NCBI GenBank assembly: GCA_033762295.1
Contig: JANRLW010000069.1
Location: 32,001 to 96,000, forward strand
DNA from: Capsulimonadales bacterium
GTDB lineage: Bacteria > Armatimonadota > Armatimonadia > Armatimonadales > Armatimonadaceae
Reading direction: 5' to 3'
Length of the DNA stretch: 64,000 nucleotides
Shown: in pieces, positions 1 through 64,000 of the stretch
Numbering within the stretch: position 1 is the stretch's first letter
How the letters are laid out: each line of letters begins with the position of its first letter
Notes under the pieces: generated by a model
Told to the model about the DNA's origin: nothing
Seen by the model: the letters and a program-made list of their open reading frames with translations, nothing else
Database searches by the model: none
Translations under genes and position numbers: made by a program

Positions 1-681
1 AACGACGACCGCCAGGGCGATAAAACCGCGACCGCTGGTCATACCCTCGGTAAAGGTGCTGGCGATACCGATGGACAGGGACGCCCCGCCGAGTCCGCAG
101 AGCGCGCCGGTCGCCAGAGTGGTCAGCGTCCGCAGAACGTTGACCCGTGCGCCCGCCGCGGCTGCGGCCGCCGGTACCTCGCCGGTGGCTCGAATCGTCA
201 CGCCGAACCGGGTACGAAACAGCAGCCCGTGGGCGACCGGCACCAGAAGCAACGCGAGCAGGGTCAGCGCATTGACCGCCGTGCCGCCGTTGCCGAAAAG
301 GGCCGGAATCGTCTTCGCCGGAATTACCCTGCCTCCTCCCCCGGTCCAAGCGCGGTAAACCATCCCGGTTAACCCGAGGGCAAGGAAGTTGACGGTCGTT
401 CCGACGATGACCTGATCGCGTTTCAGGCCGATCGCGAACAGGGCGAAAAGAGCGGAAACGACGGTAGCCGCCAGCATCGCCCAGACGACTCCGATCATGG
501 GGTCGCCGGTGATCGCCGATCCCATAATCGCCGCCAGGGCGCCCACCAGCATCAGCCCCTCCAGACCGATGTTGATGACGCCGGATCGCTCCGAGAAGAC
601 CTCGCCCAGAGCCGCGAACAGAAACGGTGCGCCGTAGGTGAGGCTCTGCAGGGCGAAGGCCAGAATCAGCGCCGTGTTCAT
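1..681 (-). CDS. ABC transporter permease, nucleoside/sugar (NupC/YufQ-like), runs off the window edge
   Basis: Not in the ORF track. Read manually from ATG at 681, which overlaps the upstream stop (ATGA): MNTALILAFALQSLTYGAPFLFAALGEVFSERSGVINIGLEG...GRGFIALA. ERSGVINIGLEG and GRGFIALA are BPD_transp_2 permease motifs. Confidence 0.9.
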   Translation of the reverse strand, partial: MNTALILAFALQSLTYGAPFLFAALGEVFSERSGVINIGLEGLMLVGALAAIMGSAITGDPMIGVVWAMLAATVVSALFALFAIGLKRDQVIVGTTVNFLALGLTGMVYRAWTGGGGRVIPAKTIPALFGNGGTAVNALTLLALLLVPVAHGLLFRTRFGVTIRATGEVPAAAAAAGARVNVLRTLTTLATGALCGLGGASLSIGIASTFTEGMTSGRGFIALAVVV

Positions 682-1727
682 CGGACGCCTCCGGCTGTTT
701 GTGACTGACGCTCGCGTACGCGGGCGTAGGCCAGAAGGGAGAAGAGCGCGACCGCCTGGAGCACCTGCACCACCACCGAGGAGACGCCGGGAATGCTCTG
801 TTGAACGGCGGGACCACCGGTGGTCAGCGCGCCGAAAAACAGGGCGGACGGAATTACGCTGAGCGGGGAAAGGTTGGCGATCAGTGCGACGGCGATCGCC
901 GTGTAACCGTACCCCGGCGAGAAACCTTCCGACAGTCGGTACAGAACGCCGGTAACCTGAATGGCTCCCGCCAGTCCGGACAGCGCGCCGGAAAGCAGAA
1001 AGGTCTCGATCATCGTTCTCCGAACCGGGATACCGGCGGCTTCGGCCGCCGCCGGACCCGCGCCGACGACCCGAAGCGCGAATCCGCCCACCGTCCAGCG
1101 CAGGTAGGCCCAGACCACGACGGCCAGCAGCAAGGCGAGGACGGCGCCGCTGTGCAGGCGCGTGCCGGGAATCAGGAGCGACAGACGGGCCGGAATCAGC
1201 AGGGGATCGGATTGGGGAAACGCTTTCTCCGCCTCCTGTAACGGCCCACGGACCATCCAGGCCAGCATCTGGATCGCGACGAAGTTCAAAAGAAGGGAAC
1301 TGAGCACTTCCTGGACGCCGCGATACAGGCGGAGCAGACCGGCGATACCGGACCAGAGAGCGCCCGCGCCGGCACCGGCGAGAAGAGCCATCGGCAGCAG
1401 AAGGGGAGCGGGCAACGGCGACGTTCCCGCCCATGTCGCGGCCATCGCTCCGACCAGTAACTGCCCTTCCGCGCCGATATTGAACAGCTGACAGCGAAAG
1501 GAAAGGGCGACCGCCAACCCCGTCAGCAGAAGCGGCACGGTCTGGACCAGAGTGTCGGCGGCATTATACGGAGAACCGAACGCGCCCTGCCAGAGGGCCG
1601 CCGCGACCGACAGCGGCGACGCGCCGACCAGCAGGATCACCAGAGCGAGCGCGAACAACCCGCCGGACAGACACACTGCCAGCAGGCCCGCGCTGCGAAG
1701 GGTTTCGGCGGCGGAACGCGCGTTCAT
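678..1727 (-). CDS. ABC transporter permease, nucleoside/sugar (NupB/YufP-like)
   Basis: Hydrophobic protein with LFNIGAEGQ and GYGYTAIAVAL motifs; coupled to its neighbours by ATGA overlaps. Confidence 0.9.
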   Translation of the reverse strand: MNARSAAETLRSAGLLAVCLSGGLFALALVILLVGASPLSVAAALWQGAFGSPYNAADTLVQTVPLLLTGLAVALSFRCQLFNIGAEGQLLVGAMAATWAGTSPLPAPLLLPMALLAGAGAGALWSGIAGLLRLYRGVQEVLSSLLLNFVAIQMLAWMVRGPLQEAEKAFPQSDPLLIPARLSLLIPGTRLHSGAVLALLLAVVVWAYLRWTVGGFALRVVGAGPAAAEAAGIPVRRTMIETFLLSGALSGLAGAIQVTGVLYRLSEGFSPGYGYTAIAVALIANLSPLSVIPSALFFGALTTGGPAVQQSIPGVSSVVVQVLQAVALFSLLAYARVRERQSQTAGGVR

Positions 1728-3304
1728 CCGGCAACCCCCTGTCCGCCCATCAGGAGGCCGAAGGTCTCGCGGGAGGTGGTGGGAGGTACGATACCGGTGA
1801 TGCGGCCTTCGTACAGAACGGCCACCCGGTCGGCGAGTGTCAGAATCTCCTCCAGTTCGGTGGATATCAGAACGATGGCCGCCCCTTCGTCCCGTGCGCG
1901 TCTCAACGCGTCGTAGACGAAGGCGATGGCCCCGACATCCAGGCCGCGGGTCGGATTGACCGCGATCACCGCCCGGGGCGTATCGGCCAGCGCACGAGCG
2001 ATGACGACCTTCTGCTGGTTGCCGCCGGACAGCGACCGCGTCAGGGCATCCGGTCCGGACGCCCGGATATCGAAGCGCGCGATCAGGCCCGCCGCACGCC
2101 GGGTCAGAGCGGGCCAGAGCAGGATCGGACCCCGTCGGTACTCCGCCTTATCGTACGCTCCGAGGGCCACATTCTCGGTAATGCTCATCGGCAGCGCAAG
2201 TCCGCGCCGCTGCCGGTCCGCCGGAATGATCGCGATTCCGTTGCGGCGAAACGCCGCCGGGGCGACTGGCAAGGAGACGCCATCCAGAAGAACCGCGCCG
2301 CGGTCGGGCCGCTGAAGGCCCGACAGGCAGTCGGCCAGTTCTCCCTGTCCGTTGCCATCCACCCCGGCGATACCGAAGATTTCCCCGGCAGCCACATCAA
2401 ACCGGATTTCCGTGAGGCGGTTCCGATGCTGTCCCAATTCCGGCCCGAGCGACAGATCGACGGAAAGACGCGGGGCTTCGCCGGTCGTCGTCCGTCGCCC
2501 GGACGAATCCGGCGGCGAGGCGTTCAGGAGCAGGGCCGCCTCGGAATCCTCGCCGACCATCGCCCGCGCCAGCCCGGTGGCATCGGTGGCATCGGTCGTC
2601 GTACGAAAGACCACTTTCCCCCGCCGCAGGACGGTGACCCGTCCGGCGAGGTCACGGACCTCGTTCAGCTTGTGCGAAATGAAAACGATGCCGCGCCCCT
2701 CTTCGGCAAGGCGACGAATCGTGTCGAACAACTCCGGTGTTTCGGTCGGTGTCAGGACGGCGGTGGGTTCGTCAAAGATCAGGAGACGGGTTTCGCCGCG
2801 CAACGCTTTAAGGATCTCGATGCGCTGCTGGGTGCCGACCGGAAGCCGCCCCGCCAGCGAATCCCAGGGAATGTTCCAACCCAGGCGATCGGCCACGGCG
2901 CGGGCCTGTTCCACGGTCCGCTGCAGCGGATAGGAGAGCGGTCCGCCGAAGGAGCGTTCCGCGCTGAGCAGGAGGTTTTCACGCACCGTCAGTGTCGGAA
3001 CCAGAAGGAAATGCTGATGGACCATGCCGATCCCGGCGCGTTCGGCGTCGGACGGCGAGGAGAAGCGAACCGCGGTTCCGTCGAGCAGAATCCTTCCCTC
3101 GGTCGGGCGCAGAAGCCCGGAGAGGATGTTCATCAGGGTCGATTTGCCCGCGCCGTTCTCGCCCAGAAGCGCATGGATCTCGCCGGATCGAATCTCGAAG
3201 TCGACGTGGTCCAGAGCGACGAAGGCGCCGAAACGTTTGACGATTTGTTCGGCGGCGAGAAGGGGTACGGATGGGGGCGTTTGGACGGACGGTGTCGGAT
3301 GCAT
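1724..3304 (-). CDS. ABC transporter ATP-binding protein, tandem NBD (NupA/YufO-like)
   Basis: GENGAGKST, FDEPT, GVDGNGQ, LSGGNQQK and NPTRGLD motifs. Start placed at MHPTP (3304). Confidence 0.92.
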   Translation of the reverse strand: MHPTPSVQTPPSVPLLAAEQIVKRFGAFVALDHVDFEIRSGEIHALLGENGAGKSTLMNILSGLLRPTEGRILLDGTAVRFSSPSDAERAGIGMVHQHFLLVPTLTVRENLLLSAERSFGGPLSYPLQRTVEQARAVADRLGWNIPWDSLAGRLPVGTQQRIEILKALRGETRLLIFDEPTAVLTPTETPELFDTIRRLAEEGRGIVFISHKLNEVRDLAGRVTVLRRGKVVFRTTTDATDATGLARAMVGEDSEAALLLNASPPDSSGRRTTTGEAPRLSVDLSLGPELGQHRNRLTEIRFDVAAGEIFGIAGVDGNGQGELADCLSGLQRPDRGAVLLDGVSLPVAPAAFRRNGIAIIPADRQRRGLALPMSITENVALGAYDKAEYRRGPILLWPALTRRAAGLIARFDIRASGPDALTRSLSGGNQQKVVIARALADTPRAVIAVNPTRGLDVGAIAFVYDALRRARDEGAAIVLISTELEEILTLADRVAVLYEGRITGIVPPTTSRETFGLLMGGQGVAG

Positions 3305-3425
3305 CGCTTGCTTCTGGAGTATACACTCCCTAACGCGCGGCGGCGGAAAAAGTGTCCGAAATTCGTCCCGAAAAACCATTCGCCCCGACCAATGAACGGT
3401 CGGGGCGAGGAGATGCCGTCCGGAT

Positions 3426-4514
3426 TCAACCGTTCGGGTTCAGTTCGCCGTTCGACATGGCGGCCTCCGCCTTCGTCATCCTGTCTTTCAGTTCGGCGGG
3501 GATCGTCCCGGCAAACCGGTCGTTGAATTTGAAGCCGACCGCCTTATCCTTCAGACCGGCCGCGTACGCCTCGCCGGGATTGGCGCCTTCCTTGATCTCG
3601 CGCGCGACGCCGACGATCGCCGAGGGAACATCGAGAATGAAGGACCCGAGATTTTTCGGCGTCGCCTTATCGCTCTGGTCCGAGTTCGCGCCGATCACCA
3701 TCGCGCCTTCCTTCGCCGAGACCGCTTCGAAGACGCCTTCGCCGGCATCGTTGGCGTTATGCATCAGGACATCCGCGCCGGCGTCCAGCAACGCCTGCGC
3801 CTGCTGCTTCGCCTTCGCGACATCCTTGCCGTCCCCGGTAAAGGTCGTCGTCACCTTGACATCCGGGCGGACCGCCTTCGCGCCGTTCTCAAAAGCCTGG
3901 AACGCTTCCTTGATGATCGGTATTTCCGGCCCCCCGACGAGACCGATCTTGCCCGTTTTGGTCATGCCGCCCGCCAGCATCCCGGCGAGATAGGTGGCCT
4001 GCCCGGAGGCGAACCGGATCGGTTTGAGGTTTTTGCCGACGGATTTGCCGCCGGTCACGACGAAGGTCGTATTCGGGAACTGGTCTGCCGCCGTTTTGGC
4101 GGCGTCATCATACTCGGAACCGTGTGCGTAAACGATCGTGCATCCCTGCCCGGCCAGATCGCGCAGGACCTTCTCCACCTGCGCCAGAGCCGGGCTTTCG
4201 ACGGCGGGAAGCACCTCGGCGGAGAGTTCCGTCTTCACCCGTTGCAGGCCATCGTTGGCCGGTCCGCTCCAGGCTCGGTCGCTGATCTGACCGGGAACGA
4301 TCATACCGGCCTTGAGCGCTCCGGTCGCCGTCGTACCGGCCGAGGCGTCCGGGGATGCCGGGGACGCGGCGGCGGTCGGCGAACCGGCGGAGGGAGAGGG
4401 CGCGGGCTCCTGCTGGGCGCAGCCGGCGGCGATCAGGGTCGCACAAACGACCCCGAGGAATCGACGACGCGGCAACGGATACCCGCCATCACGCCGAAAA
4501 GGGGAAGGGATCAA
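3426..4514 (-). CDS. BMP-family substrate-binding lipoprotein
   Basis: BMP-type motifs (YLAGMLAG, KIGLVGG, GADV, VIGANSDQ), lipobox AAGC preceded by RRRFLG, TTG start with AAGGAG upstream. Confidence 0.88.
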   Translation of the reverse strand: MIPSPFRRDGGYPLPRRRFLGVVCATLIAAGCAQQEPAPSPSAGSPTAAASPASPDASAGTTATGALKAGMIVPGQISDRAWSGPANDGLQRVKTELSAEVLPAVESPALAQVEKVLRDLAGQGCTIVYAHGSEYDDAAKTAADQFPNTTFVVTGGKSVGKNLKPIRFASGQATYLAGMLAGGMTKTGKIGLVGGPEIPIIKEAFQAFENGAKAVRPDVKVTTTFTGDGKDVAKAKQQAQALLDAGADVLMHNANDAGEGVFEAVSAKEGAMVIGANSDQSDKATPKNLGSFILDVPSAIVGVAREIKEGANPGEAYAAGLKDKAVGFKFNDRFAGTIPAELKDRMTKAEAAMSNGELNPNG

Positions 4515-4639
4515 CGCATCTGTCTCCTTAATGGATGAATACGGAGCACTTTACCTAAACGAGCGGGCCTTTGTCAACAATGCAGTTTTTCACTACCGAA
4601 GCGCGAAACCTGCCGCCCGTGGGCGCAATCGAAACTAGT

Positions 4640-5149
4640 ATGGATGGTAGTGCATTTAGTTCTGCAAGTCCCTGGTTCGTCGGCGGAATGGCGGCGGGAA
4701 CCGCGATGGCTACCCTGTTCGCCACCTGGATAACCGCGCACGTCCGGCGTCGATCCGTGCGTCGAAGCGATCGTGTCCGGCGAGTGGTCGGGGAGAACGG
4801 GGGCAGGACCACCGCCCGTCCGCTGCTGGATGGACACTACCGTGGACGGTCCGTCCGACTCACACAATCGGGGGATTGGACTCACGTAACGGTGACGGCA
4901 CGGAATGTGTCGGGAATCTTCGCGGAGTTCGATAACCGGAGCGACCGGTCCGTGGACTGGCTGACGCCGTCCTGCCGCAAGCGACTGAATGCCGTCGCCG
5001 CCCGCTGGTCGGTCGCCGTTCGCGGGAGAACCATCCTTCTTGGCTGTCTCGATGTGCAAGGTCCGGAACGGATCCGGTTCGCCCTCGATGTCGCCTGTGA
5101 CCTGGCCGATGTGATAGATTGGAATGAGTCCGTCACGCTTCGGGAGTAG
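4640..5149 (+). CDS. Hypothetical protein with an N-terminal TM segment
   Basis: Fills the gap between genes and has one hydrophobic segment; no recognisable family. Confidence 0.5.
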   Translation: MDGSAFSSASPWFVGGMAAGTAMATLFATWITAHVRRRSVRRSDRVRRVVGENGGRTTARPLLDGHYRGRSVRLTQSGDWTHVTVTARNVSGIFAEFDNRSDRSVDWLTPSCRKRLNAVAARWSVAVRGRTILLGCLDVQGPERIRFALDVACDLADVIDWNESVTLRE

Positions 5150-5194
5150 CGGTTTTTGTCCGATCTCGTCGTGTCCGACGGGCATGGCCCGTTC

Positions 5195-5737
5195 ATGAAC
5201 AAATCGAATTCCCTTCTGGCCGCACTGTTCGCGTTGCTGTTCTGCACCGCCCTTCTGATCGCCGTTCCGGTTCTGGGGCCGAGTTTCCGCGAAGTCCTGA
5301 ACCGCGCCGAGCGCGTCCGCTTTCCGTTCGAGAATCCCGATCTGCTCTACAGGGAGGCGGAGACGCGGTACTACTCCGGGGACCTGGGAATGGCGCACGA
5401 CATCGCGCGGCGGGCATTGATGGTCGAACCGGAGTTCGTTCCGGCCTACAAACTTCTGGCAGCCATCTACTTCAAGGAGAGGAAGTACGCCGCCGCCGAA
5501 GCCTCCTGCCGTAGCGCGGCGGCCCTCGCCCCCGAGGACAATACGATTCGAATCGCGCTGGGACGGACGCTGGAACAGCAAGGACGGCTGGCAGAGGCCG
5601 CCGAGACCTACCGACAGGTCGCCGACGACCGCCACGCGACGGCCGAACAGAAGGCGGAGGCGGTCACCCGTCCGGAAACGCAAGGAACCGACGCGCCGGA
5701 TACCGACACCGCTCGAGCCCTCCTTCCCACCCGTTAA
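5195..5737 (+). CDS. Membrane-anchored tetratricopeptide-repeat protein
   Basis: N-terminal TM/signal segment followed by TPR-like helices (ALMVEPEFVPAYKLLAAIY, ALAPEDNTIRIALGRTLEQQGRLAEA). Confidence 0.75.
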   Translation: MNKSNSLLAALFALLFCTALLIAVPVLGPSFREVLNRAERVRFPFENPDLLYREAETRYYSGDLGMAHDIARRALMVEPEFVPAYKLLAAIYFKERKYAAAEASCRSAAALAPEDNTIRIALGRTLEQQGRLAEAAETYRQVADDRHATAEQKAEAVTRPETQGTDAPDTDTARALLPTR

Positions 5738-5755
5738 CATAGGTCGGCCAACGAA

Positions 5756-5764
5756 TGCTATAAT
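5756..5764 (+). promoter_or_regulatory. Extended -10 promoter (TGCTATAAT) for the phosphohexomutase
   Basis: Perfect TGn-TATAAT about 85 nt upstream of the ATG in a GC-rich background. Confidence 0.6.
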
Positions 5765-5848
5765 GGTGCCTGACGGGCGTCGGGCGATCGATTGTCCGTC
5801 AATAATTGATGGGAACCTGCTTTCCGGTCCTCCGGACAAATAACCGTT

Positions 5849-7282
5849 ATGCCTACAATCGCTCAGGAAGTTACCTTCAAGTTCGGAACCGACGGCTGGC
5901 GCGGCATTATCGCCGATGATTTCACCGTTCGGGGAGTGGAATTTGTTACCCAGGCCGTCTGCGATCTCGTCCTGTCCGGCAGTGAAAAAACTCCTGGCAC
6001 GGGAATCGTGGTCGGTTACGATCGACGTGCGCAGTCCGAGGTGTTCGGCGCGGCTGCGGCGCGGGTGGTGGCCGCCAACGGCATCCCGGTATATCTGACG
6101 GAAACGGCCTGTACCTCTCCGATGGTATCGTTCGCCTGTGTCGACCGGAAGGCCGCCGCCGGCATCATGATCACGGCATCGCACAATCCGCCCCAGTTCA
6201 ACGGCTTCAAGATCAAGGGGTATTTCGGCGGCTCCGCGATCCCCGAAATGGTGCGGGAGATCGAAACATCGCTCGCGGAACTCCTGCGGTCGGGCCGCGA
6301 ACCGCGACGGTCCGGCGTCGCTCCGGCTCCCGTCGACCTTTCGTCCCGCTTTCTGGAACATTGTCGGGATTTCGTGGACGCGGCGGCGATTCGGAACGCC
6401 GGGTTCAAGGTGATCGTCGACCCGATGCACGGCTCCGGGGCGGGCTACCTGACCGGCATTCTGCGCGATTGGGGCGTCGATGTCACCGAAATCCGGGGCG
6501 AGCGAAACCCGTACTTTGGCGGCGTCAACCCGGAGCCGATCGACCGGAACATGGAGGCGTTGTTCGAGGCGGTGCGGGTCGCCGGGGCCGACGTCGGCAT
6601 CTGTATGGACGGCGATGCGGACCGGATCGGCGCGTGCGACAGCCAGGGACGTTACGTCGACTGTCACCGACTGATCGCGATCCTGCTTCGGCATCTGGTC
6701 GAGCGAAAACAGCAACGAGGGACCGTCATTCGGACCGTCTCCGTTTCGCGGATGATCGACAAACTCTGCGCCCATTATGATCTGGTGATGCGCGAAGTGC
6801 CGATCGGGTTTAAGAATATCGCCGACATCATGCTCAGGGAGGATGTCCTGATCGGCGGTGAGGAGAGTGGCGGCATCGGGATCAAGGGGCATATCCCGGA
6901 ACGGGACGGCATCCTGATGGGGCTGGTCATCCTCGAGGCGATGGCCGTGTCCGGAAAACGGCTGGAGGAACTTCTGGCGGAGGTTTTCGACCTCACCGGA
7001 GCCCATGAATTCGCCCGGACGGACCTGCATCTGAAGGCGGAGCGGATGCCTGCCGTTCTGTCCCTGGTCAGGGGACTGGAGGCCGGGGAGTTTGCCGGAG
7101 CGGCGGTTCGCGACGTTTTCAAACTGGACGGCTCCCGACTGGATTTCACCGACGGGTCCTGGCTTCTGCTGCGCCCGTCCGGCACCGAACCCGTGGTGCG
7201 TGTCTACGCGGAAGCGGCGACGATGGAACGGGCACGGCAACTGGTGGACGAAGGCGTTTCGCTGCTGGAAAACACCGTTTGA
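5849..7282 (+). CDS. Phosphoglucomutase/phosphomannomutase family protein
   Basis: FGTDGWRG, ITASHNP (phospho-Ser), DGDADR, GEESGG and RPSGTEP motifs. Confidence 0.95.
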   Translation: MPTIAQEVTFKFGTDGWRGIIADDFTVRGVEFVTQAVCDLVLSGSEKTPGTGIVVGYDRRAQSEVFGAAAARVVAANGIPVYLTETACTSPMVSFACVDRKAAAGIMITASHNPPQFNGFKIKGYFGGSAIPEMVREIETSLAELLRSGREPRRSGVAPAPVDLSSRFLEHCRDFVDAAAIRNAGFKVIVDPMHGSGAGYLTGILRDWGVDVTEIRGERNPYFGGVNPEPIDRNMEALFEAVRVAGADVGICMDGDADRIGACDSQGRYVDCHRLIAILLRHLVERKQQRGTVIRTVSVSRMIDKLCAHYDLVMREVPIGFKNIADIMLREDVLIGGEESGGIGIKGHIPERDGILMGLVILEAMAVSGKRLEELLAEVFDLTGAHEFARTDLHLKAERMPAVLSLVRGLEAGEFAGAAVRDVFKLDGSRLDFTDGSWLLLRPSGTEPVVRVYAEAATMERARQLVDEGVSLLENTV

Positions 7283-7367
7283 CGTGCGATCGATGCTGTC
7301 CGGTGCGCGCACCGGGCAGGACCGATTCCGGGCGTGAGACGCGGCCGGGAGTTATAATGGTATCGTC

Positions 7368-9755
7368 ATGGCTACCCCCGGCTTCCCCGATCGTCGGGAT
7401 TTCGACCCCGGAACGCCGATCGCCACCCTGGAATGCGTGATCGAGCGCGTCACCTTCCACAACGAGGAGAACGGCTACTCCGTCGTCAAAGTGCTCCCCG
7501 CCGAAGCGAAAGCGAAGGCCAAAGGGGACGTTATCACCGTTCTTGGCAGCTTCACGAACCCGATCGTCGGCGAGTCGCTGCGCTGCCACGGTCAGTGGAT
7601 CAAACACCCGCAGTACGGTCCGCAGTTCAAAATGGAGCGGTACGAAACGCTGCGTCCGGCGACCGCCGCCGCTATCGAGAAGTACCTGGGCTCCGGAATG
7701 GTCAAGGGCATCGGGCCGAAGATGGCCGAGCGGATCGTCAAAAAATTCGGCGAACGGGCGCTCGATATCATCGAGGAGAAGCCGGAAAAGCTGCTTGCCG
7801 TGGCCGGATTGGGCCAGAAGCGGATCGACATGATTCGCAAGGCGTGGGACGAGCAGAAGGAAGTGCGCGCGATTATGCTCTTCCTTCAGGGGCATGGCGT
7901 CAGTCCGACCTACGCCGTCAAGATTTACCGCTTTTACAAGGACCGATCGATCGAGGTCGTCGAGCGGAACCCGTTCCAGCTGGCCACCGATATCTGGGGA
8001 ATCGGCTTCAAATCCGCCGACAAAATCGCGCTCAACCTCGGGTTTGCTCCGGATGATCCGCGCCGCCTGGAGGCCGGGATCGTCTATGTCCTGAATCAGG
8101 AGATGGAGGGTGGCGGTCACTGCTTCCTGCCGCGCGAAATGCTAATTGTGAAAGCCTGCGAGATTTTGCTCCCGAAGACCGCTCCCGAAGGGGACGAGGA
8201 AGCGGAAGCCGCGCTGGCGCAGCGCGCGCGCGCAATCGAGGCGTCGGTCGATTCGCTGGTGGAGCGGGAACTGCTGGTGTCCGAGGAGATCGATGCCGAC
8301 GGCCTCCGGGAAACGGCGATCTACACACCGAGCATTTTCAAAACCGAGAAGCTGCTCGCCGAACGGATTCAGCAACTGTTGCGCCCCGCCCTCCGGACAC
8401 CGCTCAAACCGGCGGAGATCGACGCTCTGGTTCGTGACCTGCCGGGGTATGACGTTCTGTCCGACGAGCAAAAATTTGCCGTCCGATGCGCTCTGTCCGA
8501 TACCATTCTGGTGCTGACCGGTGGCCCTGGTGTAGGTAAGACGTTTACCACTAAAGTTATCGTTTCAGCGTTTGAAAAACTTGGCAAACGTCTTCAGATC
8601 GCGTCGCCGACGGGACGGGCGGCGAAGCGGGCGGCGGAGGTGACCGGACGGGAAGCGAAGACGATCCACCGCCTTCTGGTCTGGGACCCGGAGAAACGCG
8701 CCTTCAAAGCCGGGCCGGGGGAACCGCTCGAACTCGATGTCCTGATCGTCGATGAGTCGTCGATGCTCGATCTGACCCTCACGCACCACACGCTCCAGGC
8801 CGTGCCGAACGGAGCGCAGGTCATCTTCGTCGGCGATGTCGATCAGTTGCCCTCGGTCGGCCCCGGCAACGTGCTCAATGACCTGATCCGTTGCGGACGG
8901 GTGCCGGTCGCCCGCCTGACCCAGGTCTTCCGTCAGGCCGCCGCCAGCCGGATCATTACCAACGCCCATGCGATCAATCAGGGGAAGATGCCCGAACTGT
9001 TGCCGCCGTCCGCCGCGAAGGAAGGGGTCGATTGTGTCTTCCTGGAGGTCGAGGAGTCGCAGGACATCCCGGAAAAGATCGCCGCCGTGGTCGCCAAATC
9101 GCTGCCGAAACTCGGATTCTCCCCCGACGACATCACCGTGCTCGCGCCGATGCAGCGCGGCACGGTCGGCGCGAAAAACCTGAACGAGGTGCTTCAGGCC
9201 GTTCTCAACCCGCCGGACGGAACGAAGGCCGAACACCAGCGCGGTCCGATCGTCTTTCGGGTCGGCGACCGCGTGATGCAGCGGGTGAACAACTACGACA
9301 AGAACGTTTTCAACGGCGATGTCGGAAAAATTCTGGAGATCGATAAGGAAAATCAGACCGTTCTCATCGGTTACCCCGAACAGGAGGTCGAGTACGACCT
9401 GGTGGATATGGATCAGTTGAATCACGCCTTCGTATCGACGATCCATAAGAGTCAGGGCAGCGAGTACCCGGCCTGCATCATCGCGATCCATACGCAGCAC
9501 TATACGATGCTGCAGCGGAACCTGATCTACACCGGGCTGACTCGCGCCAAAAAGTTCGCCGTCTTCGTCGGGTCCAAAAGCGCGATTCAAATGGCGGTTC
9601 GCAACCGGAACGTCATTCCCCGGTTCACCCGGCTGTCGGAACGCATTCGGATGCTGGCGGAAGGACTCGGACCGGCCGGGCGATCCCGTTCGCGCGCCGA
9701 CGATCCCTCCGCCCCCTCCCTGCCGACCCCGCCGATGCCCGGACGACTTTTCTAA
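7368..9755 (+). CDS. recD2: ATP-dependent RecD-like SF1B DNA helicase (RecD2)
   Basis: N-terminal OB/HhH region (KGIGPKMA, IWGIGFKSADKIA), TGGPGVGKT, SPTGRAAKR, DESSM, GDVDQLPSVGPG, TIHKSQGSEY, YTGLTRAK. Confidence 0.95.
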   Translation: MATPGFPDRRDFDPGTPIATLECVIERVTFHNEENGYSVVKVLPAEAKAKAKGDVITVLGSFTNPIVGESLRCHGQWIKHPQYGPQFKMERYETLRPATAAAIEKYLGSGMVKGIGPKMAERIVKKFGERALDIIEEKPEKLLAVAGLGQKRIDMIRKAWDEQKEVRAIMLFLQGHGVSPTYAVKIYRFYKDRSIEVVERNPFQLATDIWGIGFKSADKIALNLGFAPDDPRRLEAGIVYVLNQEMEGGGHCFLPREMLIVKACEILLPKTAPEGDEEAEAALAQRARAIEASVDSLVERELLVSEEIDADGLRETAIYTPSIFKTEKLLAERIQQLLRPALRTPLKPAEIDALVRDLPGYDVLSDEQKFAVRCALSDTILVLTGGPGVGKTFTTKVIVSAFEKLGKRLQIASPTGRAAKRAAEVTGREAKTIHRLLVWDPEKRAFKAGPGEPLELDVLIVDESSMLDLTLTHHTLQAVPNGAQVIFVGDVDQLPSVGPGNVLNDLIRCGRVPVARLTQVFRQAAASRIITNAHAINQGKMPELLPPSAAKEGVDCVFLEVEESQDIPEKIAAVVAKSLPKLGFSPDDITVLAPMQRGTVGAKNLNEVLQAVLNPPDGTKAEHQRGPIVFRVGDRVMQRVNNYDKNVFNGDVGKILEIDKENQTVLIGYPEQEVEYDLVDMDQLNHAFVSTIHKSQGSEYPACIIAIHTQHYTMLQRNLIYTGLTRAKKFAVFVGSKSAIQMAVRNRNVIPRFTRLSERIRMLAEGLGPAGRSRSRADDPSAPSLPTPPMPGRLF

Positions 9756-9830
9756 ATTTCTCCCTGAACCGTAACTGTTCCGGGTTTCGCCCGTTCTAAT
9801 CCCTGTATGAACCTGCCGGGAGGTACGGAT

Positions 9831-11909
9831 ATGGAACGGAACGACGACATCACCCAACCATCGATCACGGAAGGCGCGACGGTACGCGAACCCGATACCG
9901 CGCCGAACCGATTTCCCGATAACAAGCCGCCCGCCTGGGGTAGAACCGTTTTCCTGATCGGAATCGGGGTTTTCCTGCTGACCTTAATAGGGCAGGGTGG
10001 CAAAGGGTGGGTCACCCGATTGCAGCTTCGCCTGGTCGCCGGACAGGGACTCCCGATGGTACGGGAAGTCCTGGGACGCAACGGGCAAACCGGACCCGAA
10101 GCGCGCCGGAACGCCGAATATGCGCGGAGCGTTCCGAACGATGTCGAAGTGCAGATCGCCGAGGCAATCTCGTCCGGCGATCGAAAGCGAACGAACCAAC
10201 CGGGCGACGACGGCAAGGACGTGGCCAACTCCCAGATTGACAGTCTTCGCTCCGTCGCGGCCCGTTTCCCCGATCGACCGGAAACCCACGCGACCGTGTT
10301 GCGGATGATGTGTGGGAGCGTCCTGACCGGAGTGCCCCGTGACGAGAACTGGATGCTGGGCGGAGAGGGGTTTGACGCCGAGCGGGTCGAGAAGGCGCGT
10401 AAGGAGAATGCGGAGAAGCGGAAACGTCTCGATCCGGTGCGTCTGTCGCAGTTCGAGGCGGCGGCCCGCGCCGGGGAGCGGTGCGATCCGGACAACGCCT
10501 TCTTCCCGCAGATGCTGGCGGCTGTTCTCTTCACACAATACCGGGATGAGGAAGCGATCGCCGCCCTCCATCGCGCGGCCGCGAAGCGAACCTGGGACGA
10601 TTACACGACCGCCGAGGTGAACGGGCGCAGGCGGCAGTTGCGCGAGACCCAGGGGGAAACCGGCACCGTGCCGAATATGTCGATCGCTGCCTCCACCCTG
10701 TTCCCGCAATATGCCTCGATGCGGTCGCTGGCGCGGGTCGCGACCTATGTGGCCGCCGAGAAGGAGAAAAAAGGTGACCTCGACGGCGGGTTCGCCATCC
10801 GTCACGATATGGCGCGGATCGGGTCGAAGATGCGCGTCGAAGGACATTCCCTCATTGCCAACCTGGTCGGCATTGCCATTACGGCGATTTCCGGCTCTCA
10901 TCCCGGCGGCAACGTGATTTCGGACAAAGAGGATCGTTCGAACGACACCGAGTTGAGGGTGGCGCGTAAACTGGAAGCGTATGTTACCTATCTGAACCGG
11001 ACGGGCCATCCTGAGGAGGCGGTCTGGTTCCTGGCGGAAAACCAGAAGATGCACGCGGTCAAGCGGATCACCGCCCGTCTTGACCTCGGAGTGTTCGACA
11101 TTTCGGGTATGCTCGTTCTGACGGTGTTGTGGGGTATCACCCTGCTTCTTCTCGGTCTGGCAGGCTGGCTGATCGTTCTGGGAGGGGTCGCCACCCTTCT
11201 TTCCCGGACCCGGCATTTCCGTGAGGCCAGACCGCTGCCGCGCGGGATCGCCTCGGGCGGTATCGCGGTCGCCTCAAGTATTCCAATGGTTTTGCTTCTG
11301 ACCAATCCGTCGGAGGAAACCGTTATGGGCGTGATTGGGCCGTACTTGCTGGTGATCGGCGTCCTCGTTTCCCTGCTGAAGAACCGGGCCACTCCGAAGG
11401 AGTTCCTTCGAAATCTCGGGCGTTTCGGAGCGACCATCCTCACGATTCTCGCTCTCGGGGTGGCCGTCGGGTTCTCTCTGATGCCGGGACTGTTCAACTT
11501 TATCGGGTCCATAACCCTGATCCAGGGGATGCAGGGAAGCGGTCCGTCCGGAAACGTCATGCCTTTCTTTCTGGGTCTCGGAATCAGCGTGACGGCGTTG
11601 ATGATGGTCGCGATCACGCTTGCGGTTTCGTTCTTCGGTCGGGTGAAGCGAGAAGGGATACCGGCGTCCGTCGCCGTCGTGCGCGGTATGAGAAATTCGG
11701 CGATCGGCTGGGCCGGGGTCCTGCTGATGCTGAACGTCGTGCTGAGCATTCCGCTGGAGGCGATAGAACTCGACAGTTTGCGCGCACTGGACGAGTCGAT
11801 CCGACATGAGGGGAAGGCCCTGGCCCGGAGGGTGAACTCCGCCCACATGAACGGCGGGGACGGATGGCCGGGCTATGTGGCGTTGCCGGGAGCGGTGGCG
11901 AAGAATTAG
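9831..11909 (+). CDS. Hypothetical polytopic membrane protein with a large extracytoplasmic helical domain
   Basis: Long ORF with GGAGG before ATG 9831. One N-terminal TM, a soluble domain of about 380 aa, then several C-terminal TM helices. Confidence 0.75.
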   Translation: MERNDDITQPSITEGATVREPDTAPNRFPDNKPPAWGRTVFLIGIGVFLLTLIGQGGKGWVTRLQLRLVAGQGLPMVREVLGRNGQTGPEARRNAEYARSVPNDVEVQIAEAISSGDRKRTNQPGDDGKDVANSQIDSLRSVAARFPDRPETHATVLRMMCGSVLTGVPRDENWMLGGEGFDAERVEKARKENAEKRKRLDPVRLSQFEAAARAGERCDPDNAFFPQMLAAVLFTQYRDEEAIAALHRAAAKRTWDDYTTAEVNGRRRQLRETQGETGTVPNMSIAASTLFPQYASMRSLARVATYVAAEKEKKGDLDGGFAIRHDMARIGSKMRVEGHSLIANLVGIAITAISGSHPGGNVISDKEDRSNDTELRVARKLEAYVTYLNRTGHPEEAVWFLAENQKMHAVKRITARLDLGVFDISGMLVLTVLWGITLLLLGLAGWLIVLGGVATLLSRTRHFREARPLPRGIASGGIAVASSIPMVLLLTNPSEETVMGVIGPYLLVIGVLVSLLKNRATPKEFLRNLGRFGATILTILALGVAVGFSLMPGLFNFIGSITLIQGMQGSGPSGNVMPFFLGLGISVTALMMVAITLAVSFFGRVKREGIPASVAVVRGMRNSAIGWAGVLLMLNVVLSIPLEAIELDSLRALDESIRHEGKALARRVNSAHMNGGDGWPGYVALPGAVAKN

Positions 11910-11935
11910 CCGGTGGCCGCCCGATTCAGTCCGGT

Positions 11936-13006
11936 TCAGTCCAGGGCGGCGGCGACGGCATTGAGAAAGCGGCGACGGCAGGTGAGAAAACTCGCCTTTC
12001 CGTCGCCGTAGACGCTATTGGTGACCAGAGAAACGGTCAACTGGTACGTCGGATCGATCGTCAGTAAGGTCCCGGTATACCCCGAGTGACCGACCGTCTG
12101 CGGAGAAAGGAGGTCGCCCGCCGGACAGAAACCGTTGCCCTGCGCGAAGAACAGGCAGGTATGAAAGCCGACGGCCGGATCGACCTGATTGTTCAGAATA
12201 CGGTCGCGGGTCGGCGCACCGAACAACCCGTTCTTCCCGCCGACCCGCAGCATCTCGCCGAACCGGGCGACATCCAGGGCGGACCCGAATAAACCGGCGT
12301 TTCCGCTGATTCCCCCGATCGCGCGGGCGTTTCCGTCATGAACGATGCCGGTGAGAACGGTATCCTTGTTGGGACCTTCGCGGGAGATGGTCGGCGCGAT
12401 GCCGGCGGATGCCTGTTTGGAGGGGTGATAGGTCAGTGTTTTCAATCCGAGCGGTGCGAAAACATAGGCGAAGGCGAGGGCGTCAAGGCTTCGGCCCGAA
12501 GACACCTCCAGGATTTTTTTCAGCAGAATGAACCCCAGGCAGGAGTATTCGTATTTCGTTCCGGGAGCGACGACTTTCGTGCGGAAGATCGCCTGTACGG
12601 CGGCGTCACAACTCAACCCGGATTCGTAGCACGGAATCCAGGCCGGAAGGCCGGAGGTGTGCGTCAGCAACTGTTTGAGGGTAGCGCCTTTGAGCGGCTC
12701 GGGCGCGTCGGCCAGGAACTCGCCGACCGTGGCCGTCAGTGTCAACTTCCCGGCTTCGACCAGGGTAAGCAATGTGGCACCCGTCGCCAGGGGCTTGGTC
12801 AGCGACGCCAGATCGTAGAACGTCTCCCGGAAGACGGCCCGGGTGCCGTCGAGCGTTCCGAACGCTTCATGAAGGATCAGTTCGCCCCGGCGAAAGACGC
12901 AGACCACGCCTCCCGGCATCGCGCCATTTCGGACACCCTCCTGCAGAACATCGATCGCACGCACCATCGTTCTCATGGCCGTATTGAACCGCCTGTCCGG
13001 CGTCAC
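11936..13006 (-). CDS. Serine hydrolase, beta-lactamase (class C-like) family
   Basis: DLASLTK (SxxK), LLTHTSGL, YEYSCLGF, GNAGLF and GHSGYTG motifs. Start uncertain (13006 or 12976). Confidence 0.9.
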   Translation of the reverse strand: MTPDRRFNTAMRTMVRAIDVLQEGVRNGAMPGGVVCVFRRGELILHEAFGTLDGTRAVFRETFYDLASLTKPLATGATLLTLVEAGKLTLTATVGEFLADAPEPLKGATLKQLLTHTSGLPAWIPCYESGLSCDAAVQAIFRTKVVAPGTKYEYSCLGFILLKKILEVSSGRSLDALAFAYVFAPLGLKTLTYHPSKQASAGIAPTISREGPNKDTVLTGIVHDGNARAIGGISGNAGLFGSALDVARFGEMLRVGGKNGLFGAPTRDRILNNQVDPAVGFHTCLFFAQGNGFCPAGDLLSPQTVGHSGYTGTLLTIDPTYQLTVSLVTNSVYGDGKASFLTCRRRFLNAVAAALD

Positions 13007-13055
13007 TGCCAGTTACGGGCGGGAATCTCGTACTTCCCGGAGGGTGGGGCAGGGG

Positions 13056-14378
13056 CTAGCCGCCCTTGCCGTCGGTCGACCGGACCGGCGGTTTGCGCCG
13101 CCAGTTCGGGGGGACCGTGCGGCTCGAAAACAGCCCGTTTCGAACTCTTTCGAGGTAGGCTTCCGTCCGTCCCTCGCGGGTCATTCCATCGTAGGAAAAG
13201 AAGTTCAGGCCCCCCGCGCCGAGGTCGCGGCAAACCTGCCCTTTGACGATCGCGGAGGCGGCAGGCATCTGCCACGCGCCGACCCCGGCGATGATCGGTT
13301 TGCCGTAGGAGTTGGCCACGGCATCGCGGATCTGGGAGGCGACCACCGGAGTCGAACGGTTGTACGCCATCGGGCAGGCCGCGTCCAGGAGTCCGTCCCG
13401 GAGCCATTCCCGCCATGCCTGGCCTTTGTCGTGGCTGGCGACCCGGTAGTTCGGGAAGACGGCGGCGGAAATCACCAGATTCGGTTTGAGACGGTGCGCC
13501 TCCTCGGAGATGCCCCGGACGGTTTCGGTCACGGTGCCACGCCGCCATTCGCGCCACTCCGTCGGGAACAGGTAGAAATCGGCCAGACGGTTTTTCGCCC
13601 GTTTTTTCGCCGCGTAGGCGAGGTCATTGTCGGACAGGCGTTCGCTCAAATAGTCCCGAAAAGCCGCCAGCGACGTTTCCGAGAAGGAAAATCGTTCACT
13701 CGGGTAGCGTACGTAATCGAAGTGAAGACCGTCGATATCGTACCGGGAAACCACATCCATAAAGACGTTCCGCAGGTATTCGCGAACCGCCGGAATGGCC
13801 GGGTCCAGGAACGCCCCCTCGGCATCGTTGGTCGGTATCATGGCGATCCGATTCTGGCGGTCGCGGACCAGCCACTCCGGATGGAGGTTGATGACATGCC
13901 GCGACGAATAGGGAAGACGCCGTTGGTGCCATACCAGGAAGGTATTCATCCAGGCATGAACTTCGAGGCCGGCCCGATGCCCTTCCTCAATCGCCACCGC
14001 CAGGGGGTCGAAATCGGCGGGCTGTCGGCTGAGACTCTCGGACCTCGGTTCGAACCGCGACTGATAAAAAGCGTCGCCCCGTCCGCGTACCTGGACGAAG
14101 AGGGTGTTGAACCCGTACTTTTTGGCGAGGGTGACCGCGTTCCGTATTTTCGCGGGAGAGGTGAGGGTATCTCGAACGATCCAGAGCGCGCGGACTTCTC
14201 CGGTTTCGACATCGGTCGCCGTGGGAAGCGGGTCTTCGTTGGGGGCGACGGCAGGCAGGTTTTCGGGGGACGACGGAGATGATGTGGCGGACGGGGGTTG
14301 AGCAACGGCTTCCGGTATCGACGGACCCGCCATCAGCAACAGGGCGAGGACCACGGGAAGGGCCGGCGAATTGGGCAT
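13056..14378 (-). CDS. Secreted glycoside hydrolase-like 10 (GHL10/DUF187) protein
   Basis: Signal peptide; EVRALW, GFNTLFVQVR, GLEVHAWMN, YDIDGLHFDY and PMAY motifs. Confidence 0.85.
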   Translation of the reverse strand: MPNSPALPVVLALLLMAGPSIPEAVAQPPSATSSPSSPENLPAVAPNEDPLPTATDVETGEVRALWIVRDTLTSPAKIRNAVTLAKKYGFNTLFVQVRGRGDAFYQSRFEPRSESLSRQPADFDPLAVAIEEGHRAGLEVHAWMNTFLVWHQRRLPYSSRHVINLHPEWLVRDRQNRIAMIPTNDAEGAFLDPAIPAVREYLRNVFMDVVSRYDIDGLHFDYVRYPSERFSFSETSLAAFRDYLSERLSDNDLAYAAKKRAKNRLADFYLFPTEWREWRRGTVTETVRGISEEAHRLKPNLVISAAVFPNYRVASHDKGQAWREWLRDGLLDAACPMAYNRSTPVVASQIRDAVANSYGKPIIAGVGAWQMPAASAIVKGQVCRDLGAGGLNFFSYDGMTREGRTEAYLERVRNGLFSSRTVPPNWRRKPPVRSTDGKGG

Positions 14379-14526
14379 GACTTCTTCCTCTCGGCGCGTC
14401 GGACCCCCCGGAATTGGCAGAGTGGAACAGGGGCGACGCGCTACAAACGCGATGGTATCCCGCTCCGTCGTTGATGTCAAGAAAAGACGGCAAACCTGCC
14501 AACTGTACCGAAGAGACGATTTGAAG

Positions 14527-14564
14527 TATAATCGGACTGTGGGTTAGCGTTGACATATGTCAAC
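14527..14564 (+). promoter_or_regulatory. -10 box (TATAAT) followed by a perfect 16-bp palindrome GTTGACATATGTCAAC (candidate operator)
   Basis: TATAAT at 14527-14532 and the palindrome at 14549-14564, in the divergent GHL10/kinase intergenic region. Confidence 0.55.
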
Positions 14565-14648
14565 AAATGTCATGGAGCAAGGAACCGTGGGGCGCCGTTT
14601 CATCGGTCGTAACCGTTTCCGACCGGTTCGCTCCCAAAAAGGAACAAC

Positions 14649-16241
14649 ATGCCTTCGGAACCACACCCGAAAAAGAGAACGCCGGCAGCTTACTGGTCTC
14701 CCGCCCGGTCGATCGCGCTCGGGGTCGCCGGTCTCGCGTTGATCAGTGCGGGAATCGTCAGTCTGGTCCAGCGGCGAACCCGTGACAAATATCTGGAGGA
14801 GCAGCAGCGTCGACGCGAACAGGAGGTCATCGCTCTGGTGAACGCGGAACGGTTCCGTCTGGCGTCCGAAGCGGTCAACGGACTGATTTACGACTGGGAC
14901 CCGGAGACCGGCGCGGTGCTGCGGACACGCGGTCTGACCGAACTGCTCGGATATCTGGGCCGGGAGGATCAGGATACGATGGCCTGGTGGCGGGAACAGA
15001 TTCATCCGGAGGATCGGGAGCGTGTGGCCGCCGCGTTCGAAGCGGTCCGGGATCATCATCGTCCCTCGTTTGAGATCGAATACCGCGTTCGCCACAAATC
15101 GGGGCAATATGTCCGCCTTCAGGACCGGGGCGTGATTCTGCGCGATGCCGGCGGAAAAGCCGTCCGCGTCGTCGGTTGCAGTATCGATGTCACCGCCCGG
15201 TATGAAGCCGAAAGGGCGCTTCGCTACAGCGAGGAGCGTCTGCGTCTGGCGGTCACCGGCGCGGACCTCGGCACATGGCACTGGAACCTGCGAACCGATC
15301 GCTTCGAACTGTCGGATCGTTGTCGGCGACACTTTGGCATCGCCCCGGAGGAGGAGGTGGATTCGGAACGGTTCTTTCGCGCCGCTCCCTCCGACGATCG
15401 GGAATGGGTCCGCGCGGCCGCGTTGCTGGCGATCGAGCAGGGGCAGGATTTCGACGTGGAACATCGTGTGGTGCTGCCGGACGGATCGTTTCGGTGGCTG
15501 GCCGTTCGTGGACGCGCCCATGCCGATGAAGCCTCGGTACCGATGAGCATGGAGGGGATCGCTCTGGACGTGACGGAACGCCATCTGGCGCTCTCGGAGA
15601 TCGAAAAGCTCAACGTCCGCCTGCAGCGAGCGATGGCGGAAAGCCACCACCGGATCAAGAACAACCTGCAAACGCTGGCCGCCCTGGCCGAAATGCAATC
15701 GTTCCACCAGGACAATACGGTTCCCCGCGAGGCGTTCGAGCGGCTCTGTCAGCATATCCGGACTCTGGCCTCCCTTCATGACCTGTTGACGCTGGAAATC
15801 CGGGAGTTCCGGGAGGTGGAAACCGTGTCGGTTCGGAATGCGCTGAACCGTCTGACCGATCTGCTCTCGTCCGTGACCGGGAATCGAACCGTGCTCGTCG
15901 ACAGTGAAGAGGCGCGTCTGCCATTGAAACAGGCCGGTTCCTTCTCCCTGCTGGTGAACGAACTGGTTTCCAACGCGGTGAAGCATGGCGCGGGGGATAT
16001 TCGAATTCGTCTTCGAACGACGGCGGATCGGATCAACGGACAGCGTCCGACCGCCCTGCTCGAGGTGACCGATGAAGGGGCGGGTTTCCCCCCCGGTTTC
16101 GACCCGCGAGTGGCGGCGAATACCGGGCTGGAACTGGTGGAGAGTATCGGCTGCTGGGACCTGCAGGGCGCGGTCGCCTACGAAAATGCGCCCGGCGGCG
16201 GCGCGATGGTCCGGGTATCGTTCCCGCTTCAACCGGTCTGA
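14649..16241 (+). CDS. PAS-PAS sensor histidine kinase, HisKA_2 type (EutW/PdtaS-like kinase core)
   Basis: One TM, two PAS/PAC domains (IHPEDRERV, EYRVRHKSG, EHRVVLPDGSFRW), H-box SHHRIKNNLQ, N-box NELVSNAVKHG, DEGAGF and GLELV. Confidence 0.92.
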   Translation: MPSEPHPKKRTPAAYWSPARSIALGVAGLALISAGIVSLVQRRTRDKYLEEQQRRREQEVIALVNAERFRLASEAVNGLIYDWDPETGAVLRTRGLTELLGYLGREDQDTMAWWREQIHPEDRERVAAAFEAVRDHHRPSFEIEYRVRHKSGQYVRLQDRGVILRDAGGKAVRVVGCSIDVTARYEAERALRYSEERLRLAVTGADLGTWHWNLRTDRFELSDRCRRHFGIAPEEEVDSERFFRAAPSDDREWVRAAALLAIEQGQDFDVEHRVVLPDGSFRWLAVRGRAHADEASVPMSMEGIALDVTERHLALSEIEKLNVRLQRAMAESHHRIKNNLQTLAALAEMQSFHQDNTVPREAFERLCQHIRTLASLHDLLTLEIREFREVETVSVRNALNRLTDLLSSVTGNRTVLVDSEEARLPLKQAGSFSLLVNELVSNAVKHGAGDIRIRLRTTADRINGQRPTALLEVTDEGAGFPPGFDPRVAANTGLELVESIGCWDLQGAVAYENAPGGGAMVRVSFPLQPV

Positions 16242-16250
16242 GGCGGTCCG

Positions 16251-16294
16251 AAACGAGAAGGGGCATCCTCCGGTGAGGATACCCCTTCTCGTTT
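16251..16294. terminator. Probable bidirectional intrinsic terminator between the convergent kinase and sigma genes
   Basis: AAACGAGAAGGGGCATCCTC-cggt-GAGGATACCCCTTCTCGTTT, a 20-bp inverted repeat with one mismatch. Confidence 0.8.
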
Positions 16295-16333
16295 GTGTGT
16301 TTCTTTCTCTTTTCGCGTTGCCGGATCGCGTCG

Positions 16334-17002
16334 TCAGGCGACAAACGCCGTGCGATGCGCCTGAAGTTTCCGCAGAAGCGCCTGGCGGGCGCGGTTCAGC
16401 CGGGACTTGACCGTCCCGATCGGCACCTGTGTCATCTCCGAAATCTCCTCGTAGCTGCGCTCTTCCAGATAGAACTGGGAGAGAATTTCCGCATGCAGCC
16501 CCGGCAGTTTGGCCAGCGCTCTATGCAGGATGTCGCGCTGTTCCTGCTCACCGACCAGGGTCAGCGGCGATTTTTCCTTGCTGTCGATAAACGGCAGGGA
16601 GGAGGCGTCCGTGTTTTCGGTCAGCGCCTCGAGGGATACGGCCGGGCACTTTTTCGCGCTTCGGCACATATCGTAAAACGTATTCACCACGATCCGGTTC
16701 ACCCAGGCGGGAAGGGTCACTGCCGACTTGCACTTGTTGATGTTCTGGCACACGCGAAGGATCGCGGCGGCGGCCACATCACTGGCATCGTCGTAGTTCC
16801 CGGCCAACCGGTACGCCAGGGCGTAGATCGGTCGCTTGAACCGGGCGATCAGCGCGTCCATTGCGCCTTTGTCGCCCTTCTGGCACCAGGCAACGATCTC
16901 GGCGTCGCTCATACGCTCGTAGGAGCGGAATCGCGGGCGTGCCGAATCGCCATTCATGGAGGTCGTATTCTGTCCGATATTCGAGGTGGTCAGCGTTTGC
17001 AT
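16334..17002 (-). CDS. ECF (group 4) RNA polymerase sigma factor
   Basis: Region 2 (IYALAYRLAGNYDDASDV...AWVNRIVVN) and region 4 (SYEEISEMTQVPIGTVKSRLNRAR); AAGGA upstream of the ATG. Confidence 0.92.
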   Translation of the reverse strand: MQTLTTSNIGQNTTSMNGDSARPRFRSYERMSDAEIVAWCQKGDKGAMDALIARFKRPIYALAYRLAGNYDDASDVAAAAILRVCQNINKCKSAVTLPAWVNRIVVNTFYDMCRSAKKCPAVSLEALTENTDASSLPFIDSKEKSPLTLVGEQEQRDILHRALAKLPGLHAEILSQFYLEERSYEEISEMTQVPIGTVKSRLNRARQALLRKLQAHRTAFVA

Positions 17003-17218
17003 CGTCTTTATCCTTCTAAAGGGAGGATTCCGCCGAACGGTCCCTTCGGATGCCCATTAATCGGCATTCCGTGGACACTGCGGAAAAAGGAGTCAGACTA
17101 CCTGGCCTGAAAGGGATTGCATGACGGACAGGGCCATACAAATCGAGCGGTCTCCGGTCGCCGTCCCCGGCTATTCCGGGAAACCATATATGTAATCCGC
17201 TACGGTAGCGCCGCAGCC

Positions 17219-17280
17219 AAAAACAAAAAACGCCTGAACTGCAACGAAAGGGGCAACGAGCCCCAATTGCAACTCAGACG
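17219..17280 (-). terminator. Intrinsic terminator (attenuator) inside the ECF sigma 5' leader
   Basis: Minus-strand RNA CGUCUGAGUUGCAA...UUGCAGUUCAGGCG (14 bp including 3 G-U pairs, plus an inner GGGGC/GCCCC stem) followed by UUUUUUGUUUUU. Confidence 0.8.
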
Positions 17281-17324
17281 ATCCTGGCCTGATGTACTCT
17301 GTCGGACGATCCTGGCCCGACAGA
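17274..17324 (-). promoter_or_regulatory. Dual-hairpin RNA element (candidate ANTAR-type antiterminator target)
   Basis: UCUGUCGGGC-CAGGAUC-GUCCGACAGA, 5-nt linker, UCAGGC-CAGGAUC-GUCUGA. The 3' arm of the second hairpin is also the start of the terminator's 5' arm. Confidence 0.7.
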
Positions 17325-17372
17325 AGATATGTAGTTTTCAAAGATGCGGCGCGTTGAGCGTGCTGTTATAAG

Positions 17373-17399
17373 TGACGTGACCCGCGAAAGTTTTGTTCC
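17373..17399 (-). promoter_or_regulatory. Candidate ECF-type promoter GGAAC-N17-CGTCA
   Basis: Reverse complement of gttcc (17395-17399) and tgacg (17373-17377), directly upstream of the leader hairpins. Confidence 0.55.
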
Positions 17400-17622
17400 C
17401 GAAAGAGATCGACATTTTTCGTGTTCTTGTGAAATGAATCCATCCGTGTCAGTCGGCCCCGGGCGGGACACCCTGCCCGAGGCCATTGGGTGCGTACGGT
17501 CGGCGAGGACGGTGATTGCCCCGCATAAAAGGTCGTTGCCTTCCCGCATCGGGTTCCGTCCTCCGACGTCCGGGCGCAAGTTCCCTTCCGGAACCCCGGG
17601 TATTCGTTCGGGTCGATGGAAC

Positions 17623-17631
17623 TGGTATACT
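17623..17631 (+). promoter_or_regulatory. Extended -10 (TGGTATACT) for the ANTAR regulator
   Basis: TGn-TATACT about 40 nt upstream of ATG 17673. Confidence 0.5.
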
Positions 17632-17672
17632 AATGATCATTCGAAAATCGAAACGATGTGCAAGAGGGATGT

Positions 17673-18266
17673 ATGAGTGAAACGACTCCCCGTCTCAAGG
17701 CGTTGATCTGCGAGGATGAAGGCATGACCGTCATTCTGTTGCAGCGCGCTTTGCAGGCTGCCGGTTATGAAGTCGTGGGAAAAGCCGTGGAGGGCGCACA
17801 GGCGGTGGAACTGGCACGCTCGACGCAACCCGATTTCATTCTGATGGATATCAATATGCCGGGGATGAACGGGATCGAATCCACGCGGTTGATTACCGCC
17901 GAACGATCCGTTCCGATTATCATGCTTACGGCCTATAGCGAGGATAAGCGGGTGGATGAGGCGATCGACGCCGGCGCTTGCGCTTACCTGGTAAAGCCGA
18001 TCACCAGTACCCAGTTGATTCCGTCCTTACGTACGGCTCTTGCCCGTTTCGAGGCGCTGAACGATATCCGTAAGGAAAATCAGGATTTAAAGGACCAACT
18101 GGAGACGCGAAAACTCGTCGAACGCGCCAAAGGCATCCTGCAGCAGCGGACCGGCCTGACGGAGGCGGACGCTTTCAAGCGGATTCAAAAGGTCAGCCGG
18201 GACAAATGCCAACCGATGCGCCAGACCGCCCACGAGATTATTGAAGCGGATTCGTTGTTTTCCTAG
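17673..18266 (+). CDS. REC-ANTAR response regulator (PdtaR/EutV/AmiR-NasT-like)
   Basis: REC domain (CEDE, ILMDINMPGMNG, MLTAY, YLVKP), coiled coil, then ANTAR (LETRKLVERAKGILQQRTGLTEADAFKRIQKVSRD). Confidence 0.93.
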   Translation: MSETTPRLKALICEDEGMTVILLQRALQAAGYEVVGKAVEGAQAVELARSTQPDFILMDINMPGMNGIESTRLITAERSVPIIMLTAYSEDKRVDEAIDAGACAYLVKPITSTQLIPSLRTALARFEALNDIRKENQDLKDQLETRKLVERAKGILQQRTGLTEADAFKRIQKVSRDKCQPMRQTAHEIIEADSLFS

Positions 18267-18297
18267 GTCGCTCCGGCTATCCTCGGGGTTTTGGCTG

Positions 18298-18306
18298 TGC
18301 TATAAT
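18298..18306 (+). promoter_or_regulatory. Extended -10 (TGCTATAAT) for ferredoxin
   Basis: Perfect TGn-TATAAT about 70 nt upstream of the ATG. Confidence 0.6.
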
Positions 18307-18374
18307 CACGACAGTCCGCCCGCCGACGGAGTCAAGATGCCTGGCGAGAAGCGGACATCATCCCGGAGGAAACG

Positions 18375-18617
18375 ATGCCCTACATCATTACCGAGCCGTG
18401 CATCGGTGTCAAAGACAAGAGCTGTGTCGCTGTCTGCCCCGTTGACTGCATCCACGGCGGCGACGACGATAACCAGCTGTTCATTGATCCCAGCGAATGC
18501 ATCGACTGCGGTCTCTGTGAGCCGGAATGCCCGGTGGATGCCATCTTCATGGAAGATGAAGTCCCGGACAAGTGGAAAACCTATATCCAGCTCAACGCCG
18601 ATTACTACAAAAAGTAA
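18375..18617 (+). CDS. fdxA: Dicluster (7Fe-type) ferredoxin
   Basis: CIGVKDKSCVAVCPVDC and CIDCGLCEPECP motifs; GGAGG RBS. Confidence 0.92.
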   Translation: MPYIITEPCIGVKDKSCVAVCPVDCIHGGDDDNQLFIDPSECIDCGLCEPECPVDAIFMEDEVPDKWKTYIQLNADYYKK

Positions 18618-18679
18618 AGGGTTCAGGGGCGGCCGGAACGTTCCGACGAACGCCGCCGCCCTTATTTACGGTTGCCGTC

Positions 18680-19150
18680 ATGTCTTCCCGTGAACGGACA
18701 TCCTCCTTGCCGGAGTTCCCCCTGGTGGCCCGCGTTCGAGTCCGCACATATGAACTCGATTCCTTCGGGCATGTGAATAATGCCGTTTATCTCCAGTATC
18801 TGGAGGAGGCGCGTTCGGAATACCTTCGACAGATGGGGCTTTCCTTCCGGGATTTTTCCGTTCATGGTGTGCAGATCGTCATCGCGGAGGCGACAATCCG
18901 CTATCTGTCCCCGTTGCGTTACGGAGATTCGGCCCGGATCGAAGGACGGATAACGGCGTTGCGCCCGGTCTCGGCCAATTTTGAGTATCGCCTGATCCGC
19001 GAGGACGGAGAGGAGCGGATCGCCGAGGCGAGCACGCGCGGCGTATTCGTTCGTGCCGAATCCGGACGCCCGACCCGTGCGCCGCAGCCGTTTCGCGAGG
19101 CGTTTGCCCGGTTTACCGGCGAAAGGAGCCTGACCCTCGATGCTGAATAG
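18680..19150 (+). CDS. Acyl-CoA thioesterase (4HBT/YbgC hotdog family)
   Basis: ELDSFGHVNNAVYLQYLEEAR motif. Confidence 0.9.
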   Translation: MSSRERTSSLPEFPLVARVRVRTYELDSFGHVNNAVYLQYLEEARSEYLRQMGLSFRDFSVHGVQIVIAEATIRYLSPLRYGDSARIEGRITALRPVSANFEYRLIREDGEERIAEASTRGVFVRAESGRPTRAPQPFREAFARFTGERSLTLDAE

Positions 19151-19802
19151 GTTATTTCGCAAGTATCGCGTTTCCGAAGTACACCTCTGCCTTCCCTTTG
19201 TCCAGATCACGATGGAAAAGATGGCCGAGGAGACCACGATCGTCCCGCCTACGGCATCGGTCCCCGCGCCCCCCGACCCGCCGTCGCCGTTGCAGGAGCG
19301 GTGCGCCGCACCGTCCGACGTCGTTCGACTGGCGGTTCGGGAGCGGCCCGCCGCCGGGGAAATCGCGGTCGTTCCGGTATCCGATGAACTGTATACCGAT
19401 CTGGCGTTTCGCGTCGCCTCCCAGGTCGACCATTTCGGGCCGGTTTTCCCTCCGGAATGGCGGCCCCTTTCGTCTGGCCCGGAACTGCGGCCCGGCGATT
19501 ACCTCTGGGTCCGGCTCTATTGTCGGAACCGGAGCGAACGGGTGCTGCACCATGTGCGCATCGCGTTCGAAGGGATGGAAATCGCCCGGAAACAGGCGGG
19601 AATGCTGGTCCGGGGGGTAAACGGATGGCCCCGTATCCCGGTGCGCGACTGTTTCGCCGGTCAGGAGGTGCGCCACCTGAACCCCGGAGACGATTACTCG
19701 CTCCATTGCGTGCTTCGGGTTCCGCCGGATATCTTCGCTCGCCCCGCCTCCGCCTTCTCCGGCGTCAGGCTCGATTTTACCATTCTGAAGCAGATGCACT
19801 AA
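19140..19802 (+). CDS. Hypothetical protein
   Basis: Co-oriented with and abutting its neighbours; start uncertain (19140 or about 19211). Confidence 0.55.
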   Translation: MLNRLFRKYRVSEVHLCLPFVQITMEKMAEETTIVPPTASVPAPPDPPSPLQERCAAPSDVVRLAVRERPAAGEIAVVPVSDELYTDLAFRVASQVDHFGPVFPPEWRPLSSGPELRPGDYLWVRLYCRNRSERVLHHVRIAFEGMEIARKQAGMLVRGVNGWPRIPVRDCFAGQEVRHLNPGDDYSLHCVLRVPPDIFARPASAFSGVRLDFTILKQMH

Positions 19803-19812
19803 GGGGGCGGAC

Positions 19813-20490
19813 GTGCCGCTTTTTCTCACGGTTCACACCCTGACGCCGGGAGAACTCTCCGAGGAGCGGATTCGAGAGATTGCGATCCTCGGGCAAACGG
19901 ACCCGATCGTGCGCGGTTACCGGAGTTTTCATAGTCCGCTGGAAGGACGACTCGTCTGGCTGCTGGAAGCGCCGGACAAAACGGCGGTGCTGACCTGGTG
20001 CGCTGCCGTGGGACTGCCCGTCGATGGGGTCACGCAACTGGAGATCGAAGGGCATCGGGGCAGCCTTCGACGCTACGCGATCACGATCCCGAACCGGATT
20101 GCCGGAACGGTCGTCGATATCGTCACCGACCCGACCATGCGTCTGGTGCGTATCGACGCCTCCGGACTTTCGCTCTACGCGGCGCACAGCCGAACCGGAG
20201 CGGAGGCCCCGGACCTGCGAATCGGGGACGTACTACTCGCCCTTTTCAAGGCGATCCATCTGCATATCGAACGAGGAACCGGAATGCAACTCAGTTTTCC
20301 CAATCAGATCAAGGGCCGGGTCACCAACATCGTCCGGGGACCGGCCATGACGCTGGTTTACCTGGACACGCCGGTCGGCGAACTGGTCTCGGCATTGATC
20401 GCGCCGGCAGTGGAACGCCTGAATGTCGGTGTGGGTGACGAAGTCATCGCCGTTTTCAAGGCGACCGATGTCTCTCTGGCCCGGGAGTAA
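19813..20490 (+). CDS. DUF4242-like N-terminal domain fused to two TOBE (Mop-like) domains
   Basis: N-terminal GRLVWLLEAPDKTAV...GLPVDGV; C-terminal NRIAGTVVDI...FKAIHL and NQIKGRVTNIVRG...GDEVIAVFKATDV. Confidence 0.75.
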   Translation: MPLFLTVHTLTPGELSEERIREIAILGQTDPIVRGYRSFHSPLEGRLVWLLEAPDKTAVLTWCAAVGLPVDGVTQLEIEGHRGSLRRYAITIPNRIAGTVVDIVTDPTMRLVRIDASGLSLYAAHSRTGAEAPDLRIGDVLLALFKAIHLHIERGTGMQLSFPNQIKGRVTNIVRGPAMTLVYLDTPVGELVSALIAPAVERLNVGVGDEVIAVFKATDVSLARE

Positions 20491-20492
20491 CC

Positions 20493-20945
20493 ATGCCGCT
20501 GACCGATATTCGTCACTTCATCCTCTTTGCGGACGGCACAGCAACGGCGGGGCAGCCGACACGAGATCAGTTTTCCGAGATCGCCGCCGCCGGGTACGAT
20601 GTCGTGATCAATCTGGCGATGCCGACCTCCGCCGGAGCCATCCCCGATGAAGCGGAGGTGGTCACCTCGCTGGGAATGGAGTACATCGCCCTGCCGGTCG
20701 TCTGGGAAGCGCCGACCTCGGCCGACCTGGAACGCTTTTTCGAGGCGATGGCGGCGACACAGGGCCGCCGCCGGTTCGTCCACTGCGCGGCCAATATGCG
20801 CGTGTCCGCCTTCCTGTTTCTCTACCGGGTGCGGAAACTGGGGATGGTCGAAGCGGAGGCGGAGAAGGATCTTTACCGGATTTGGAGACCGACCGGCTGG
20901 TGGGAAGCATTTATCGAGGCGCATTCGGAGGAGCCGTCGCCGTAG
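20493..20945 (+). CDS. PTP-fold phosphatase/sulfurtransferase-like protein (DUF442-like)
   Basis: TAGQP, GYDVVINL, YIALPV and active-site loop HCAANMR (CX4R). Confidence 0.8.
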   Translation: MPLTDIRHFILFADGTATAGQPTRDQFSEIAAAGYDVVINLAMPTSAGAIPDEAEVVTSLGMEYIALPVVWEAPTSADLERFFEAMAATQGRRRFVHCAANMRVSAFLFLYRVRKLGMVEAEAEKDLYRIWRPTGWWEAFIEAHSEEPSP

Positions 20946-22179
20946 TCCGGCGGGCGGCGAGCCAGTCGCACAGAATCTCCGCGATCCGGTGTTTGGTGGT
21001 CAGCGCCAGTGCGTGAGGGGGGCGATCGGGTTCCAGAAGAGTGACGAGGTTCGTATCGACGTCGAATCCGGCCCCTTCCTGCGTGATATCGTTGGCGACG
21101 ATCAGGTCGAGATTCTTTTCTCGCAGTTTCGCCTGAGCGTTCGCCTGCAGGTTTTCCGTTTCGGCGGCAAAGCCGACCAGAATCTGCCCGGACCGTTTGC
21201 GTTGCCCCATCGACCGGAGTATGTCGATGGTCGGAACCAGGGTGAGGACGAGCGAGTTGCCCTGTTTCTTGATTTTTTGCGGGGCGGCGGTTTCCGGGGT
21301 GAAATCCGCCACCGCCGCCGCCGCGATCGCGATGTCGCAATCCGGGAACCGCGCAAGGCATTCCGACGCCATCTCCGCGGCGGTCAGGACCCCGACCGTC
21401 GTGACGCCGGCCGGAACCGGCAGTCCGGTCGGTCCGCTCACCAGAGTCACGTCCGCCCCCCGCGCCGCCGCCGCCGCCGCGATCGCGTAGCCCATTTTTC
21501 CGGACGAGCGGTTCGAGAGAAAGCGGACCGGATCGATCGGTTCGCGGGTCGGACCGGCCGTCACCAGGACGCGTACGCCCGAAAGGTCACCTTTCCCGGT
21601 CAGGCGGTCGGCGATGTCCCGGAGGAGGTCCGCCGGCTCTTTCATCCGTCCGGTTCCCGTCGTTCCCTCCGCCAACCGTCCGATCGCCGGTTCGGCGAAA
21701 AGGTAGCCGCGACCCTCCAGCGTTCGGCGGTTCGCGCGCGTGGCGGCGTTTTCCCACATGTGAGAGTTCATCGCCGGAGCCAGCAGAACGGGTTTGCCCG
21801 GATTGGCGAGGAGCGCCGCGGTCAGCATGTCGTCGGCGAATCCGGCGGTCAGTCGGGCCAGAAAGTCGGCGGACGCCGGGGCGACCACGAACAGGTCCGC
21901 GATTTCGGCATAGCGCAGATGGGCGATCGGAGAGTTTTCCGTGGTCGCGGAAAACGGCTCCTCGAAGGTGTCCGTGGTGACCGGTTGGCCCGACAGGCCG
22001 AAGAACGTGGCCGGGGCGATGAAACGCGTCGCGCCCCGACTGAGGATCGGATGGACGGTGGCGCCCGACTGCACCAGTTTCGAACAGAGGTCCGCCGCCT
22101 TGTAAGCGGCGATCGAACCGGTGACGCCGAGAACGATTGTGACACCGGAGAGGTTCGGGAGCCGACCCGGATCAGGCAT
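20911..22179 (-). CDS. coaBC: Bifunctional phosphopantothenoylcysteine decarboxylase/synthase
   Basis: GVTGSIAAYK, APAMNSHMW, TAGPTREPIDPVRFLSNRSSGKMG, VGFAAET. Confidence 0.96.
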   Translation of the reverse strand: MPDPGRLPNLSGVTIVLGVTGSIAAYKAADLCSKLVQSGATVHPILSRGATRFIAPATFFGLSGQPVTTDTFEEPFSATTENSPIAHLRYAEIADLFVVAPASADFLARLTAGFADDMLTAALLANPGKPVLLAPAMNSHMWENAATRANRRTLEGRGYLFAEPAIGRLAEGTTGTGRMKEPADLLRDIADRLTGKGDLSGVRVLVTAGPTREPIDPVRFLSNRSSGKMGYAIAAAAAARGADVTLVSGPTGLPVPAGVTTVGVLTAAEMASECLARFPDCDIAIAAAAVADFTPETAAPQKIKKQGNSLVLTLVPTIDILRSMGQRKRSGQILVGFAAETENLQANAQAKLREKNLDLIVANDITQEGAGFDVDTNLVTLLEPDRPPHALALTTKHRIAEILCDWLAARRTTATAPPNAPR

Positions 22180-22780
22180 GCCGATGCACCGTCGGATGAA
22201 GCCGACAGCGTTCGGCGATGATGATCGCTCGCAGATGGTCGGCGGCCTCCTCCACCTCGTAGTTGATCACGACATAGTCGTACTTTTCCACCTGTTCCAT
22301 TTCGGATCGGGCGTCCAGAAGACGGCGGGTGATCTGATCCTCCGTCTCCGTGTCACGAACCCTCAAACGGCGCTCCAACTCCTCGAGCGAGGGGGGAGCG
22401 AGAAAAATCAGAATGGCGTCCTCGGCACGGGAACGCACGGTCAGGCCCCCCTGAACGTCGATCTTCAACAGGACATCATGCCCCTGATCCCTCTGTTCCT
22501 CGACGAACTGTCGTGGCGTTCCGTAGTAGTTCCCGTTGACCAGGGCATATTCAAGAAACGCGTTCTGTTCGGCGATCCGGTTGAACTCGGACAGGGTGAC
22601 GAACCGGTAAGGGTTGCCCTGCGACTCTCCGGGGCGCATGGTCCGTGTCGAAACGGTCACCGCCTGGTGTATCCCGGAGATATGCTGATGGAAAACGCCA
22701 AGAACCGTATCCTTTCCGACACCCGAGGGGCCGGAAACGATGAAGAGACGGCCGCGCTTACGGTGCGGAAAACGATTCAT
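22172..22780 (-). CDS. gmk: Guanylate kinase
   Basis: SGPSGVGKDT, TRTMRPGE, YYGT, IDVQG, PPSLEELERRL. Confidence 0.96.
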   Translation of the reverse strand: MNRFPHRKRGRLFIVSGPSGVGKDTVLGVFHQHISGIHQAVTVSTRTMRPGESQGNPYRFVTLSEFNRIAEQNAFLEYALVNGNYYGTPRQFVEEQRDQGHDVLLKIDVQGGLTVRSRAEDAILIFLAPPSLEELERRLRVRDTETEDQITRRLLDARSEMEQVEKYDYVVINYEVEEAADHLRAIIIAERCRLHPTVHRHA

Positions 22781-22812
22781 CGGTTGATTATATTCGTTAC
22801 CTGCCCGGTTCG

Positions 22813-23649
22813 CTACGGTATCGCCCCGTTTCCCATGGAGGCCGGCGGCAACGGTCCGTCCCCGTAACGGCGTAATAACTCCTCGGCGACGGGGATATCC
22901 TCCGGACGGTCGACATCCGCGCCGATCTCCGGGTACGGCACAACCACGGCGCATGCCGTCGCTCCGCCCAGAAGGCGACCGACCGCGTGTTCGAGGTAGG
23001 ACAGGGAAAGGACGCGCGGCATCACCCGCGAGAGAACCAGACGACTAACCGCCCCGAAGCCCAGCATCCGGGCCAGACCGGGGATGTTTTTCCGCTGGGC
23101 GTAGGCTTCCCGAAGCGCACTTTCGTTCCTTTTCAGGAATTCGGGATTGATTAACACCAGATTTCCGCCGGTAAACTCGCCTTCGGCAATCTGCAGAGTG
23201 GTACGGCGCATCCCCGGAAACGCCGCCTCGCAGGAATAGGCATCCACGATCGGGTAGAGAAAGTCGACATCCCGGAAATGCTCCGCGCGGTCGATCAGAT
23301 CGGCGACCGCCTCCGGAGTGAGTAGCGGAACGTCCGCGGTGGAGACCAGCAACCGGGTCTCCTCCGGGAACAAGGCGGAAACGCCCGTTAGCAGCGTATC
23401 CACCATCGAATCACCGTCCGGAACGGGCACGGCGTTCTTCGGCAAGGGCAGGTCGCGCCCCGCGACCAGCAACCGCCCGAAATTCCCTGACAGACGTCGT
23501 CCTTCGACCAGCGCCGGGAGGACGTAGTCGAGCATGGGGCGTCCGTTCAGAGGCAAAAGCGCGCGACAGGAAATTTCCGGCGCGACGGCCCGCATCTCGG
23601 CGGGCATACCGCCGCCGGCCAGCACCAGGATCGGCAGGGGGTCACTCAT
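22813..23649 (-). CDS. MobA-like NTP transferase family protein
   Basis: LVLAGG, ALLPLNGRPMLDYV, TADVPLL, FTGGN and DVDRPED motifs. Confidence 0.8.
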   Translation of the reverse strand: MSDPLPILVLAGGGMPAEMRAVAPEISCRALLPLNGRPMLDYVLPALVEGRRLSGNFGRLLVAGRDLPLPKNAVPVPDGDSMVDTLLTGVSALFPEETRLLVSTADVPLLTPEAVADLIDRAEHFRDVDFLYPIVDAYSCEAAFPGMRRTTLQIAEGEFTGGNLVLINPEFLKRNESALREAYAQRKNIPGLARMLGFGAVSRLVLSRVMPRVLSLSYLEHAVGRLLGGATACAVVVPYPEIGADVDRPEDIPVAEELLRRYGDGPLPPASMGNGAIP

Positions 23650-24589
23650 GCCATTTCCGCACGGACAGGACCACCGGAAACCGTCCGAGAAGTTGCTGAC
23701 GGAGGTCGTCCGCATGGTCGGAGTCCTCCGCAAGTCCGAAAACCGCCGACCCCGACCCGCAGAGCAGGGTTCGAAGCGCACCGGCATCCGTCACCGCGCG
23801 GTGGGCGGCGTCGACCTCCGGATAGGCAGGAAGGATCGCCGCCTCGAAATCATTAGACATCAGGTCACCTATCTCTCGGACGGACGCATGTCGTTGCAGG
23901 GCGTCCCGCAGGCGGGCCGTCGCGCGGCCGGGTTGGCGATCGGGAAGCGAGTCCAGCAGGCGGTAGGCGGGACCGGTCGGAACGCCGATTCCCGGTTGAA
24001 CCACGACACCCCGGAGCGACGTGTCGTCGGAAATCGGTGTCAACCGTTCTCCTTTTCCTTCCATTCGGACCGTTCCGGTTGTAAGGAATAACGGAACATC
24101 ACTGCCCAGGGTTGCCCCAATTGTCAGCAGGGTCTCGGGAGGGATGGGGAAGCGGTCGTTCAGGAGACGCAGGACAGCGGCCGCATCGCTGCTGCCGCCG
24201 CCCATACCGGCCTGCATCGGAATGGTCTTCTCCAGGCGGATATCGACCGAGACAGGGTGGGGAACCACGCGCAGGAACGCGTCGGCGGCCCGATAGGCCA
24301 GGTTCTCAGGCCCGGAGGGAAGGTCGGACCCCGGACACTCCAGAGTGATGCGCGGTCCGGCGACCGACTCCCGGATGGAGACGGCCAGCCGATCGACCGG
24401 CAGGATTTTCACCACCACCGAATCCAGATCGTGGAAACCGTCCGGGCGGGGCGGGAAAACGTCCAGTGTCAGGTTAATTTTGGCGGGAGCTTCGGCGAAA
24501 AATGTACCGGTCAAGGGGTCTCCTCCGAACGGCGGCGCGAAAACGTCACCGTCATGGTTCCCTGACGCAGGTTTCGTGCCCGTTTCCAT
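23642..24589 (-). CDS. ispE: 4-diphosphocytidyl-2C-methyl-D-erythritol kinase
   Basis: APAKINLTL, IPMQAGMGGGSSDAAA, GSDVP, NDFE, GSGS. Confidence 0.95.
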   Translation of the reverse strand: METGTKPASGNHDGDVFAPPFGGDPLTGTFFAEAPAKINLTLDVFPPRPDGFHDLDSVVVKILPVDRLAVSIRESVAGPRITLECPGSDLPSGPENLAYRAADAFLRVVPHPVSVDIRLEKTIPMQAGMGGGSSDAAAVLRLLNDRFPIPPETLLTIGATLGSDVPLFLTTGTVRMEGKGERLTPISDDTSLRGVVVQPGIGVPTGPAYRLLDSLPDRQPGRATARLRDALQRHASVREIGDLMSNDFEAAILPAYPEVDAAHRAVTDAGALRTLLCGSGSAVFGLAEDSDHADDLRQQLLGRFPVVLSVRKWHE

Positions 24590-25677
24590 CCGGCAAGGCG
24601 CACCGTCAAGGGCCGGGGTCGCTCGGACACGGCGAGGGGAGGACGGTCCGCCACTCCGAGCAGGCCCGCCGGACTGCCGGTGATGTCGAAGGTTCCCGTA
24701 TCGAGCGGCACCCAGGCCGGGGTACGAACGGAAAACGTCGCCGAACTTCGAAGGACATTGCGAACGGCGTCGACCAGAGCGCGAGCGTTTTCGGAGTCCA
24801 CCGACCAGAGCGCTTTCGCCAGGATGGAGGAACCGAACGTTTCATCGAGCGCCAGAGCGGCTCCGATGTAATAGTCCATTCCGGCAACGTCGGTCTGTTT
24901 GAGTCGGGGAGACCCCGGTCCTTCCGCGAGGAACTGCTCGATCAGCGGGGCGACCTGCCGTCGATGGTAGAGATCCTGGTCGGTGTGCGTGGTAAAGTCG
25001 TCGGCTGCGCCGTCCCGATCCTCGCGCAGCCACTTGAAAAAGAGACGTTCGCCGAGATAGCCTGCGGCGTCCGGCTCCGGCGAAACGAATCCGCGCGCGG
25101 CGACGAGAGTGAGGTGGCCCCATTCGTGACAGAGGGTTCGCACCCATTCGATCGGTTTCCGCTCGGGGACCGCGAACAGATAGATCTGGTTGGTTCGTGT
25201 CTCTCCGCCCATCGCGTTGCCGCGTCCGGGGGGAGCGTTGACCCAGATGTCCGCCGAGTCGGCGGAGCGAGGGAAGGAGACCGGCCGACGGAACCGGAGA
25301 CGGTGCAGATAGATCAGTCGGGCGACCAGACGGGTGATGCGAAAGGCGGTTTCGGTATCGGTCGAACGGTAGTGTACCGTGACCAGGCGATCGAGCACAT
25401 CGCTGCGGCGCGGGCGCGGAACATAGAGGAACGCCGTTCGGTCATAAAGCGCCGGGTAGCGGGTTTCGTAATGCGGGACCGTGGGCACCGTGGCCGGATA
25501 GAAAACCGCCAGAAGGTCTCCGCGAAGGTTTTCGAGGGTCGCTCCGGCGGTCGATCGGGCGATTTCCTCATGAGAAACCCCGGTGGGGGGCAGACCCGGC
25601 GTCTCCGTCCGACCTGCGCTTCCGAAAAAAAGGGCCAGGAGGGCCGGAATCGTCGCCAGACAGCGCAGAGGACGCAT
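24511..25677 (-). CDS. Secreted hypothetical protein with a zincin-like HEWGH motif
   Basis: Signal-like N-terminus MRPLRCLATIPALLALFFGSA; RTLCHEWGH; TATAAT 9 nt upstream of the ATG. Confidence 0.65.
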   Translation of the reverse strand: MRPLRCLATIPALLALFFGSAGRTETPGLPPTGVSHEEIARSTAGATLENLRGDLLAVFYPATVPTVPHYETRYPALYDRTAFLYVPRPRRSDVLDRLVTVHYRSTDTETAFRITRLVARLIYLHRLRFRRPVSFPRSADSADIWVNAPPGRGNAMGGETRTNQIYLFAVPERKPIEWVRTLCHEWGHLTLVAARGFVSPEPDAAGYLGERLFFKWLREDRDGAADDFTTHTDQDLYHRRQVAPLIEQFLAEGPGSPRLKQTDVAGMDYYIGAALALDETFGSSILAKALWSVDSENARALVDAVRNVLRSSATFSVRTPAWVPLDTGTFDITGSPAGLLGVADRPPLAVSERPRPLTVRLAGWKRARNLRQGTMTVTFSRRRSEETP

Positions 25678-25864
25678 GATGGGCGCATTATACTTTTTTT
25701 TGTTACCCTTCCGCAACTTTCCACGATCGGTTGTGTCTTTCCCATAGGCGAAATGATGTCGATTTTTCCGCATCTCGACCGCATTGCCATACCGTGCGTT
25801 CCGCCGACTGGGAGCTTCCGGTCCATTTCCAACCGACCGGAACGGCACGGATAAGGAGTTTCGT

Positions 25865-27532
25865 TTGAACAGCAAAGTCCGCCTCGCCCTGATCGCTGTG
25901 GTCATCGTCGGAATCGTCGCATTTGCCTGGTCGCGGTTGACCACCAAAACGACCGACAAACCCAAGATCGGAAGAATCGTCGAGGCAAAGACGGGTACCA
26001 TTTCCCTGACGGTCGCCGAGAACGGTACGCTGGAACCGGTGAATCAGGTGGAGGTTAAGTCCCGTGTCGCCGGACGCATTCTGAAAATCTATGTCAGGGA
26101 AGGCGACCGTGTCAAAGCCGGGGATATGATCGCTCTGGTCGATCCGACCGAAGTAGCCCGCGATGTCAACCGGATCAAAGCGCAGCTATCCGCTTCACAG
26201 GCGCGTCTGGCCCAGTCCGAGGAGAATTATTATTACGCCCAACGTCAGAGCCTGGTCGCGGTCGAGCGAGCGAAGGCGAACCTGAAGGAGGCGCAACGGC
26301 GTCTGGCGCAGACGGCGGCGCCCACCCGGATACAGGAACTGCGGCAGCAGGAGGAGTCCGTCAACCGGGCCGAACTCGCTCTCAAACGCGCCGACGCCAA
26401 CCTGGCCCGCGCCGATGCGGCGATTCAGCGCAGCGACGCCCAGATCGTCGATGCTCGCCGCAACCTCGAACGGCAGAAAATCCTGGTGGCCAAAGGTTTT
26501 GTCGCTCAATCCGCCCTTGATACCGCCGATACCAATGTCCGACTGGCGGTGGCCGATAAAGCCGCGCAGGAAGCGGATCGCAAAGCCCAGGAAGCGGATC
26601 GCCGCTCCCTGGAGGCCGATCTGGCGACGGCCCGGCAGCGATTGTCTCTGTTGCGGGAGGGACCGCGTGTGGAGGATATTCGCGCGGCTCAGGCGGCCGT
26701 CGAAACCGCCCGGGTGGGGCTCCGTGCCGAGATGGTGAACGCCCGCCAGGTCGAGGTTCGAAAGCGCGATATCGAGCAGGCGCAGGCCGAGGTCGCACAG
26801 ATCGAAAATACCCTCGCCCAGCAAAACGTCCAGTTGACCGAAACCCGAATTGTCGCGCCGGTCTCCGGCGAAATCACCGGAAAGTACCTGAACGAAGGCG
26901 AACTGGTGGCGTCGGCGACGTCCGGTTTCGCCCAGGGCGCGGTCCTGGTCCGCGTCGCGGACCTGAACAAGATGCAGGTCCGTGTCAATGTGAACGAGGT
27001 CGATGTTGCCAGACTGAAGGTCAATCTGCCCGTCGAAATCAAAGTGGACAGCATTCCGGGAGTGACGTTCAAGGGGCACGTAACCGATATCGCGCCGTCG
27101 TCGATCGGCTCCGCCGCCTCCGGAACGTCCGGGAGTTCGTCCGGACAGCAGGCGGTCGTCCGTTTCGAGGTGAAGGTTCGAGTCGACACGCCGGATCAGC
27201 GGCTGCGCCCGGGGATGACCGCGGCGGTCAATATCATTCTCGATCGGCACGAAAATGTCACCATCCTCTCCAATGAAGCCCTCCGGGAAGGCGATAAGGT
27301 GATGGTCGTGACCGGAACCGGCAAGGATATGAAGACCACCGAACGGGTCCTGAAGATCGGCATTCGCAACTACGGCGAGGCGGAAGTGCTGGAGGGACTG
27401 AAACCGGGCGAGAAGGTGGAGGTGCCGAAGATCGTCGCCAAAGATCGCCGCAAGATCAATGTCGAGGGTCCGGACGGTGAGGAGAACAGCGGGGACGGTT
27501 CGTCCGGCGAGGGAGGCGGAGAAGGAAAATAG
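25865..27532 (+). CDS. Efflux periplasmic adaptor subunit (MacA/HlyD family)
   Basis: N-terminal TM, VEVKSRVAGRI...EGDRVKAGD lipoyl half, long coiled coil, IVAPVSG, LRPGMTA; AAGGAG + TTG start. Confidence 0.9.
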   Translation: MNSKVRLALIAVVIVGIVAFAWSRLTTKTTDKPKIGRIVEAKTGTISLTVAENGTLEPVNQVEVKSRVAGRILKIYVREGDRVKAGDMIALVDPTEVARDVNRIKAQLSASQARLAQSEENYYYAQRQSLVAVERAKANLKEAQRRLAQTAAPTRIQELRQQEESVNRAELALKRADANLARADAAIQRSDAQIVDARRNLERQKILVAKGFVAQSALDTADTNVRLAVADKAAQEADRKAQEADRRSLEADLATARQRLSLLREGPRVEDIRAAQAAVETARVGLRAEMVNARQVEVRKRDIEQAQAEVAQIENTLAQQNVQLTETRIVAPVSGEITGKYLNEGELVASATSGFAQGAVLVRVADLNKMQVRVNVNEVDVARLKVNLPVEIKVDSIPGVTFKGHVTDIAPSSIGSAASGTSGSSSGQQAVVRFEVKVRVDTPDQRLRPGMTAAVNIILDRHENVTILSNEALREGDKVMVVTGTGKDMKTTERVLKIGIRNYGEAEVLEGLKPGEKVEVPKIVAKDRRKINVEGPDGEENSGDGSSGEGGGEGK

Positions 27533-27558
27533 GCGAGGATGCCGCAAAGAGGAACCCC

Positions 27559-28674
27559 ATGCCTGAGATAAAATCCGTCGAGGTGCGACGCTGGAATGTG
27601 CCGATGCGGTCTCCTTACCGCTCAGCACAGCGTATCACCCGTGTCGCCGCCAACGTACTGGTGCGGGTAACCCTGACGGACGGCGCGGTCGGCTACGGAG
27701 AATCGGCTCCTGCGGCGTATGTTACCGGCGAGACACAGGAAACGGTGCGGGCCGCCGTGCTGACCATGGCCCGGGAACTGATCGGGAAGCCGCCGGAGGC
27801 CGCTCTGGCCGCCGTGCTCCAAAGCCCGACACGGACCCCCGGGGCGCGGGGCGCTCTGGAAACGGCGATTCGGGATGCCCGGTCTCGTTCCGAAGGCCGT
27901 CCTTTCTACCGGGAGTTTCCGGCCACGGCGGAGACTCCGGTCCTTTCCATCCGTACCGATCTTTCGTTGCCGTTGCTCCCGCCCGACGAAGCGGCGGAAC
28001 GGGCCACGCGTTTTGCCGCCGTCGGCTTTCGGTCGTTCAAAATCAAAGTGGACGGAAAAACCAGGGAGGATGAGGCGCGGGTTCGCGCGGTCGCCGAAAG
28101 CGCACCCGGAACGTTCCTGCGGATCGACGGCAATCAGGCGTTCTCCGCAACGGAAGCGATTCACCTCGTCCGGCGTCTCGATGATCTCTTGCCCCGTCTG
28201 CAGATGTTCGAGCAGCCGACTCCGGCCGGGGACGATCAGGCGATGTTTCAGGTACAGGACGCGATCCCGATCCCGGTTTTTGCCGACGAGTCCGTCCGTC
28301 ACCCGACCGATGCCGCCCGTCTGCTCAATCAGGGAGCGTGCCGGGGCGTCGTTCTGAAAATCGCCAAATCGGGGATCGCCGAAACGCTGGCGATCGGCCG
28401 GGCGGTGCGCGATGCGGGCGGGGTCTGCCTGTTCGGCTGCATGATGGAGACGCGGGTCGCGATCTCCGCGGCGGTGCATCTCGCGGTCGCCCTGGGGCCG
28501 GAGATCGTTCCCTTTCTCGATCTGGACGGACCCTTTCTGGTGGACGATTCCCGTCTGGTCCGGGGCGGCATACGTATCGACGGCGACATCCTGCGCGTTT
28601 CGGAAACCGATCCCGGCCTCGGGGTCGCCCCCGACTTTGCCGCGACCGATTCCGAATCCATGGATCGGGTATAA
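27559..28674 (+). CDS. Dipeptide epimerase (L-Ala-D/L-Glu epimerase-like, enolase superfamily)
   Basis: GYGE, KIK, DGNQ, EQP, ADES, LKIAKSG, GCMME and DLD motifs all intact. Confidence 0.88.
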   Translation: MPEIKSVEVRRWNVPMRSPYRSAQRITRVAANVLVRVTLTDGAVGYGESAPAAYVTGETQETVRAAVLTMARELIGKPPEAALAAVLQSPTRTPGARGALETAIRDARSRSEGRPFYREFPATAETPVLSIRTDLSLPLLPPDEAAERATRFAAVGFRSFKIKVDGKTREDEARVRAVAESAPGTFLRIDGNQAFSATEAIHLVRRLDDLLPRLQMFEQPTPAGDDQAMFQVQDAIPIPVFADESVRHPTDAARLLNQGACRGVVLKIAKSGIAETLAIGRAVRDAGGVCLFGCMMETRVAISAAVHLAVALGPEIVPFLDLDGPFLVDDSRLVRGGIRIDGDILRVSETDPGLGVAPDFAATDSESMDRV

Positions 28675-28681
28675 TGCCGTT

Positions 28682-29803
28682 ATGCCATCTGCCAAGCCAC
28701 GCCGCATCGTCGTTCTGGGGTCCACCGGCTCGATCGGGACGCAGACGCTGGATGTTGTTCGACGGCTGGGGCCGGATCGCGCGGCGATTGTCGGACTGGC
28801 GGCGCGACGCAACGAGGCGCTGTTGCGGGAACAGGCGGCGGAGTTCGCGGTCGAACATCTCTGCCTGACGGAGCGGGATGGTGAGGACGCGATGATCTCG
28901 CTGGCCACCCTGGAATCGGCCGATACCGTGGTGGTGGCCGTGGCCGGTGCGGCCGCGCTGTCCGCCACGGTGGCGGCGGCCCGCCTCGGAAAGCGGCTCT
29001 GCCTCGCGACCAAGGAGGTCCTGGTCGCCGCCGGAGACCTGGTAATGCGGACGGTCCGCGAGTGCGGCGCGGAGATACTGCCGATCGATTCGGAGCATTC
29101 CGCCATCTTCCAGTGTCTTCAAGGTTACCCGAAGGAGTCGATCGCCTATCTCCATATCACGGCGTCCGGCGGCCCGTTTCGAACCTGGAGCGCCGAGCGT
29201 ATCCGGGCGGCGACCGTCGAGGAGGCGTTGAACCATCCGACCTGGCGAATGGGAGGGAAGATCACGATCGATTCCGCCACCCTGATGAACAAGGGACTGG
29301 AGGTCATCGAGGCGTGCCATCTTTTCGATCTGTCGATCGATCGGGTGCGCGTCGTCGTGCATCCCCAGAGCGTCGTGCATTCGTTCGTCGAACTGACCGA
29401 TGGCGCGTTGCTGGCGCAACTGGGATTGCCGGATATGCGCTTGCCCATACAGATCGCCCTCACCTATCCCGACAAAACGGATATCGGACTGCCCCGTCTG
29501 CTGCCCACGCAGATCGGTACGCTGACGTTCGAGGAGCCGGACGAGGAGCGTTTCCCGGCGCTCCGATGGGCGCGGCGCGCCTTTGAGATCGGCGGGACCG
29601 CGCCCGCCGTCCTCAACGCCGCAAATGAGGAAGCCGTCGGCGCGTTTCTTGCAGGGAGAATCGCGTTCGGAGAGATTTGCGGACTGGTCGCCGCGTCACT
29701 GGAGGCGCATACGCCGGTTCCTGCCGAGGCACTGGAGACGATTCGGACGGCCGATCAAGCCGGACGGAACTTCGTTCGGGCCTCCGTGGGTACTAATCCC
29801 TGA
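28682..29803 (+). CDS. dxr: 1-deoxy-D-xylulose-5-phosphate reductoisomerase
   Basis: GSTGSIG, PIDSEHSAIFQ, TASGGPF, HPTWRMGGKITIDSATLMNKGLE, NAANE. Confidence 0.97.
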   Translation: MPSAKPRRIVVLGSTGSIGTQTLDVVRRLGPDRAAIVGLAARRNEALLREQAAEFAVEHLCLTERDGEDAMISLATLESADTVVVAVAGAAALSATVAAARLGKRLCLATKEVLVAAGDLVMRTVRECGAEILPIDSEHSAIFQCLQGYPKESIAYLHITASGGPFRTWSAERIRAATVEEALNHPTWRMGGKITIDSATLMNKGLEVIEACHLFDLSIDRVRVVVHPQSVVHSFVELTDGALLAQLGLPDMRLPIQIALTYPDKTDIGLPRLLPTQIGTLTFEEPDEERFPALRWARRAFEIGGTAPAVLNAANEEAVGAFLAGRIAFGEICGLVAASLEAHTPVPAEALETIRTADQAGRNFVRASVGTNP

Positions 29804-29837
29804 GACGGTTCGGAGTCGTACGGAGGAGTTAACGAAT

Positions 29838-31001
29838 TTGGGCTCGATCTATTTCGTTCTGGTCTTTCTGCTGATTCTGGGAATACTCGTGTTTTTCCAT
29901 GAACTCGGCCATTTTCTCGCCGCGAAGATGCTCGGGATGCGTGTCCTGGAGTTTGCGTTCAATATGGGACCCCGCGTCGTCCGACTCTACCACGACGGAG
30001 AGACGGAGTATACGATCCGCGCGATCCCTCTTGGCGGGTTCGTCCGTATTGCCGGAATGGAGGTAGAGGACGAAGTGAGCGAGACCGCGAAGCTCACCAA
30101 CGGTCTTGTCAATACGAACACCCGGCTCGAACGGCAGGAGGCTGTCCGGATCGACGAGACGCCGTCCGCTTCCGTTCGTGCCGACGACCCCCGTGGTTAT
30201 AACAATCGCCCGGTCTGGCAGCGTGCCATCGTCATCCTGGCAGGGCCGGTTTTCAGTTTCCTCCTGGGGTGGATCACCCTTTGCCTGATCGGCGTCGTCG
30301 CCGGAATTCCTGATAAGACCCAACTGGGCGTCGGCGAAGTCCTCAAAGGAAGCGTGGCCGAACAGGTCGGGCTGAAGAAAGGGGATACGATCACCGCTAT
30401 CAACGCCAAACCGGTGGAGAACTATACGGTGGCCCTGAAGACGATTCATGCCTCCGCCGGCCAACCCCTGACGCTCCGTCTGCGCGACAAGGAAGGAACC
30501 CTGCGGGATGTTTCGGCGACGCCGCGTACTCAGACGGACCGGGAAACGGGAAAACAGATCGGGTTGCTCGGTTTTCAACCCGAACCCATCACGCTGACCG
30601 TTCGGCGAACGTCCCTGGCCGAATCGTTCTCACAGGGGAATATGCTCACCCTCCGATGGTTCGAACTGATGGGAAGCCTGATCTCGTCCGGAGCGATCAC
30701 GAAATCGGTCGGCGGACCGGTCGCGATCTTCAAGGAGACGACATCGGCCTCGAAACGGGGCGGCCCGGAACCGATGTTCCTGCTCGGGCAACTCTCGCTG
30801 TCGCTGGGATTGTTCAACCTCTTTCCGATCCCGATTCTCGATGGCGGTCACCTGATGTTACTTGCTCTGGAATCACTACGCCGACGAAAGCTGACCCCGG
30901 CGCAAACGGCGGGGGTTCAGTATGCGGGACTTGCCATCCTGCTTACCATTTTCATCCTGGTCATGTTTAAGGATGTCAGCGGACTCCTGAAGAACGGCTA
31001 A
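29838..31001 (+). CDS. rseP: RIP metalloprotease RseP (M50 family, PDZ domain)
   Basis: HELGH, IPLGGFV, AGP, PDZ domain, NLFPIPILDGG; directly follows dxr; GGAGGAG + TTG start. Confidence 0.93.
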   Translation: MGSIYFVLVFLLILGILVFFHELGHFLAAKMLGMRVLEFAFNMGPRVVRLYHDGETEYTIRAIPLGGFVRIAGMEVEDEVSETAKLTNGLVNTNTRLERQEAVRIDETPSASVRADDPRGYNNRPVWQRAIVILAGPVFSFLLGWITLCLIGVVAGIPDKTQLGVGEVLKGSVAEQVGLKKGDTITAINAKPVENYTVALKTIHASAGQPLTLRLRDKEGTLRDVSATPRTQTDRETGKQIGLLGFQPEPITLTVRRTSLAESFSQGNMLTLRWFELMGSLISSGAITKSVGGPVAIFKETTSASKRGGPEPMFLLGQLSLSLGLFNLFPIPILDGGHLMLLALESLRRRKLTPAQTAGVQYAGLAILLTIFILVMFKDVSGLLKNG

Positions 31002-31963
31002 CTCGCGCGGTTCAGGGCGGCGCCTCGTCGAACGTAGAGCGCCAGACCCGCCGCGAGCAGGGCGGCGACCCCGAATTTCAAAGCGGGCGGAAGTCCGGCC
31101 GGACTGAGGAAAGCCTCGATAAAACCGGCAAGGATGAGCAGCAGAATGGTGCCGAACACCAGGCGTATCGCGTCCTTGCCGGCAAGGAGGATCGCTTCCT
31201 GACGCGGCAGTTCGCCGGGAGCGATCAACGCCTTGCCGATCAACATCCCGGACGCGCCGGAAATGAAGATCGCGGACAGTTCCGGGACACCATGAGGAGC
31301 GATAAACGACCAGAAGTCCAGGGCGTAACCATGGTCCGCCTGGTGAACGGCCAGTGAACCGATCGGTAATCCGTTCAGAAAGAGGACAAGTAACGTGGGG
31401 ACGGCGCCAAGGATGCCCCAGCCGAACGCCATGATGGCAACGCGGATATTGTTCTGCATCAGGAAGGCGGCGTCACTGGGACGTTCGGCATCGGTAATCT
31501 CGGTTGACAGGCTGCGGTAAAAGTCCGGTCGGTTCAGGATGAACTCGCTGAAGACCGCAATGTTCTCCCGGTTTTGCAGACACAGAACCGCCGCCACCAG
31601 CCCCCCCAGAACGAACAGGCCGGCAGCGATGCCGATCATTCCCAGATGCCTGTGCAGAAGACGCGGAAACCCGTCGGAGACGAAACGGCGAAACCGATCG
31701 AGACCGGGACTGCGTTCGGCGTAGAGAAGACCATGCGCCCGAGTGACCAGATCGTTCAGGTGCTGCAGCAGGACCGGATCGCCGCCGCGAAGGCGGGCGT
31801 AGGCCAGATCCGCTGCCGCCCGACGGTAGAGTGGGCCGATCGCCCGGAGGTCTTCCCGGGAGAGGCGACGGACATCGCTTTTCCCGCCCGCCCGGGTAAG
31901 GATCGCCGCCAGCTCTTCCCAGCCGGCTTTTCGTTTTTCGATAAAATCGTTCATGCCCGCCAT
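30998..31963 (-). CDS. SpoIIM/DUF95-family membrane protein
   Basis: YRRAAADLAYAR, NNIRVA, PHGVPELSAI and AGFIEAF motifs. Confidence 0.88.
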   Translation of the reverse strand: MAGMNDFIEKRKAGWEELAAILTRAGGKSDVRRLSREDLRAIGPLYRRAAADLAYARLRGGDPVLLQHLNDLVTRAHGLLYAERSPGLDRFRRFVSDGFPRLLHRHLGMIGIAAGLFVLGGLVAAVLCLQNRENIAVFSEFILNRPDFYRSLSTEITDAERPSDAAFLMQNNIRVAIMAFGWGILGAVPTLLVLFLNGLPIGSLAVHQADHGYALDFWSFIAPHGVPELSAIFISGASGMLIGKALIAPGELPRQEAILLAGKDAIRLVFGTILLLILAGFIEAFLSPAGLPPALKFGVAALLAAGLALYVRRGAALNRAS

Positions 31964-32015
31964 GAACCGATGTTACCCGGTCTCAAAGGAACGCGCACGG
32001 TACAATGAGGACACG

Positions 32016-32822
32016 ATGGCTCGACAGCTCACCATTATTACTCCGGAGAACATTCCCCTCGCACTGGAACCGGCAGGACTCGCGACCCGCTTCGGCGCGC
32101 TGTTGATCGACCTTTTTCTTCAGGGATGCGCTCTGGCGGCGGTCATCATTCTCTGGCTGGCGCTCTCCGCCGCGGGCCTCTCCCTCAAAGCGGTGACGGG
32201 CGGGCAGGATGAAGCGGCCAATAACCTGCTGTCGGCGATCGCGATTCTCGTCGGGTCTCTGGTGCTGTCCGGATATTTCATCGTTTTCGAACACCTCTGG
32301 AACGGGCAAACGCCGGGGAAACGGGCGTTCAACCTGCGGGTGGTGCGGGATAACGGTGCGCCGGTCGATTTCGGAGCCGTCGCCGCACGGAACTTCGTCC
32401 GGATCGCCGACATGCTGCCGATCTCCTATGCTGTGGGCGCACTGACCATCTTCTTCCATCCGACCTACAAACGCCTTGGAGATGTGGTCGCCGGAACCGT
32501 CGTCATCAAGGAGCGGGCCGGAACCAACCTGCCGACGTTCCACTGGGGACAGGTGAAGGAAAACGCTCCGGATACCGGCCCGTTGCCGCCCGGCGCGCTG
32601 AACCCTCAGGACGTTCTGAGCCGGCAGGAACTGACGCTTCTACGCCAGTTTGCGGCCCGACGATGGCAGATGACGTCCGATGACTCCGAACGGCTGGCCT
32701 ACCGATTGATGGCTCCGCTCGTTTCCCGTCTGAACATCACCTTTACGCCGGGGACCGCGCCGCGATATGCGGACCTGATCTCGACCCTCGTTGCCACGGC
32801 GGACCGAACGGAACCGGAATAG
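32016..32822 (+). CDS. RDD-family membrane protein
   Basis: TPE, RFGALLID, GQTPGKR, RNFVR, RLGDVVAGT. Confidence 0.88.
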   Translation: MARQLTIITPENIPLALEPAGLATRFGALLIDLFLQGCALAAVIILWLALSAAGLSLKAVTGGQDEAANNLLSAIAILVGSLVLSGYFIVFEHLWNGQTPGKRAFNLRVVRDNGAPVDFGAVAARNFVRIADMLPISYAVGALTIFFHPTYKRLGDVVAGTVVIKERAGTNLPTFHWGQVKENAPDTGPLPPGALNPQDVLSRQELTLLRQFAARRWQMTSDDSERLAYRLMAPLVSRLNITFTPGTAPRYADLISTLVATADRTEPE

Positions 32823-32876
32823 AGCGGCGATAAGGAACACCCCGGCAGGCGAAAGTTGTTCGCTCCCTCCGGGGAG

Positions 32877-34589
32877 CTACCGCAGGCTTTCCAGCAACGC
32901 CCGGACCGAGGCCAGGGTCTCCTCGATCGGGATCTCCCGACCGCTGGCGGCGTCCTTACGGGCGCGGATTTCCACCTTGCCCCCGGCCAACCCCTTACCG
33001 ATCACAACCCGAACCGGGATGCCGATCAGGTCCGCATCTTTGAACTTGACCCCGGCACGTTCGTCGCGATCATCGAGCAGAACCTCCAACCCGTCGGCGA
33101 TCAGATCATCGTGAAGTTTCTGCCCGGCGGCCGCAGCGGCCTCGTCCTTGACGTTCGCCACGACAAGGACCACCTGGAACGGCGCAACCGCCGGGTGCCA
33201 GATCATTCCGTCCGCGTCGTGCGACGTCTCGAGGATCGCCGCCAGAAGCCGGGATATCCCGATTCCGTAGGAACCCATCAGGATCGGCCGGATTGTTCCC
33301 TGATCGTCGGTGTAGTTCGCTCCCATCGCGCCGGAGTATTTGGTTCCAAGCTGGAAAATATGTCCGACCTCGATACCTCGCGCTTCCTCCAGAGTTCCCT
33401 GTTCGCAGATGGGACAACGGTCTCCGGCGACGGCGATGCGCAGGTCCGCGTAATCGGACGGGGTAAAGTCTCGCCCGATATTGACATGGACATAGTGGGC
33501 GTCCGCCTGGTTCGCTCCGGTGATGAAGTTTTTCATCGGGCGCACCTCATGGTCGGCGAGGATGCGAAGACCGATCAGTCCGGTCGGACCGGCGAAACCG
33601 ACCGGCGCGCCGGTGATTTTCTCGACCGTTTCCGGACCGGCCATTTCGAGAGTCCCCGCGTTGAGGAAGCGCCGCAGTTTGATCTCGTTCACTTCCCGAT
33701 CGCCGCGAACCAGAACCGCGACCGGGTCGCCGTCCGCCAGAAAAAGCAGGGTTTTGACCAGATTATCCGCCGTCGTCGCGAGCATACCGGTGACTTCCTC
33801 GATCGTCCGCGCTCCGGGGGTAGCGACGATTTCGAGCGGTTTCACGCCGTTGGTGGCTTCCGCAGGCGGATCCGGCGGAAAGACCGGGCATTTTTCGGCA
33901 TTGGCGGCGTAACCGCAGTGGGGGCAGCGCAAAACGGTGTCCTCGCCGGCCTCGGCCAGGACCATAAATTCATGGTTTTCCAGATCACCGATCGCCCCGC
34001 CATCCGCCTCGACCGTTAACACCTTCAGTCCCAGTCGGAGAAAGATTCGGTCGTAGGCGTCGCGAATCATCCGGTAGGATTCGCCCATCCCGGTTTCATC
34101 GCGGTCGAACGAGTAGGCGTCGTACATGATGAACTCGCGGGTTCGAATGACCCCGCCGCGCGGACGCGGCTCGTCACGAAATTTGGTCTGCACCTGAAAC
34201 AGCCGTCGGGGAAGGTCGCGCCAGGAACGCATATCGCGTCGCGCGATATCGGCCATGATTTCCTCATGGGTGAAGCCCAGGGCAAGGTCCGCGTCACGCC
34301 GGTCTTTCAGTTTGTAGACGACGTCGACGTTCCAGCGGCCGGACTCCTCCAGCATCTCCCTCGGATGCAGGGTCGGCATCCGCATTTCGAGGCAGTCGAT
34401 CGCCTCCATCTCCGAGCGGATGATCTGTTCGACCTTTCGAAGGACGCGCCAGCCGAGAGGAAGATACGAGTAGACTCCCGCACTGAGTTTGCGGATAAAT
34501 CCGGCGCGCAGCAGCAGTTGATGGGAAGCGATTTCAGCCTCGGCGGGAACATCGCGCAGCGTCGGTATGAAATAACGGGAAACTTTCAA
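32877..34589 (-). CDS. proS: Proline--tRNA ligase (with editing domain)
   Basis: SHQLLLRAGFI, KFRDEPRPRGG..RTREF, GIEVGHIFQLG, YGIGISR, GVKFKDADLIG; GGAG + TTG start. Confidence 0.97.
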   Translation of the reverse strand: MKVSRYFIPTLRDVPAEAEIASHQLLLRAGFIRKLSAGVYSYLPLGWRVLRKVEQIIRSEMEAIDCLEMRMPTLHPREMLEESGRWNVDVVYKLKDRRDADLALGFTHEEIMADIARRDMRSWRDLPRRLFQVQTKFRDEPRPRGGVIRTREFIMYDAYSFDRDETGMGESYRMIRDAYDRIFLRLGLKVLTVEADGGAIGDLENHEFMVLAEAGEDTVLRCPHCGYAANAEKCPVFPPDPPAEATNGVKPLEIVATPGARTIEEVTGMLATTADNLVKTLLFLADGDPVAVLVRGDREVNEIKLRRFLNAGTLEMAGPETVEKITGAPVGFAGPTGLIGLRILADHEVRPMKNFITGANQADAHYVHVNIGRDFTPSDYADLRIAVAGDRCPICEQGTLEEARGIEVGHIFQLGTKYSGAMGANYTDDQGTIRPILMGSYGIGISRLLAAILETSHDADGMIWHPAVAPFQVVLVVANVKDEAAAAAGQKLHDDLIADGLEVLLDDRDERAGVKFKDADLIGIPVRVVIGKGLAGGKVEIRARKDAASGREIPIEETLASVRALLESLR

Positions 34590-34814
34590 CGAATCAAGAC
34601 TCCTGCACGCTGCATCCTCCCAGTAGGAGAACCGGCGGCTCCGCTCGCGGTCTCGAACACGAATCGACGGCGTCGCGCTGCGCTGCGAAACGCCACTACA
34701 CGAGCGGTTTCATGACGGTAAATTCCCTGACATTATAGCCGTCCCTTTGCAACCGGCGCAAGACAAAAAGGAGAAACCGGCCCTGAGCGAGAAGGCATAC
34801 GTGACGAACGCGGT

Positions 34815-35993
34815 TTAAAGTCCGCTTTCCTGTGATCGAACACAGACCGCATCCAGTCGATCCCGGTGTATGGTGACGCCCCAACCCGGTCCCGGAGGAA
34901 CCGACGCCAGCCCGTGATCGAGCGTTACCCCGTCCGCAAAGGTCTGTGCCGTCAGCGGGTCCAGGGTAACCGGCCAACCCATCATACCGACCGTCGGCTC
35001 CAGGCGTCCCGGAACCCGGAATTCCGACGTGACGAAGTGCAGCGCCGCCGCGAGATGAAGCATCGTGCCGCTGGCGGCCGGAATCGTGTTGATGCCGAAA
35101 CTCTGGGCCAGATTCCGAATGCGCAGGGCTTCCGTCGGTCCCCCGCAGAAGGCCAGATTCAACTGGAGGCAGGCGACCCCGCCGCTTTGCAGGAGGTGTT
35201 GATAACCCCAGCGCGTCTGCTCCCATTTGCCGACGTACAGCGGAATCGGCACCCGATCCGCCAGAATGCGATTCTGATCGGGAAACTCGGGCGAGAGCGG
35301 GTCCACCTGAAAGGCGAACTTCGCATCCGCCAGGGCGTTGCCGACCTGGATCGCCTCGGCGAGATCATACGCATGACCGGCATCGGCCATCAACGTCGCG
35401 TTCGGAAAATTTTCCCGCAGTCGCCGGATCAGAGCCAGATCGAAGGAGAGGTTTCGACCGATCTGGGCCTTGACGCCGCGAAATCCCTGTTCGAAATACC
35501 CCTGAGCCTCGTCGATCAACTGGGGGATCAGTTCGGTCTCCGGACGATCGCGGAAGAAAAGGCCGACCGCATAGAATGGTACCCGCTCGAACGCCCGCCC
35601 GCCCATCATTTCGCTGCACGGGCGTTTCAAAACCTTTCCCTTGACGTCCCAGAGGGCCATATCGATCCCGGAAAGGGCGGCGACCATGAGACCGCGCCGT
35701 CCCCATCGGAACCCTTCCGTCCGCAGCGTATGCCAGAGACGGTCCGTCTGCAATGCGTCCCGCCCGAGCAGGAAGTCGGAATAGAACGAATGGACGATCG
35801 GAGCGAGCAGAACGGGCGGTCCGGCGCACTCCCCCCAGCCGGTAACGCCGTTCTCCGCCTCGATTTCCACGAGCAGGGTTTCGCGGGTCCGATAACGCAA
35901 CTGGGAGGAGGTCAGGGATTCCTTCAGTGGCAATGTGATGGCATGGGTACGAATACGGATGATCTTAGGCCCGTGGGCCGCGCCACGCCGCAT
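34815..35993 (-). CDS. Mandelate racemase/enolase-superfamily protein, catalytic residues degenerate
   Basis: Capping domain intact (GWGE, ALSGIDMALWDVKGK); barrel motifs altered (KAQ, FQVDP, GKW, QLN, IPA). Confidence 0.85.
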   Translation of the reverse strand: MRRGAAHGPKIIRIRTHAITLPLKESLTSSQLRYRTRETLLVEIEAENGVTGWGECAGPPVLLAPIVHSFYSDFLLGRDALQTDRLWHTLRTEGFRWGRRGLMVAALSGIDMALWDVKGKVLKRPCSEMMGGRAFERVPFYAVGLFFRDRPETELIPQLIDEAQGYFEQGFRGVKAQIGRNLSFDLALIRRLRENFPNATLMADAGHAYDLAEAIQVGNALADAKFAFQVDPLSPEFPDQNRILADRVPIPLYVGKWEQTRWGYQHLLQSGGVACLQLNLAFCGGPTEALRIRNLAQSFGINTIPAASGTMLHLAAALHFVTSEFRVPGRLEPTVGMMGWPVTLDPLTAQTFADGVTLDHGLASVPPGPGWGVTIHRDRLDAVCVRSQESGL

Positions 35994-35996
35994 CCG

Positions 35997-36650
35997 TCAC
36001 TTGCCCTGGCCGCGAGCCTGCGCCACCGCCGTCACAAAGGCGCGCGCCACCTCGGTGAGTTTCCCCCAGTCGGAGGTTTTCAGAACTTCCTTGCTGACCA
36101 GACTGCCTCCGGCCGCAACGGCCGCGCACCCGGCGCGAATGAAATCTCCGGCGGTATGGACGTCGACACCGCCCGTCGGGATGATCTCAAGCTGCGGGAG
36201 CGGCGCCTTGATCGCCTTGATATAGTTCGGCCCCAAACCGTCCGCCGGGAAGATTTTGATGAAATCGGCACCGTTCTCGTGGGCGCTCAGCGCTTCTGTC
36301 GGGGTGTACGCGCCGCAGACGATCGGTCGACTGTACCGGTTGCAAAGATGAATGATGTCCGGTTTCATGACCGGCGTGACGACATACTGCGCGCCGGAAA
36401 GCAGAGCCATCCGGGCGGTTTCGGCATCGAGCACCGTACCGACCCCGATACAGACCCGACTGCCCATCCGCTCCGCTACCTGCTCGATCACTTTCAAAGC
36501 GTTCGGTGTGGTCATCGTCACCTCCATACAGGTGACCCCGCCCGCCTCGAGGGCCGCCGCAACGTCCAGCAACTGAGCGGAACTGTCCGCCCGAAGGACG
36601 GCGATGACGCCCGGATGCAGCATGCGTTCAAGAATTTGGGTTTTATTCAT
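35997..36650 (-). CDS. eda: KDPG/KHG aldolase
   Basis: EVTM, GVGTV, VTP, TPTE, KIFP, PTGGV. Confidence 0.93.
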   Translation of the reverse strand: MNKTQILERMLHPGVIAVLRADSSAQLLDVAAALEAGGVTCMEVTMTTPNALKVIEQVAERMGSRVCIGVGTVLDAETARMALLSGAQYVVTPVMKPDIIHLCNRYSRPIVCGAYTPTEALSAHENGADFIKIFPADGLGPNYIKAIKAPLPQLEIIPTGGVDVHTAGDFIRAGCAAVAAGGSLVSKEVLKTSDWGKLTEVARAFVTAVAQARGQGK

Positions 36651-36666
36651 GATGTTTACCGCGTTT

Positions 36667-37698
36667 TCACCGCTGGACGCGACCGGAACCATCACCCTTC
36701 AGCAGGTTCTCGACCTCTGCCAGCTTCACAAAATTGAAGTCGCCGACGACGGTATGCTTCAGGCAGGAAGCCGCCGCCGCGAATTCGATCGCTTCCGCCG
36801 GACCGCGCCCGTTCAACCGGGCAAACAGCAGTCCCGCCGCGAAGGAATCGCCGCCGCCGACCCGATCCACGATATCGATCTCGTACCGGCGGGAGAAATA
36901 AGGCGTACCGTCCGCATAGAGCATTCCGGACCAGCCGTTCCGGGAGGCGTTGATGCTCTCGCGCAACGTGATCGCGACCTCCTTCAGGCCGAATCGATCG
37001 GTCATCTGCGCGGCGACGTCCCGGTACCGCTCATGGTCGAGGGTGCCCCCGGTCAGGTCCGACCCTTCCGCCGAGATGCCGAAGACCGATTCGCAGTCTT
37101 CCTCGTTGGCGATGCAGAGATCGACGAACGGAAGCAGTTCCCCCATGACCGCCCCGGCCTTTTCCCGCGACCAGAGTTTTTTGCGGTAGTTCAGGTCGCA
37201 GGAGACGAAGATACCCCGGTTGCGCGCGGCTTCTGCGCCCATACGCGCGGCGCGGGCGGCGTTGTCCGAAAGAGCGGGGGTGATACCGGTGAAATGGAAC
37301 GCGGTCGCGCCTTCCAGAAGCCGGTCCCAGTTCAGGTCGTCCGGGTTGATCTCGGCAATCGCGGAGTGCGCCCGATCATAAAGAACCGTGGAGGCTCGCT
37401 GCGACGCCCCCTTCTCGACGAAGTAGACGCCGATCCGGTCACCCCCGCGAAGAATCGAGCGCGTATCGACACCCAGTCCGCGAACCTGCGCGATGAAGGC
37501 GTCGGCGATATCGTTTTTCGGGAGACGGGTGATAAAAGCGGCCTCCATGCCGAGCAAGGCCAGAGAGACCGCCACATTGGCTTCCGCGCCGCCGAAGGTC
37601 ATCTCCAGGGTCGTCGTCTGCAGCAGGCGAAGGTAACCGGGAGGCGAAAGACGGAGCATGACCTCTCCGAACGTAACCACGCGATTGTTCGTGCTCAT
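36667..37698 (-). CDS. kdgK: 2-keto-3-deoxygluconate kinase (PfkB family)
   Basis: FGEVMLRL, GGAEANVA, DLNYRKKLW, DRVGGGDSFAAG; adjacent to eda. Confidence 0.92.
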   Translation of the reverse strand: MSTNNRVVTFGEVMLRLSPPGYLRLLQTTTLEMTFGGAEANVAVSLALLGMEAAFITRLPKNDIADAFIAQVRGLGVDTRSILRGGDRIGVYFVEKGASQRASTVLYDRAHSAIAEINPDDLNWDRLLEGATAFHFTGITPALSDNAARAARMGAEAARNRGIFVSCDLNYRKKLWSREKAGAVMGELLPFVDLCIANEEDCESVFGISAEGSDLTGGTLDHERYRDVAAQMTDRFGLKEVAITLRESINASRNGWSGMLYADGTPYFSRRYEIDIVDRVGGGDSFAAGLLFARLNGRGPAEAIEFAAAASCLKHTVVGDFNFVKLAEVENLLKGDGSGRVQR

Positions 37699-37765
37699 GT
37701 GGCCCGATTCGACAGTCCGAACGGGGATTCCTGCCGGAACCGAAGGGTCTTACGCGCAAAATACA

Positions 37766-37794
37766 TTGCATCTTTCCGGAGGATTTCCTAAAAT
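37766..37794 (+). promoter_or_regulatory. Sigma70 promoter TTGCAT-N17-TAAAAT, 6 nt before the ATG (leaderless)
   Basis: Direct reading of the sequence; ATG at 37801. Confidence 0.55.
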
Positions 37795-37800
37795 GGAAAT

Positions 37801-38130
37801 ATGGTACTGGGCATTATGGCGGTGCTGGTGATGGGACTGGTCGTTGCCATGGGGGCGGTGCTGATGGAACTGCTGTTCCGCGACGCGCCGCGTCGGGGGA
37901 AACGCCCGGACGTGCCGGATGACTCCCCGAACTCTCGAACCGTGTTACGCGTCACCACGACGGATGGTGAAAGTTTTGTCGGGCCGCCGCTGGAGGTGGT
38001 CCGGGAACTGATCGCCGAAGGGTATGCGCCCGCTACCGGATTCCTGACCCCCTGGCGCGCCGAACACCTCCTGCCGGAATGGGAGCGGCAGGGAATCGTT
38101 CGCATTCGCGGCGAGTGGCAGGAAGTTTAG
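37801..38130 (+). CDS. Small hypothetical membrane-anchored protein
   Basis: Hydrophobic N-terminus and a promoter at leaderless spacing. Confidence 0.6.
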   Translation: MVLGIMAVLVMGLVVAMGAVLMELLFRDAPRRGKRPDVPDDSPNSRTVLRVTTTDGESFVGPPLEVVRELIAEGYAPATGFLTPWRAEHLLPEWERQGIVRIRGEWQEV

Positions 38131-38266
38131 CGGACTTTAACCTCGGGTCCGGTGAACAATTCGGGCGCTTCGGAAGACCAATAGATAAGAGAGGTCGAGG
38201 CGGAAAAGAGGAACGCCTCGCCATTCACTGTCTGTTCGGTCACAGTGAATTTCCGAAACGAACCCT

Positions 38267-39085
38267 TTGAGGAGCCTGCACATGGGAACGGTGTTCGTCA
38301 TTCTGATTGCCGTGCTCGCCGCCGCGTTCGGCGTACTGCCGCTTTTCCACTATTTCGGACGGACCGTCAAACCGCACACCACGTTGATTCCGTTAGAGCC
38401 GGCATGCCTGCCGACCGTGCAGCAACAGCAGTTGCAAAGTGCGATCGAGAGCCTGAAAAAGGACGGATTCCTGCCGGAAGCGTTTCTGCGCCTGGTGGAG
38501 GAACGAGCCAAAAACATCGTCGATTTCGTCGTTCTTGCCAATCGTGTGGAAAGAACGATGGCGTTGATTACGCTGACGACGGCCGCGCCCGCCGCCGGGA
38601 AACTTCCGACGCCCGGAGACCTGGAGGTGACCTTTCGCACCAGTTTCACGGAGGGCGCGGTGGTGGAAACCAACAACGGACGGCACCTGGGATTCGTCCC
38701 GGCGTTGCCGAACGAGTTTCGAAATTACCTGCCGTCGGTGCGCGATACCCATCGCCTCCATCAACTGCACTGCTTCGCGATCGAGGAGCAGAACCTGCAC
38801 ATCAAGCAGGGAAAAAGCTTTTTCGCCGAAGGAACGGCGGCCGCGCATCTGTCGGGCATTCTGGACGAATATCGGACCGGTCTGATCGACAACGGTTACC
38901 TGCGCCATGACGTTCGAGAGCTGACACATACCATTCGCCCGACGCTGAAAGGCGCGTACCTGACCGCCTGGAGCGGGATGTTCCCGGTCAACCTGGTTCG
39001 CTGGATCATACGAACGATCCGTGAACGGGAGTTTTTGAGCGGGTTCCTGCGCAGTCCCTGGGGGGTGGCGTTAGGCCGCCTCTGA
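38267..39085 (+). CDS. Hypothetical membrane-anchored protein
   Basis: N-terminal TM; GAGGAG upstream of ATG 38282 suggests that as the true start. Confidence 0.65.
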   Translation: MRSLHMGTVFVILIAVLAAAFGVLPLFHYFGRTVKPHTTLIPLEPACLPTVQQQQLQSAIESLKKDGFLPEAFLRLVEERAKNIVDFVVLANRVERTMALITLTTAAPAAGKLPTPGDLEVTFRTSFTEGAVVETNNGRHLGFVPALPNEFRNYLPSVRDTHRLHQLHCFAIEEQNLHIKQGKSFFAEGTAAAHLSGILDEYRTGLIDNGYLRHDVRELTHTIRPTLKGAYLTAWSGMFPVNLVRWIIRTIREREFLSGFLRSPWGVALGRL

Positions 39086-39766
39086 CCGGCTCAGAACCCG
39101 GATTGACCCGTCCTCCGCGCCAAGGATCGCTTCCCCGGCCAGATCGAGAAACAAACCGCAATCGACGACACCCACCGTGGTCCGCAGTTGCCGGTAGGTT
39201 TCTTCCGGGTCGGCGATCCTTCCGAAGCGGAGATCGAGAATCCGCAGGCCGTCGTCCGAAACGAACGGCGTCTCCGAACCGCCGCGCACGCTCACCGGAA
39301 CGCCGAACGTGTCTTCGATTCGTCGCGCCGTCCGCTCCCAGCCGAACGGGAGTACCGCTACGGGCAGGGGGAACGCCCCCAGGTACGGCACGAGTTTCGA
39401 ATCATCGGCGATGACGATAAAGCGTTTTGCCGCCGCGACGACGATCTTTTCGCGCACCAGCGCCCCGCCGCCACCCTTGATCGCCTGAAGCGTGAGAGTG
39501 ATTTCGTCCGCACCGTCCACCGCCAGGTCGAGGACCGTCTCTCGGGTCGGCGCGATCAGGGGAATACCCAGGGACAGAGCGTTCTCCTCGGAGCGCCGGG
39601 AGGGGGCGACGCCCCGAAGATGCAGCCCCTGCTCCCGGATTCGCTCGGCGAGAGCGGCCTGAAAATGGTTCGCCGTTGATCCCGAGCCGATCCCGAGAAG
39701 CATACCGTCCTGCACCAGGGCCGCCGCCGCCCGTGCCGCCGCCCGCTTTGCCACGTCGCTGTTCAT
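39071..39766 (-). CDS. rpiA: Ribose-5-phosphate isomerase A
   Basis: GIGSGST, DGADE, KGGGGAL.REK. Confidence 0.96.
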   Translation of the reverse strand: MNSDVAKRAAARAAAALVQDGMLLGIGSGSTANHFQAALAERIREQGLHLRGVAPSRRSEENALSLGIPLIAPTRETVLDLAVDGADEITLTLQAIKGGGGALVREKIVVAAAKRFIVIADDSKLVPYLGAFPLPVAVLPFGWERTARRIEDTFGVPVSVRGGSETPFVSDDGLRILDLRFGRIADPEETYRQLRTTVGVVDCGLFLDLAGEAILGAEDGSIRVLSRSEAA

Positions 39767-39779
39767 GCCGATGGTCTCC

Positions 39780-41369
39780 CTAATGCCGGAAATGCCGAAC
39801 TCCGGTGAAGACGAGGGCGATACCGTACCGATTACAGAGCGCGATCGTCTCGTCGTCCTTGACCGAACCGCCCGGCTGTATCATCGCCGTAACCCCCGCC
39901 TGCGCCGCGACCTCCGGTCCGTCCGGGAAAGGGAAGAACGCGTCGGATGCCAGAACCGCGCCTCGTGCCTGCTCACCCGCCTGTTCGACCGCCAGACGTA
40001 CCGAGCGGACCCGGTTCATCTGGCCCGCGCCGACACCCCGCAGAGCGCCGCCCTTCGTGATGACGATGGCGTTCGATTTCACATGCTTTACAACCTTCCA
40101 CGCGAACAGGAGTTCCGTCAACTCCTCCCCGGTTGGCGGACGGTCGGATTTGACCGTGAGATCGTCGTCGGTCAACGGGCGAAAGTCCCGTGTGGACACC
40201 AGCAGTCCACCGGTCACCTGTTTCAAAAGCAAGCCCTGTCGACCGGGTTCATGAAACGGGGCGACCTCCAGAAGACGGAGGTTCCCGCCCCATTTCTTCC
40301 GGGTCGTCAGGAGTTCCGTCACACCCTCCCCGTAGCCCGGTGCGACAATACATTCGAAGAAACTGTTCGGACCGGTAATCTCCTCGGCGGTCGCGACGTC
40401 GAGCGGACGATTGACCGCCAGAATGCCACCGAACGCGCTGACCGTGTCCGCCGCCCGTGCGGCGACAAATGCCTCGACCAGCGTATCCGCCATCGCGCAC
40501 CCGCAGGGGTTGGCGTGCTTGATAATGGCTGCCGCCGGCTTCTCCGAAAACTCCCGGACCAGTTCCAGCGCGCCGTCGAGGTCGTAAAGGTTGTTGAACG
40601 AAACCTCTTTGCCGGAGTGATCGCGTCGGATCGCATTGCCGATACAGGGTTCGGTCACCCTCGGGTCCCGATAGAAAGCGGCCTGCTGGTGCGGATTCTC
40701 CCCGTAGCGCAGGCTCCCCACACGCGGCAGGGAGAGGCGGAAGGTGAGCGGAAGGGGCGTCTCGTCCGGATCGGCAGCCAACTGCCGTTCCAGATAATCG
40801 GCGATCATCGCATCGTACGCGGCGGTATGTGCGAACGCTTTCGCCGCCAGCCGCTTCCGGGTCGCCAGAGAGAGGCCCCCGCCGGCAATCTCCGCGAGGA
40901 CCATCGCATAGTCGGCGGGATCGGTGACGATGGCGACACCGTAATGGTTTTTGGCGGCCGAACGGACCATGGCCGGACCGCCGATATCGATATTTTCGAT
41001 CGCGTCCTCCGGAGTGACGTCCGGTTTTGCGACCGTCGCCGCGAAGGGATAGAGGTTGACACAGACCAGATCGATCGGCGTAATGCCATGGGTGAGAAGC
41101 GTTTCGCCATGCTCCGGTTTGTCCCGGTCGGCAAGGATGCCGCCGTGAACGTTCGGATGCAGTGTTTTCACCCGCCCGTCCAGAATCTCCGGGAAACCGG
41201 TCACCTCCGAGATACCGATCACCGGGATGCCTGCGGATTTCAGCGAGGCCGCCGTTCCTCCGGTGGAGACGATCTCAATGCCGTGTTCGGTCAGCCCGCG
41301 AGCGAAATCGCTCAGGCCGGACTTATCGGAGACGGAAAGCAGGGCCCGCCGTACGACAATGGTTTCCAT
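39780..41369 (-). CDS. purH: Bifunctional AICAR transformylase/IMP cyclohydrolase
   Basis: ALLSVSDK, GRVKTLHP, IDIGGP, RYGENPHQ, KHANPCG, ASDAFFPF, RHFRH. Confidence 0.97.
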   Translation of the reverse strand: METIVVRRALLSVSDKSGLSDFARGLTEHGIEIVSTGGTAASLKSAGIPVIGISEVTGFPEILDGRVKTLHPNVHGGILADRDKPEHGETLLTHGITPIDLVCVNLYPFAATVAKPDVTPEDAIENIDIGGPAMVRSAAKNHYGVAIVTDPADYAMVLAEIAGGGLSLATRKRLAAKAFAHTAAYDAMIADYLERQLAADPDETPLPLTFRLSLPRVGSLRYGENPHQQAAFYRDPRVTEPCIGNAIRRDHSGKEVSFNNLYDLDGALELVREFSEKPAAAIIKHANPCGCAMADTLVEAFVAARAADTVSAFGGILAVNRPLDVATAEEITGPNSFFECIVAPGYGEGVTELLTTRKKWGGNLRLLEVAPFHEPGRQGLLLKQVTGGLLVSTRDFRPLTDDDLTVKSDRPPTGEELTELLFAWKVVKHVKSNAIVITKGGALRGVGAGQMNRVRSVRLAVEQAGEQARGAVLASDAFFPFPDGPEVAAQAGVTAMIQPGGSVKDDETIALCNRYGIALVFTGVRHFRH

Positions 41370-41397
41370 AACTTTCGAACCCTTTCGTAACGGAATC

Positions 41398-41488
41398 GTT
41401 GCCCAGGCGAGCGACAAACGAGGAAAAACGGATTTCGGCGACGCTCCCCCGAAGTTCTCTTCGCTGCGCCAGTTGCGTCGCCGAAATC
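41398..41488 (-). ncRNA. ZMP/ZTP (pfl) riboswitch upstream of purH
   Basis: Minus strand GAUUUCGGCGACGC-AACUGGCG...GGGGGA-GCGUCGCCGAAAUC (14-bp P1), linker, then UGUCGCUCGCCUGGGCA. GGCG/CGCC can form the pseudoknot. Upstream of purH is the canonical location. Confidence 0.88.
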
Positions 41489-41518
41489 AGTATAACGGTG
41501 CGGCCCCTGCCCCGTCAA
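41489..41518 (-). promoter_or_regulatory. Sigma70 promoter TTGACG-N18-TATACT for riboswitch-purH-rpiA
   Basis: Reverse complement of cgtcaa (41513-41518) and agtata (41489-41494). Confidence 0.7.
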
Positions 41519-41559
41519 GGTCCGGGGAAAGGACCCGGCGGTTCCTCCGCCGGGAGGCT

Positions 41560-43254
41560 CTATTTCTTCGACTTGACCGGGATATACCCCTTGTCCTTCT
41601 CGCCGTCCTTATCCTTGAGCGGTTTGAACTCGTCCTTTTCCTTTTCGCCGACCGGCGGACGTTTGATCGTCGGCGGGAAGGCGTTGTACTGCCGCCAGAG
41701 TTCGAAGCCGAGCGGAACCGTATCGAGCATAATCCAGCCCGTCGCTTCCGCGCCCGGACGAAGCCGGTCGAGCGTAGGCCAGGCGTCATCCTGCTTTTGA
41801 CCGATACGATCGCGATCCGGGCGAACGATCACGCGATACCGGGCGGTGCCATCGTCCACCGCATCGATCACCGACACTTTTCCGCCGAACGTTCCTACCG
41901 CGACGGCCGGGAACCCGGCAAACTGAAGGGCCGGCCATCCGGCGAACTGCAGCCGTACCGGTCTGCCTTCCGAAAGCAGGGGGACGTCGTTATCGGAGAC
42001 CATTAGCTCGACCGCGATATCCTCGGTGTCGGGAACGAGCACCGCCAGAATATCTCCGGCTTTCACCGTCTCGCCTGCCCCGACTTTGAGAAGCCGAACC
42101 ACCCGGCCGTCGCGCGGCGCGCGGACGACCTGCTGCTGGTTGCGCTGGACGACGTTCTGTACGTCGACATCCAGCTTCAGTCGTTCGGCTTCGTTTTTGG
42201 CGAGCGACTCACGGGCCGATTCGAGCGACGCCGACAGCGAATTGATCGCCCCGGCGGTATCGGCCTCGATGCGGGTGCGATCGAAGACCGCGTTCGCCAC
42301 ATCGCCGCGAGCGACATCCAGGTTGTTGGTCGCCCGCTCGACCTCGGTCCGGACCCGTTCGATCTCGATATCGGTGCGTTTTTGGTCCAGGCTATTGACG
42401 TTCCGGTTTTTGCGTTCGATGTCCAGACTTTTTACCGCCCGTTCGACATCGGTGGTCTTTTTAATCAGATCGTTTTCCGCCAGTTCGTCGTCGCGCTTCG
42501 ACCGCAGACCGAGTTTGAACAGGTCGCGGACGCGTTCTCGCTGCAGTTGGGACGTTTCCAGATCCTGCCGGGCGAACCGGAGCGCTTGCTCCGCCTGAAC
42601 GATCCGGTCGTCCGCCTGCCGCAGACGCTCCCCGGCCGAGGCCTGGGCGACATCACGCGCGATCTGGGCGGATTTTTGAGCCGCAACCAGCGCCTGCGCG
42701 GCGGCTTTTTCCCGCTCCCGCGCCTGGGCGATCCGCTGAACGGCGGCGGACAGGGCCGCCTGACGGGAGGCGTTCAGACGTTGACGTTGCTTTTCCATCT
42801 GGGCGATCCTGCCCAGAATCCGGGTTTTCTGCTGATCGAGGGAGGCCTGTTGATTGCGAAGACGCGCCACCTGGTTCCTGTCCAGAAACTTGGAATCAAT
42901 ATCCTCCAGACGGGCGATCACCTCTCCCTTACGGATGACCTGCCCCTCCTGGACGTTCCATTCGACCAGGCGGCCCGGAATCTGCGCTTCCAGATTTTGC
43001 GGTCGGTCCATGGCCGAATAGACGAATACCTGGCCATGTCCGACGATGGTCTGCTGATAAGGGACGAAAATCAGACAGATCGCCACCAGGAGAACCACCG
43101 TGGTCAGCACGAAAGCGATCCGTGGGCCACTTTTTTTCGGGGCCACGATCTGGAGCGAACGGGATGTCATCGGCCCGTGGTCCGGGGTCACCGTTTGGCG
43201 ATAGGCCGGCGAGACGGGGGAATAGGTCGTTTCCTTTTCCGCAATCAGACTCAT
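41560..43254 (-). CDS. HlyD-family membrane fusion protein
   Basis: TM, lipoyl halves (EAQIPGRL...EGQVIRKGE; VRAPRDGRV), long coiled coil, GRPVRLQFAGWPA. Confidence 0.9.
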   Translation of the reverse strand: MSLIAEKETTYSPVSPAYRQTVTPDHGPMTSRSLQIVAPKKSGPRIAFVLTTVVLLVAICLIFVPYQQTIVGHGQVFVYSAMDRPQNLEAQIPGRLVEWNVQEGQVIRKGEVIARLEDIDSKFLDRNQVARLRNQQASLDQQKTRILGRIAQMEKQRQRLNASRQAALSAAVQRIAQAREREKAAAQALVAAQKSAQIARDVAQASAGERLRQADDRIVQAEQALRFARQDLETSQLQRERVRDLFKLGLRSKRDDELAENDLIKKTTDVERAVKSLDIERKNRNVNSLDQKRTDIEIERVRTEVERATNNLDVARGDVANAVFDRTRIEADTAGAINSLSASLESARESLAKNEAERLKLDVDVQNVVQRNQQQVVRAPRDGRVVRLLKVGAGETVKAGDILAVLVPDTEDIAVELMVSDNDVPLLSEGRPVRLQFAGWPALQFAGFPAVAVGTFGGKVSVIDAVDDGTARYRVIVRPDRDRIGQKQDDAWPTLDRLRPGAEATGWIMLDTVPLGFELWRQYNAFPPTIKRPPVGEKEKDEFKPLKDKDGEKDKGYIPVKSKK

Positions 43255-45167
43255 TTGGTTGCCTCCTTAACCCGTCGTGCGCTGTCGTCCGAACGGGAAT
43301 GTCCTTCGGAGCCACCTGCGGTCGCCCGGCCGGTCGCGGGCATCGGCTCCTCGAAGTTACGCAGTGTGCGGCCGAGGGTGGGGAAGAGACAGCAGAACCG
43401 GCTGTCGCGTTTGAGCGCCAGTTCCATCGGTGCGCCCTCTTCGACTACCCGACCTTCGCTCAGGATGAGAACGCGACTGCACCGGGCGACCGTCTCCGGG
43501 TTATGCGACACCGCAAAAATGGTCCAGCCCATCGCCGGATCGAACAGCGCATCCCGAATTTCGTTCGCCGTCGCCTCCTCCACCGCGTTGAAAGCCTCGT
43601 CGAGGATCAGGACGCGCGGTTTGCCGACAATCGCGCGGGCGATCAGAATCCGCTGGGCCTGTCCGTGGGAGATGTTCTGACCGCCGCTGACGAGCATCGT
43701 CTGCGTCCCCTGAGGCATTCGCGAAAGGTCGGGCGTCATCTGGGCCTGTCCGAGCGCCTCGCGAACGTCGGTAGGCGTAACCTCCGTCCGACCGATGGTG
43801 ACGTTGTCCGTGATGGTGCCGTCGAAGATATCCGTTTCCGTGCCGACCCGGCTGACCGTCCGACGTAGGCTGGTCAGATTCCATTCGCGTATATCCGACT
43901 CGTCGATGGCGACGATCCCCTTCGACGGTTCCTCCAGTCCGCACAGTAGGGAAGTAATCGTCGTCTTGCCGGAACCGCTCGTTCCGACCAGACAGACTCG
44001 CTCGCCGGGGGCCACCTCAAAAGAAACATCGGTAAGGATCTCCATGCCCGGCTGGTAGGAGAAGCAGACATCCTGCAGGCGGATGGAGGCGCCGGTGATT
44101 CCGGTTTCCGAAGCGGGAACCATCCCGATCAACGGGTTGCCGTTGGTACGCTCGGTGGCAAGGTCCAGGACATGCCCGATCTTGTCCAGACCGGTGAGCA
44201 GGTCAAAGACCTGATCGATCTGGCGAATGATCTTTTCCAGCGCGGCCAGCAGAGAAACGACGACGATCTGCGCCGCGACCAGCTGTCCGAGGGTCAACTC
44301 GCGGTTGATCACAAGCCAGCCTCCGGCGGCCAGAATTCCCGCACTGGCAACCGCCTGAAAAAGGTAATACCCGGCCGACTGGCGTACGAGGACCGAAAAA
44401 TGGCTGTTACGCGCCTTGATGTAACGCAGGATCAGGTCATCGGCACGGGAGACCAGGTAGTCGGCGTTGCCGTGCAGTTTGAAGCTGGCATGGCAGCGGG
44501 CGATCTCCTCCAGCCAGTCGGCCACGTGATACTTCTCCTTGGACTCCTTGATGCTCGTTCGCAATCCCCCCCAGCCCAGAACGCCGAAGATGATCGCCAT
44601 ACAGAGAAGCAGGAGAATGTCAAAGCCGAACAGGAGCGGATTGTAGACGGCGAGCAGGATGAGACCGACACCCGCCTGAAGAAGCGCCGCAAGACCATCG
44701 AAGAGGAGCTTGGACAGCGCCTTCTGGACGGTCAGAATGTCGAAGAAGCGGTTGACCAGTTCGGGCGCGTATTCATCGCGCAGGGCGGCGGAACGAACCC
44801 GTAACAGGTGATAGGCCATCTCCAGGGATGTCCGCGCAAATACCCGTTGCTGAAGCACCTCCACCAGGCGCATTTTCGCAACCTGAAGCAGACCGACGAG
44901 CAGCAGGCTGCCCAGAACGAGCAGACTCAGGACCACCAGAGGCTGGGCGAAAACATTGGCGGCGATGATATTGACCAGCGCCTGTGCGGTCAGCGGAACG
45001 ATCAGCGCGAGCAGACCGGCGACGACCGTATAGACGATCAAAACGGTCAGATCGTTTTTCTCCAACCGACCAAGCTTCGAAAGACGGGCCACCGGGGTGG
45101 CGTGAGGTGTGTGGTCGCCGGCGTGTCCGGAAGCGGAACCTGAATGGGAATGTGTTGTGTTCGCCAT
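43251..45167 (-). CDS. Type I secretion-like ABC exporter (TMD + NBD)
   Basis: Multiple TMs, LTLGQLVA, GTSGSGKT, ISHGQAQR, LILDE; His-rich N-terminus. Confidence 0.9.
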   Translation of the reverse strand: MANTTHSHSGSASGHAGDHTPHATPVARLSKLGRLEKNDLTVLIVYTVVAGLLALIVPLTAQALVNIIAANVFAQPLVVLSLLVLGSLLLVGLLQVAKMRLVEVLQQRVFARTSLEMAYHLLRVRSAALRDEYAPELVNRFFDILTVQKALSKLLFDGLAALLQAGVGLILLAVYNPLLFGFDILLLLCMAIIFGVLGWGGLRTSIKESKEKYHVADWLEEIARCHASFKLHGNADYLVSRADDLILRYIKARNSHFSVLVRQSAGYYLFQAVASAGILAAGGWLVINRELTLGQLVAAQIVVVSLLAALEKIIRQIDQVFDLLTGLDKIGHVLDLATERTNGNPLIGMVPASETGITGASIRLQDVCFSYQPGMEILTDVSFEVAPGERVCLVGTSGSGKTTITSLLCGLEEPSKGIVAIDESDIREWNLTSLRRTVSRVGTETDIFDGTITDNVTIGRTEVTPTDVREALGQAQMTPDLSRMPQGTQTMLVSGGQNISHGQAQRILIARAIVGKPRVLILDEAFNAVEEATANEIRDALFDPAMGWTIFAVSHNPETVARCSRVLILSEGRVVEEGAPMELALKRDSRFCCLFPTLGRTLRNFEEPMPATGRATAGGSEGHSRSDDSARRVKEATK

Positions 45168-45178
45168 GGTACGTCCTT

Positions 45179-46585
45179 CTATAATTGCATCGTGGCGGCG
45201 CGGAAGGCGGCCACCGCCTGCTGATACTCCGCCTGAACATCGATCAAGCGCTGTCGGGCTTCTGCCGTCGCCCGTTCTCGCTGGTTGACCAGAAACAGAG
45301 TGCCTTCGCCCAGATCGAACCGCTGTCGTTCCGCCTCCTCCAGGCGGACGGCCAGAGCCACTTCCTGTTCGGCGATGACGATGCGCTGTCGGGCGGTGTC
45401 GACGGCGTTGGCGGCATCTCGCACCTCCACCTGAATCCGGCCCAGCAGCAAGGTTTCCTCCTGACGCAGTTTCTCCTGTTTGAATCGAGCTTCGGTCCGA
45501 CGTCCGGTCGCCTCCCGCAGATACAGCGGTACGGAGAAGACCAGGCCCCATTTAAACGTTTCACCGATGGCTTTGGTGCCCGAATCGAGTCCCGGATTGA
45601 ACACGAGATCCAGCGCCGGCTGTCGATCATTTTCGGCCAGCGCTTCGTCAACCCGTACGCTCTGCTGCTGCAGACGGACCACCTGCACCTCGGGACGAAG
45701 GCTGACGGCGCGGTTGCCGCCCGCTTCCACCGCTTCCGGTGGGATATCCGTGGTGGTCGGAAAGGTGGCGGGCGTTTGATCGGCGGGCGGCAGACGGTTC
45801 GTCCCTTCGCCCCACAGGTAAAGAGCGAGTTTGAACGCCGCTTTCTGGCGGTCGCGCTCGGCCTTGACCAGAGCGCCCTGTCGCCGCGCGACCTCCTGGT
45901 TCGCCTCGATCGTATCCACCTCCGGCAGGTCGCCGCGTTCGAAACGCGCTTTGATCTGGGCCGCCCGGACCTCGGCGATCCGCAGGAGATCCGAAGCGAC
46001 CGTCGCCTTCTGACCGGCGGCAACCCAGTCCCAGTAAGCGAGAGCCGCCTCCCGCAAGACATCGAGGCGGACGGTCGCGAAATTCTGCACCGAGAGAGGC
46101 TCGCCCAGAAGCGCCTGCTGTTCCTGCGCCGATTTATCGTTGATGCCGAAACCGCGCCGAAGCGGAGCTTTGATCCCGAGATTCCATTCGCCGGTGTTCC
46201 CGGTGGACGATACGGGCGATTTGGGACTGCCCAGATTCAGACGGGTGGCGGCAAATACCTTGACACCGGAGCGAAAAGGCAGTTCCAACCCGACGTCGTT
46301 CATCGAAGTGGTCAATGCCTTTCCCCGGGTCGACGTACTATTGTAGCGCAGGTATTCATGGCCGGCGAAAAAGACCGGATCGAACGCGCCCTGCTTGGAG
46401 ATCCTTTTGCCGGTTGCTGCCGCAATCTCCGCCTGACTTCCCCGCAGTTTGGGGTGGTTCGCCTCCGCCTGTTGCAGCACTTCCTCCAGTGTAAGGGATT
46501 GCGCAGACGCTCCGGAAATCGAAATTACAGGTACCAGACAAGAGATAATAACAGTAAAAAGACAGCTATTTTTCGACGTTCTCAT
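45179..46585 (-). CDS. TolC-family outer membrane protein
   Basis: Signal peptide, LTLEEVL...NHP, ARFERGD, RFDLGEGTLF.VNQRE. Confidence 0.88.
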   Translation of the reverse strand: MRTSKNSCLFTVIISCLVPVISISGASAQSLTLEEVLQQAEANHPKLRGSQAEIAAATGKRISKQGAFDPVFFAGHEYLRYNSTSTRGKALTTSMNDVGLELPFRSGVKVFAATRLNLGSPKSPVSSTGNTGEWNLGIKAPLRRGFGINDKSAQEQQALLGEPLSVQNFATVRLDVLREAALAYWDWVAAGQKATVASDLLRIAEVRAAQIKARFERGDLPEVDTIEANQEVARRQGALVKAERDRQKAAFKLALYLWGEGTNRLPPADQTPATFPTTTDIPPEAVEAGGNRAVSLRPEVQVVRLQQQSVRVDEALAENDRQPALDLVFNPGLDSGTKAIGETFKWGLVFSVPLYLREATGRRTEARFKQEKLRQEETLLLGRIQVEVRDAANAVDTARQRIVIAEQEVALAVRLEEAERQRFDLGEGTLFLVNQRERATAEARQRLIDVQAEYQQAVAAFRAATMQL

Positions 46586-46608
46586 AGTTTCCAAAGACCG
46601 GGACGACC

Positions 46609-46956
46609 TCACCGTCGAAAGAGATTCAGCAGGTCGTTGACGGTACAATGCGCCTCCAGGGAGTGGCGAAGCGGGACATCCCCGTGAATCGCGTAGTGAT
46701 TGCGCCGACCGTCCTTCTGTCGTGAGACGATACCGGAGTCTTCCAGTTCGGCCAGAATCCGCTGTACCGCTCGTTCGGTGATTCCTACCCTTTCGGCGAT
46801 ATCCCGGACGCGACTGTCCGGGTCATCCGCCAGGCAGACCAGGACATGGGAATGATTGGTGAGGAGCGTCCACGCTCCGGACACCACGGTTTCCGTTATG
46901 ATCGGTTCCCGGTGGCGTACCGCTCCATTACTTTCGCTGTCGCCCCATCGTGTCAT
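46609..46956 (-). CDS. Small winged-helix transcriptional regulator
   Basis: WTLLTNHSHVLVCL...RVRDIAERVGITERAVQRILAELEDSG...GRRNHY. Confidence 0.88.
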   Translation of the reverse strand: MTRWGDSESNGAVRHREPIITETVVSGAWTLLTNHSHVLVCLADDPDSRVRDIAERVGITERAVQRILAELEDSGIVSRQKDGRRNHYAIHGDVPLRHSLEAHCTVNDLLNLFRR

Positions 46957-46982
46957 GTTGAGCCTCCGAACTATTCAAACGC

Positions 46983-47026
46983 AAAATACAAGAAAATAGT
47001 TTCCGGTATTTTAATTCATGTATTTT
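46983..47026. promoter_or_regulatory. AT-rich inverted repeat AAAATACAAGAA-N20-TTCATGTATTTT (candidate operator)
   Basis: 12-bp arms with one mismatch, directly upstream of the wHTH regulator. Confidence 0.5.
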
Positions 47027-47124
47027 ATGTCGGCAAATGGTTCGGAAAAACAAACAATTGTGGGGTGTGCCGAACGGACGGGAGACGAGGAAGGCGCCGG
47101 CACGCGTCCCTTCGAAGCGCGTGT

Positions 47125-48609
47125 CTATTCGAAGACGGTTTCCGGATGGTCGGCCCGGTGACCCAGGGCGTCGTAGGTGGCGTACTTGTAAACCTCCGAC
47201 AGGGTCGGATAGTTGAAACAGGTCCGAATAAACAGTTCGGCGTCGGCGTCGGCCAGCATCGCGGTCAGCCCGATATGAATCAGTTCGGTGGCGGATTCGC
47301 CGATGATATGCGTGCCGATCAACTTCATGTCCGAACGCCGGAACACGAGTTTGAGAAAACCGAACTCGTCGCCGATGATTTCACCGCGCGCGTTCTGGGC
47401 GAAACTCGCCCTGCCGACGACAATATCGATTCCCTGAGCACGGGCATCCTCCTCGGTGATGCCGGCGACGGATACTTCCGGTATGGTGTAGATGCCGTAC
47501 GGAAGGATCGGAGCCATCTCCTGCTTGTAACGAAGATCGAACGCATGGCACATCGCCAGACGGCCCTGCTCCATACTGGCTGAGGCGAGGGCGGGGAATC
47601 CGATGACATCCCCGGCGGCATAAATGTGCGGCACCACGGTACGAAAATGCTCGTCGACCACGATCTGCCCACGCGCGTTGAGCGGAATCCCGATCGCGCC
47701 CAGGTTCAACTCCTCGGTATTGCCGCTTCTACCGGAGGCGACCAGAATGGTTTCGACCGGCAGTACGGCTCCGGAGGCGAGTCGCGCCCGGTAGGAAGCG
47801 TCGTTCTCCTCCGTAATCACCTCGGTGACGCTGTCCTGCATCCGAAAAACGATTCCGAGAGCCTCCATTCGCTGTTTCAGCCGTTCCGAGACTTCATCGT
47901 CCAGAAAGGAAAGGATCTGGTGGCGCGATTCGATCAGGGTCACTTGAACGCCGAGGGCCGCAAAGATACAGGCGTACTCGCAACCGATCACACCTCCTCC
48001 GGCCACCAGCATCGAGGAGGGAAAGGTATCCAGATGGAGAATCTCATCGGAATCGTAGACGCCCTGATCGTCGAACGGGTAGATCGGGGGGCGGTACGGC
48101 CGGCTGCCGGTCGCGATCAGGAAGCGGTCGGCCTGCAACGTCGTCGGTACCGGGCCGTCCACAGCGACGGTATGCGGGTCGACGAACCGGCCGATCCCAC
48201 GGTAGATATCGATGCGATGCCGCTCGAAGTTACGGCGGATTCGCTCCCGCTCGCCTTCCTTTACCAGTCGTTCCCGGTGCAGGAAATCCTGGACGGTGGC
48301 TCGGTCCCGAAGGTTCGCCTCGATGCCGTACAGTCCGCGCTGCCGAAATCCGGACAGGTAGAGCGCGGTTTCACGGAGGGTCTTTGAAGGAAGCGTCCCG
48401 GTATTGGCCGCCGCGCCGCCGAAGTACGGCTCCTTCTCGATGACCGCCACGCGTTTTCCGAAGTAGGCCGCCTGGGCCGCTCCCTTTTCACCGGCCGGTC
48501 CGGAGCCGATCACGACCAGATCGTAATGGCGCGGCGTCTCGCCGGAGGCATTCGAACCGGCGTCCGAAGTCGGCATTCGAGCGGTTTCCATGAGGGCAGA
48601 TTCCGTCAT
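47125..48609 (-). CDS. sthA: Soluble pyridine nucleotide transhydrogenase
   Basis: GSGPAGE, NTGTLPSKTLRE (no CxxxxC disulfide), GGGVIGCEYA, GDVIGFP.LAS, CFNYPTL. Confidence 0.88.
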   Translation of the reverse strand: MTESALMETARMPTSDAGSNASGETPRHYDLVVIGSGPAGEKGAAQAAYFGKRVAVIEKEPYFGGAAANTGTLPSKTLRETALYLSGFRQRGLYGIEANLRDRATVQDFLHRERLVKEGERERIRRNFERHRIDIYRGIGRFVDPHTVAVDGPVPTTLQADRFLIATGSRPYRPPIYPFDDQGVYDSDEILHLDTFPSSMLVAGGGVIGCEYACIFAALGVQVTLIESRHQILSFLDDEVSERLKQRMEALGIVFRMQDSVTEVITEENDASYRARLASGAVLPVETILVASGRSGNTEELNLGAIGIPLNARGQIVVDEHFRTVVPHIYAAGDVIGFPALASASMEQGRLAMCHAFDLRYKQEMAPILPYGIYTIPEVSVAGITEEDARAQGIDIVVGRASFAQNARGEIIGDEFGFLKLVFRRSDMKLIGTHIIGESATELIHIGLTAMLADADAELFIRTCFNYPTLSEVYKYATYDALGHRADHPETVFE

Positions 48610-48628
48610 CGCCGGAAGGAATTCCTGC

Positions 48629-49174
48629 CTAGCGCCCCTGACGCCGCCGTTTGCGGCGGAACCACCGGCGGGGCCAGCGGGAAACGACGATATCCGCGCC
48701 GATATGGAGCGCCGTTCCCAGAAAGATACCGAGAGCCGCCATCTGCACGTGCCAGGGATAGTTCTGCCAGAGACCGACGAGCGAATCGGCATACTGACGG
48801 CTGATACCGTTCCGGTCGAATTTCAGAAAGTAGGAAGCGATCCAGGTCATGATGCGGAAGGACGCCCAGACCACGGCGACGAAATACAGCAGCCGCAATG
48901 CCGGACCCAGCACGAACGAATGGGACAGAATCGAGCGATGGGGCATCAGTTTCTGGTACGGCCACCAGAGGATGCGGAAGGGGCCCCAGCGACGGTAAAC
49001 CGACGAATCGAGGTCGAGGTCCGGCGAAAGAAAAAATCCGGAGAAAAGCGTCGCCGCTGTCAGCGTCACGGCGCCCAGGGGGTCCGGAGGCGACGGAGCG
49101 AGCAGGAAGTAGGCCGGGAGCGCGACAATCGCGCCCACCACGGTGATGCGGTCATGCACTTTGCCGCTGGGCAT
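48629..49174 (-). CDS. Putative metal-binding membrane protein (DUF2227-like)
   Basis: MPSGKVHD, LSPDLD, WWPY...HRS.LSH, LHIGAD. Confidence 0.8.
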   Translation of the reverse strand: MPSGKVHDRITVVGAIVALPAYFLLAPSPPDPLGAVTLTAATLFSGFFLSPDLDLDSSVYRRWGPFRILWWPYQKLMPHRSILSHSFVLGPALRLLYFVAVVWASFRIMTWIASYFLKFDRNGISRQYADSLVGLWQNYPWHVQMAALGIFLGTALHIGADIVVSRWPRRWFRRKRRRQGR

Positions 49175-49218
49175 GCAAAAGCCTATCACGCCCCCCTCGA
49201 CCCCGCAAAACCGGACCG

Positions 49219-49254
49219 GATCAAATCGATCAAATCGATCAAACCGCTCAAACC
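49219..49254. repeat. Degenerate 9-bp tandem repeat (GATCAAATC) x4
   Basis: gatcaaatc gatcaaatc gatcaaacc gctcaaacc, intergenic. Confidence 0.7.
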
Positions 49255-49255
49255 A

Positions 49256-50698
49256 TCAGGCGGATCGGGCCGGATCGGCGGTTCCGGTGCGGCGCGCCCG
49301 GTCCGGTGACAGCGAACGGCGGCGGGCCGGACGTGACCGCGAGGAGCGAACGCCCGCGGCACGGTAGCTGTCGGTGTGCAGGTACTGCCGTGTCGTTTTG
49401 CCGTCTTCGTGATGGACCACCCGGTAGGTCACGACCGTAATGCCGCCCAGCGAGTTGCGGCGGGACGGGCCGGAAACGATCTCGATCCGTTCCTTGTTCT
49501 TCGGCTTTTCGCCGTACAGGTTGATCGTGAGACGGCGGTTGCGAGTCCGGGCCAGCACCATCACCGGACCGTCCGTCGTGTTGGCGAACCGGAAATCCAG
49601 TGAACCGTAAACGACCGTCGCATCCCGTCCCGGATCGACATACTGCACCTTGATCGAGTGGTTCTGTCGCTGCGTCACTTTGCAGTCGGTGCGCAACACG
49701 GCATTGTACAGGGTCGAGGCCACCTGACAGACCCCGCCGCCCACTCCGGGAACCACCTCGCCATCCTGAAACATCAGAGCGCTCCGCCAGCCGAACTCCC
49801 GCTCCCGGGGACCGACAATCCGGTTGTAGGAGAACTCCTCGCCCGGCGCGAGCATCGTACCGTTGATTTTGGCGGCGGCCAGCTCGACGTTGTGACTCCG
49901 TTCACCGTTCGACGAGGAGTAGGACGTGGTGAAGGACGCCAGAACGTTCCCCATGCGGCCCAGATCGGCGGCGGTCACTTTCGGCCGTTCCTCGCGAACG
50001 ACCAGGGTCACGGAAACGCCCTTTTTCAGGGCATCGACGCCATCTCTCAGAAGCGCCGCTCCGGTTGCCGCGCGATCGAGGGAGACGCCTTTGGTCTCCT
50101 TCCGGGTCAGCAGAATCTGCCCCGAATCCGAAATGCGCGCCCGGGCATCGACCGGCTTTCGATAAATGGCGTCGCCGATGCGCCGCAGTTGACGGTCGAG
50201 CGCCGCCTCGTTGAACCGGAACACCGGCGAAAAATCCTGATCGACGGGTTTGCCGCCGTCGCGGATCTTTTCCCACCAGGTCGCGTTCCGGCCGACGGCG
50301 GCGGCGCGTACGATCGCCTCCTGCAGGTCGTAACGCCCCCCGATTTCGGCCAGAGTGATATTCCATCGTCGTGCGGACTTCGGCGCGACAAAGGTGACCG
50401 GCACGGCCAGTTGACGGATCGCCCACGGACGCACCTGCTGTCGCGCTTCCTCGTGAGTTTTTCCCCCGACGTCAATCCCCGCGACCCGTACGCCGACGCG
50501 AAGCCGATCCGAAAGGGAAGCGTCCTCATAGGCGCGATATCGCTGATAGGCGACGGCCCCGCCGACGGCGAGCAGGGCGAGCAGGCCGAAAACCCCGACC
50601 CGCAGAAAGACCGTGCCGGCACCCGGCGGCGTGGCAGAGATCGCGCTTCGTTCGTTCGGAGTATCCGCAGTACCGTGAGACACAGCATGGCCCTTCAA
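49256..50698 (-). CDS. VanW-family protein with an N-terminal peptidoglycan-binding-type region
   Basis: TM anchor; NVELAAAKINGT.LAPGEEFSYN, GGGVCQVASTLYNA, GRDATV, DFRF.N. Start uncertain. Confidence 0.9.
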   Translation of the reverse strand: MKGHAVSHGTADTPNERSAISATPPGAGTVFLRVGVFGLLALLAVGGAVAYQRYRAYEDASLSDRLRVGVRVAGIDVGGKTHEEARQQVRPWAIRQLAVPVTFVAPKSARRWNITLAEIGGRYDLQEAIVRAAAVGRNATWWEKIRDGGKPVDQDFSPVFRFNEAALDRQLRRIGDAIYRKPVDARARISDSGQILLTRKETKGVSLDRAATGAALLRDGVDALKKGVSVTLVVREERPKVTAADLGRMGNVLASFTTSYSSSNGERSHNVELAAAKINGTMLAPGEEFSYNRIVGPREREFGWRSALMFQDGEVVPGVGGGVCQVASTLYNAVLRTDCKVTQRQNHSIKVQYVDPGRDATVVYGSLDFRFANTTDGPVMVLARTRNRRLTINLYGEKPKNKERIEIVSGPSRRNSLGGITVVTYRVVHHEDGKTTRQYLHTDSYRAAGVRSSRSRPARRRSLSPDRARRTGTADPARSA

Positions 50699-50781
50699 TC
50701 GATTTTTTTGCAGGAAATTTACGACTGATTATACGGCAACGGGATATGATTTGCCCTTATTCGTAAACGAAATCACGTGAA

Positions 50782-51528
50782 TTACAGCACAGCGTTAATG
50801 TCGTCCGGGTCCCAGTCCTCCGGACCGGACGGGAGTCGGGACGGGCTGGCGCCCTGTTCCAGAAGCGCGATTCGCTGATGAAGGCGCTCGATTTCCCCCA
50901 GAAGACGCTGAATCATTTCCCCCTCCGGGTCCGCGCCGGTCAGGGTTTCATCCACGATCGCCGGCGCGGGACGGACCGGCGGACGGGGAAGGGTGCGTCG
51001 GACTCCCGCCGCACTCTCTCCCGGTCGAAGGAACTTGGCCGGTACCCCCACGGCGATGTGGTCGGCAGGGACATCCTTGGTCACCACCGAGTTCACCCCG
51101 ATTTTGACGTTGTCCCCAACCGTTACCGCCCCCAGAACCTTTGCCCCCGCGCCAAGCAACACGTTATTGCCGACCGTCGGGTGGCGTTTGGTCTTTTCCA
51201 GGCTGGTACCGCCGAGCGTCACCTGATGGTACATCAACACGTCGTCGCCGATTTCCGCGGTCTCGCCGATCACGACTCCCATGCCGTGATCGATAAAGAG
51301 ACGTCGCCCGATACGTGCGCCCGGGTGGATCTCGATCCCGGTCACAAAACGATTCCATTGCGAAAGCGCCCGCGCCGGAAACAGGAGGCCGCGAACCCAG
51401 AGCCAGTGGGCGACGCGATGATACCAGACGGCCCAGAGGCCGGCATAGGTGAGCACTTCCCAGGCCGAACGCGCCGCCGGGTCCTTGCGTATCGCGTTTT
51501 CAACATCCTCACGGAGACGAGAGATCAT
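50782..51528 (-). CDS. cysE: Serine O-acetyltransferase
   Basis: [43 protein letters not shown]. Confidence 0.95.
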
Positions 51529-51690
51529 GTTTCCCTTTAGTAACCGCAACATGGAGAGTGAACGGCCACCTTCCGATTTTACCCTGTGGCGCAGGACCGT
51601 CGCAATCGACCCTCTTCCGGCAAGGGTGAGCGCGAAACCGCGGAACCCGCCGATTCGACCGTACGTTAACCGGATGGAAATGAGGTTTCG

Positions 51691-52473
51691 ATGGTAGTCA
51701 ATCCGGTGTCGGAGGGATGGGAGATCGTTTTTCATCGTGCGCATGCGTTGCTGGCGACGCAGATCGCGTTGCGATGGCGTGAGGAAGGGCAGATTCTTCG
51801 GGTAGCGGAGACGGTCGCGGCCATCGTGCAGCACGATGACCTGGAAAGGGAGCTGGAGCAGGACCGACTGACGCCGGCGGGGGCTCCGATGGATTTCACG
51901 CTGCGGCCGACGGACGAGGAGACGGAGATTCCCCGCTGGCAGGAGATGCTGGATTGCGCTTTGCACCGAAGCCGCTGGGTCGCATTGCTCACCGGCTGCC
52001 ACATTCTCTTCCTCAACGCGGAAAAACGGGAGGAATCACGGCGTCTGGATCGCTTCCTCCGCACCCTTGAGGAAAAAATGGAACGCTGGCGGGAGCAGTT
52101 GAACGTCTCGGAAGCCGACCTGCGGCGATCGTACGCGTTTTTGCAGTGGTGCGACCGCCTCTCCCTGACGCTGGTGGGCAACGAACTCCCGACCAAGGAA
52201 CGATGGTTGGAGATCAGTTTCGGACCGGACGGTGTCTCATATTCGGCGCGGCGTTGCGACGACGGGACCATCGAACTGGAACCCTGGCCGTTCGACGTGC
52301 CGGAATTCACGACCGAGGTCGATGTTCGTCTGCTGAACCGTTTGAAATTCGACCATCCGGCCGCGCTGCAGCGGGCGCTGGAGGCGGCGCCGGTTCGGTC
52401 GCAGGAATACCGGTTTCGTCGTTCCGGGTCGCGGCGACCGAAAAGCGAGACCGATCCCGGCGCGGACGGATGA
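51691..52473 (+). CDS. DUF3891-like protein
   Basis: [28 protein letters not shown] and PWPF motifs; GAGG RBS. Confidence 0.75.
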
Positions 52474-52482
52474 TTCGACCGA

Positions 52483-53091
52483 TCAGACGTCGGTGAACGT
52501 TTCCAGAAACTCGCGTAACCGCAGGTATTCGTCCGTACGGCGCAGTTCGCGAAGGACGGCTTTATTCCGTCGATACAGGTCCGCCATATAGGCATCAAAC
52601 CCGTGGGCGACGCCGACCACCTGTTCGATCAGGTAACGTTGCGGAGCGTTTCGGGCGCGTTGACGTTCCGTCTCACTGAGAGTTCGCTTGATGATCCGCT
52701 CGAGGATGTTGATATCCGGCTCGATAAGCAGGCGTTCGATGGTCGGTGCGATGACCATCACCAGAAACGTCTCCCGATCGGCCTGCTGGCTGAGAGAGTT
52801 CTCAAGCAGGACCCGCCGTTCCCCGGCATCATCGGATTCCGCATTGACGATCAACGCGATCGGAGCGAATCGTTTCAACTGAAGGGAGCGCGCCAGATAA
52901 TGGGCGCCCGCCCAACCGGACAGGGCGGAATGGGCGATCGCCACCTGTTCCGGCAACAGATATCCCAGGCTATCCTTGGAATCGCTGACGCGGAAGTCCG
53001 CTTCGAGCAGCGACTGCCAGAGAACGAAGTTGCGGAGCCCCTGTGTGACCACGTACGGACCGGTACGAACCTGTAATCTCGTATAAGCCAT
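52483..53091 (-). CDS. Hypothetical protein, possible degenerate TOPRIM-like fold
   Basis: YVVTQG..N, ALIVNAE and APTIE patterns recall E/DxD TOPRIM-like proteins (recalled, not searched). Confidence 0.55.
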   Translation of the reverse strand: MAYTRLQVRTGPYVVTQGLRNFVLWQSLLEADFRVSDSKDSLGYLLPEQVAIAHSALSGWAGAHYLARSLQLKRFAPIALIVNAESDDAGERRVLLENSLSQQADRETFLVMVIAPTIERLLIEPDINILERIIKRTLSETERQRARNAPQRYLIEQVVGVAHGFDAYMADLYRRNKAVLRELRRTDEYLRLREFLETFTDV

Positions 53092-53231
53092 CGTTTCGCC
53101 GTTTCAGCGGTCCTGTCCCGGTCGGACGCCCGGGCGACCGAAAATCAAACAGTGGATCTGTCTGAAAGTCTTTTATTGTACAGGAAACGATGGCTGTATG
53201 CTAGATCGACATTTTGCGGCGATGTTGTTGA

Positions 53232-54608
53232 TCAGTTTTTGAGTTTTGCTCGAACGATTTCCAGTGCTTTCTGTAATTGCGGGTCCAGTTTGTTGATCGC
53301 GGCACGGTTCTGAGGATCGTTGCGGATGACCTCCCGCTGACGGGCGTAATCGGCGTCGGTCAAATCGGTGACGACGTCCGGGATGATGCCTCCGGTGTTC
53401 GCCAGGGGATGTCCCTCCTCGTCGCGCCGAACGTTGATATCGTGCCTGGCACGGGTGAAATAGTGCTGTGTCGTGATTTTCACCGCCGCATCGCCGTTGA
53501 GCGGAATAATCGTCTGTACCAGGCCCTTGCCGTACGTTCGCGTTCCGACCAGGGCCGCAACCTTGCCGTCCTGAAGCGCGCCGGCAACGATCTCGGAGGC
53601 GGAGGCGGACCCGCCGTTCACCAGCAGGACGATCGGATAGGCTCCGGTACTCAACTTTCCACGATGTTTGGTCGGGTCGACGTCGAGCGAATGCAGTGCG
53701 CCGTTCTTTTCCTTTACCCAGACGACCGGACCCTCCGGGAGGAAACGGGAGGCGATATCCTGGGCCATATTCAGCAGCCCGCCCGGATTATCGCGAAGGT
53801 CGAAGATCAATGCCTTCATTCCCTGTTTTTCGAGCCGGGATACCGCCTGATCGAACTGGGAATCCGCCTGCTCGTAGAAGTTATCCAGCCGGATGTAGCC
53901 GATTTTGCCGGCTTCATCCTCCATCCGCCAGCGAACCAGAGGGGAGTTGACGACCGCCCGACGCATGGTAAAGGTGAGAGGCTTTCCGCGTCGCTCCACG
54001 GTGACCCGGACCGGCGTTCCCTCCTCGCCCCGGATACGGGCGATGACATCATCGATCCCGAGTCCCGTGATCGATTTCCCGTCAATCGCGCTCAGGATAT
54101 CGCCCGGCAGCATACCGGCTTTCGCCGCCGGCGACCCCTCGATAGGTTCGACCACGATGATTCGCCGATCCCGATTCAGATCCAGGGTGGTTCCGATGCC
54201 GACGAAGTTTCCGCTCTGCTCCTGGAGCATCTCCTTGTATTCTCTGGGCGTAATGAATTCCGTATAGCGGTCATTGAGTGACAGTAGCATCCCGTCGATG
54301 GCGGCGTAAGTCAGTTTGGTGACGCTGCGGCGGTTCTGATCGGCGGGGGAATTGCCGGAATAGTAGTGATTTCGGATAATATTCAGAACCGCTTCGTAGG
54401 TTTCGCTGGGTGGGAGGTCCGTATCGTCCGCATGGGCCGGTTTCGGGGTCAGCAGTCCGGCCAGCGCGGCGGTTGGCAGGGTCGCCAGTCGCCATTGCGC
54501 GGCCGGAAGGTTGCGAGGCGCCTCTTTCAGCGTGTCGGCGGTAAAGCCGCAGAGAAAGCTGGTAGCCGCAACGGAAATGGCAACAAACCCCTTGATAAAA
54601 ACCCGCAT
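53232..54608 (-). CDS. ctpA: Carboxy-terminal processing protease (S41A, PDZ domain)
   Basis: DRYT, GIG, DLRDNPGG, SASASEI (catalytic Ser), TYGKGLVQ (catalytic Lys). Confidence 0.93.
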   Translation of the reverse strand: MRVFIKGFVAISVAATSFLCGFTADTLKEAPRNLPAAQWRLATLPTAALAGLLTPKPAHADDTDLPPSETYEAVLNIIRNHYYSGNSPADQNRRSVTKLTYAAIDGMLLSLNDRYTEFITPREYKEMLQEQSGNFVGIGTTLDLNRDRRIIVVEPIEGSPAAKAGMLPGDILSAIDGKSITGLGIDDVIARIRGEEGTPVRVTVERRGKPLTFTMRRAVVNSPLVRWRMEDEAGKIGYIRLDNFYEQADSQFDQAVSRLEKQGMKALIFDLRDNPGGLLNMAQDIASRFLPEGPVVWVKEKNGALHSLDVDPTKHRGKLSTGAYPIVLLVNGGSASASEIVAGALQDGKVAALVGTRTYGKGLVQTIIPLNGDAAVKITTQHYFTRARHDINVRRDEEGHPLANTGGIIPDVVTDLTDADYARQREVIRNDPQNRAAINKLDPQLQKALEIVRAKLKN

Positions 54609-54659
54609 ACGCTCCCGACCTTTTCGTTTGGATATTTGCCGGACGGAACTCCGGCGCCG

Positions 54660-56102
54660 TTAATTGACCCGGCGTGCCGCAACCTGAGGACGTCCCCGTA
54701 ACGTGCTCATCGCCGTGCCGAGAATCTGTTCCTCGGTGGCGTTCGGTGCGATGCTGATTGTGGGCGAAACGCCCAGCGAGGCCCAATCCTGCCGCCGGGG
54801 ACTCAGCATCTTGCCGGTGGTAAGGACGAAGGCGGAACCATCCGGAAGCTTGTAGGCCATCTGCACGGTGGAATCGCCGAAGGTTCGACCTCCCACGGTG
54901 ACGCCCGCGCCGGACTCCGTCAGGGACAACGCCAGCGCCTCGGCAACCGACGCCGTTCCGCGATCGACCAGAATAACCAGGGGTCGTGACCCGTCCGACG
55001 CGCCCGATGCCGGTTTCAGGGGCGACTGTTTTCCGCCCGAGGTCACTTCATAGCCGAAAAGATTGCCCGGTGAAAGCTGCGCTTCGACACTCATCGCCGA
55101 CTCGAGCATTCCGCCGGGGTTGCCGCGCAGGTCGAGGACCAGACCCTTGTCCTTTGGCAGCGACTTCAAGGCGCGGGCAAATTCGTCCGCGGTCTTCTCG
55201 GTAAACAGCGGGATACGGACGTAACCGGAACCGTCCGAAAGGGTCAGTGAGGAAAGACCGGGCGCATCGACCGACTGCGGGGTCACCTCGACGGTCAAGG
55301 GGTTCTTTTCTCCGGCACGCTCCACGGTCAGGACACGGCGGTCTTTGGAGAGTTTCAGCCGACCGAGGGTCTTGATATCGCCCCGCAACGCCATCTGCGC
55401 CGCCAGCAGACCGATCCCTCCCTGAACCCGTTTGCGGGCGGAGTCCGCTTCGCGTCGTACCGTTTCAGTCTCGGAATCTCCCGGCGCGGCTTTCCGTGCC
55501 TGTTCCAGTAGCGCGTTCACCTTCAAATACGGATCGAAGCCCAGAATCCATTTGCCGTCGATATGCGTAATGATATCGCCGGGGCGCAGGCCGGCTCGCT
55601 GGGCGGGGGAACCCGGGAGCGGAGAAACCACCGTGATTTTGTAATCGGTATAACCGTCCTGCCGGGTGCCGCGAACAATCAGGGAGGCGCCGATGCCGCC
55701 GAAATGGCCGCGGCTTTCGGCATTCAACAACTGGAACTGCTCCGGTTCGAGGAAGTAGCAGTTGGGGTCGTTCAGGGCCGCGACCATCGACCGGACGGCG
55801 CTCTGGCTCATCGTTCGATCGCTGGGGAGTTTGTCGACATAGTGCTGCTTCACCAGGCTGTAGACGGTGTCGAATGTCCGTCGGGCTTCCTCCGCGTTGT
55901 CCGGCACGCGGGCGGAGCGACCGGCGGGGTTCTCGGCGCGTAAAGCGAAACGACCGGTTCGGGCCTGGGCGATTTGCGAGGAGACGCCGACATCGGCACG
56001 ACGGCTACGTTCGCGAAGGTGGTTGCCGTAAAGGAAGGACGCGCCCGACACAGTGAGCAAGGAAACGCAGAAAACCAAGGTCGATGTACGTCCTGTTGCC
56101 AA
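54660..56102 (-). CDS. S41A/CtpA paralog lacking the catalytic Lys
   Basis: PDZ domain, DLRGNPGG, TASVAE, but TFGDSTVQ; GGGAGG + TTG start at 56102. Confidence 0.88.
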   Translation of the reverse strand: MATGRTSTLVFCVSLLTVSGASFLYGNHLRERSRRADVGVSSQIAQARTGRFALRAENPAGRSARVPDNAEEARRTFDTVYSLVKQHYVDKLPSDRTMSQSAVRSMVAALNDPNCYFLEPEQFQLLNAESRGHFGGIGASLIVRGTRQDGYTDYKITVVSPLPGSPAQRAGLRPGDIITHIDGKWILGFDPYLKVNALLEQARKAAPGDSETETVRREADSARKRVQGGIGLLAAQMALRGDIKTLGRLKLSKDRRVLTVERAGEKNPLTVEVTPQSVDAPGLSSLTLSDGSGYVRIPLFTEKTADEFARALKSLPKDKGLVLDLRGNPGGMLESAMSVEAQLSPGNLFGYEVTSGGKQSPLKPASGASDGSRPLVILVDRGTASVAEALALSLTESGAGVTVGGRTFGDSTVQMAYKLPDGSAFVLTTGKMLSPRRQDWASLGVSPTISIAPNATEEQILGTAMSTLRGRPQVAARRVN

Positions 56103-56294
56103 GCTGAAAACCTCCCGTTCCGGAAAAACGCGTTGACTGCCTGCAGAGGGAAGGGATATCCATCCCTTAAAGTGTTCCATTATACCACCGTTCCGCTCGC
56201 GCTTGCCGAATTTGTCGGCTTTAAACGGGACTTTCCACAGGTGTGATAATTGCACTGCAGGTTTACGCCTTTAAATTTTAAAAGGTACGGACGG

Positions 56295-56326
56295 AAAACG
56301 CCCCGTGAACGATATTCACGGGGCGT
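56295..56326 (-). terminator. Intrinsic terminator after rpsR
   Basis: ACGCCCCGTGAA-N5-TTCACGGGGCGT, followed by a short T run on the minus strand. Confidence 0.75.
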
Positions 56327-56371
56327 GAAGGACGGAATCAGAGGGGCGGGGACGCCCGCCTGGCGCACGGA

Positions 56372-56611
56372 CTAGATTTGATCGGCGACGTAGGGCAGCA
56401 GAGCGATTTCCCGGGCGCGCTTGATTGCCTGCGCCAGCGGCCGCTGATAGCGGGCGCTCGTGCCGGTCGTTCGACGAGGAAGGATCTTTCCGCGATCGCT
56501 GACGAACCGGCGCAGAAGCGCGACGTTTTTGTAGTCGATGTAATCGATCTTCTGAACGGTGAAATAACAGACCTTACGCTTGGCCTTCTTAAATTTGCGT
56601 TGCTTCATCAT
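56372..56611 (-). CDS. rpsR: 30S ribosomal protein S18
   Basis: [36 protein letters not shown]. Confidence 0.97.
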
Positions 56612-56668
56612 AACGTTTATCCTCGCGGCGCGGATTTCGAACGGGGGAACCCGTTCTCCGTCCGCCCG

Positions 56669-57232
56669 TTAATTATCGAAAGGATCGGCGAAATCATCCT
56701 CCGGTTCCGGTGGCGGAGTGTTGCGGCCGCCACGCCCGGTCGGAGCGGCGCCACGGGCCGGAGCCGCGGCCCCACGGGGTTCGTACCCTCCGCGAGAAGG
56801 GGATTCCTCACGGACCGGGGCGGACCGGGCCGGAGCGGGCGGCGAATAGGCGTCGCGCCCGCCCCCGGTATCGCCGTCGCCGTATCCTTCGGAATCCGAC
56901 CGCTTCTCCAGATTTCGGAACGTATCCGCCACGATCTCGACCGCACGCCGCTGCTGGCCGTCCTGGGAAACGTAGTTACGAATCTGAAGACGACCTTCGA
57001 CGACCACCAATTTGCCCTTCTGCAGGTAGTTCGCCGCGTTCTCGGCGAGCTGCCGCCAGGTGACGACGTCAAAGAAATCGGTCTCTTTTTGCTGACCGGC
57101 GTTGCGCGCTTCCGCCGACTGCGGGCGATCCACCGCGACCGTAAAGGTCGTGACCGGGACACCCGCCGGGGTCGATTTCGGCTCCGGGTCGCGGGTGAGG
57201 CGACCGATGATGATGATACGATTAAAGTTCAT
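56669..57232 (-). CDS. ssb: Single-stranded DNA-binding protein
   Basis: NRIIIIGRLTRDPE, KG.LV.VEGRLQ, acidic DDFADPF tail; rpsF-ssb-rpsR order. Confidence 0.97.
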   Translation of the reverse strand: MNFNRIIIIGRLTRDPEPKSTPAGVPVTTFTVAVDRPQSAEARNAGQQKETDFFDVVTWRQLAENAANYLQKGKLVVVEGRLQIRNYVSQDGQQRRAVEIVADTFRNLEKRSDSEGYGDGDTGGGRDAYSPPAPARSAPVREESPSRGGYEPRGAAAPARGAAPTGRGGRNTPPPEPEDDFADPFDN

Positions 57233-57338
57233 CTCCGACTGCACTCCTTAGGTTTTTAGAACGGTTGGTCCCGCCTGCGTCCGCACGGCTCCCGCCCGAT
57301 CGCATCGGGAAAGGAAGGAGCGCAAGGGATGACAGGAG

Positions 57339-57833
57339 CTACTCGTCGGCCTCGGTTCCGCTCGGCGTCGCCGACCCCGCCTCCGGGGACTCCTCGTTGG
57401 CCACTCCCCCCCCGTTGTTCAGGGCGGAAAGGTCGGTAACGGGCTGAGTTTGGGTGGCCGCCGCCGCCGCCGCGCGGGCGGCCTGCTCCCGTTCGCGTCG
57501 TTCCTGCTCCGCCGCCCGAATGCGCGACGGGTATCGATCGGCCTTCTTGTCCTGCTTGACGATCAGATATCGGAGCGTGTCGTCGCTGATGCGGAAGATA
57601 CGGTCCAACTCGTTACGCACTGCGGAGGAGGAGTGAAAGTTGACGATGATATAAATGCCCTCGCGACGCCCGTTGATCTCGTACGCAAGACGTCTCGGGT
57701 CCCAGCGATCGATGTCGTCCACTGTGCCGCCGTTGTTGGCGATGATGCCGGTGTATTTATCGATGACGGCGCGAATCTGCTCATCCGGCAGAGCCGTATC
57801 AAGAATAAAGACCGCCTCGTAGGCTGTCTCCAT
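57339..57833 (-). CDS. rpsF: 30S ribosomal protein S6 with a C-terminal extension
   Basis: YEAVFIL, RRLAYEI, G.Y, LRYLIV. Confidence 0.95.
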   Translation of the reverse strand: METAYEAVFILDTALPDEQIRAVIDKYTGIIANNGGTVDDIDRWDPRRLAYEINGRREGIYIIVNFHSSSAVRNELDRIFRISDDTLRYLIVKQDKKADRYPSRIRAAEQERREREQAARAAAAAATQTQPVTDLSALNNGGGVANEESPEAGSATPSGTEADE

Positions 57834-57841
57834 GGCAGGGT

Positions 57842-57895
57842 TCCTCCCTTTGGTCGTAGTGTCCTCCCGACGGAAACGGGAGGCAGGGAAGGTTG
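57842..57895 (-). promoter_or_regulatory. Probable S6:S18-type translational autoregulatory leader
   Basis: Minus strand CCUUCCCU can pair with the SD AGGGAGG, enclosing a CCUCCC/GGGAGG hairpin; located directly upstream of rpsF. Confidence 0.45.
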
Positions 57896-57980
57896 GCCCG
57901 ACGAATCGGGCCGCTATCCTTCGGTTGTCGGGGGCATAATACCATGGGGCCGCAAGTGACGCAACGGGAAGGACCGCCGA

Positions 57981-59036
57981 TCAGAGGCCGAACCCCATCC
58001 CCATGCCGGGCGGAATGACCGAGCGCGGATCGATCTTCAGGTCGACCTGCTTGATATCGAAATGTCGGTCATCGATATCCTCCGGGATGTCGGTATACTG
58101 CGCCCGGACGGCGTTGAGCGCCTGATCGGCCGCCAGGTCGGCGGCATCGGCCTCCTGGGACATCGCGCGGGTGGTCATCTCCTGAAGCAACTGGGGCAGC
58201 ATCTGCTGCGCCGACTCGTTGGTGTTCCCTTCCGCATCGAACATCCGGAAGATCTCCGAAACGGCCACCTGCATCTTCCCCAGTTGACGCACCTTGGTCG
58301 CCAGAGACATATTGTAGGTTTCGGCCAGGGCGGCGCACGGATTGGGCGGCGGGTATGCCTGGAACTTGCCGGTCGCGGCGTTCAACTCCTGAACGATCCG
58401 CCCGATCTCCGCCGCCACATCGGCGGTCATTCCCTGGTTTTGCTGACCCTGATCGTTGTTCTCATCGAAATGCGCCATCATTTTCATGGTCAGCATGGTC
58501 GGAAGCTTCAGGTAGGCGGCGTTCCCACGGTATTCCAGGCTGCGCCGGGCGGCCTCGAATTTTTTGAGCCAGCGAAGGTAGGCGATCACATCCTCCGGCA
58601 TCGGATTGCCCTTGACTTCCGGCGGAGCGAGCACCGGGGCTTCCGGCTGTTTGACCGGCGGGGCGTTCATCACCGGGGCCTCGGCAACCCGGGTCTGCGG
58701 CGCGGAAAGAACGCCGGCCGTCGGGACTTCCGCCTTCTTCGCGCCGAGAACGCCGCTGGCTTTCAGCAAAAGGAACAGGATCAGCGCCAACGCGGTCGCA
58801 CCGCCGAGGATGGCGAGGACGTTCGCCCGTCGCGGACCGGCACTCGTTACCGGGGGCGTATAGGCTCCGGGCGTCGCGGTCGGATTCGGACGGGGCGGTA
58901 CGCCGCCGGGCATGACGGACGGGGCGGCGTTCGCCGGCGAGGACAGGGTCGCCGATGGAATCGCCGTTCCGCATAACGAGCAGAACTTCGCTCCCCTGGC
59001 CGTTTGCGCGCCGCAACTCGGGCATTTGCCTGTCAT
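57981..59036 (-). CDS. Zinc-ribbon, single-TM hypothetical protein
   Basis: CPSCG...KFCSLCG, Pro-rich linker, TM, helical C-terminal domain; GGAGG RBS. Confidence 0.8.
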   Translation of the reverse strand: MTGKCPSCGAQTARGAKFCSLCGTAIPSATLSSPANAAPSVMPGGVPPRPNPTATPGAYTPPVTSAGPRRANVLAILGGATALALILFLLLKASGVLGAKKAEVPTAGVLSAPQTRVAEAPVMNAPPVKQPEAPVLAPPEVKGNPMPEDVIAYLRWLKKFEAARRSLEYRGNAAYLKLPTMLTMKMMAHFDENNDQGQQNQGMTADVAAEIGRIVQELNAATGKFQAYPPPNPCAALAETYNMSLATKVRQLGKMQVAVSEIFRMFDAEGNTNESAQQMLPQLLQEMTTRAMSQEADAADLAADQALNAVRAQYTDIPEDIDDRHFDIKQVDLKIDPRSVIPPGMGMGFGL

Positions 59037-59133
59037 TTCGTAAAACCTCCGCGTCCGAATGCCAATCAACCGCTACTAAATGACGGGATCGTCACGCCGG
59101 GGAGTTCCCGACGTGACGTTTATTTACGGGCCG

Positions 59134-60291
59134 CTACACCGCCTGCCAGGACCGGGTTTTCGACGACCGGTCGACGGCGTCCAGAACCCGCTGAACGGCA
59201 AGGCCCTCCTCGAACGACGGGTGAGAAGGCCGACCGGCCGCGAAGTCGGGCAGAACGTCCCGCATAAAGTTGATGAACGTATGCTCGTAACCGATGATAT
59301 GCCCGACGGGCCAGTAGTTCCCGGTATACGGGTGTGCGCCATCGGTTGTCTGAATCACCCGGAAACCACGCGCATCCTCCGGATCGTCCGTATTATAGTA
59401 CTCCAGTTCGTTCATCCGCTCCATGTTGAACACGATACTGCCTTTGGAGCCGTTGATCTCGAACCGGCTATGGTTCTTCCGCCCCGCCGCCAGACGAGTC
59501 GCCTCGAACGTCCCGACCGCACCCGAGGCGAACCGGGCGATGAAAATACTGCTGTCATCGACCGTGACATCGCCCATCCGATCGGAGGCTTTGCCGCCCA
59601 GTCGGTCATCGGACTCGGCCAGGATCGGACGCTGTTTGATGAAGGTATCGAGCATCCCGGAGACCTCGGTGATCGGACCCAGCAGGTAGAGCGCATCGTC
59701 GATCAGGTGCGCGTTGAGGTCGCCGTGCGAACCGGAACCGGCGATATCCCCGATCAGACGCCAGACCAGGGGGAAGTTCGGATCGACGATCCAATCCTGA
59801 AGGTAGACGCCCCGGAAATGATACACGTGACCGATACGACCGTCCTCGATCATCCGCTTGGCCAGGGCGATTGCCGGGATGCGGCGGTAGTTGAAACAGA
59901 CGGCGTTCGGAACGTTGTTTTCCTTGACGGCGGCGACCATCGCTTCGGCTTCCGCGACCGTATTGGCCAGCGGCTTCTCGCAGATTACCATCTTCCCGCA
60001 TTTCGCCGCGTAAATCGCGATCTCGGAATGGGTGTTTCCCGGCGTGGAAACGTCGATCAGGTCGATATCGGGCCGCTCGCACAGCTTTTTATAATCGGTC
60101 TCAAACTCCTCGAACCCGAACTTCGCCGCCGCGTCGCGAACCTTCTCCTCGTTTCGACCGCACAGCGCCTTGAGGACGGGTTCGACCTCCAGTTCGGGGA
60201 AGAATTTGTTGACCTGCCGGTAGGCGTTCGAATGCGCCTTCCCCATAAACTGGTAGCCGACCAGACCGACGTTTATCTTTCGTGTTGCCAT
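59134..60291 (-). CDS. Gfo/Idh/MocA-family oxidoreductase
   Basis: GYQFMGKAH, CEKPLA, FNYR, YLQDW, GDLNAHLID. Confidence 0.92.
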   Translation of the reverse strand: MATRKINVGLVGYQFMGKAHSNAYRQVNKFFPELEVEPVLKALCGRNEEKVRDAAAKFGFEEFETDYKKLCERPDIDLIDVSTPGNTHSEIAIYAAKCGKMVICEKPLANTVAEAEAMVAAVKENNVPNAVCFNYRRIPAIALAKRMIEDGRIGHVYHFRGVYLQDWIVDPNFPLVWRLIGDIAGSGSHGDLNAHLIDDALYLLGPITEVSGMLDTFIKQRPILAESDDRLGGKASDRMGDVTVDDSSIFIARFASGAVGTFEATRLAAGRKNHSRFEINGSKGSIVFNMERMNELEYYNTDDPEDARGFRVIQTTDGAHPYTGNYWPVGHIIGYEHTFINFMRDVLPDFAAGRPSHPSFEEGLAVQRVLDAVDRSSKTRSWQAV

Positions 60292-60385
60292 CGTGTGTTG
60301 TTGCCTCCGTTGGGGGTTTCCGGAGTTTCACTTCGCCGATTTGGGAGGAAACTCCTTGTTATCGCCCGATGCCGGCGCGACAGGC

Positions 60386-62527
60386 TCAAGGGGTATTACG
60401 CCGGCGTACGGGCTTTCGACCGCCGTTCAGAAACAGCGTCTGGGCATCGATCCGTTTCTTTCGTCCCTCCGGGCGAATCCGTTCCCAGGTGCCGTCGGAC
60501 AGCAGACGCCGCGCCTGGACATTGTCCGCCAGTTGCACCTGCAACACGTCGCGAACGATCCGTTCGCGCATCGGCGGATCGGATATCGGGAAAAGCACCT
60601 CGACGCGCCGGTCCAGATTGCGTGTCATCAGGTCCGCGCTGCCCAGGTAGAGTTCGGGAGAACCGGCGTTCTCGAAGTAGTAGATGCGCGCATGTTCGAG
60701 GAAACGTCCGACGATGCTGATCACCTCGATGTTCTCCGAAACCCCCGGAATCCCGGGCCGCAGACTGCAGACGCCTCGAACGATCAGATCGACCCTGACA
60801 CCGGCGCGGGATGCCCGGTACAGGTGATCGATCATACCGATGTCGGTCAGAGAGTTCATCTTGAAAATCAGACGGGCCGGCTTGCCGTCCCGGGCGCGCT
60901 CCGTTTCCCGGTCGATCCGCTCGGTCAACTCCTGGCGCAGGTTCACCGGGGCGACCAGCATCTTGCGGAACTTCCGCTGCCGGCTATACCCGGTCAGGTA
61001 GTTGAACAGATCGGTCGCGTCCGCGCCGAGTTCGGGGTCCGCGGTCAACAGGCTGAAGTCGGTATAAATCCGGGCCGTGGTGGCGTTGTAGTTGCCCGTG
61101 CCGAGATGCAGATAACGGCGGATGCCGCCGGACTCTCGTCGAACGACCAGGGTCACTTTGCAGTGGGTTTTGAGACCGATCAGGCCGTAGACGACATGGA
61201 CGCCGGCCTCCTCCAACCGCCGCGCCCACTGGATATTGTTCTCCTCGTCAAAACGCGCCTTCAGTTCCACAAGGACGGCCACCTGCGTATCGGCGTCCCG
61301 CGCCTCGATCAGAGCGGGAACGAGCGGAGAGTTCGATCCCAGGCGATATAACGTCTGCTTGATCGCCCGGACATGCGGATCGCGCGCCGACCGCTCCACC
61401 AGCTGGATTACCGGCGCGAAGGAGTCGTAGGGATGGTGCAGCAAGACATCCTGCCGGGTGAGAACGTCGAAAATGTCCTCACCGGAGGAGAACTGACCGG
61501 GGATGTGGGGAATATGCGGTTCGAACTTCAGGTCCGGCCGGTCCACCCGCGTCAATTCCATCAGAGAGGACAAACCCATCTCGCCATCGACGACCACCGT
61601 GTCGGAATCGGTCATCTCCAGATTCTCGAGGAGCTGCTGACGGATGCGTTCCGGCAGGTGCGGCCCGATTTCCAGACGGGTGACAAACTCAAAATGCCGT
61701 CGTCGGACGCCTTCCTGCACCAGTTCCAGAAGATCGGCGGCATCGCCCTCCTGAATCTCGATATCGGCGTTTCGGGTCACACGGAAAGGAAAGACCGCGA
61801 CCGGTTCCAACCCCTCGCCCGGAAACAGCGCTTTGAGATGGTGTTCGATGACGTCCTCGATCCGAACGAACCGATGAGAATCTCCGTCGACCGGCAGTTC
61901 GATCAGGCGAGGGAGCGTTCCCGGAACCTTCATTCGTGCGAACCGCTCGCCGTCGCTTTCATCCCGGAGGACGATCGCCAGGTTCAGGGACAGATTGGAG
62001 ATATGGGGGAAGGGGTGTCCCGGATCGACGGCCAGGGGTGTCAGGATCGGAAAGATCTCGTTGAGGAAGTAGGAGGACAGAAAGGTATGGTCCGAAGCGG
62101 GGAGTTCGTGAAGAGGCAGAAGGAAGATCCGCTCCCGCTTCAGTTCGGCGAACAGGCGCAGATAGCAGGCGCGGGACTCCCGGTACAGTTCCGTCACCCG
62201 CGCATTGATCCGCAAGAGCGCTTCGGCGGGTGTCAGGCCGTCCGCCCCGGCTTCATGGACGCCCGCCTTGCGCTGTGCCTGCGGCCCGGAGATCCGGATC
62301 ATGTAAAACTCATCGAGATTGGAGTGGAAGATGGCGAGGAACTTGACCCGTTCCAGCAGCGGATTACGTTCGTCCTGCGCCTCTTCCAGCACCCGTTTAT
62401 TGAACTCCAGCCAGGAGAGTTCGCGATTGAAATACAGGGACGAACTTCCGGACTCTTCATGTCCGGGCGAGACGGAAGGCGTGGCCGCGCCCCGTTCGCC
62501 GATCAGGTTTTGTTCCGTAAGGTTCAT
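60386..62527 (-). CDS. ppk1: Polyphosphate kinase 1
   Basis: FNRELSWLEFN, SNLDEF, HHPYDSF, KQTLYR, ELKARFDEENN, KTHCK, GRFLEH. Confidence 0.97.
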   Translation of the reverse strand: MNLTEQNLIGERGAATPSVSPGHEESGSSSLYFNRELSWLEFNKRVLEEAQDERNPLLERVKFLAIFHSNLDEFYMIRISGPQAQRKAGVHEAGADGLTPAEALLRINARVTELYRESRACYLRLFAELKRERIFLLPLHELPASDHTFLSSYFLNEIFPILTPLAVDPGHPFPHISNLSLNLAIVLRDESDGERFARMKVPGTLPRLIELPVDGDSHRFVRIEDVIEHHLKALFPGEGLEPVAVFPFRVTRNADIEIQEGDAADLLELVQEGVRRRHFEFVTRLEIGPHLPERIRQQLLENLEMTDSDTVVVDGEMGLSSLMELTRVDRPDLKFEPHIPHIPGQFSSGEDIFDVLTRQDVLLHHPYDSFAPVIQLVERSARDPHVRAIKQTLYRLGSNSPLVPALIEARDADTQVAVLVELKARFDEENNIQWARRLEEAGVHVVYGLIGLKTHCKVTLVVRRESGGIRRYLHLGTGNYNATTARIYTDFSLLTADPELGADATDLFNYLTGYSRQRKFRKMLVAPVNLRQELTERIDRETERARDGKPARLIFKMNSLTDIGMIDHLYRASRAGVRVDLIVRGVCSLRPGIPGVSENIEVISIVGRFLEHARIYYFENAGSPELYLGSADLMTRNLDRRVEVLFPISDPPMRERIVRDVLQVQLADNVQARRLLSDGTWERIRPEGRKKRIDAQTLFLNGGRKPVRRRNTP

Positions 62528-62742
62528 ACGAAACCTTGTTATATCATGACAAACCGCCCGAATCGTCCGCCGGAGACGACCGCAATCGTTCTTTGTTCTC
62601 CGGATGGATCCAGGTGGTATCGCGTGAAACGACTCCGTCCGCGAGGAGTTGCATCAGGTGATCGTTGGTTTTCTTCGACCCCGCCGACAAAATAATCGAT
62701 AATTTTCCGAAGGGGTCCGGAAAGATCGGATCGCCCAACGAC

Positions 62743-62771
62743 AAAAACCGCCGGAGACCTCCGGCGGTTTT
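62743..62771 (-). terminator. Intrinsic terminator after fba
   Basis: AAAACCGCCGGA-gacc-TCCGGCGGTTTT with T tracts on both strands. Confidence 0.8.
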
Positions 62772-62803
62772 CGCTGAAACGGTGGGGCGTTTCGTCGGGA
62801 CGT

Positions 62804-63763
62804 TTACTTCTGCGCGTTCAGGTACTCGCGGACGGAATCCAACTGGCCGGCGGAACCGAGCAGTTCGTTGCGCGAGGCGATAAATTTTGCGTACTCGGCC
62901 ATGAAAACCTTACCCGGCGGGCGAAGGTCGAACTCGCTCGGTTTGTCGCGGAAGAACTCACGATGCACCCGGGTCCAGACCAGGCGGCCGTCCGTATCGA
63001 TGTTGACCTTGCAGACGCCGAGTTTCGCGGCGGGGAGGTACTGCGCCGGGTCGACGCCCTTCGCGCCTTCCTTCAGCGCGCCGCCCGCCTCGTTGATCCG
63101 CTTCACTTCGTCCTGCGGAACCGAGGAGGAACCGTGCATGACCAGCGGGAAGCCGGGAAGCTGTTTCCGGATCGCCTCGACCCGGTCGAAGTGAATGCCC
63201 TGACCGCCCGAGAACTTGTACGCGCCGTGGGAAGTGCCGATGGCGCAGGCCAGCGAGTCGCAGCCCGATCGTTCGACGAACAGTTTCGCCTCGTCCGGGT
63301 CGGTCAGCATCGCGTGCTTCTCATCGACCTTGATATCCTCCTCGACGCCGCCGAGCATGCCAAGCTCCGCCTCGACGGAGATGCCGCGCGCATGGGCGGC
63401 ATCCACCACTCGTTTGGTGATCGCGACGTTCTCATCAAACGGATCGTGGGAGGCATCGATCATGACCGACGAGTAGAAGCCGGACTCGATGCATTCGTAG
63501 CAGGTCTGCTCGTCGCCATGGTCCAGATGGACGGCGAAGATGGCTTCGGGGAAAATCTCCTCGGCGGCGCGGATCATGGCTTCCAGCATCCGTTTATCGG
63601 TGTAGGCGCGCGCACCCTTGGAGATCTGGATAATGAACGGGGCCTTGCTGTCGACGTTGCCCCGGAACAGACCCATGATCTGTTCGAGGTTATTGATGTT
63701 ATAGGCGCCCAGCGCATAGTTGCCGTAGGCATGCGCGAAAAGTTGTTTGGTGGCGACAATCAT
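62804..63763 (-). CDS. fba: Class II fructose-bisphosphate aldolase
   Basis: HLDHG, SVMIDAS, EAELG, GTSHGAYK, HGSSS, KVNIDTD; AGGAG RBS. Confidence 0.95.
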   Translation of the reverse strand: MIVATKQLFAHAYGNYALGAYNINNLEQIMGLFRGNVDSKAPFIIQISKGARAYTDKRMLEAMIRAAEEIFPEAIFAVHLDHGDEQTCYECIESGFYSSVMIDASHDPFDENVAITKRVVDAAHARGISVEAELGMLGGVEEDIKVDEKHAMLTDPDEAKLFVERSGCDSLACAIGTSHGAYKFSGGQGIHFDRVEAIRKQLPGFPLVMHGSSSVPQDEVKRINEAGGALKEGAKGVDPAQYLPAAKLGVCKVNIDTDGRLVWTRVHREFFRDKPSEFDLRPPGKVFMAEYAKFIASRNELLGSAGQLDSVREYLNAQK

Positions 63764-64000
63764 GAATTTGCTCCTGGGAGGACGGCACGGGCCACGTCGC
63801 CTGCCGTTTCGTATTGCAATTTCTCCGCTATCAAAAGTGTAGCCGACCCACGGAACGCTTGTCAAGGAAACGTGCCGTCGGGAAACGGCCGAATGATACA
63901 ATCCGAACGAAACGCCTCCGAAACCCAACGATCCGGGAACCCTGTCCATGCTGTCCATGAACGATGACCTGTTTGATGTCGCGACGACCGCCGCCGGTCC

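Follow-up and report, generated by a model that had tools for sequence, protein, structure and literature searches.

A twin-hairpin leader ahead of an ECF-type sigma factor gene beside a HisKA_2 kinase and a REC-ANTAR regulator: a candidate case of antitermination control in probable Verrucomicrobiota

ECF sigma factors constitute the third large class among bacterial signal transducers, and PdtaS is a kinase of the HisKA_2 type. As set out in part of PMC7826278, the known controls of ECF factors comprise anti-sigma factors, fused extensions, Ser/Thr phosphorylation, partner switching and DNA-binding two-component regulators. The locus described here resembles instead, in its architecture, the EutW/EutV system of Enterococcus faecalis, in which a two-component kinase is combined with a REC-ANTAR regulator and the eut leaders carry two tandem hairpins with a short linker, a second hairpin (P2) common to an intrinsic terminator, and a conserved G at loop position 4 (G4), as described in portions of PMC3369931 and PMC8934654. 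The canonical ANTAR target loop has six nucleotides, the first being A and the fourth G (PMC3369931), and the structure of EutV with RNA shows a flipped-out G4 as the sole base-specific contact (PMC8934654, in part). The locus is also like PdtaS/PdtaR of Mycobacterium tuberculosis, where a REC-ANTAR regulator is the partner of a kinase that senses in the cytoplasm, and like the actinobacterial ANTAR RNAs that are predicted ahead of transcription-factor genes (LacI, TetR, SufR), according to sections of PMC8164766.

The window, by which we mean the whole 64,000-nucleotide stretch analysed, comes from a genome of probable Verrucomicrobiota origin. It contains three contiguous genes whose domains and strands, as proposed in an earlier note on this DNA, are borne out by Pfam: a sensor histidine kinase (14649..16241, plus strand, 530 aa), an ECF-type sigma factor (16334..17002, minus strand, 222 aa) and a response regulator with Response_reg and ANTAR domains (17658..18266, plus strand, 202 aa). 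In the kinase, an N-terminal hydrophobic segment stands before the PAS domains (PAS_3, in two stretches, and PAS), which are accompanied by HisKA_2 (residues 331-408) and HATPase_c; the translation shows HHRIKNNL, and over its C-terminal half the protein shares 47-51% identity with the HisKA_2 kinases encoded convergently to the sigma gene in relatives. With HisKA_2 and ATPase domains in the one protein and receiver and ANTAR domains in the other, kinase and regulator have the Pfam composition of a HisKA_2/REC-ANTAR pair. Relatives' REC-ANTAR proteins align from residue 6 on, AAGAGGGA standing before the ATG at 17673, which is probably the true start of the ANTAR gene. The sigma protein carries Sigma70_r2 (residues 51-118) and Sigma70_r4_2 (residues 157-209), joined by a short linker and preceded by an N-terminal stretch of ~50 aa, and the presence of sigma2 and sigma4 without a Pfam match to region 3 is that of an ECF (group 4) factor. 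Its sole NCBIfam pass is the superfamily model TIGR02937 (sigma70-ECF; score 81 bits, cut-off 42.9), all equivalog models falling far under cut-off, the best of them SigW at 110 bits against 209. The whole is best explained, in our estimate with a probability of about 0.7, as a three-tier signalling module in which a kinase would act through ANTAR antitermination on an ECF sigma gene.

On the minus strand, an ECF-type promoter-like site, GGAAC-N17-CGTC (17374..17399), precedes a sigma 5' leader of ~365 nt (17003..17367), whose 5' end is placed from that site; the distance from 17399-17374 to the ATG at 17002 agrees with the leader of about 370 nt given in the note. Because the motif occurs in the window at chance frequency (2 against 1.95 expected), its weight derives from position and conservation. 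Within the leader, direct repeats of 19 nt, 89% alike (17274-17292 and 17302-17320), each fold on this strand as a hairpin with the 7-nt loop CAGGAUC. These hairpins are P1 (17297..17325, 11 bp) and P2 (17274..17292, 6 bp), and the 3' arm of P2 is common to a predicted intrinsic terminator (17219..17280) made up of a long helix (17280-17231) and a U-tract (17230-17219). The 146-nt leader core folds with a z of -4.4, none of 200 shuffles being as good, and in its minimum-energy fold hairpin 1 is retained while hairpin 2 is displaced by the long helix (CGUCUGA...UUCAGGCG), with UUUUUUGUUUUU coming after it. The terminator conformer is predicted at -51.9 kcal/mol, against -39.5 kcal/mol with both hairpins forced; the terminator helix amounts to -28.1 kcal/mol, and downstream pairing takes 7 of the 9 bases in the P2 loop and 3' arm. 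P2 and the terminator are mutually exclusive in the predicted fold, an arrangement found in ANTAR antiterminators. The repeats, the folding score and the two exclusive conformers uphold the twin hairpins and overlapping terminator that had been proposed, and the U-tract agrees in its coordinates with a 3' end expected near 17225.

Conservation of the leader in relatives, to which the earlier note had tied its proposal, is evident. The twin-hairpin search employed covariance models R1 and R2 (E-values are rough, the calibration having been shortened; alignment A3 was fitted to the covariance model). The site in the window (55 bits, E 8e-11) is the best match in its 5.16-Mb genome, in which the only other match with E < 0.01 is a second module of the same leader, and by this measure the sigma leader is the only convincing twin-hairpin target there. 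Eight strong matches (55-70 bits) were obtained in 7 of 32 genomes of the host's own family, f1; 13 were obtained in 8 of 24 genomes of f27, and inspection left 11 of these, from 6 genomes, as real-looking; four f8 genomes (G416, G340, G320, G074) and one f9 genome (G047) also gave matches. Of the 25 leaders that look real, 20 are followed directly by an ECF sigma ORF; they come from 16 genomes, in four families that are probably all Verrucomicrobiota. The genomes examined are related, and these counts are not independent. The hairpins recur in tandem, with a P1 of 9-11 bp, a P2 of 6 bp and a linker of 5-7 nt, as in a dual-hairpin ANTAR target. In an alignment of 10 sequences, 92.7% of stem cells pair, both sides have changed in 9 of 15 pairs, and the covariation score was reached by none of 500 shuffles, slid controls pairing at 30-53%; with 24 sequences, 92.7% again pair and both sides have changed in 58 cells.

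The second module (17090..17144) is a degenerate dual hairpin with loops CCUGUCC and CAGGUA, scoring 27.2 bits with a covariance model and 38.4 bits with R2. No overlapping terminator was found at this module, and in the minimum-energy fold a CUCCUU located 3' of it pairs with the Shine-Dalgarno sequence AGAAGGA (17017-17011). Such pairing would suit an ANTAR protein acting on the leader mainly through translation or RNA stability, a role that part of PMC8164766 proposes for actinobacterial targets overlapping either a ribosome-binding site or a start codon. We consider this improbable here: the second module is specific to the one genome, whereas the strong module lies ~270 nt away from the start codon, and a hairpin and U-tract overlap the 3' arm of its P2 in 22 of 26 matches and in 19 of the 20 sigma leaders.

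An effect on termination raises in turn the question of what would act on the hairpins. Their loops, of 7 nt, follow C-A-N-G-N-N-Y; all 24 sequences have C1 and G4 without variation (G4 in both loops), and A occupies position 2 in 16 of 24 sequences for loop 1 and 21 of 24 for loop 2. Of the canonical hexaloop pattern (A1, G4), G4 alone is kept, so that binding of an ANTAR domain to 7-nt C1-A2-N-G4 loops is an extrapolation from the EutV case. This departure, the lack of any Rfam family matching the leader, and the distribution in f8 would all be accommodated if the twin hairpin and terminator worked as an attenuator without any protein, or served another factor as its target, beside an ANTAR gene that is simply a co-regulated neighbour. 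In f8, no leader was detected in most genomes with an ANTAR ortholog (59-65% identity; genera g80 and g150, and also G173, G344 and G389); 3 of 13 ortholog-bearing genomes (G340, G320, G074) have inspected leaders, and a further one, G397, has a 31.6-bit match outside the inspected set. The pattern in the other families speaks for the ANTAR protein. Among the 24 f1 genomes covered by both the ortholog and the leader searches, 6 have the ortholog and a strong leader, none has a leader without the ortholog, and 17 have neither; G010 has the ortholog and only a weak leader variant (18.7 bits). All 5 ortholog-bearing f27 genomes have leaders, and across 151 genomes sampled from the phylum every one of the 6 convincing matches falls in an ortholog-bearing genome, with no leader match in 7 f2, 12 f11, 13 f15 and 13 f5 genomes of that sample. 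Gene arrangement argues the same way: the ANTAR and sigma genes are adjacent in several different orders (ANTAR then sigma, sigma then ANTAR, divergent). Taken with an architecture that is that of EutV targets in its two hairpins, 5-7 nt linker, invariant G4 and terminator-sharing P2, these patterns leave an ANTAR-independent leader with little probability.

The synteny anticipated for the locus is likewise conserved in relatives, where REC-ANTAR orthologs share 59-69% identity: the ortholog is adjoined by an ECF sigma gene in 10 of the 29 non-self loci examined, and similarity to HisKA_2 kinases is found within 1.5 kb in 11 of the 29, while at 19 ANTAR-ortholog loci no sigma lies within 1.5 kb. 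The adjacency of a HisKA_2 kinase to the ANTAR or sigma gene in those 11 loci favours the neighbouring PAS kinase as phosphodonor for the ANTAR protein, as does its standing as top match for 3 of 4 relatives' kinases. The host genome, however, encodes 10 HisKA_2 kinases, and against the relatives' kinases the adjacent one leads its paralogs (on C85, C118 and C67) by 189 to 181, 151 to 144 and 166 to 165 bits, with a tie at 157; it is thus marginally the best of the 10 as their counterpart. In relatives, moreover, the kinase linked to the locus is a hybrid of REC and HisKA_2 that receives its input from a CHASE3 kinase, an arrangement amounting to a relay. The host genome also encodes, on C85, a REC protein sharing 64% identity with the receiver domain of the ANTAR protein. 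That the adjacent kinase is not the sole or not the main donor, several HisKA_2 kinases converging on the regulator, is therefore a possibility we take seriously without preferring it.

The sigma stop lies 92 nt from the stop of the convergent kinase gene, and therefore no anti-sigma gene could be co-transcribed with the sigma gene. Among the neighbouring genes in the window (ferredoxin, thioesterase, a 220-aa ORF without family, a TOBE protein, a GHL10 hydrolase and a beta-lactamase-like protein), Pfam identified no anti-sigma family, and the earlier claim that none is nearby holds on both counts. With no co-transcribed anti-sigma, sigma abundance would be the controlled variable. A different view would be that the RNA switch is real yet only one layer, and that activity is mainly under post-translational control, exerted by an anti-sigma factor from another locus or by the ~50 residues ahead of region 2. 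The inspection for anti-sigma genes covered the locus neighbourhood, soluble anti-sigma factors are difficult to recognise (PMC7826278, in part), and in G189 the sigma and ANTAR genes are separated by an unassigned ORF of 91 aa. That ORF is not conserved, however, and in G385 the two genes adjoin each other directly; a convergent kinase follows the sigma gene in f1 relatives as well, and no PhyR-type partner reaches cut-off in the host genome (NF006623: 0 matches at that level, every match spanning the receiver part only). We judge a principal post-translational layer of this kind unlikely, and retain control of sigma abundance at the leader.

How the leader is transcribed bears on the self-amplification that the earlier note had ascribed to the sigma factor. 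GGAAC-N17-CGTC stands, with the same spacing, ahead of 10 of the 21 leaders listed (that in the window included), and 2 further leaders deviate from it by a single base, in the second element; this conserved ECF-type motif suggests autoregulation and sustains that part of the claim. It does not extend to all relatives, since the leaders in f1 relatives follow a sigma-70-like promoter (TTGACA-N17-GATAAT type), and autoregulation is therefore not universal. In a sigma tree, 17 of the 21 leader-linked sigmas form one group (support 85/98), and the window's sigma nests among leader-linked sigmas, G000 falling within a 12-row clade (99/94). The 28 non-leader ECFs of relatives stand separately; they were chosen as best matches to the query and are not an unbiased sample.

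On these grounds the module would operate as follows. A HisKA_2 kinase, the adjacent PAS kinase and possibly paralogs, would phosphorylate the REC-ANTAR regulator, while transcription of the sigma gene would begin at GGAAC-N17-CGTC and proceed into the leader. By default, the predicted long helix would capture the 3' arm of P2 ahead of the U-tract, and transcription would stop near 17225. By analogy with EutV and from the comparative data, an activated ANTAR dimer would bind the P1 and P2 loops on the nascent RNA and hold P2 closed, no terminator would form, and RNA polymerase would read through into the sigma gene. The new sigma could then fire its own promoter, giving positive feedback that the RNA switch still gates. 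The weakest step is the last, in which the sigma probably drives general-stress-type genes; CsbD, YtxH, KGG, BON and YmgE genes, neighbouring or motif-linked, hint at such a role.

Known solutions for the general stress response are sigma-B partner switching, RpoS and PhyR-NepR-EcfG. A bolder and more tentative proposal, which we think somewhat less likely to be right than wrong, is that the module is the core of a Verrucomicrobiota general stress response unlike any of these, in which several HisKA_2 kinases would feed one REC-ANTAR regulator whose RNA targets would be limited to the leaders in front of one to three autoregulated ECF sigma genes and a handful of stress genes, and in which the C-A-N-G-N-N-Y heptaloop is a new ANTAR recognition variant. 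If so, the decision on the nascent RNA would be an AND gate of sigma-dependent initiation and ANTAR-dependent read-through. By title or abstract, no paper on a general stress response with ECF factors in Verrucomicrobia was found, and the module provides a lead to stress-response wiring in that phylum.

Comparison with described systems places the locus between several of them. The EutV targets belong to a catabolic operon and bear the hexaloop A-N-N-G-N-N (PMC3369931 and PMC8934654, in part), whereas here the target is a sigma gene with 7-nt loops, single in each genome (two or three in some f27 genomes) and set behind an ECF-type, probably autoregulated, promoter. Actinobacterial ANTAR RNAs differ in mostly overlapping the ribosome-binding site and acting on translation, and the searched main text and supplements of PMC8164766 include no sigma factor among their targets, with one weak match to an "anti-sigma factor antagonist". 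No paper connecting ANTAR with ECF sigma factors came up in the literature search, in line with the earlier note, which knew of no ECF group so regulated; ANTAR antitermination of an ECF sigma gene looks like a previously undescribed control. It would add an RNA-binding antiterminator to the known ECF mechanisms, and give ANTAR proteins a role in regulatory cascades beyond catabolic and nitrogen operons, together with a variant recognition motif. Being compact (one kinase, regulator, leader and sigma), the system could also serve as an orthogonal RNA-gated sigma switch. For EcfG, the promoter consensus has the form GGAAC ... CGT. The alphaproteobacterial general stress response (HWE/HisKA_2 kinases, PhyR, NepR, EcfG; ECF15) is similar in that HisKA_2-type kinases feed a receiver protein that releases an ECF sigma, in that promoter type, and in the CsbD-type and other stress genes nearby; it differs in its PhyR, absent at cut-off here, and in its partner switch, the output here being an RNA switch. 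ECF39 SigE-CseBC, ECF32 HrpL and ECF234, as presented in part of PMC7826278, are likewise ECF factors that lack a linked anti-sigma and depend for their amount on a two-component system, but there a DNA-binding response regulator acts at the promoter, whereas here, by analogy, an RNA-binding regulator would act after initiation, at a terminator.

An earlier note on this DNA proposed that a kinase phosphorylates a REC-ANTAR regulator, which would in turn permit read-through of a leader terminator and expression of an ECF sigma factor. As judged from sequence, comparative evidence gives good support to such an ANTAR-gated mechanism, in the form of a conserved leader, covariation within it, and its co-occurrence with ANTAR orthologs. 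ORF listing and Pfam analysis bear out the underlying arrangement of contiguous genes: a HisKA_2 PAS kinase of 530 aa (14649-16241, plus strand; N-terminal hydrophobic segment, two stretches of PAS_3, PAS, HisKA_2 and HATPase_c), a sigma factor of 222 aa with regions 2 and 4 only (16334-17002, minus strand) and a REC-ANTAR protein of 202 aa (17658-18266, plus strand). The sigma passed only the sigma70-ECF superfamily model, named equivalogs falling far under their cut-offs, and the sigma clusters nearest to it in a protein atlas are mostly from Verrucomicrobiota. The asserted lack of a nearby anti-sigma gene also stands: Pfam detected no anti-sigma family in any neighbouring gene checked in the window, and co-transcription of an anti-sigma gene with the sigma is impossible, because the convergent kinase gene lies only 92 nt from the end of the sigma gene. 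The divergent spacer separating the sigma and ANTAR genes spans 655 bp and is lower in G+C (0.54 versus about 0.62). Translation of the ANTAR protein probably starts at an ATG at 17673, with AAGAGGGA just before it, the GTG at 17658 being less likely; an extended -10-like site, TGGTATACT, occurs about 40 nt upstream (window 17621-17675, plus strand).

The description of the sigma leader as containing twin hairpins and an overlapping terminator is borne out by its repeats, predicted fold and conformer energies. Two 19-nt repeats (17320-17302 and 17292-17274, minus strand) each form a hairpin, designated P1 and P2, with an identical 7-nt loop, CAGGAUC. In the minimum-energy fold of the leader core (z -4.4), P1 is retained and P2 is lost to a long helix (17280-17231) followed by UUUUUUGUUUUU; the predicted stability of this terminator conformer exceeds that of the twin-hairpin one by 12 kcal/mol (-51.9 versus -39.5). 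EutV-type antiterminators have the same layout, the 3' arm of P2 being common to hairpin and terminator. Nothing in Rfam matched window positions 14000-19000 at E values up to 10, and a sigma-70 promoter scan of 16200-18400 yielded no site. When the genome holding the window was searched with R1, a covariance model of the twin hairpin, the sigma leader was the top match (55 bits), and the only other match below E 0.01 was a further, degenerate copy of the dual hairpin within this leader (17144-17090, minus strand), whose P1 resembles the consensus of family f1 and which has no terminator of its own. Positioned 3' of it, CUCCUUUUU (17082-17092) is able to pair with the Shine-Dalgarno sequence of the sigma gene, AGAAGGA (17011-17017); this second element may represent a relic, or may serve as a checkpoint on translation.

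Conservation of the gene order and of the leader in related genomes, both put forward earlier as points to be checked, was found in each case. Across 40 relatives, the closest homologs of the sigma share only about 40% identity with it. Comparison of the ANTAR protein with 401 genomes of the phylum delineated a distinct ortholog group (59-69% identity, some members 51-54%) in about 29 genomes, separate from a generic ANTAR protein whose identity is 40-50%. Within 1.5 kb of the ortholog, an ECF sigma occurs in 10 of 29 non-self loci and similarity to HisKA_2 kinases in 11 of 29. All three genes are together in one relative, G017, where the ANTAR gene lies upstream of the sigma on the same strand with a related twin hairpin in between. 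The same RNA element is present in spacers upstream of sigma genes adjoining ANTAR orthologs, and in an alignment of 10 such leaders (A1) 92.7% of cells are paired and both sides have changed in 9 of 15 pairs; the covariation score was reached by none of 500 shuffles, and slid controls pair at 30-53%. A plain twin-loop pattern search of the 401 genomes returned mostly coding-sequence noise, with the window's genome and G017 as the sole real matches; applied to metagenome contigs, this pattern matched 120 stretches, and none of the 80 loci examined had a pair of proper hairpins beside a sigma gene, and a search of genome contigs with the ANTAR protein retrieved generic receiver domains from many phyla, without orthologs. 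In the genome of G340, 73 loop-like matches (40 forward, 33 reverse; loci L042 and L055-L062) represent an interspersed repeat family of GCCAGGGTCG units, with no relation to the sigma leader.

Covariance models extended this distribution. R1 found 8 strong matches in 7 of 32 genomes of family f1, 13 matches in 8 of 24 genomes of f27 (11 of them, in 6 genomes, look real) and few in f8. The 24 matches used to build a second model, R2, form an alignment fitted to the model (A3), and its values of 92.7% paired and 58 cells with both sides changed are to be read in that light. Among 151 sampled genomes of the phylum, R2 identified 6 convincing carriers, each with an ANTAR ortholog, and no carrier in f2, f11, f15 or f5; of 41 f8 genomes, 9 gave R2 matches at E values up to 0.001, those of G416, G340, G320 and G074 being examined by eye. 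Altogether, 20 leaders in 16 genomes have an ECF sigma gene directly downstream, and a hairpin with a U-tract overlaps P2 in 19 of these 20 (22 of 26 matches overall). Five more real-looking leaders precede other genes: a gene of the YmgE/GlsB type (Transgly_assoc) for two leaders, in G367 and G340, the ANTAR gene region in G416 (L328 1501-1554) and G340 (L273 2648-2697), both of genus g177, and an unknown gene in G086. The g177 leaders may reflect autoregulation of the regulator. The ortholog and leader searches have 24 f1 genomes in common: 6 combine the ortholog with a strong leader, 1 combines it with only a weak variant, none has a leader alone and 17 have neither; in f27, leaders occur in all five genomes with the ortholog. 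Genera g80 and g150 and genomes G173, G344 and G389 of f8 carry the ortholog with no detectable leader, which counts against universality of the link.

A maximum-likelihood tree covered 51 sigma domains, of which 21 are leader-linked and 28 are non-leader ECFs of relatives picked as best matches to the query; 17 of the 21 leader-linked sigmas form one group (support 85/98) and the 28 are placed elsewhere. The window's sigma, on a long branch, belongs to a clade of 12 rows (99/94) with sigmas of G320, G074, G086 and the f1 relatives; another leader-linked clade comprises three f27 paralogs. In G320, G074, G305 and G412 (L330 1514-2107, L337 2286-2915, L321 2688-3053 and L326 2706-3053), the leader-linked sigma gene has a further sigma-like ORF, shorter than itself, after it, and these ORFs with the G385a sigma constitute their own long-branched clade. 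In G189, a 91-aa ORF without a Pfam family (L297 4649-4921) lies between the leader-linked sigma and ANTAR genes; it is not conserved in G385.

Upstream of the window's leader lies GGAAC-N17-CGTC (17399-17374, minus strand), the usual shape of an ECF promoter. It stands before 10 of the 21 listed leaders, the window's included, always with a 17-nt spacer, and two further leaders among the 21 have a one-base difference in its second element; the site ahead of the leader is instead TTGACA-N17-GATAAT-like in six f1 relatives. The conserved promoter suggests positive autoregulation of the sigma, which would be gated by the RNA switch. Defining the regulon by motif count was rejected: the motif occurs 186 times in the window's genome and twice in the window (1.95 expected), at chance overall, and only a few intergenic matches are suggestive. 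On contig C33 of this genome, two such sites precede a small cluster (5679-8830; locus L332 1180-4327) with genes for a DUF3187 protein and for membrane, YtxH-like and KGG-repeat proteins. Genes of these types are classically associated with general stress, and the cluster is a candidate member of the regulon, a lead only since the motif count is at chance. Gene neighbourhoods in relatives include CsbD-like, BON-domain, Transgly_assoc and BrkB genes.

The window's genome encodes 10 HisKA_2 kinases, the adjacent one being only marginally the best counterpart of relatives' linked kinases, and no PhyR was found in it; relatives' neighbourhoods contain a CHASE3 kinase - REC - REC-HisKA_2 relay. 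A receiver-domain protein on contig C85 (60428-60802, minus strand) is 64% identical to the receiver of the ANTAR protein (residues 12-136), lacks an ANTAR match, and is flanked by HisKA_2 kinases at 53056-53280 and 69714-69941. It may be a phospho-acceptor that competes or branches within the same network.

Full-text searches turned up no publication that connects ANTAR with a sigma-factor gene, ECF or other. The available portion of an ANTAR review (PMC12591593) gives no sigma gene among targets, and that of an actinobacterial survey (PMC8164766) places ANTAR RNAs before LacI, TetR and SufR regulators, one weak "anti-sigma factor antagonist" match being the sole related entry in its supplements; the word "sigma" is absent from the seven supplementary files of PMC3369931. 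The ECF re-classification (PMC7826278), in the text available, names ECF15, ECF246, ECF32, ECF39 and ECF234 as two-component-linked groups, and "ANTAR" is absent from that text and from one, possibly partial, supplementary file. Canonical ANTAR targets are hexaloops with A1 and G4 (PMC3369931, available part), and a flipped G4 is the sole base-specific contact described in the available part of the EutV-RNA crystal structure report (PMC8934654). Across the 24 sequences here, the consensus reads C-[A/C]-N-G-N-N-Y in loop 1 and C-A-R-G-A-K-Y in loop 2; C1 and G4, like the C-G pair that closes the loop, are invariant in 24/24. Strict membership among ANTAR targets fails on loop length; with G4 conserved in a loop of 7 nt, the element is therefore a loop-length variant that keeps the key determinant. 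The proposed system is a new combination of two known mechanisms, with a variant RNA motif.

Follow-up and report, generated by a model that had tools for sequence, protein, structure and literature searches.

A tandem-hairpin leader with seven-nucleotide loops, a probable ANTAR-type attenuator of an ECF sigma factor gene

The 64,000-nt stretch of Capsulimonadales DNA analyzed here (the window) carries on its minus strand two short tandem hairpins with identical CAGGAUC loops, followed by a terminator and an ECF-type sigma factor gene. This element is most likely the leader of the sigma factor gene, a transcription attenuator of the ANTAR type in which the canonical loop is replaced by a 7-nt variant with C as the first and G as the fourth base. 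The second hairpin and the terminator are mutually exclusive, the paired architecture covaries between species, and the motif co-occurs with an ANTAR protein subfamily, a member of which is encoded beside it in the window. The features and their coordinates are compiled in Table 1.

Table 1. Features of the leader region and of the neighboring genes (positions refer to the window).
Feature	Position	Strand	Details	Basis
P1 hairpin, copy A	17324-17298	minus	10-bp stem, 7-nt loop CAGGAUC; UCUGUCGGGC[CAGGAUC]GUCCGACAGA	sequence, MFE
P2 hairpin, copy A, proposed antiterminator	17292-17274	minus	6-bp stem, 7-nt loop CAGGAUC; UCAGGC[CAGGAUC]GUCUGA	sequence
Intrinsic terminator hairpin	17280-17231	minus	15-bp outer stem (17280-17266 paired with 17245-17231, ViennaRNA) and 5-bp inner hairpin	folding
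U-run	17230-17219	minus	UUUUUUGUUUUU	sequence
Copy B, second and weaker twin motif	17145-17091	minus		model R1
P1' hairpin of copy B	17141-17117	minus	UUGUAUGGC[CCUGUCC]GUCAUGCAA	
P2' hairpin of copy B	17110-17093	minus	UCAGGC[CAGGUA]GUCUGA	
ECF-type sigma factor gene, proposed target	17002-16334	minus	downstream of the leader	Pfam, NCBIfam
REC-ANTAR response regulator gene, proposed hairpin reader	17658-18266	plus		Pfam
PAS-PAS-HisKA_2-HATPase sensor kinase gene	14649-16241	plus	convergent with the sigma factor gene	Pfam

The stem of P1 extends to 11 bp if a flanking U-G pair is counted. P1 and P2 are separated by the 5-nt linker GUACA (five columns in the alignment A6 described below), which falls inside the 2–25 nt given for the linkers of known ANTAR targets in the accessible text of PMC8164766; the two tandem stem-loops have stems of 10 and 6 bp, the criterion being at least 3 bp per stem. 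The inner hairpin of the terminator was flagged as terminator-like. P2 and the terminator overlap by 7 nt, the last base of the P2 loop and the entire 3' arm of P2 being reused in the 5' arm of the terminator. In the minimum free energy (MFE) structure calculated with ViennaRNA for 141 nt (−52.9 kcal/mol), P1 and the 15-bp stem are present and P2 is absent, and forcing P2 to form incurred a penalty of 9.2 kcal/mol. The z-score of this fold was −3.66, with 1 of 200 shuffled sequences being as stable. The element was assigned to the minus strand because of its G-U pairs, the U-run, the downstream gene and the score of the covariance model, which was 61.7 bits on the minus versus 6.2 bits on the plus strand. 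A preliminary description of this DNA had placed twin hairpins with identical loops and the GUACA linker at the same positions, had taken the 3' arm of P2 as the start of a terminator stem that excludes P2, and had fixed the strand by the G-U pairs; these assignments were all confirmed, the outer stem comprising 15 bp in the fold.

Both hairpins contain the 12-mer GCCAGGATCGTC. The window has two copies of it, and the 5.16-Mb genome has 10. Among the 1303 CAGGATC sites of the genome, 41 are located in hairpins with stems of 4 bp or more, of which the P1/P2 pair is the sole twin. The arrangement exceeds chance expectation. Positions 15000–20000 had no counterpart in Rfam at E values up to 10.

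Covariance model R1, built without copy B, was run on the genome itself and returned copy A (61.7 bits) and copy B (30.9 bits, E = 1.7e-4), all other matches having E > 0.6. Copy B had been missed in the preliminary description. No terminator competes with P2' in copy B; P2' is retained in the MFE structure, and the fold is ordinary (z = −1.40). The CU-rich tract CUCCUUUUUCC directly after P2' is predicted by the MFE structure to pair with the Shine-Dalgarno region (AGAAGGA) of the sigma factor gene (16995–17092, minus strand; z = −1.40), and copy B may have a role in translation.

The response regulator gene is oriented divergently from the element, with 333 nt between its start and P1. Its product matched Pfam Response_reg (E = 1.3e-27, 96.6 bits, cut-off 30.2) and ANTAR (E = 1.1e-19, 70.3 bits, cut-off 27.3); the genome has three ANTAR genes. 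On the other side, 216 nt separate the terminator of copy A from the start codon of the sigma factor gene, with copy B in between. The sigma factor matched Pfam Sigma70_r2 and Sigma70_r4_2 and NCBIfam TIGR02937 (81 bits, cut-off 42.9), and it was classified as an ECF (group 4) protein by the presence of regions 2 and 4 only and by its match to the ECF superfamily model; no equivalog model matched it at its own cut-off. The Atlas protein clusters nearest to this sigma factor are mostly those of Verrucomicrobiota. An anti-sigma gene follows the sigma factor gene neither in the window nor in the loci of three relatives. The HisKA_2-type sensor kinase is a candidate partner of the REC-ANTAR regulator, as suggested by the position of its gene only, and HisKA_2 kinase genes also adjoin the sigma factor gene in the genomes G009 and G006b.

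No sigma-70-type promoter was found in 16300–18300. A GGAAC-N17-CGTC sequence at 17399–17374 (minus strand), about 50 nt upstream of P1, resembles ECF-type promoters; it was discarded as a promoter candidate, since two such sequences occur in the window versus 3.75 expected by chance. In the same-family relatives L029, L030, L057 and L031–L033, the stretch from the ANTAR stop codon to the twin hairpins contains, upstream of P1, a sigma-70-like promoter (TTGAC.-N17-.ATA.T, recognized by eye) and an extra conserved hairpin. The window has neither of the two.

When the intergenic DNA was compared with 61 related genomes, only two short and weak matches were obtained outside its own genome (E = 4.4e-4 and 5.2e-3), and homologues were therefore found via the proteins. 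Eight homologues of the regulator with 59–64% amino acid identity were identified in seven genomes of the same family, all other matches having ≤47% identity; a search of a collection of genome contigs yielded no orthologue, and the generic receiver-domain relatives found there (≤52% identity) were mostly partial. All eight same-family loci present, on one strand, the ANTAR gene, a twin hairpin, a long hairpin with a U-rich tail that overlaps P2, and a sigma factor homologue. The latter begins around 20–40 nt past the long hairpin and shares 33–40% identity with the sigma factor of the window (three were confirmed also by Pfam). The P1 loops of these loci read CAUGAUC, CAUGGUC, CAUGAUU, CAUGACC or CAUGACU, and the P2 loops CAGGAUU, CAGGAUC, CAAGAUU or CAUGUCC; the P1 loop of G010 has 8 nt.

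Model R1 applied to the 71 genomes of the order returned the genomes already known and one false match inside an ORF. One more genome, G104 from a different family, came from a sample of 151 genomes of the phylum; its motif lies, with an overlapping terminator, before a sigma factor homologue (43% identity), and an ANTAR gene is located 2.4 kb upstream. In the 68 genomes of the order of G104, model R2 gave a match in 9, and model R3 in 28 at E ≤ 0.01, 15 of them at E ≤ 1e-4. The genome G150, from a third family, has the ANTAR gene (50% identity), the motif, the terminator and the sigma factor gene in that order. The scan of the genome and its relatives with covariance models has in this way recovered copy B and leaders in further families, and the leader spans two or more orders of the phylum.

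At 22 of the 29 motif loci examined, the window included, the motif precedes an ECF sigma factor homologue. Three others precede a gene for a small membrane protein of the Transgly_assoc family, two have a leader of the Transgly_assoc type with no gene recognized in the available DNA, one precedes a penicillin-binding-protein gene, and one lies about 600 nt ahead of an ANTAR gene. Two to four copies of the motif are present in some genomes; in the 21 sigma-linked loci other than that of the window, a single copy with its terminator stands directly before the gene. Several matches were rejected as motifs: L154, L156 and L069 are false or doubtful, being located in or over long ORFs, L165 and L173 lie inside ORFs, L164 comprises P1 only, L174 is doubtful, and L228 and L229 have no sigma factor or ANTAR gene nearby.

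The loci L205, L209 and L210 (also L208 and L212) form a second target class, in which twin hairpins and terminator are separated from the Transgly_assoc (GlsB/YeaQ-like) gene by 300–400 nt containing recurrent AAUA(A/G)CGGCA-like words. In G116, two copies of the motif (C50:91364-91418, minus strand, and 93006-93061, plus strand) point apart within 1.6 kb, one before a sigma factor gene and the other before a transglycosylase/transpeptidase (PBP1-type) gene. The sigma factor and the regulator of the window are 52% and 70% identical to those of G116, which belongs to another order (L171/L175), versus 33–40% and 59–64% within the family (L028–L034); P2 and the terminator start of the window also resemble those of G222. 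Judged from these sequences, the greater closeness to another order could reflect gene transfer or distinct paralogue lineages.

Covariation was evaluated in two alignments. In the first, with 8 sequences, 97.7% of the cells were paired and five pairs showed double changes, and none of 500 shuffles reached the observed covariation. In A6, which comprises 17 sequences with 34 loops, 94.5% of the cells were paired (P1, 92.9%; P2, 97.1%) versus 31.8–46.9% in controls with slid partners, and 41 double-change cells were counted versus 14.3 in shuffles, again reached by 0 of 500. Compensatory changes were found in 7 of the 10 P1 pairs. By a weaker measure, the number of pairs with a double change, the result was 8 versus 6.4, a value reached by 51 of 500 shuffles. 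The preliminary description had read the differences between the P1 and P2 stems within the one sequence as compensatory; such differences are not covariation, and the real covariation is that across species.

The loops follow a common rule. In A6, a length of 7 nt is shared by 32 of 34 loops, the exceptions being the 6-nt loop of P2' in copy B and the 8-nt loop of P2 in G104. Position 1 is C and position 4 is G in all 34, the 6-nt and 8-nt loops included; A at position 1 was confined to the P1 loops of two additional matches, L209 and L210. None of the 17 aligned elements departs from G-C, G-U and C-G as the three closing pairs of P1. The exclusivity of P2 and terminator is likewise a property of the family: the MFE structure exchanges P2 for the long downstream hairpin in 17 of 18 elements, copy B of the window being the exception, and the cost of forcing P2 ranged from 7.9 to 32.3 kcal/mol. 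The elements of G017 and G242 have no clean U-run.

The best solved relatives of the regulator are Rv1626 (1s8n, E = 1.5e-46) and EutV (6wsh/6ww6, E = 2.7e-32). In the EutV-RNA structure, as described in the accessible text of PMC8934654, the sole base-specific contact is that of the flipped-out G4 stacking on Tyr164, A1 makes no contact, Met172 plugs the loop, and Arg168, Asn173, Arg175 and Arg177 contact the RNA backbone. The residues aligned with EutV Tyr164, Arg168, Met172, Asn173, Arg175 and Arg177 in the regulator of the window are Phe, Gln, Arg, Asp, Cys and Pro. Thus, the RNA-contact set of EutV is not kept and the aromatic residue alone is retained, a pattern seen throughout the subfamily. 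We compared 38 subfamily proteins (≥53% identity) with 29 ANTAR proteins outside the subfamily, all taken from one set of genomes. At the positions of Met172-Asn173, the subfamily has Arg-Asp in 36 and Arg-Ala in 2 of its 38 members, with Cys or Ser at the position of Arg175, versus Met-Asn in 24 of the 29 paralogues, which keep Arg at Arg175; the G150 protein (50% identical) also has Arg-Asp. From the alignment, we infer that these residue changes may set the loop preference. A scan of the genome for twin A..G.. hexaloops, as potential targets of the Met-Asn paralogues, gave 579 candidates, 31 with a U-run, and was abandoned as too noisy.

Motif and subfamily occur together. In the order of the window, the eight genomes with an ANTAR orthologue are the same eight that have the motif (seven detected by model and G010 by eye, the latter scoring 22.5 bits with R3). 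In the second order, an orthologue was found at E ≤ 1e-52 in 29 of 68 genomes; the motif at E ≤ 1e-4 was present in 15 genomes, all of which carry the orthologue, and in none of the 39 genomes lacking it, counts that overstate the evidence because the genomes are related and not independent. Eight of these 15 genomes were in the seed of R3, but had been found by R2, which is blind to proteins. Matches with E values between 1e-4 and 0.01 fell in four genomes with and nine without the orthologue. Of the 29 second-order genomes with an orthologue, 10 had no match to the motif at E ≤ 0.01, many of their assemblies being incomplete and the filters strict. The ANTAR gene is adjacent to the motif in the window, in all eight same-family loci and in G104, G226, G242, G223 and G150; in several genomes, and often so in the second order, the two are on different contigs. 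The similarity to ANTAR-target attenuators noted in the preliminary description is thereby borne out by the regulator gene next to the element, by the conserved and covarying architecture and by the co-occurrence with the subfamily. Its further idea of a new ANTAR specificity class gains indirect support, at the level of sequence comparison, from the 7-nt C1/G4 loops and from the Arg-Asp versus Met-Asn distinction.

Three other readings were weighed. The preliminary description had pointed to the GGA in both CAGGAUC loops as a hint at CsrA/RsmA, and GGA in a hairpin loop resembles high-affinity CsrA sites; the 106-nt terminated RNA, a unit ending in its own terminator, would then either sequester CsrA as a small RNA or be a leader under CsrA control. 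Across the family, however, GGA is present in just 12 of 34 loops (P1, 2 of 17; P2, 10 of 17), the invariants being C1 and G4, and the motif tracks the ANTAR subfamily instead. In addition, a search of the 94.5%-complete genome for the CsrA family PF02599 was negative, whereas the control search detected it in 3 of 14 reference genomes. We consider a CsrA-based reading extremely improbable, and the GGA hint was not upheld. Copy A and its terminator might also serve mainly as a stand-alone decoy small RNA that titrates the ANTAR regulator, as EutX/Rli55 does for EutV, with copy B acting on the sigma factor mRNA. Such a division of labor would fit the position of copy B between the end of copy A and the start codon, and the P1' stem of copy B is nearer to the same-family P1 than that of copy A; but the other 21 sigma-linked loci manage with one copy and its terminator, copy B has an ordinary fold and no competing terminator, and a separate promoter for the sigma factor gene was not found in 16300–18300. 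A decoy as the main function is very unlikely on these grounds, and a decoy function would be compatible with attenuation.

The leader could, finally, be an attenuator that responds to temperature, to a small ligand or to some other, unknown RNA-binding protein, in which case the ANTAR gene would be a mere neighbor. The departure of the loops from the A1/G4 hexaloop rule and the frequent location of the second-order ANTAR gene on a contig other than that of the motif speak for a different reader. The ANTAR gene is nevertheless adjacent in the window, in 8 of 8 same-family loci and in five further genomes, and the orthologue is present in 15 of 15 genomes with a strong motif. The 57-nt core is probably too small for a ligand pocket, and dual short hairpins, an invariant G4 and the overlap of P2 with the terminator are the design of ANTAR targets as far as it is described in the accessible text of PMC3369931. 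We regard a non-ANTAR reader as unlikely and favor an ANTAR-type attenuator.

In the mechanism that we propose for the ANTAR-type attenuator, P1 and subsequently the long terminator would form when no signal is present; since the P2 conformer is less stable than the terminator by about 9 kcal/mol, transcription would stop at the U-run, ahead of the sigma factor gene. Upon a signal, a HisKA_2-type kinase would phosphorylate the adjacent REC-ANTAR regulator, the dimer of which would bind the P1 loop and then the P2 loop, keeping P2 closed. Because a closed P2 withholds 7 nt of the 5' arm of the terminator, the polymerase would read through and the sigma factor would be made. The recognition unit would be the 7-nt loop, in which C1 and G4 are invariant and which is closed by GGC/GYC, and it would be read by the ANTAR subfamily with Arg-Asp and Cys/Ser at the positions of EutV Met172-Asn173 and Arg175. 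We see an even chance that this amounts to a distinct ANTAR specificity class, in which a protein block (Met172 to Arg, Asn173 to Asp and Arg175 to Cys/Ser) is matched by an RNA block (7-nt C1/G4 loop and fixed GGC/GUC closing stem), a natural orthogonal pair gating an ECF sigma factor and small stress proteins. The pair would be orthogonal because canonical Met-Asn ANTAR paralogues are present in the same cells.

Known ANTAR targets comprise two short hairpins with hexanucleotide loops containing A1 and G4, the second of which overlaps a terminator, according to the accessible parts of PMC3369931 and PMC8164766. The dual-hexaloop antiterminators among them (EutV/eutP of Enterococcus faecalis, NasR/nasF and AmiR/amiE; Ramesh et al. 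2012, PMC3369931, accessible text) share with the present leader the tandem short hairpins, the short linker, the overlap of P2 with the 5' arm of the terminator, the invariant G4, the ANTAR regulator nearby and the occurrence of several copies in some genomes, as a regulon. Unlike them, the present family has loops of 7 instead of 6 nt (32 of 34) starting with C instead of A, three sequence-invariant closing pairs in P1 and, as its target, either an ECF sigma factor or a small membrane protein of stress type, whereas the former control nitrogen, amide and ethanolamine operons. Two defining features of ANTAR targets, the six-nucleotide loop and A1, are absent here, and the geometry and G4 are kept. 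Actinobacterial ANTAR RNAs are described in the accessible text of Mehta et al. 2021 (PMC8164766) as hexaloops acting mostly on translation, whereas an overlapping terminator is the rule here. Our literature search found no paper linking ANTAR to ECF sigma factors or describing 7-nt loops, although the supplementary tables of the 2012 and 2021 surveys could hold such loci; a word search in the accessible text of a 2025 review gave no occurrence of ECF, hexaloop or PdtaR.

On the protein side, the closest solved counterpart is the PdtaS/PdtaR system of Mycobacterium tuberculosis, PdtaR being Rv1626. PdtaS is a HisKA_2-type kinase, and such a kinase is also encoded near the regulator of the window. 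At the two loop-plug positions, Rv1626 has Met-Asp in the alignment and the subfamily described here has Arg-Asp. The placement of HWE/HisKA_2 kinases upstream of an ECF sigma factor is also reminiscent of the PhyR-NepR-EcfG system of Alphaproteobacteria, as are the stress-type genes nearby or in the regulon (here CsbD, BON and Transgly_assoc). This is a resemblance of logic only, drawn partly from general knowledge: PhyR-NepR-EcfG operates by protein partner switching, whereas RNA antitermination without PhyR or NepR is proposed here.

ANTAR regulators are known mainly from the control of nitrogen, amide, ethanolamine and mycobacterial lipid metabolism. The A1/G4 hexaloop rule used to search for ANTAR targets overlooks the present leader family. 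If the reading as a specificity class is true, a two-component system, an antiterminator and a sigma factor would form a cascade that may be the general stress response of the phylum, and a sigma factor, hence a whole regulon, would be under RNA antitermination in a poorly studied soil and water phylum. The recognition rule for ANTAR would widen to G4 and loop geometry rather than A1, and the pairing of protein residues with loop shape would be testable and usable for orthogonal antiterminator switches.

Two minor observations concern signaling genes. Downstream of the sigma factor gene at L152/L153 (G009 and G006b), genes for a CHASE3-HisKA kinase, a stand-alone receiver and a receiver-HisKA_2 kinase form a convergent cluster, with CsbD-like and BON-domain genes nearby; from its gene content, this cluster looks like a phosphorelay feeding a stress response. 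In the genome of the window, but outside the window itself, an ORF at G000:C85:60428-60802 is 64% identical to the receiver half of the regulator (residues 12–136), the match not extending to the ANTAR part, and by sequence it may be a stand-alone receiver paralogue.
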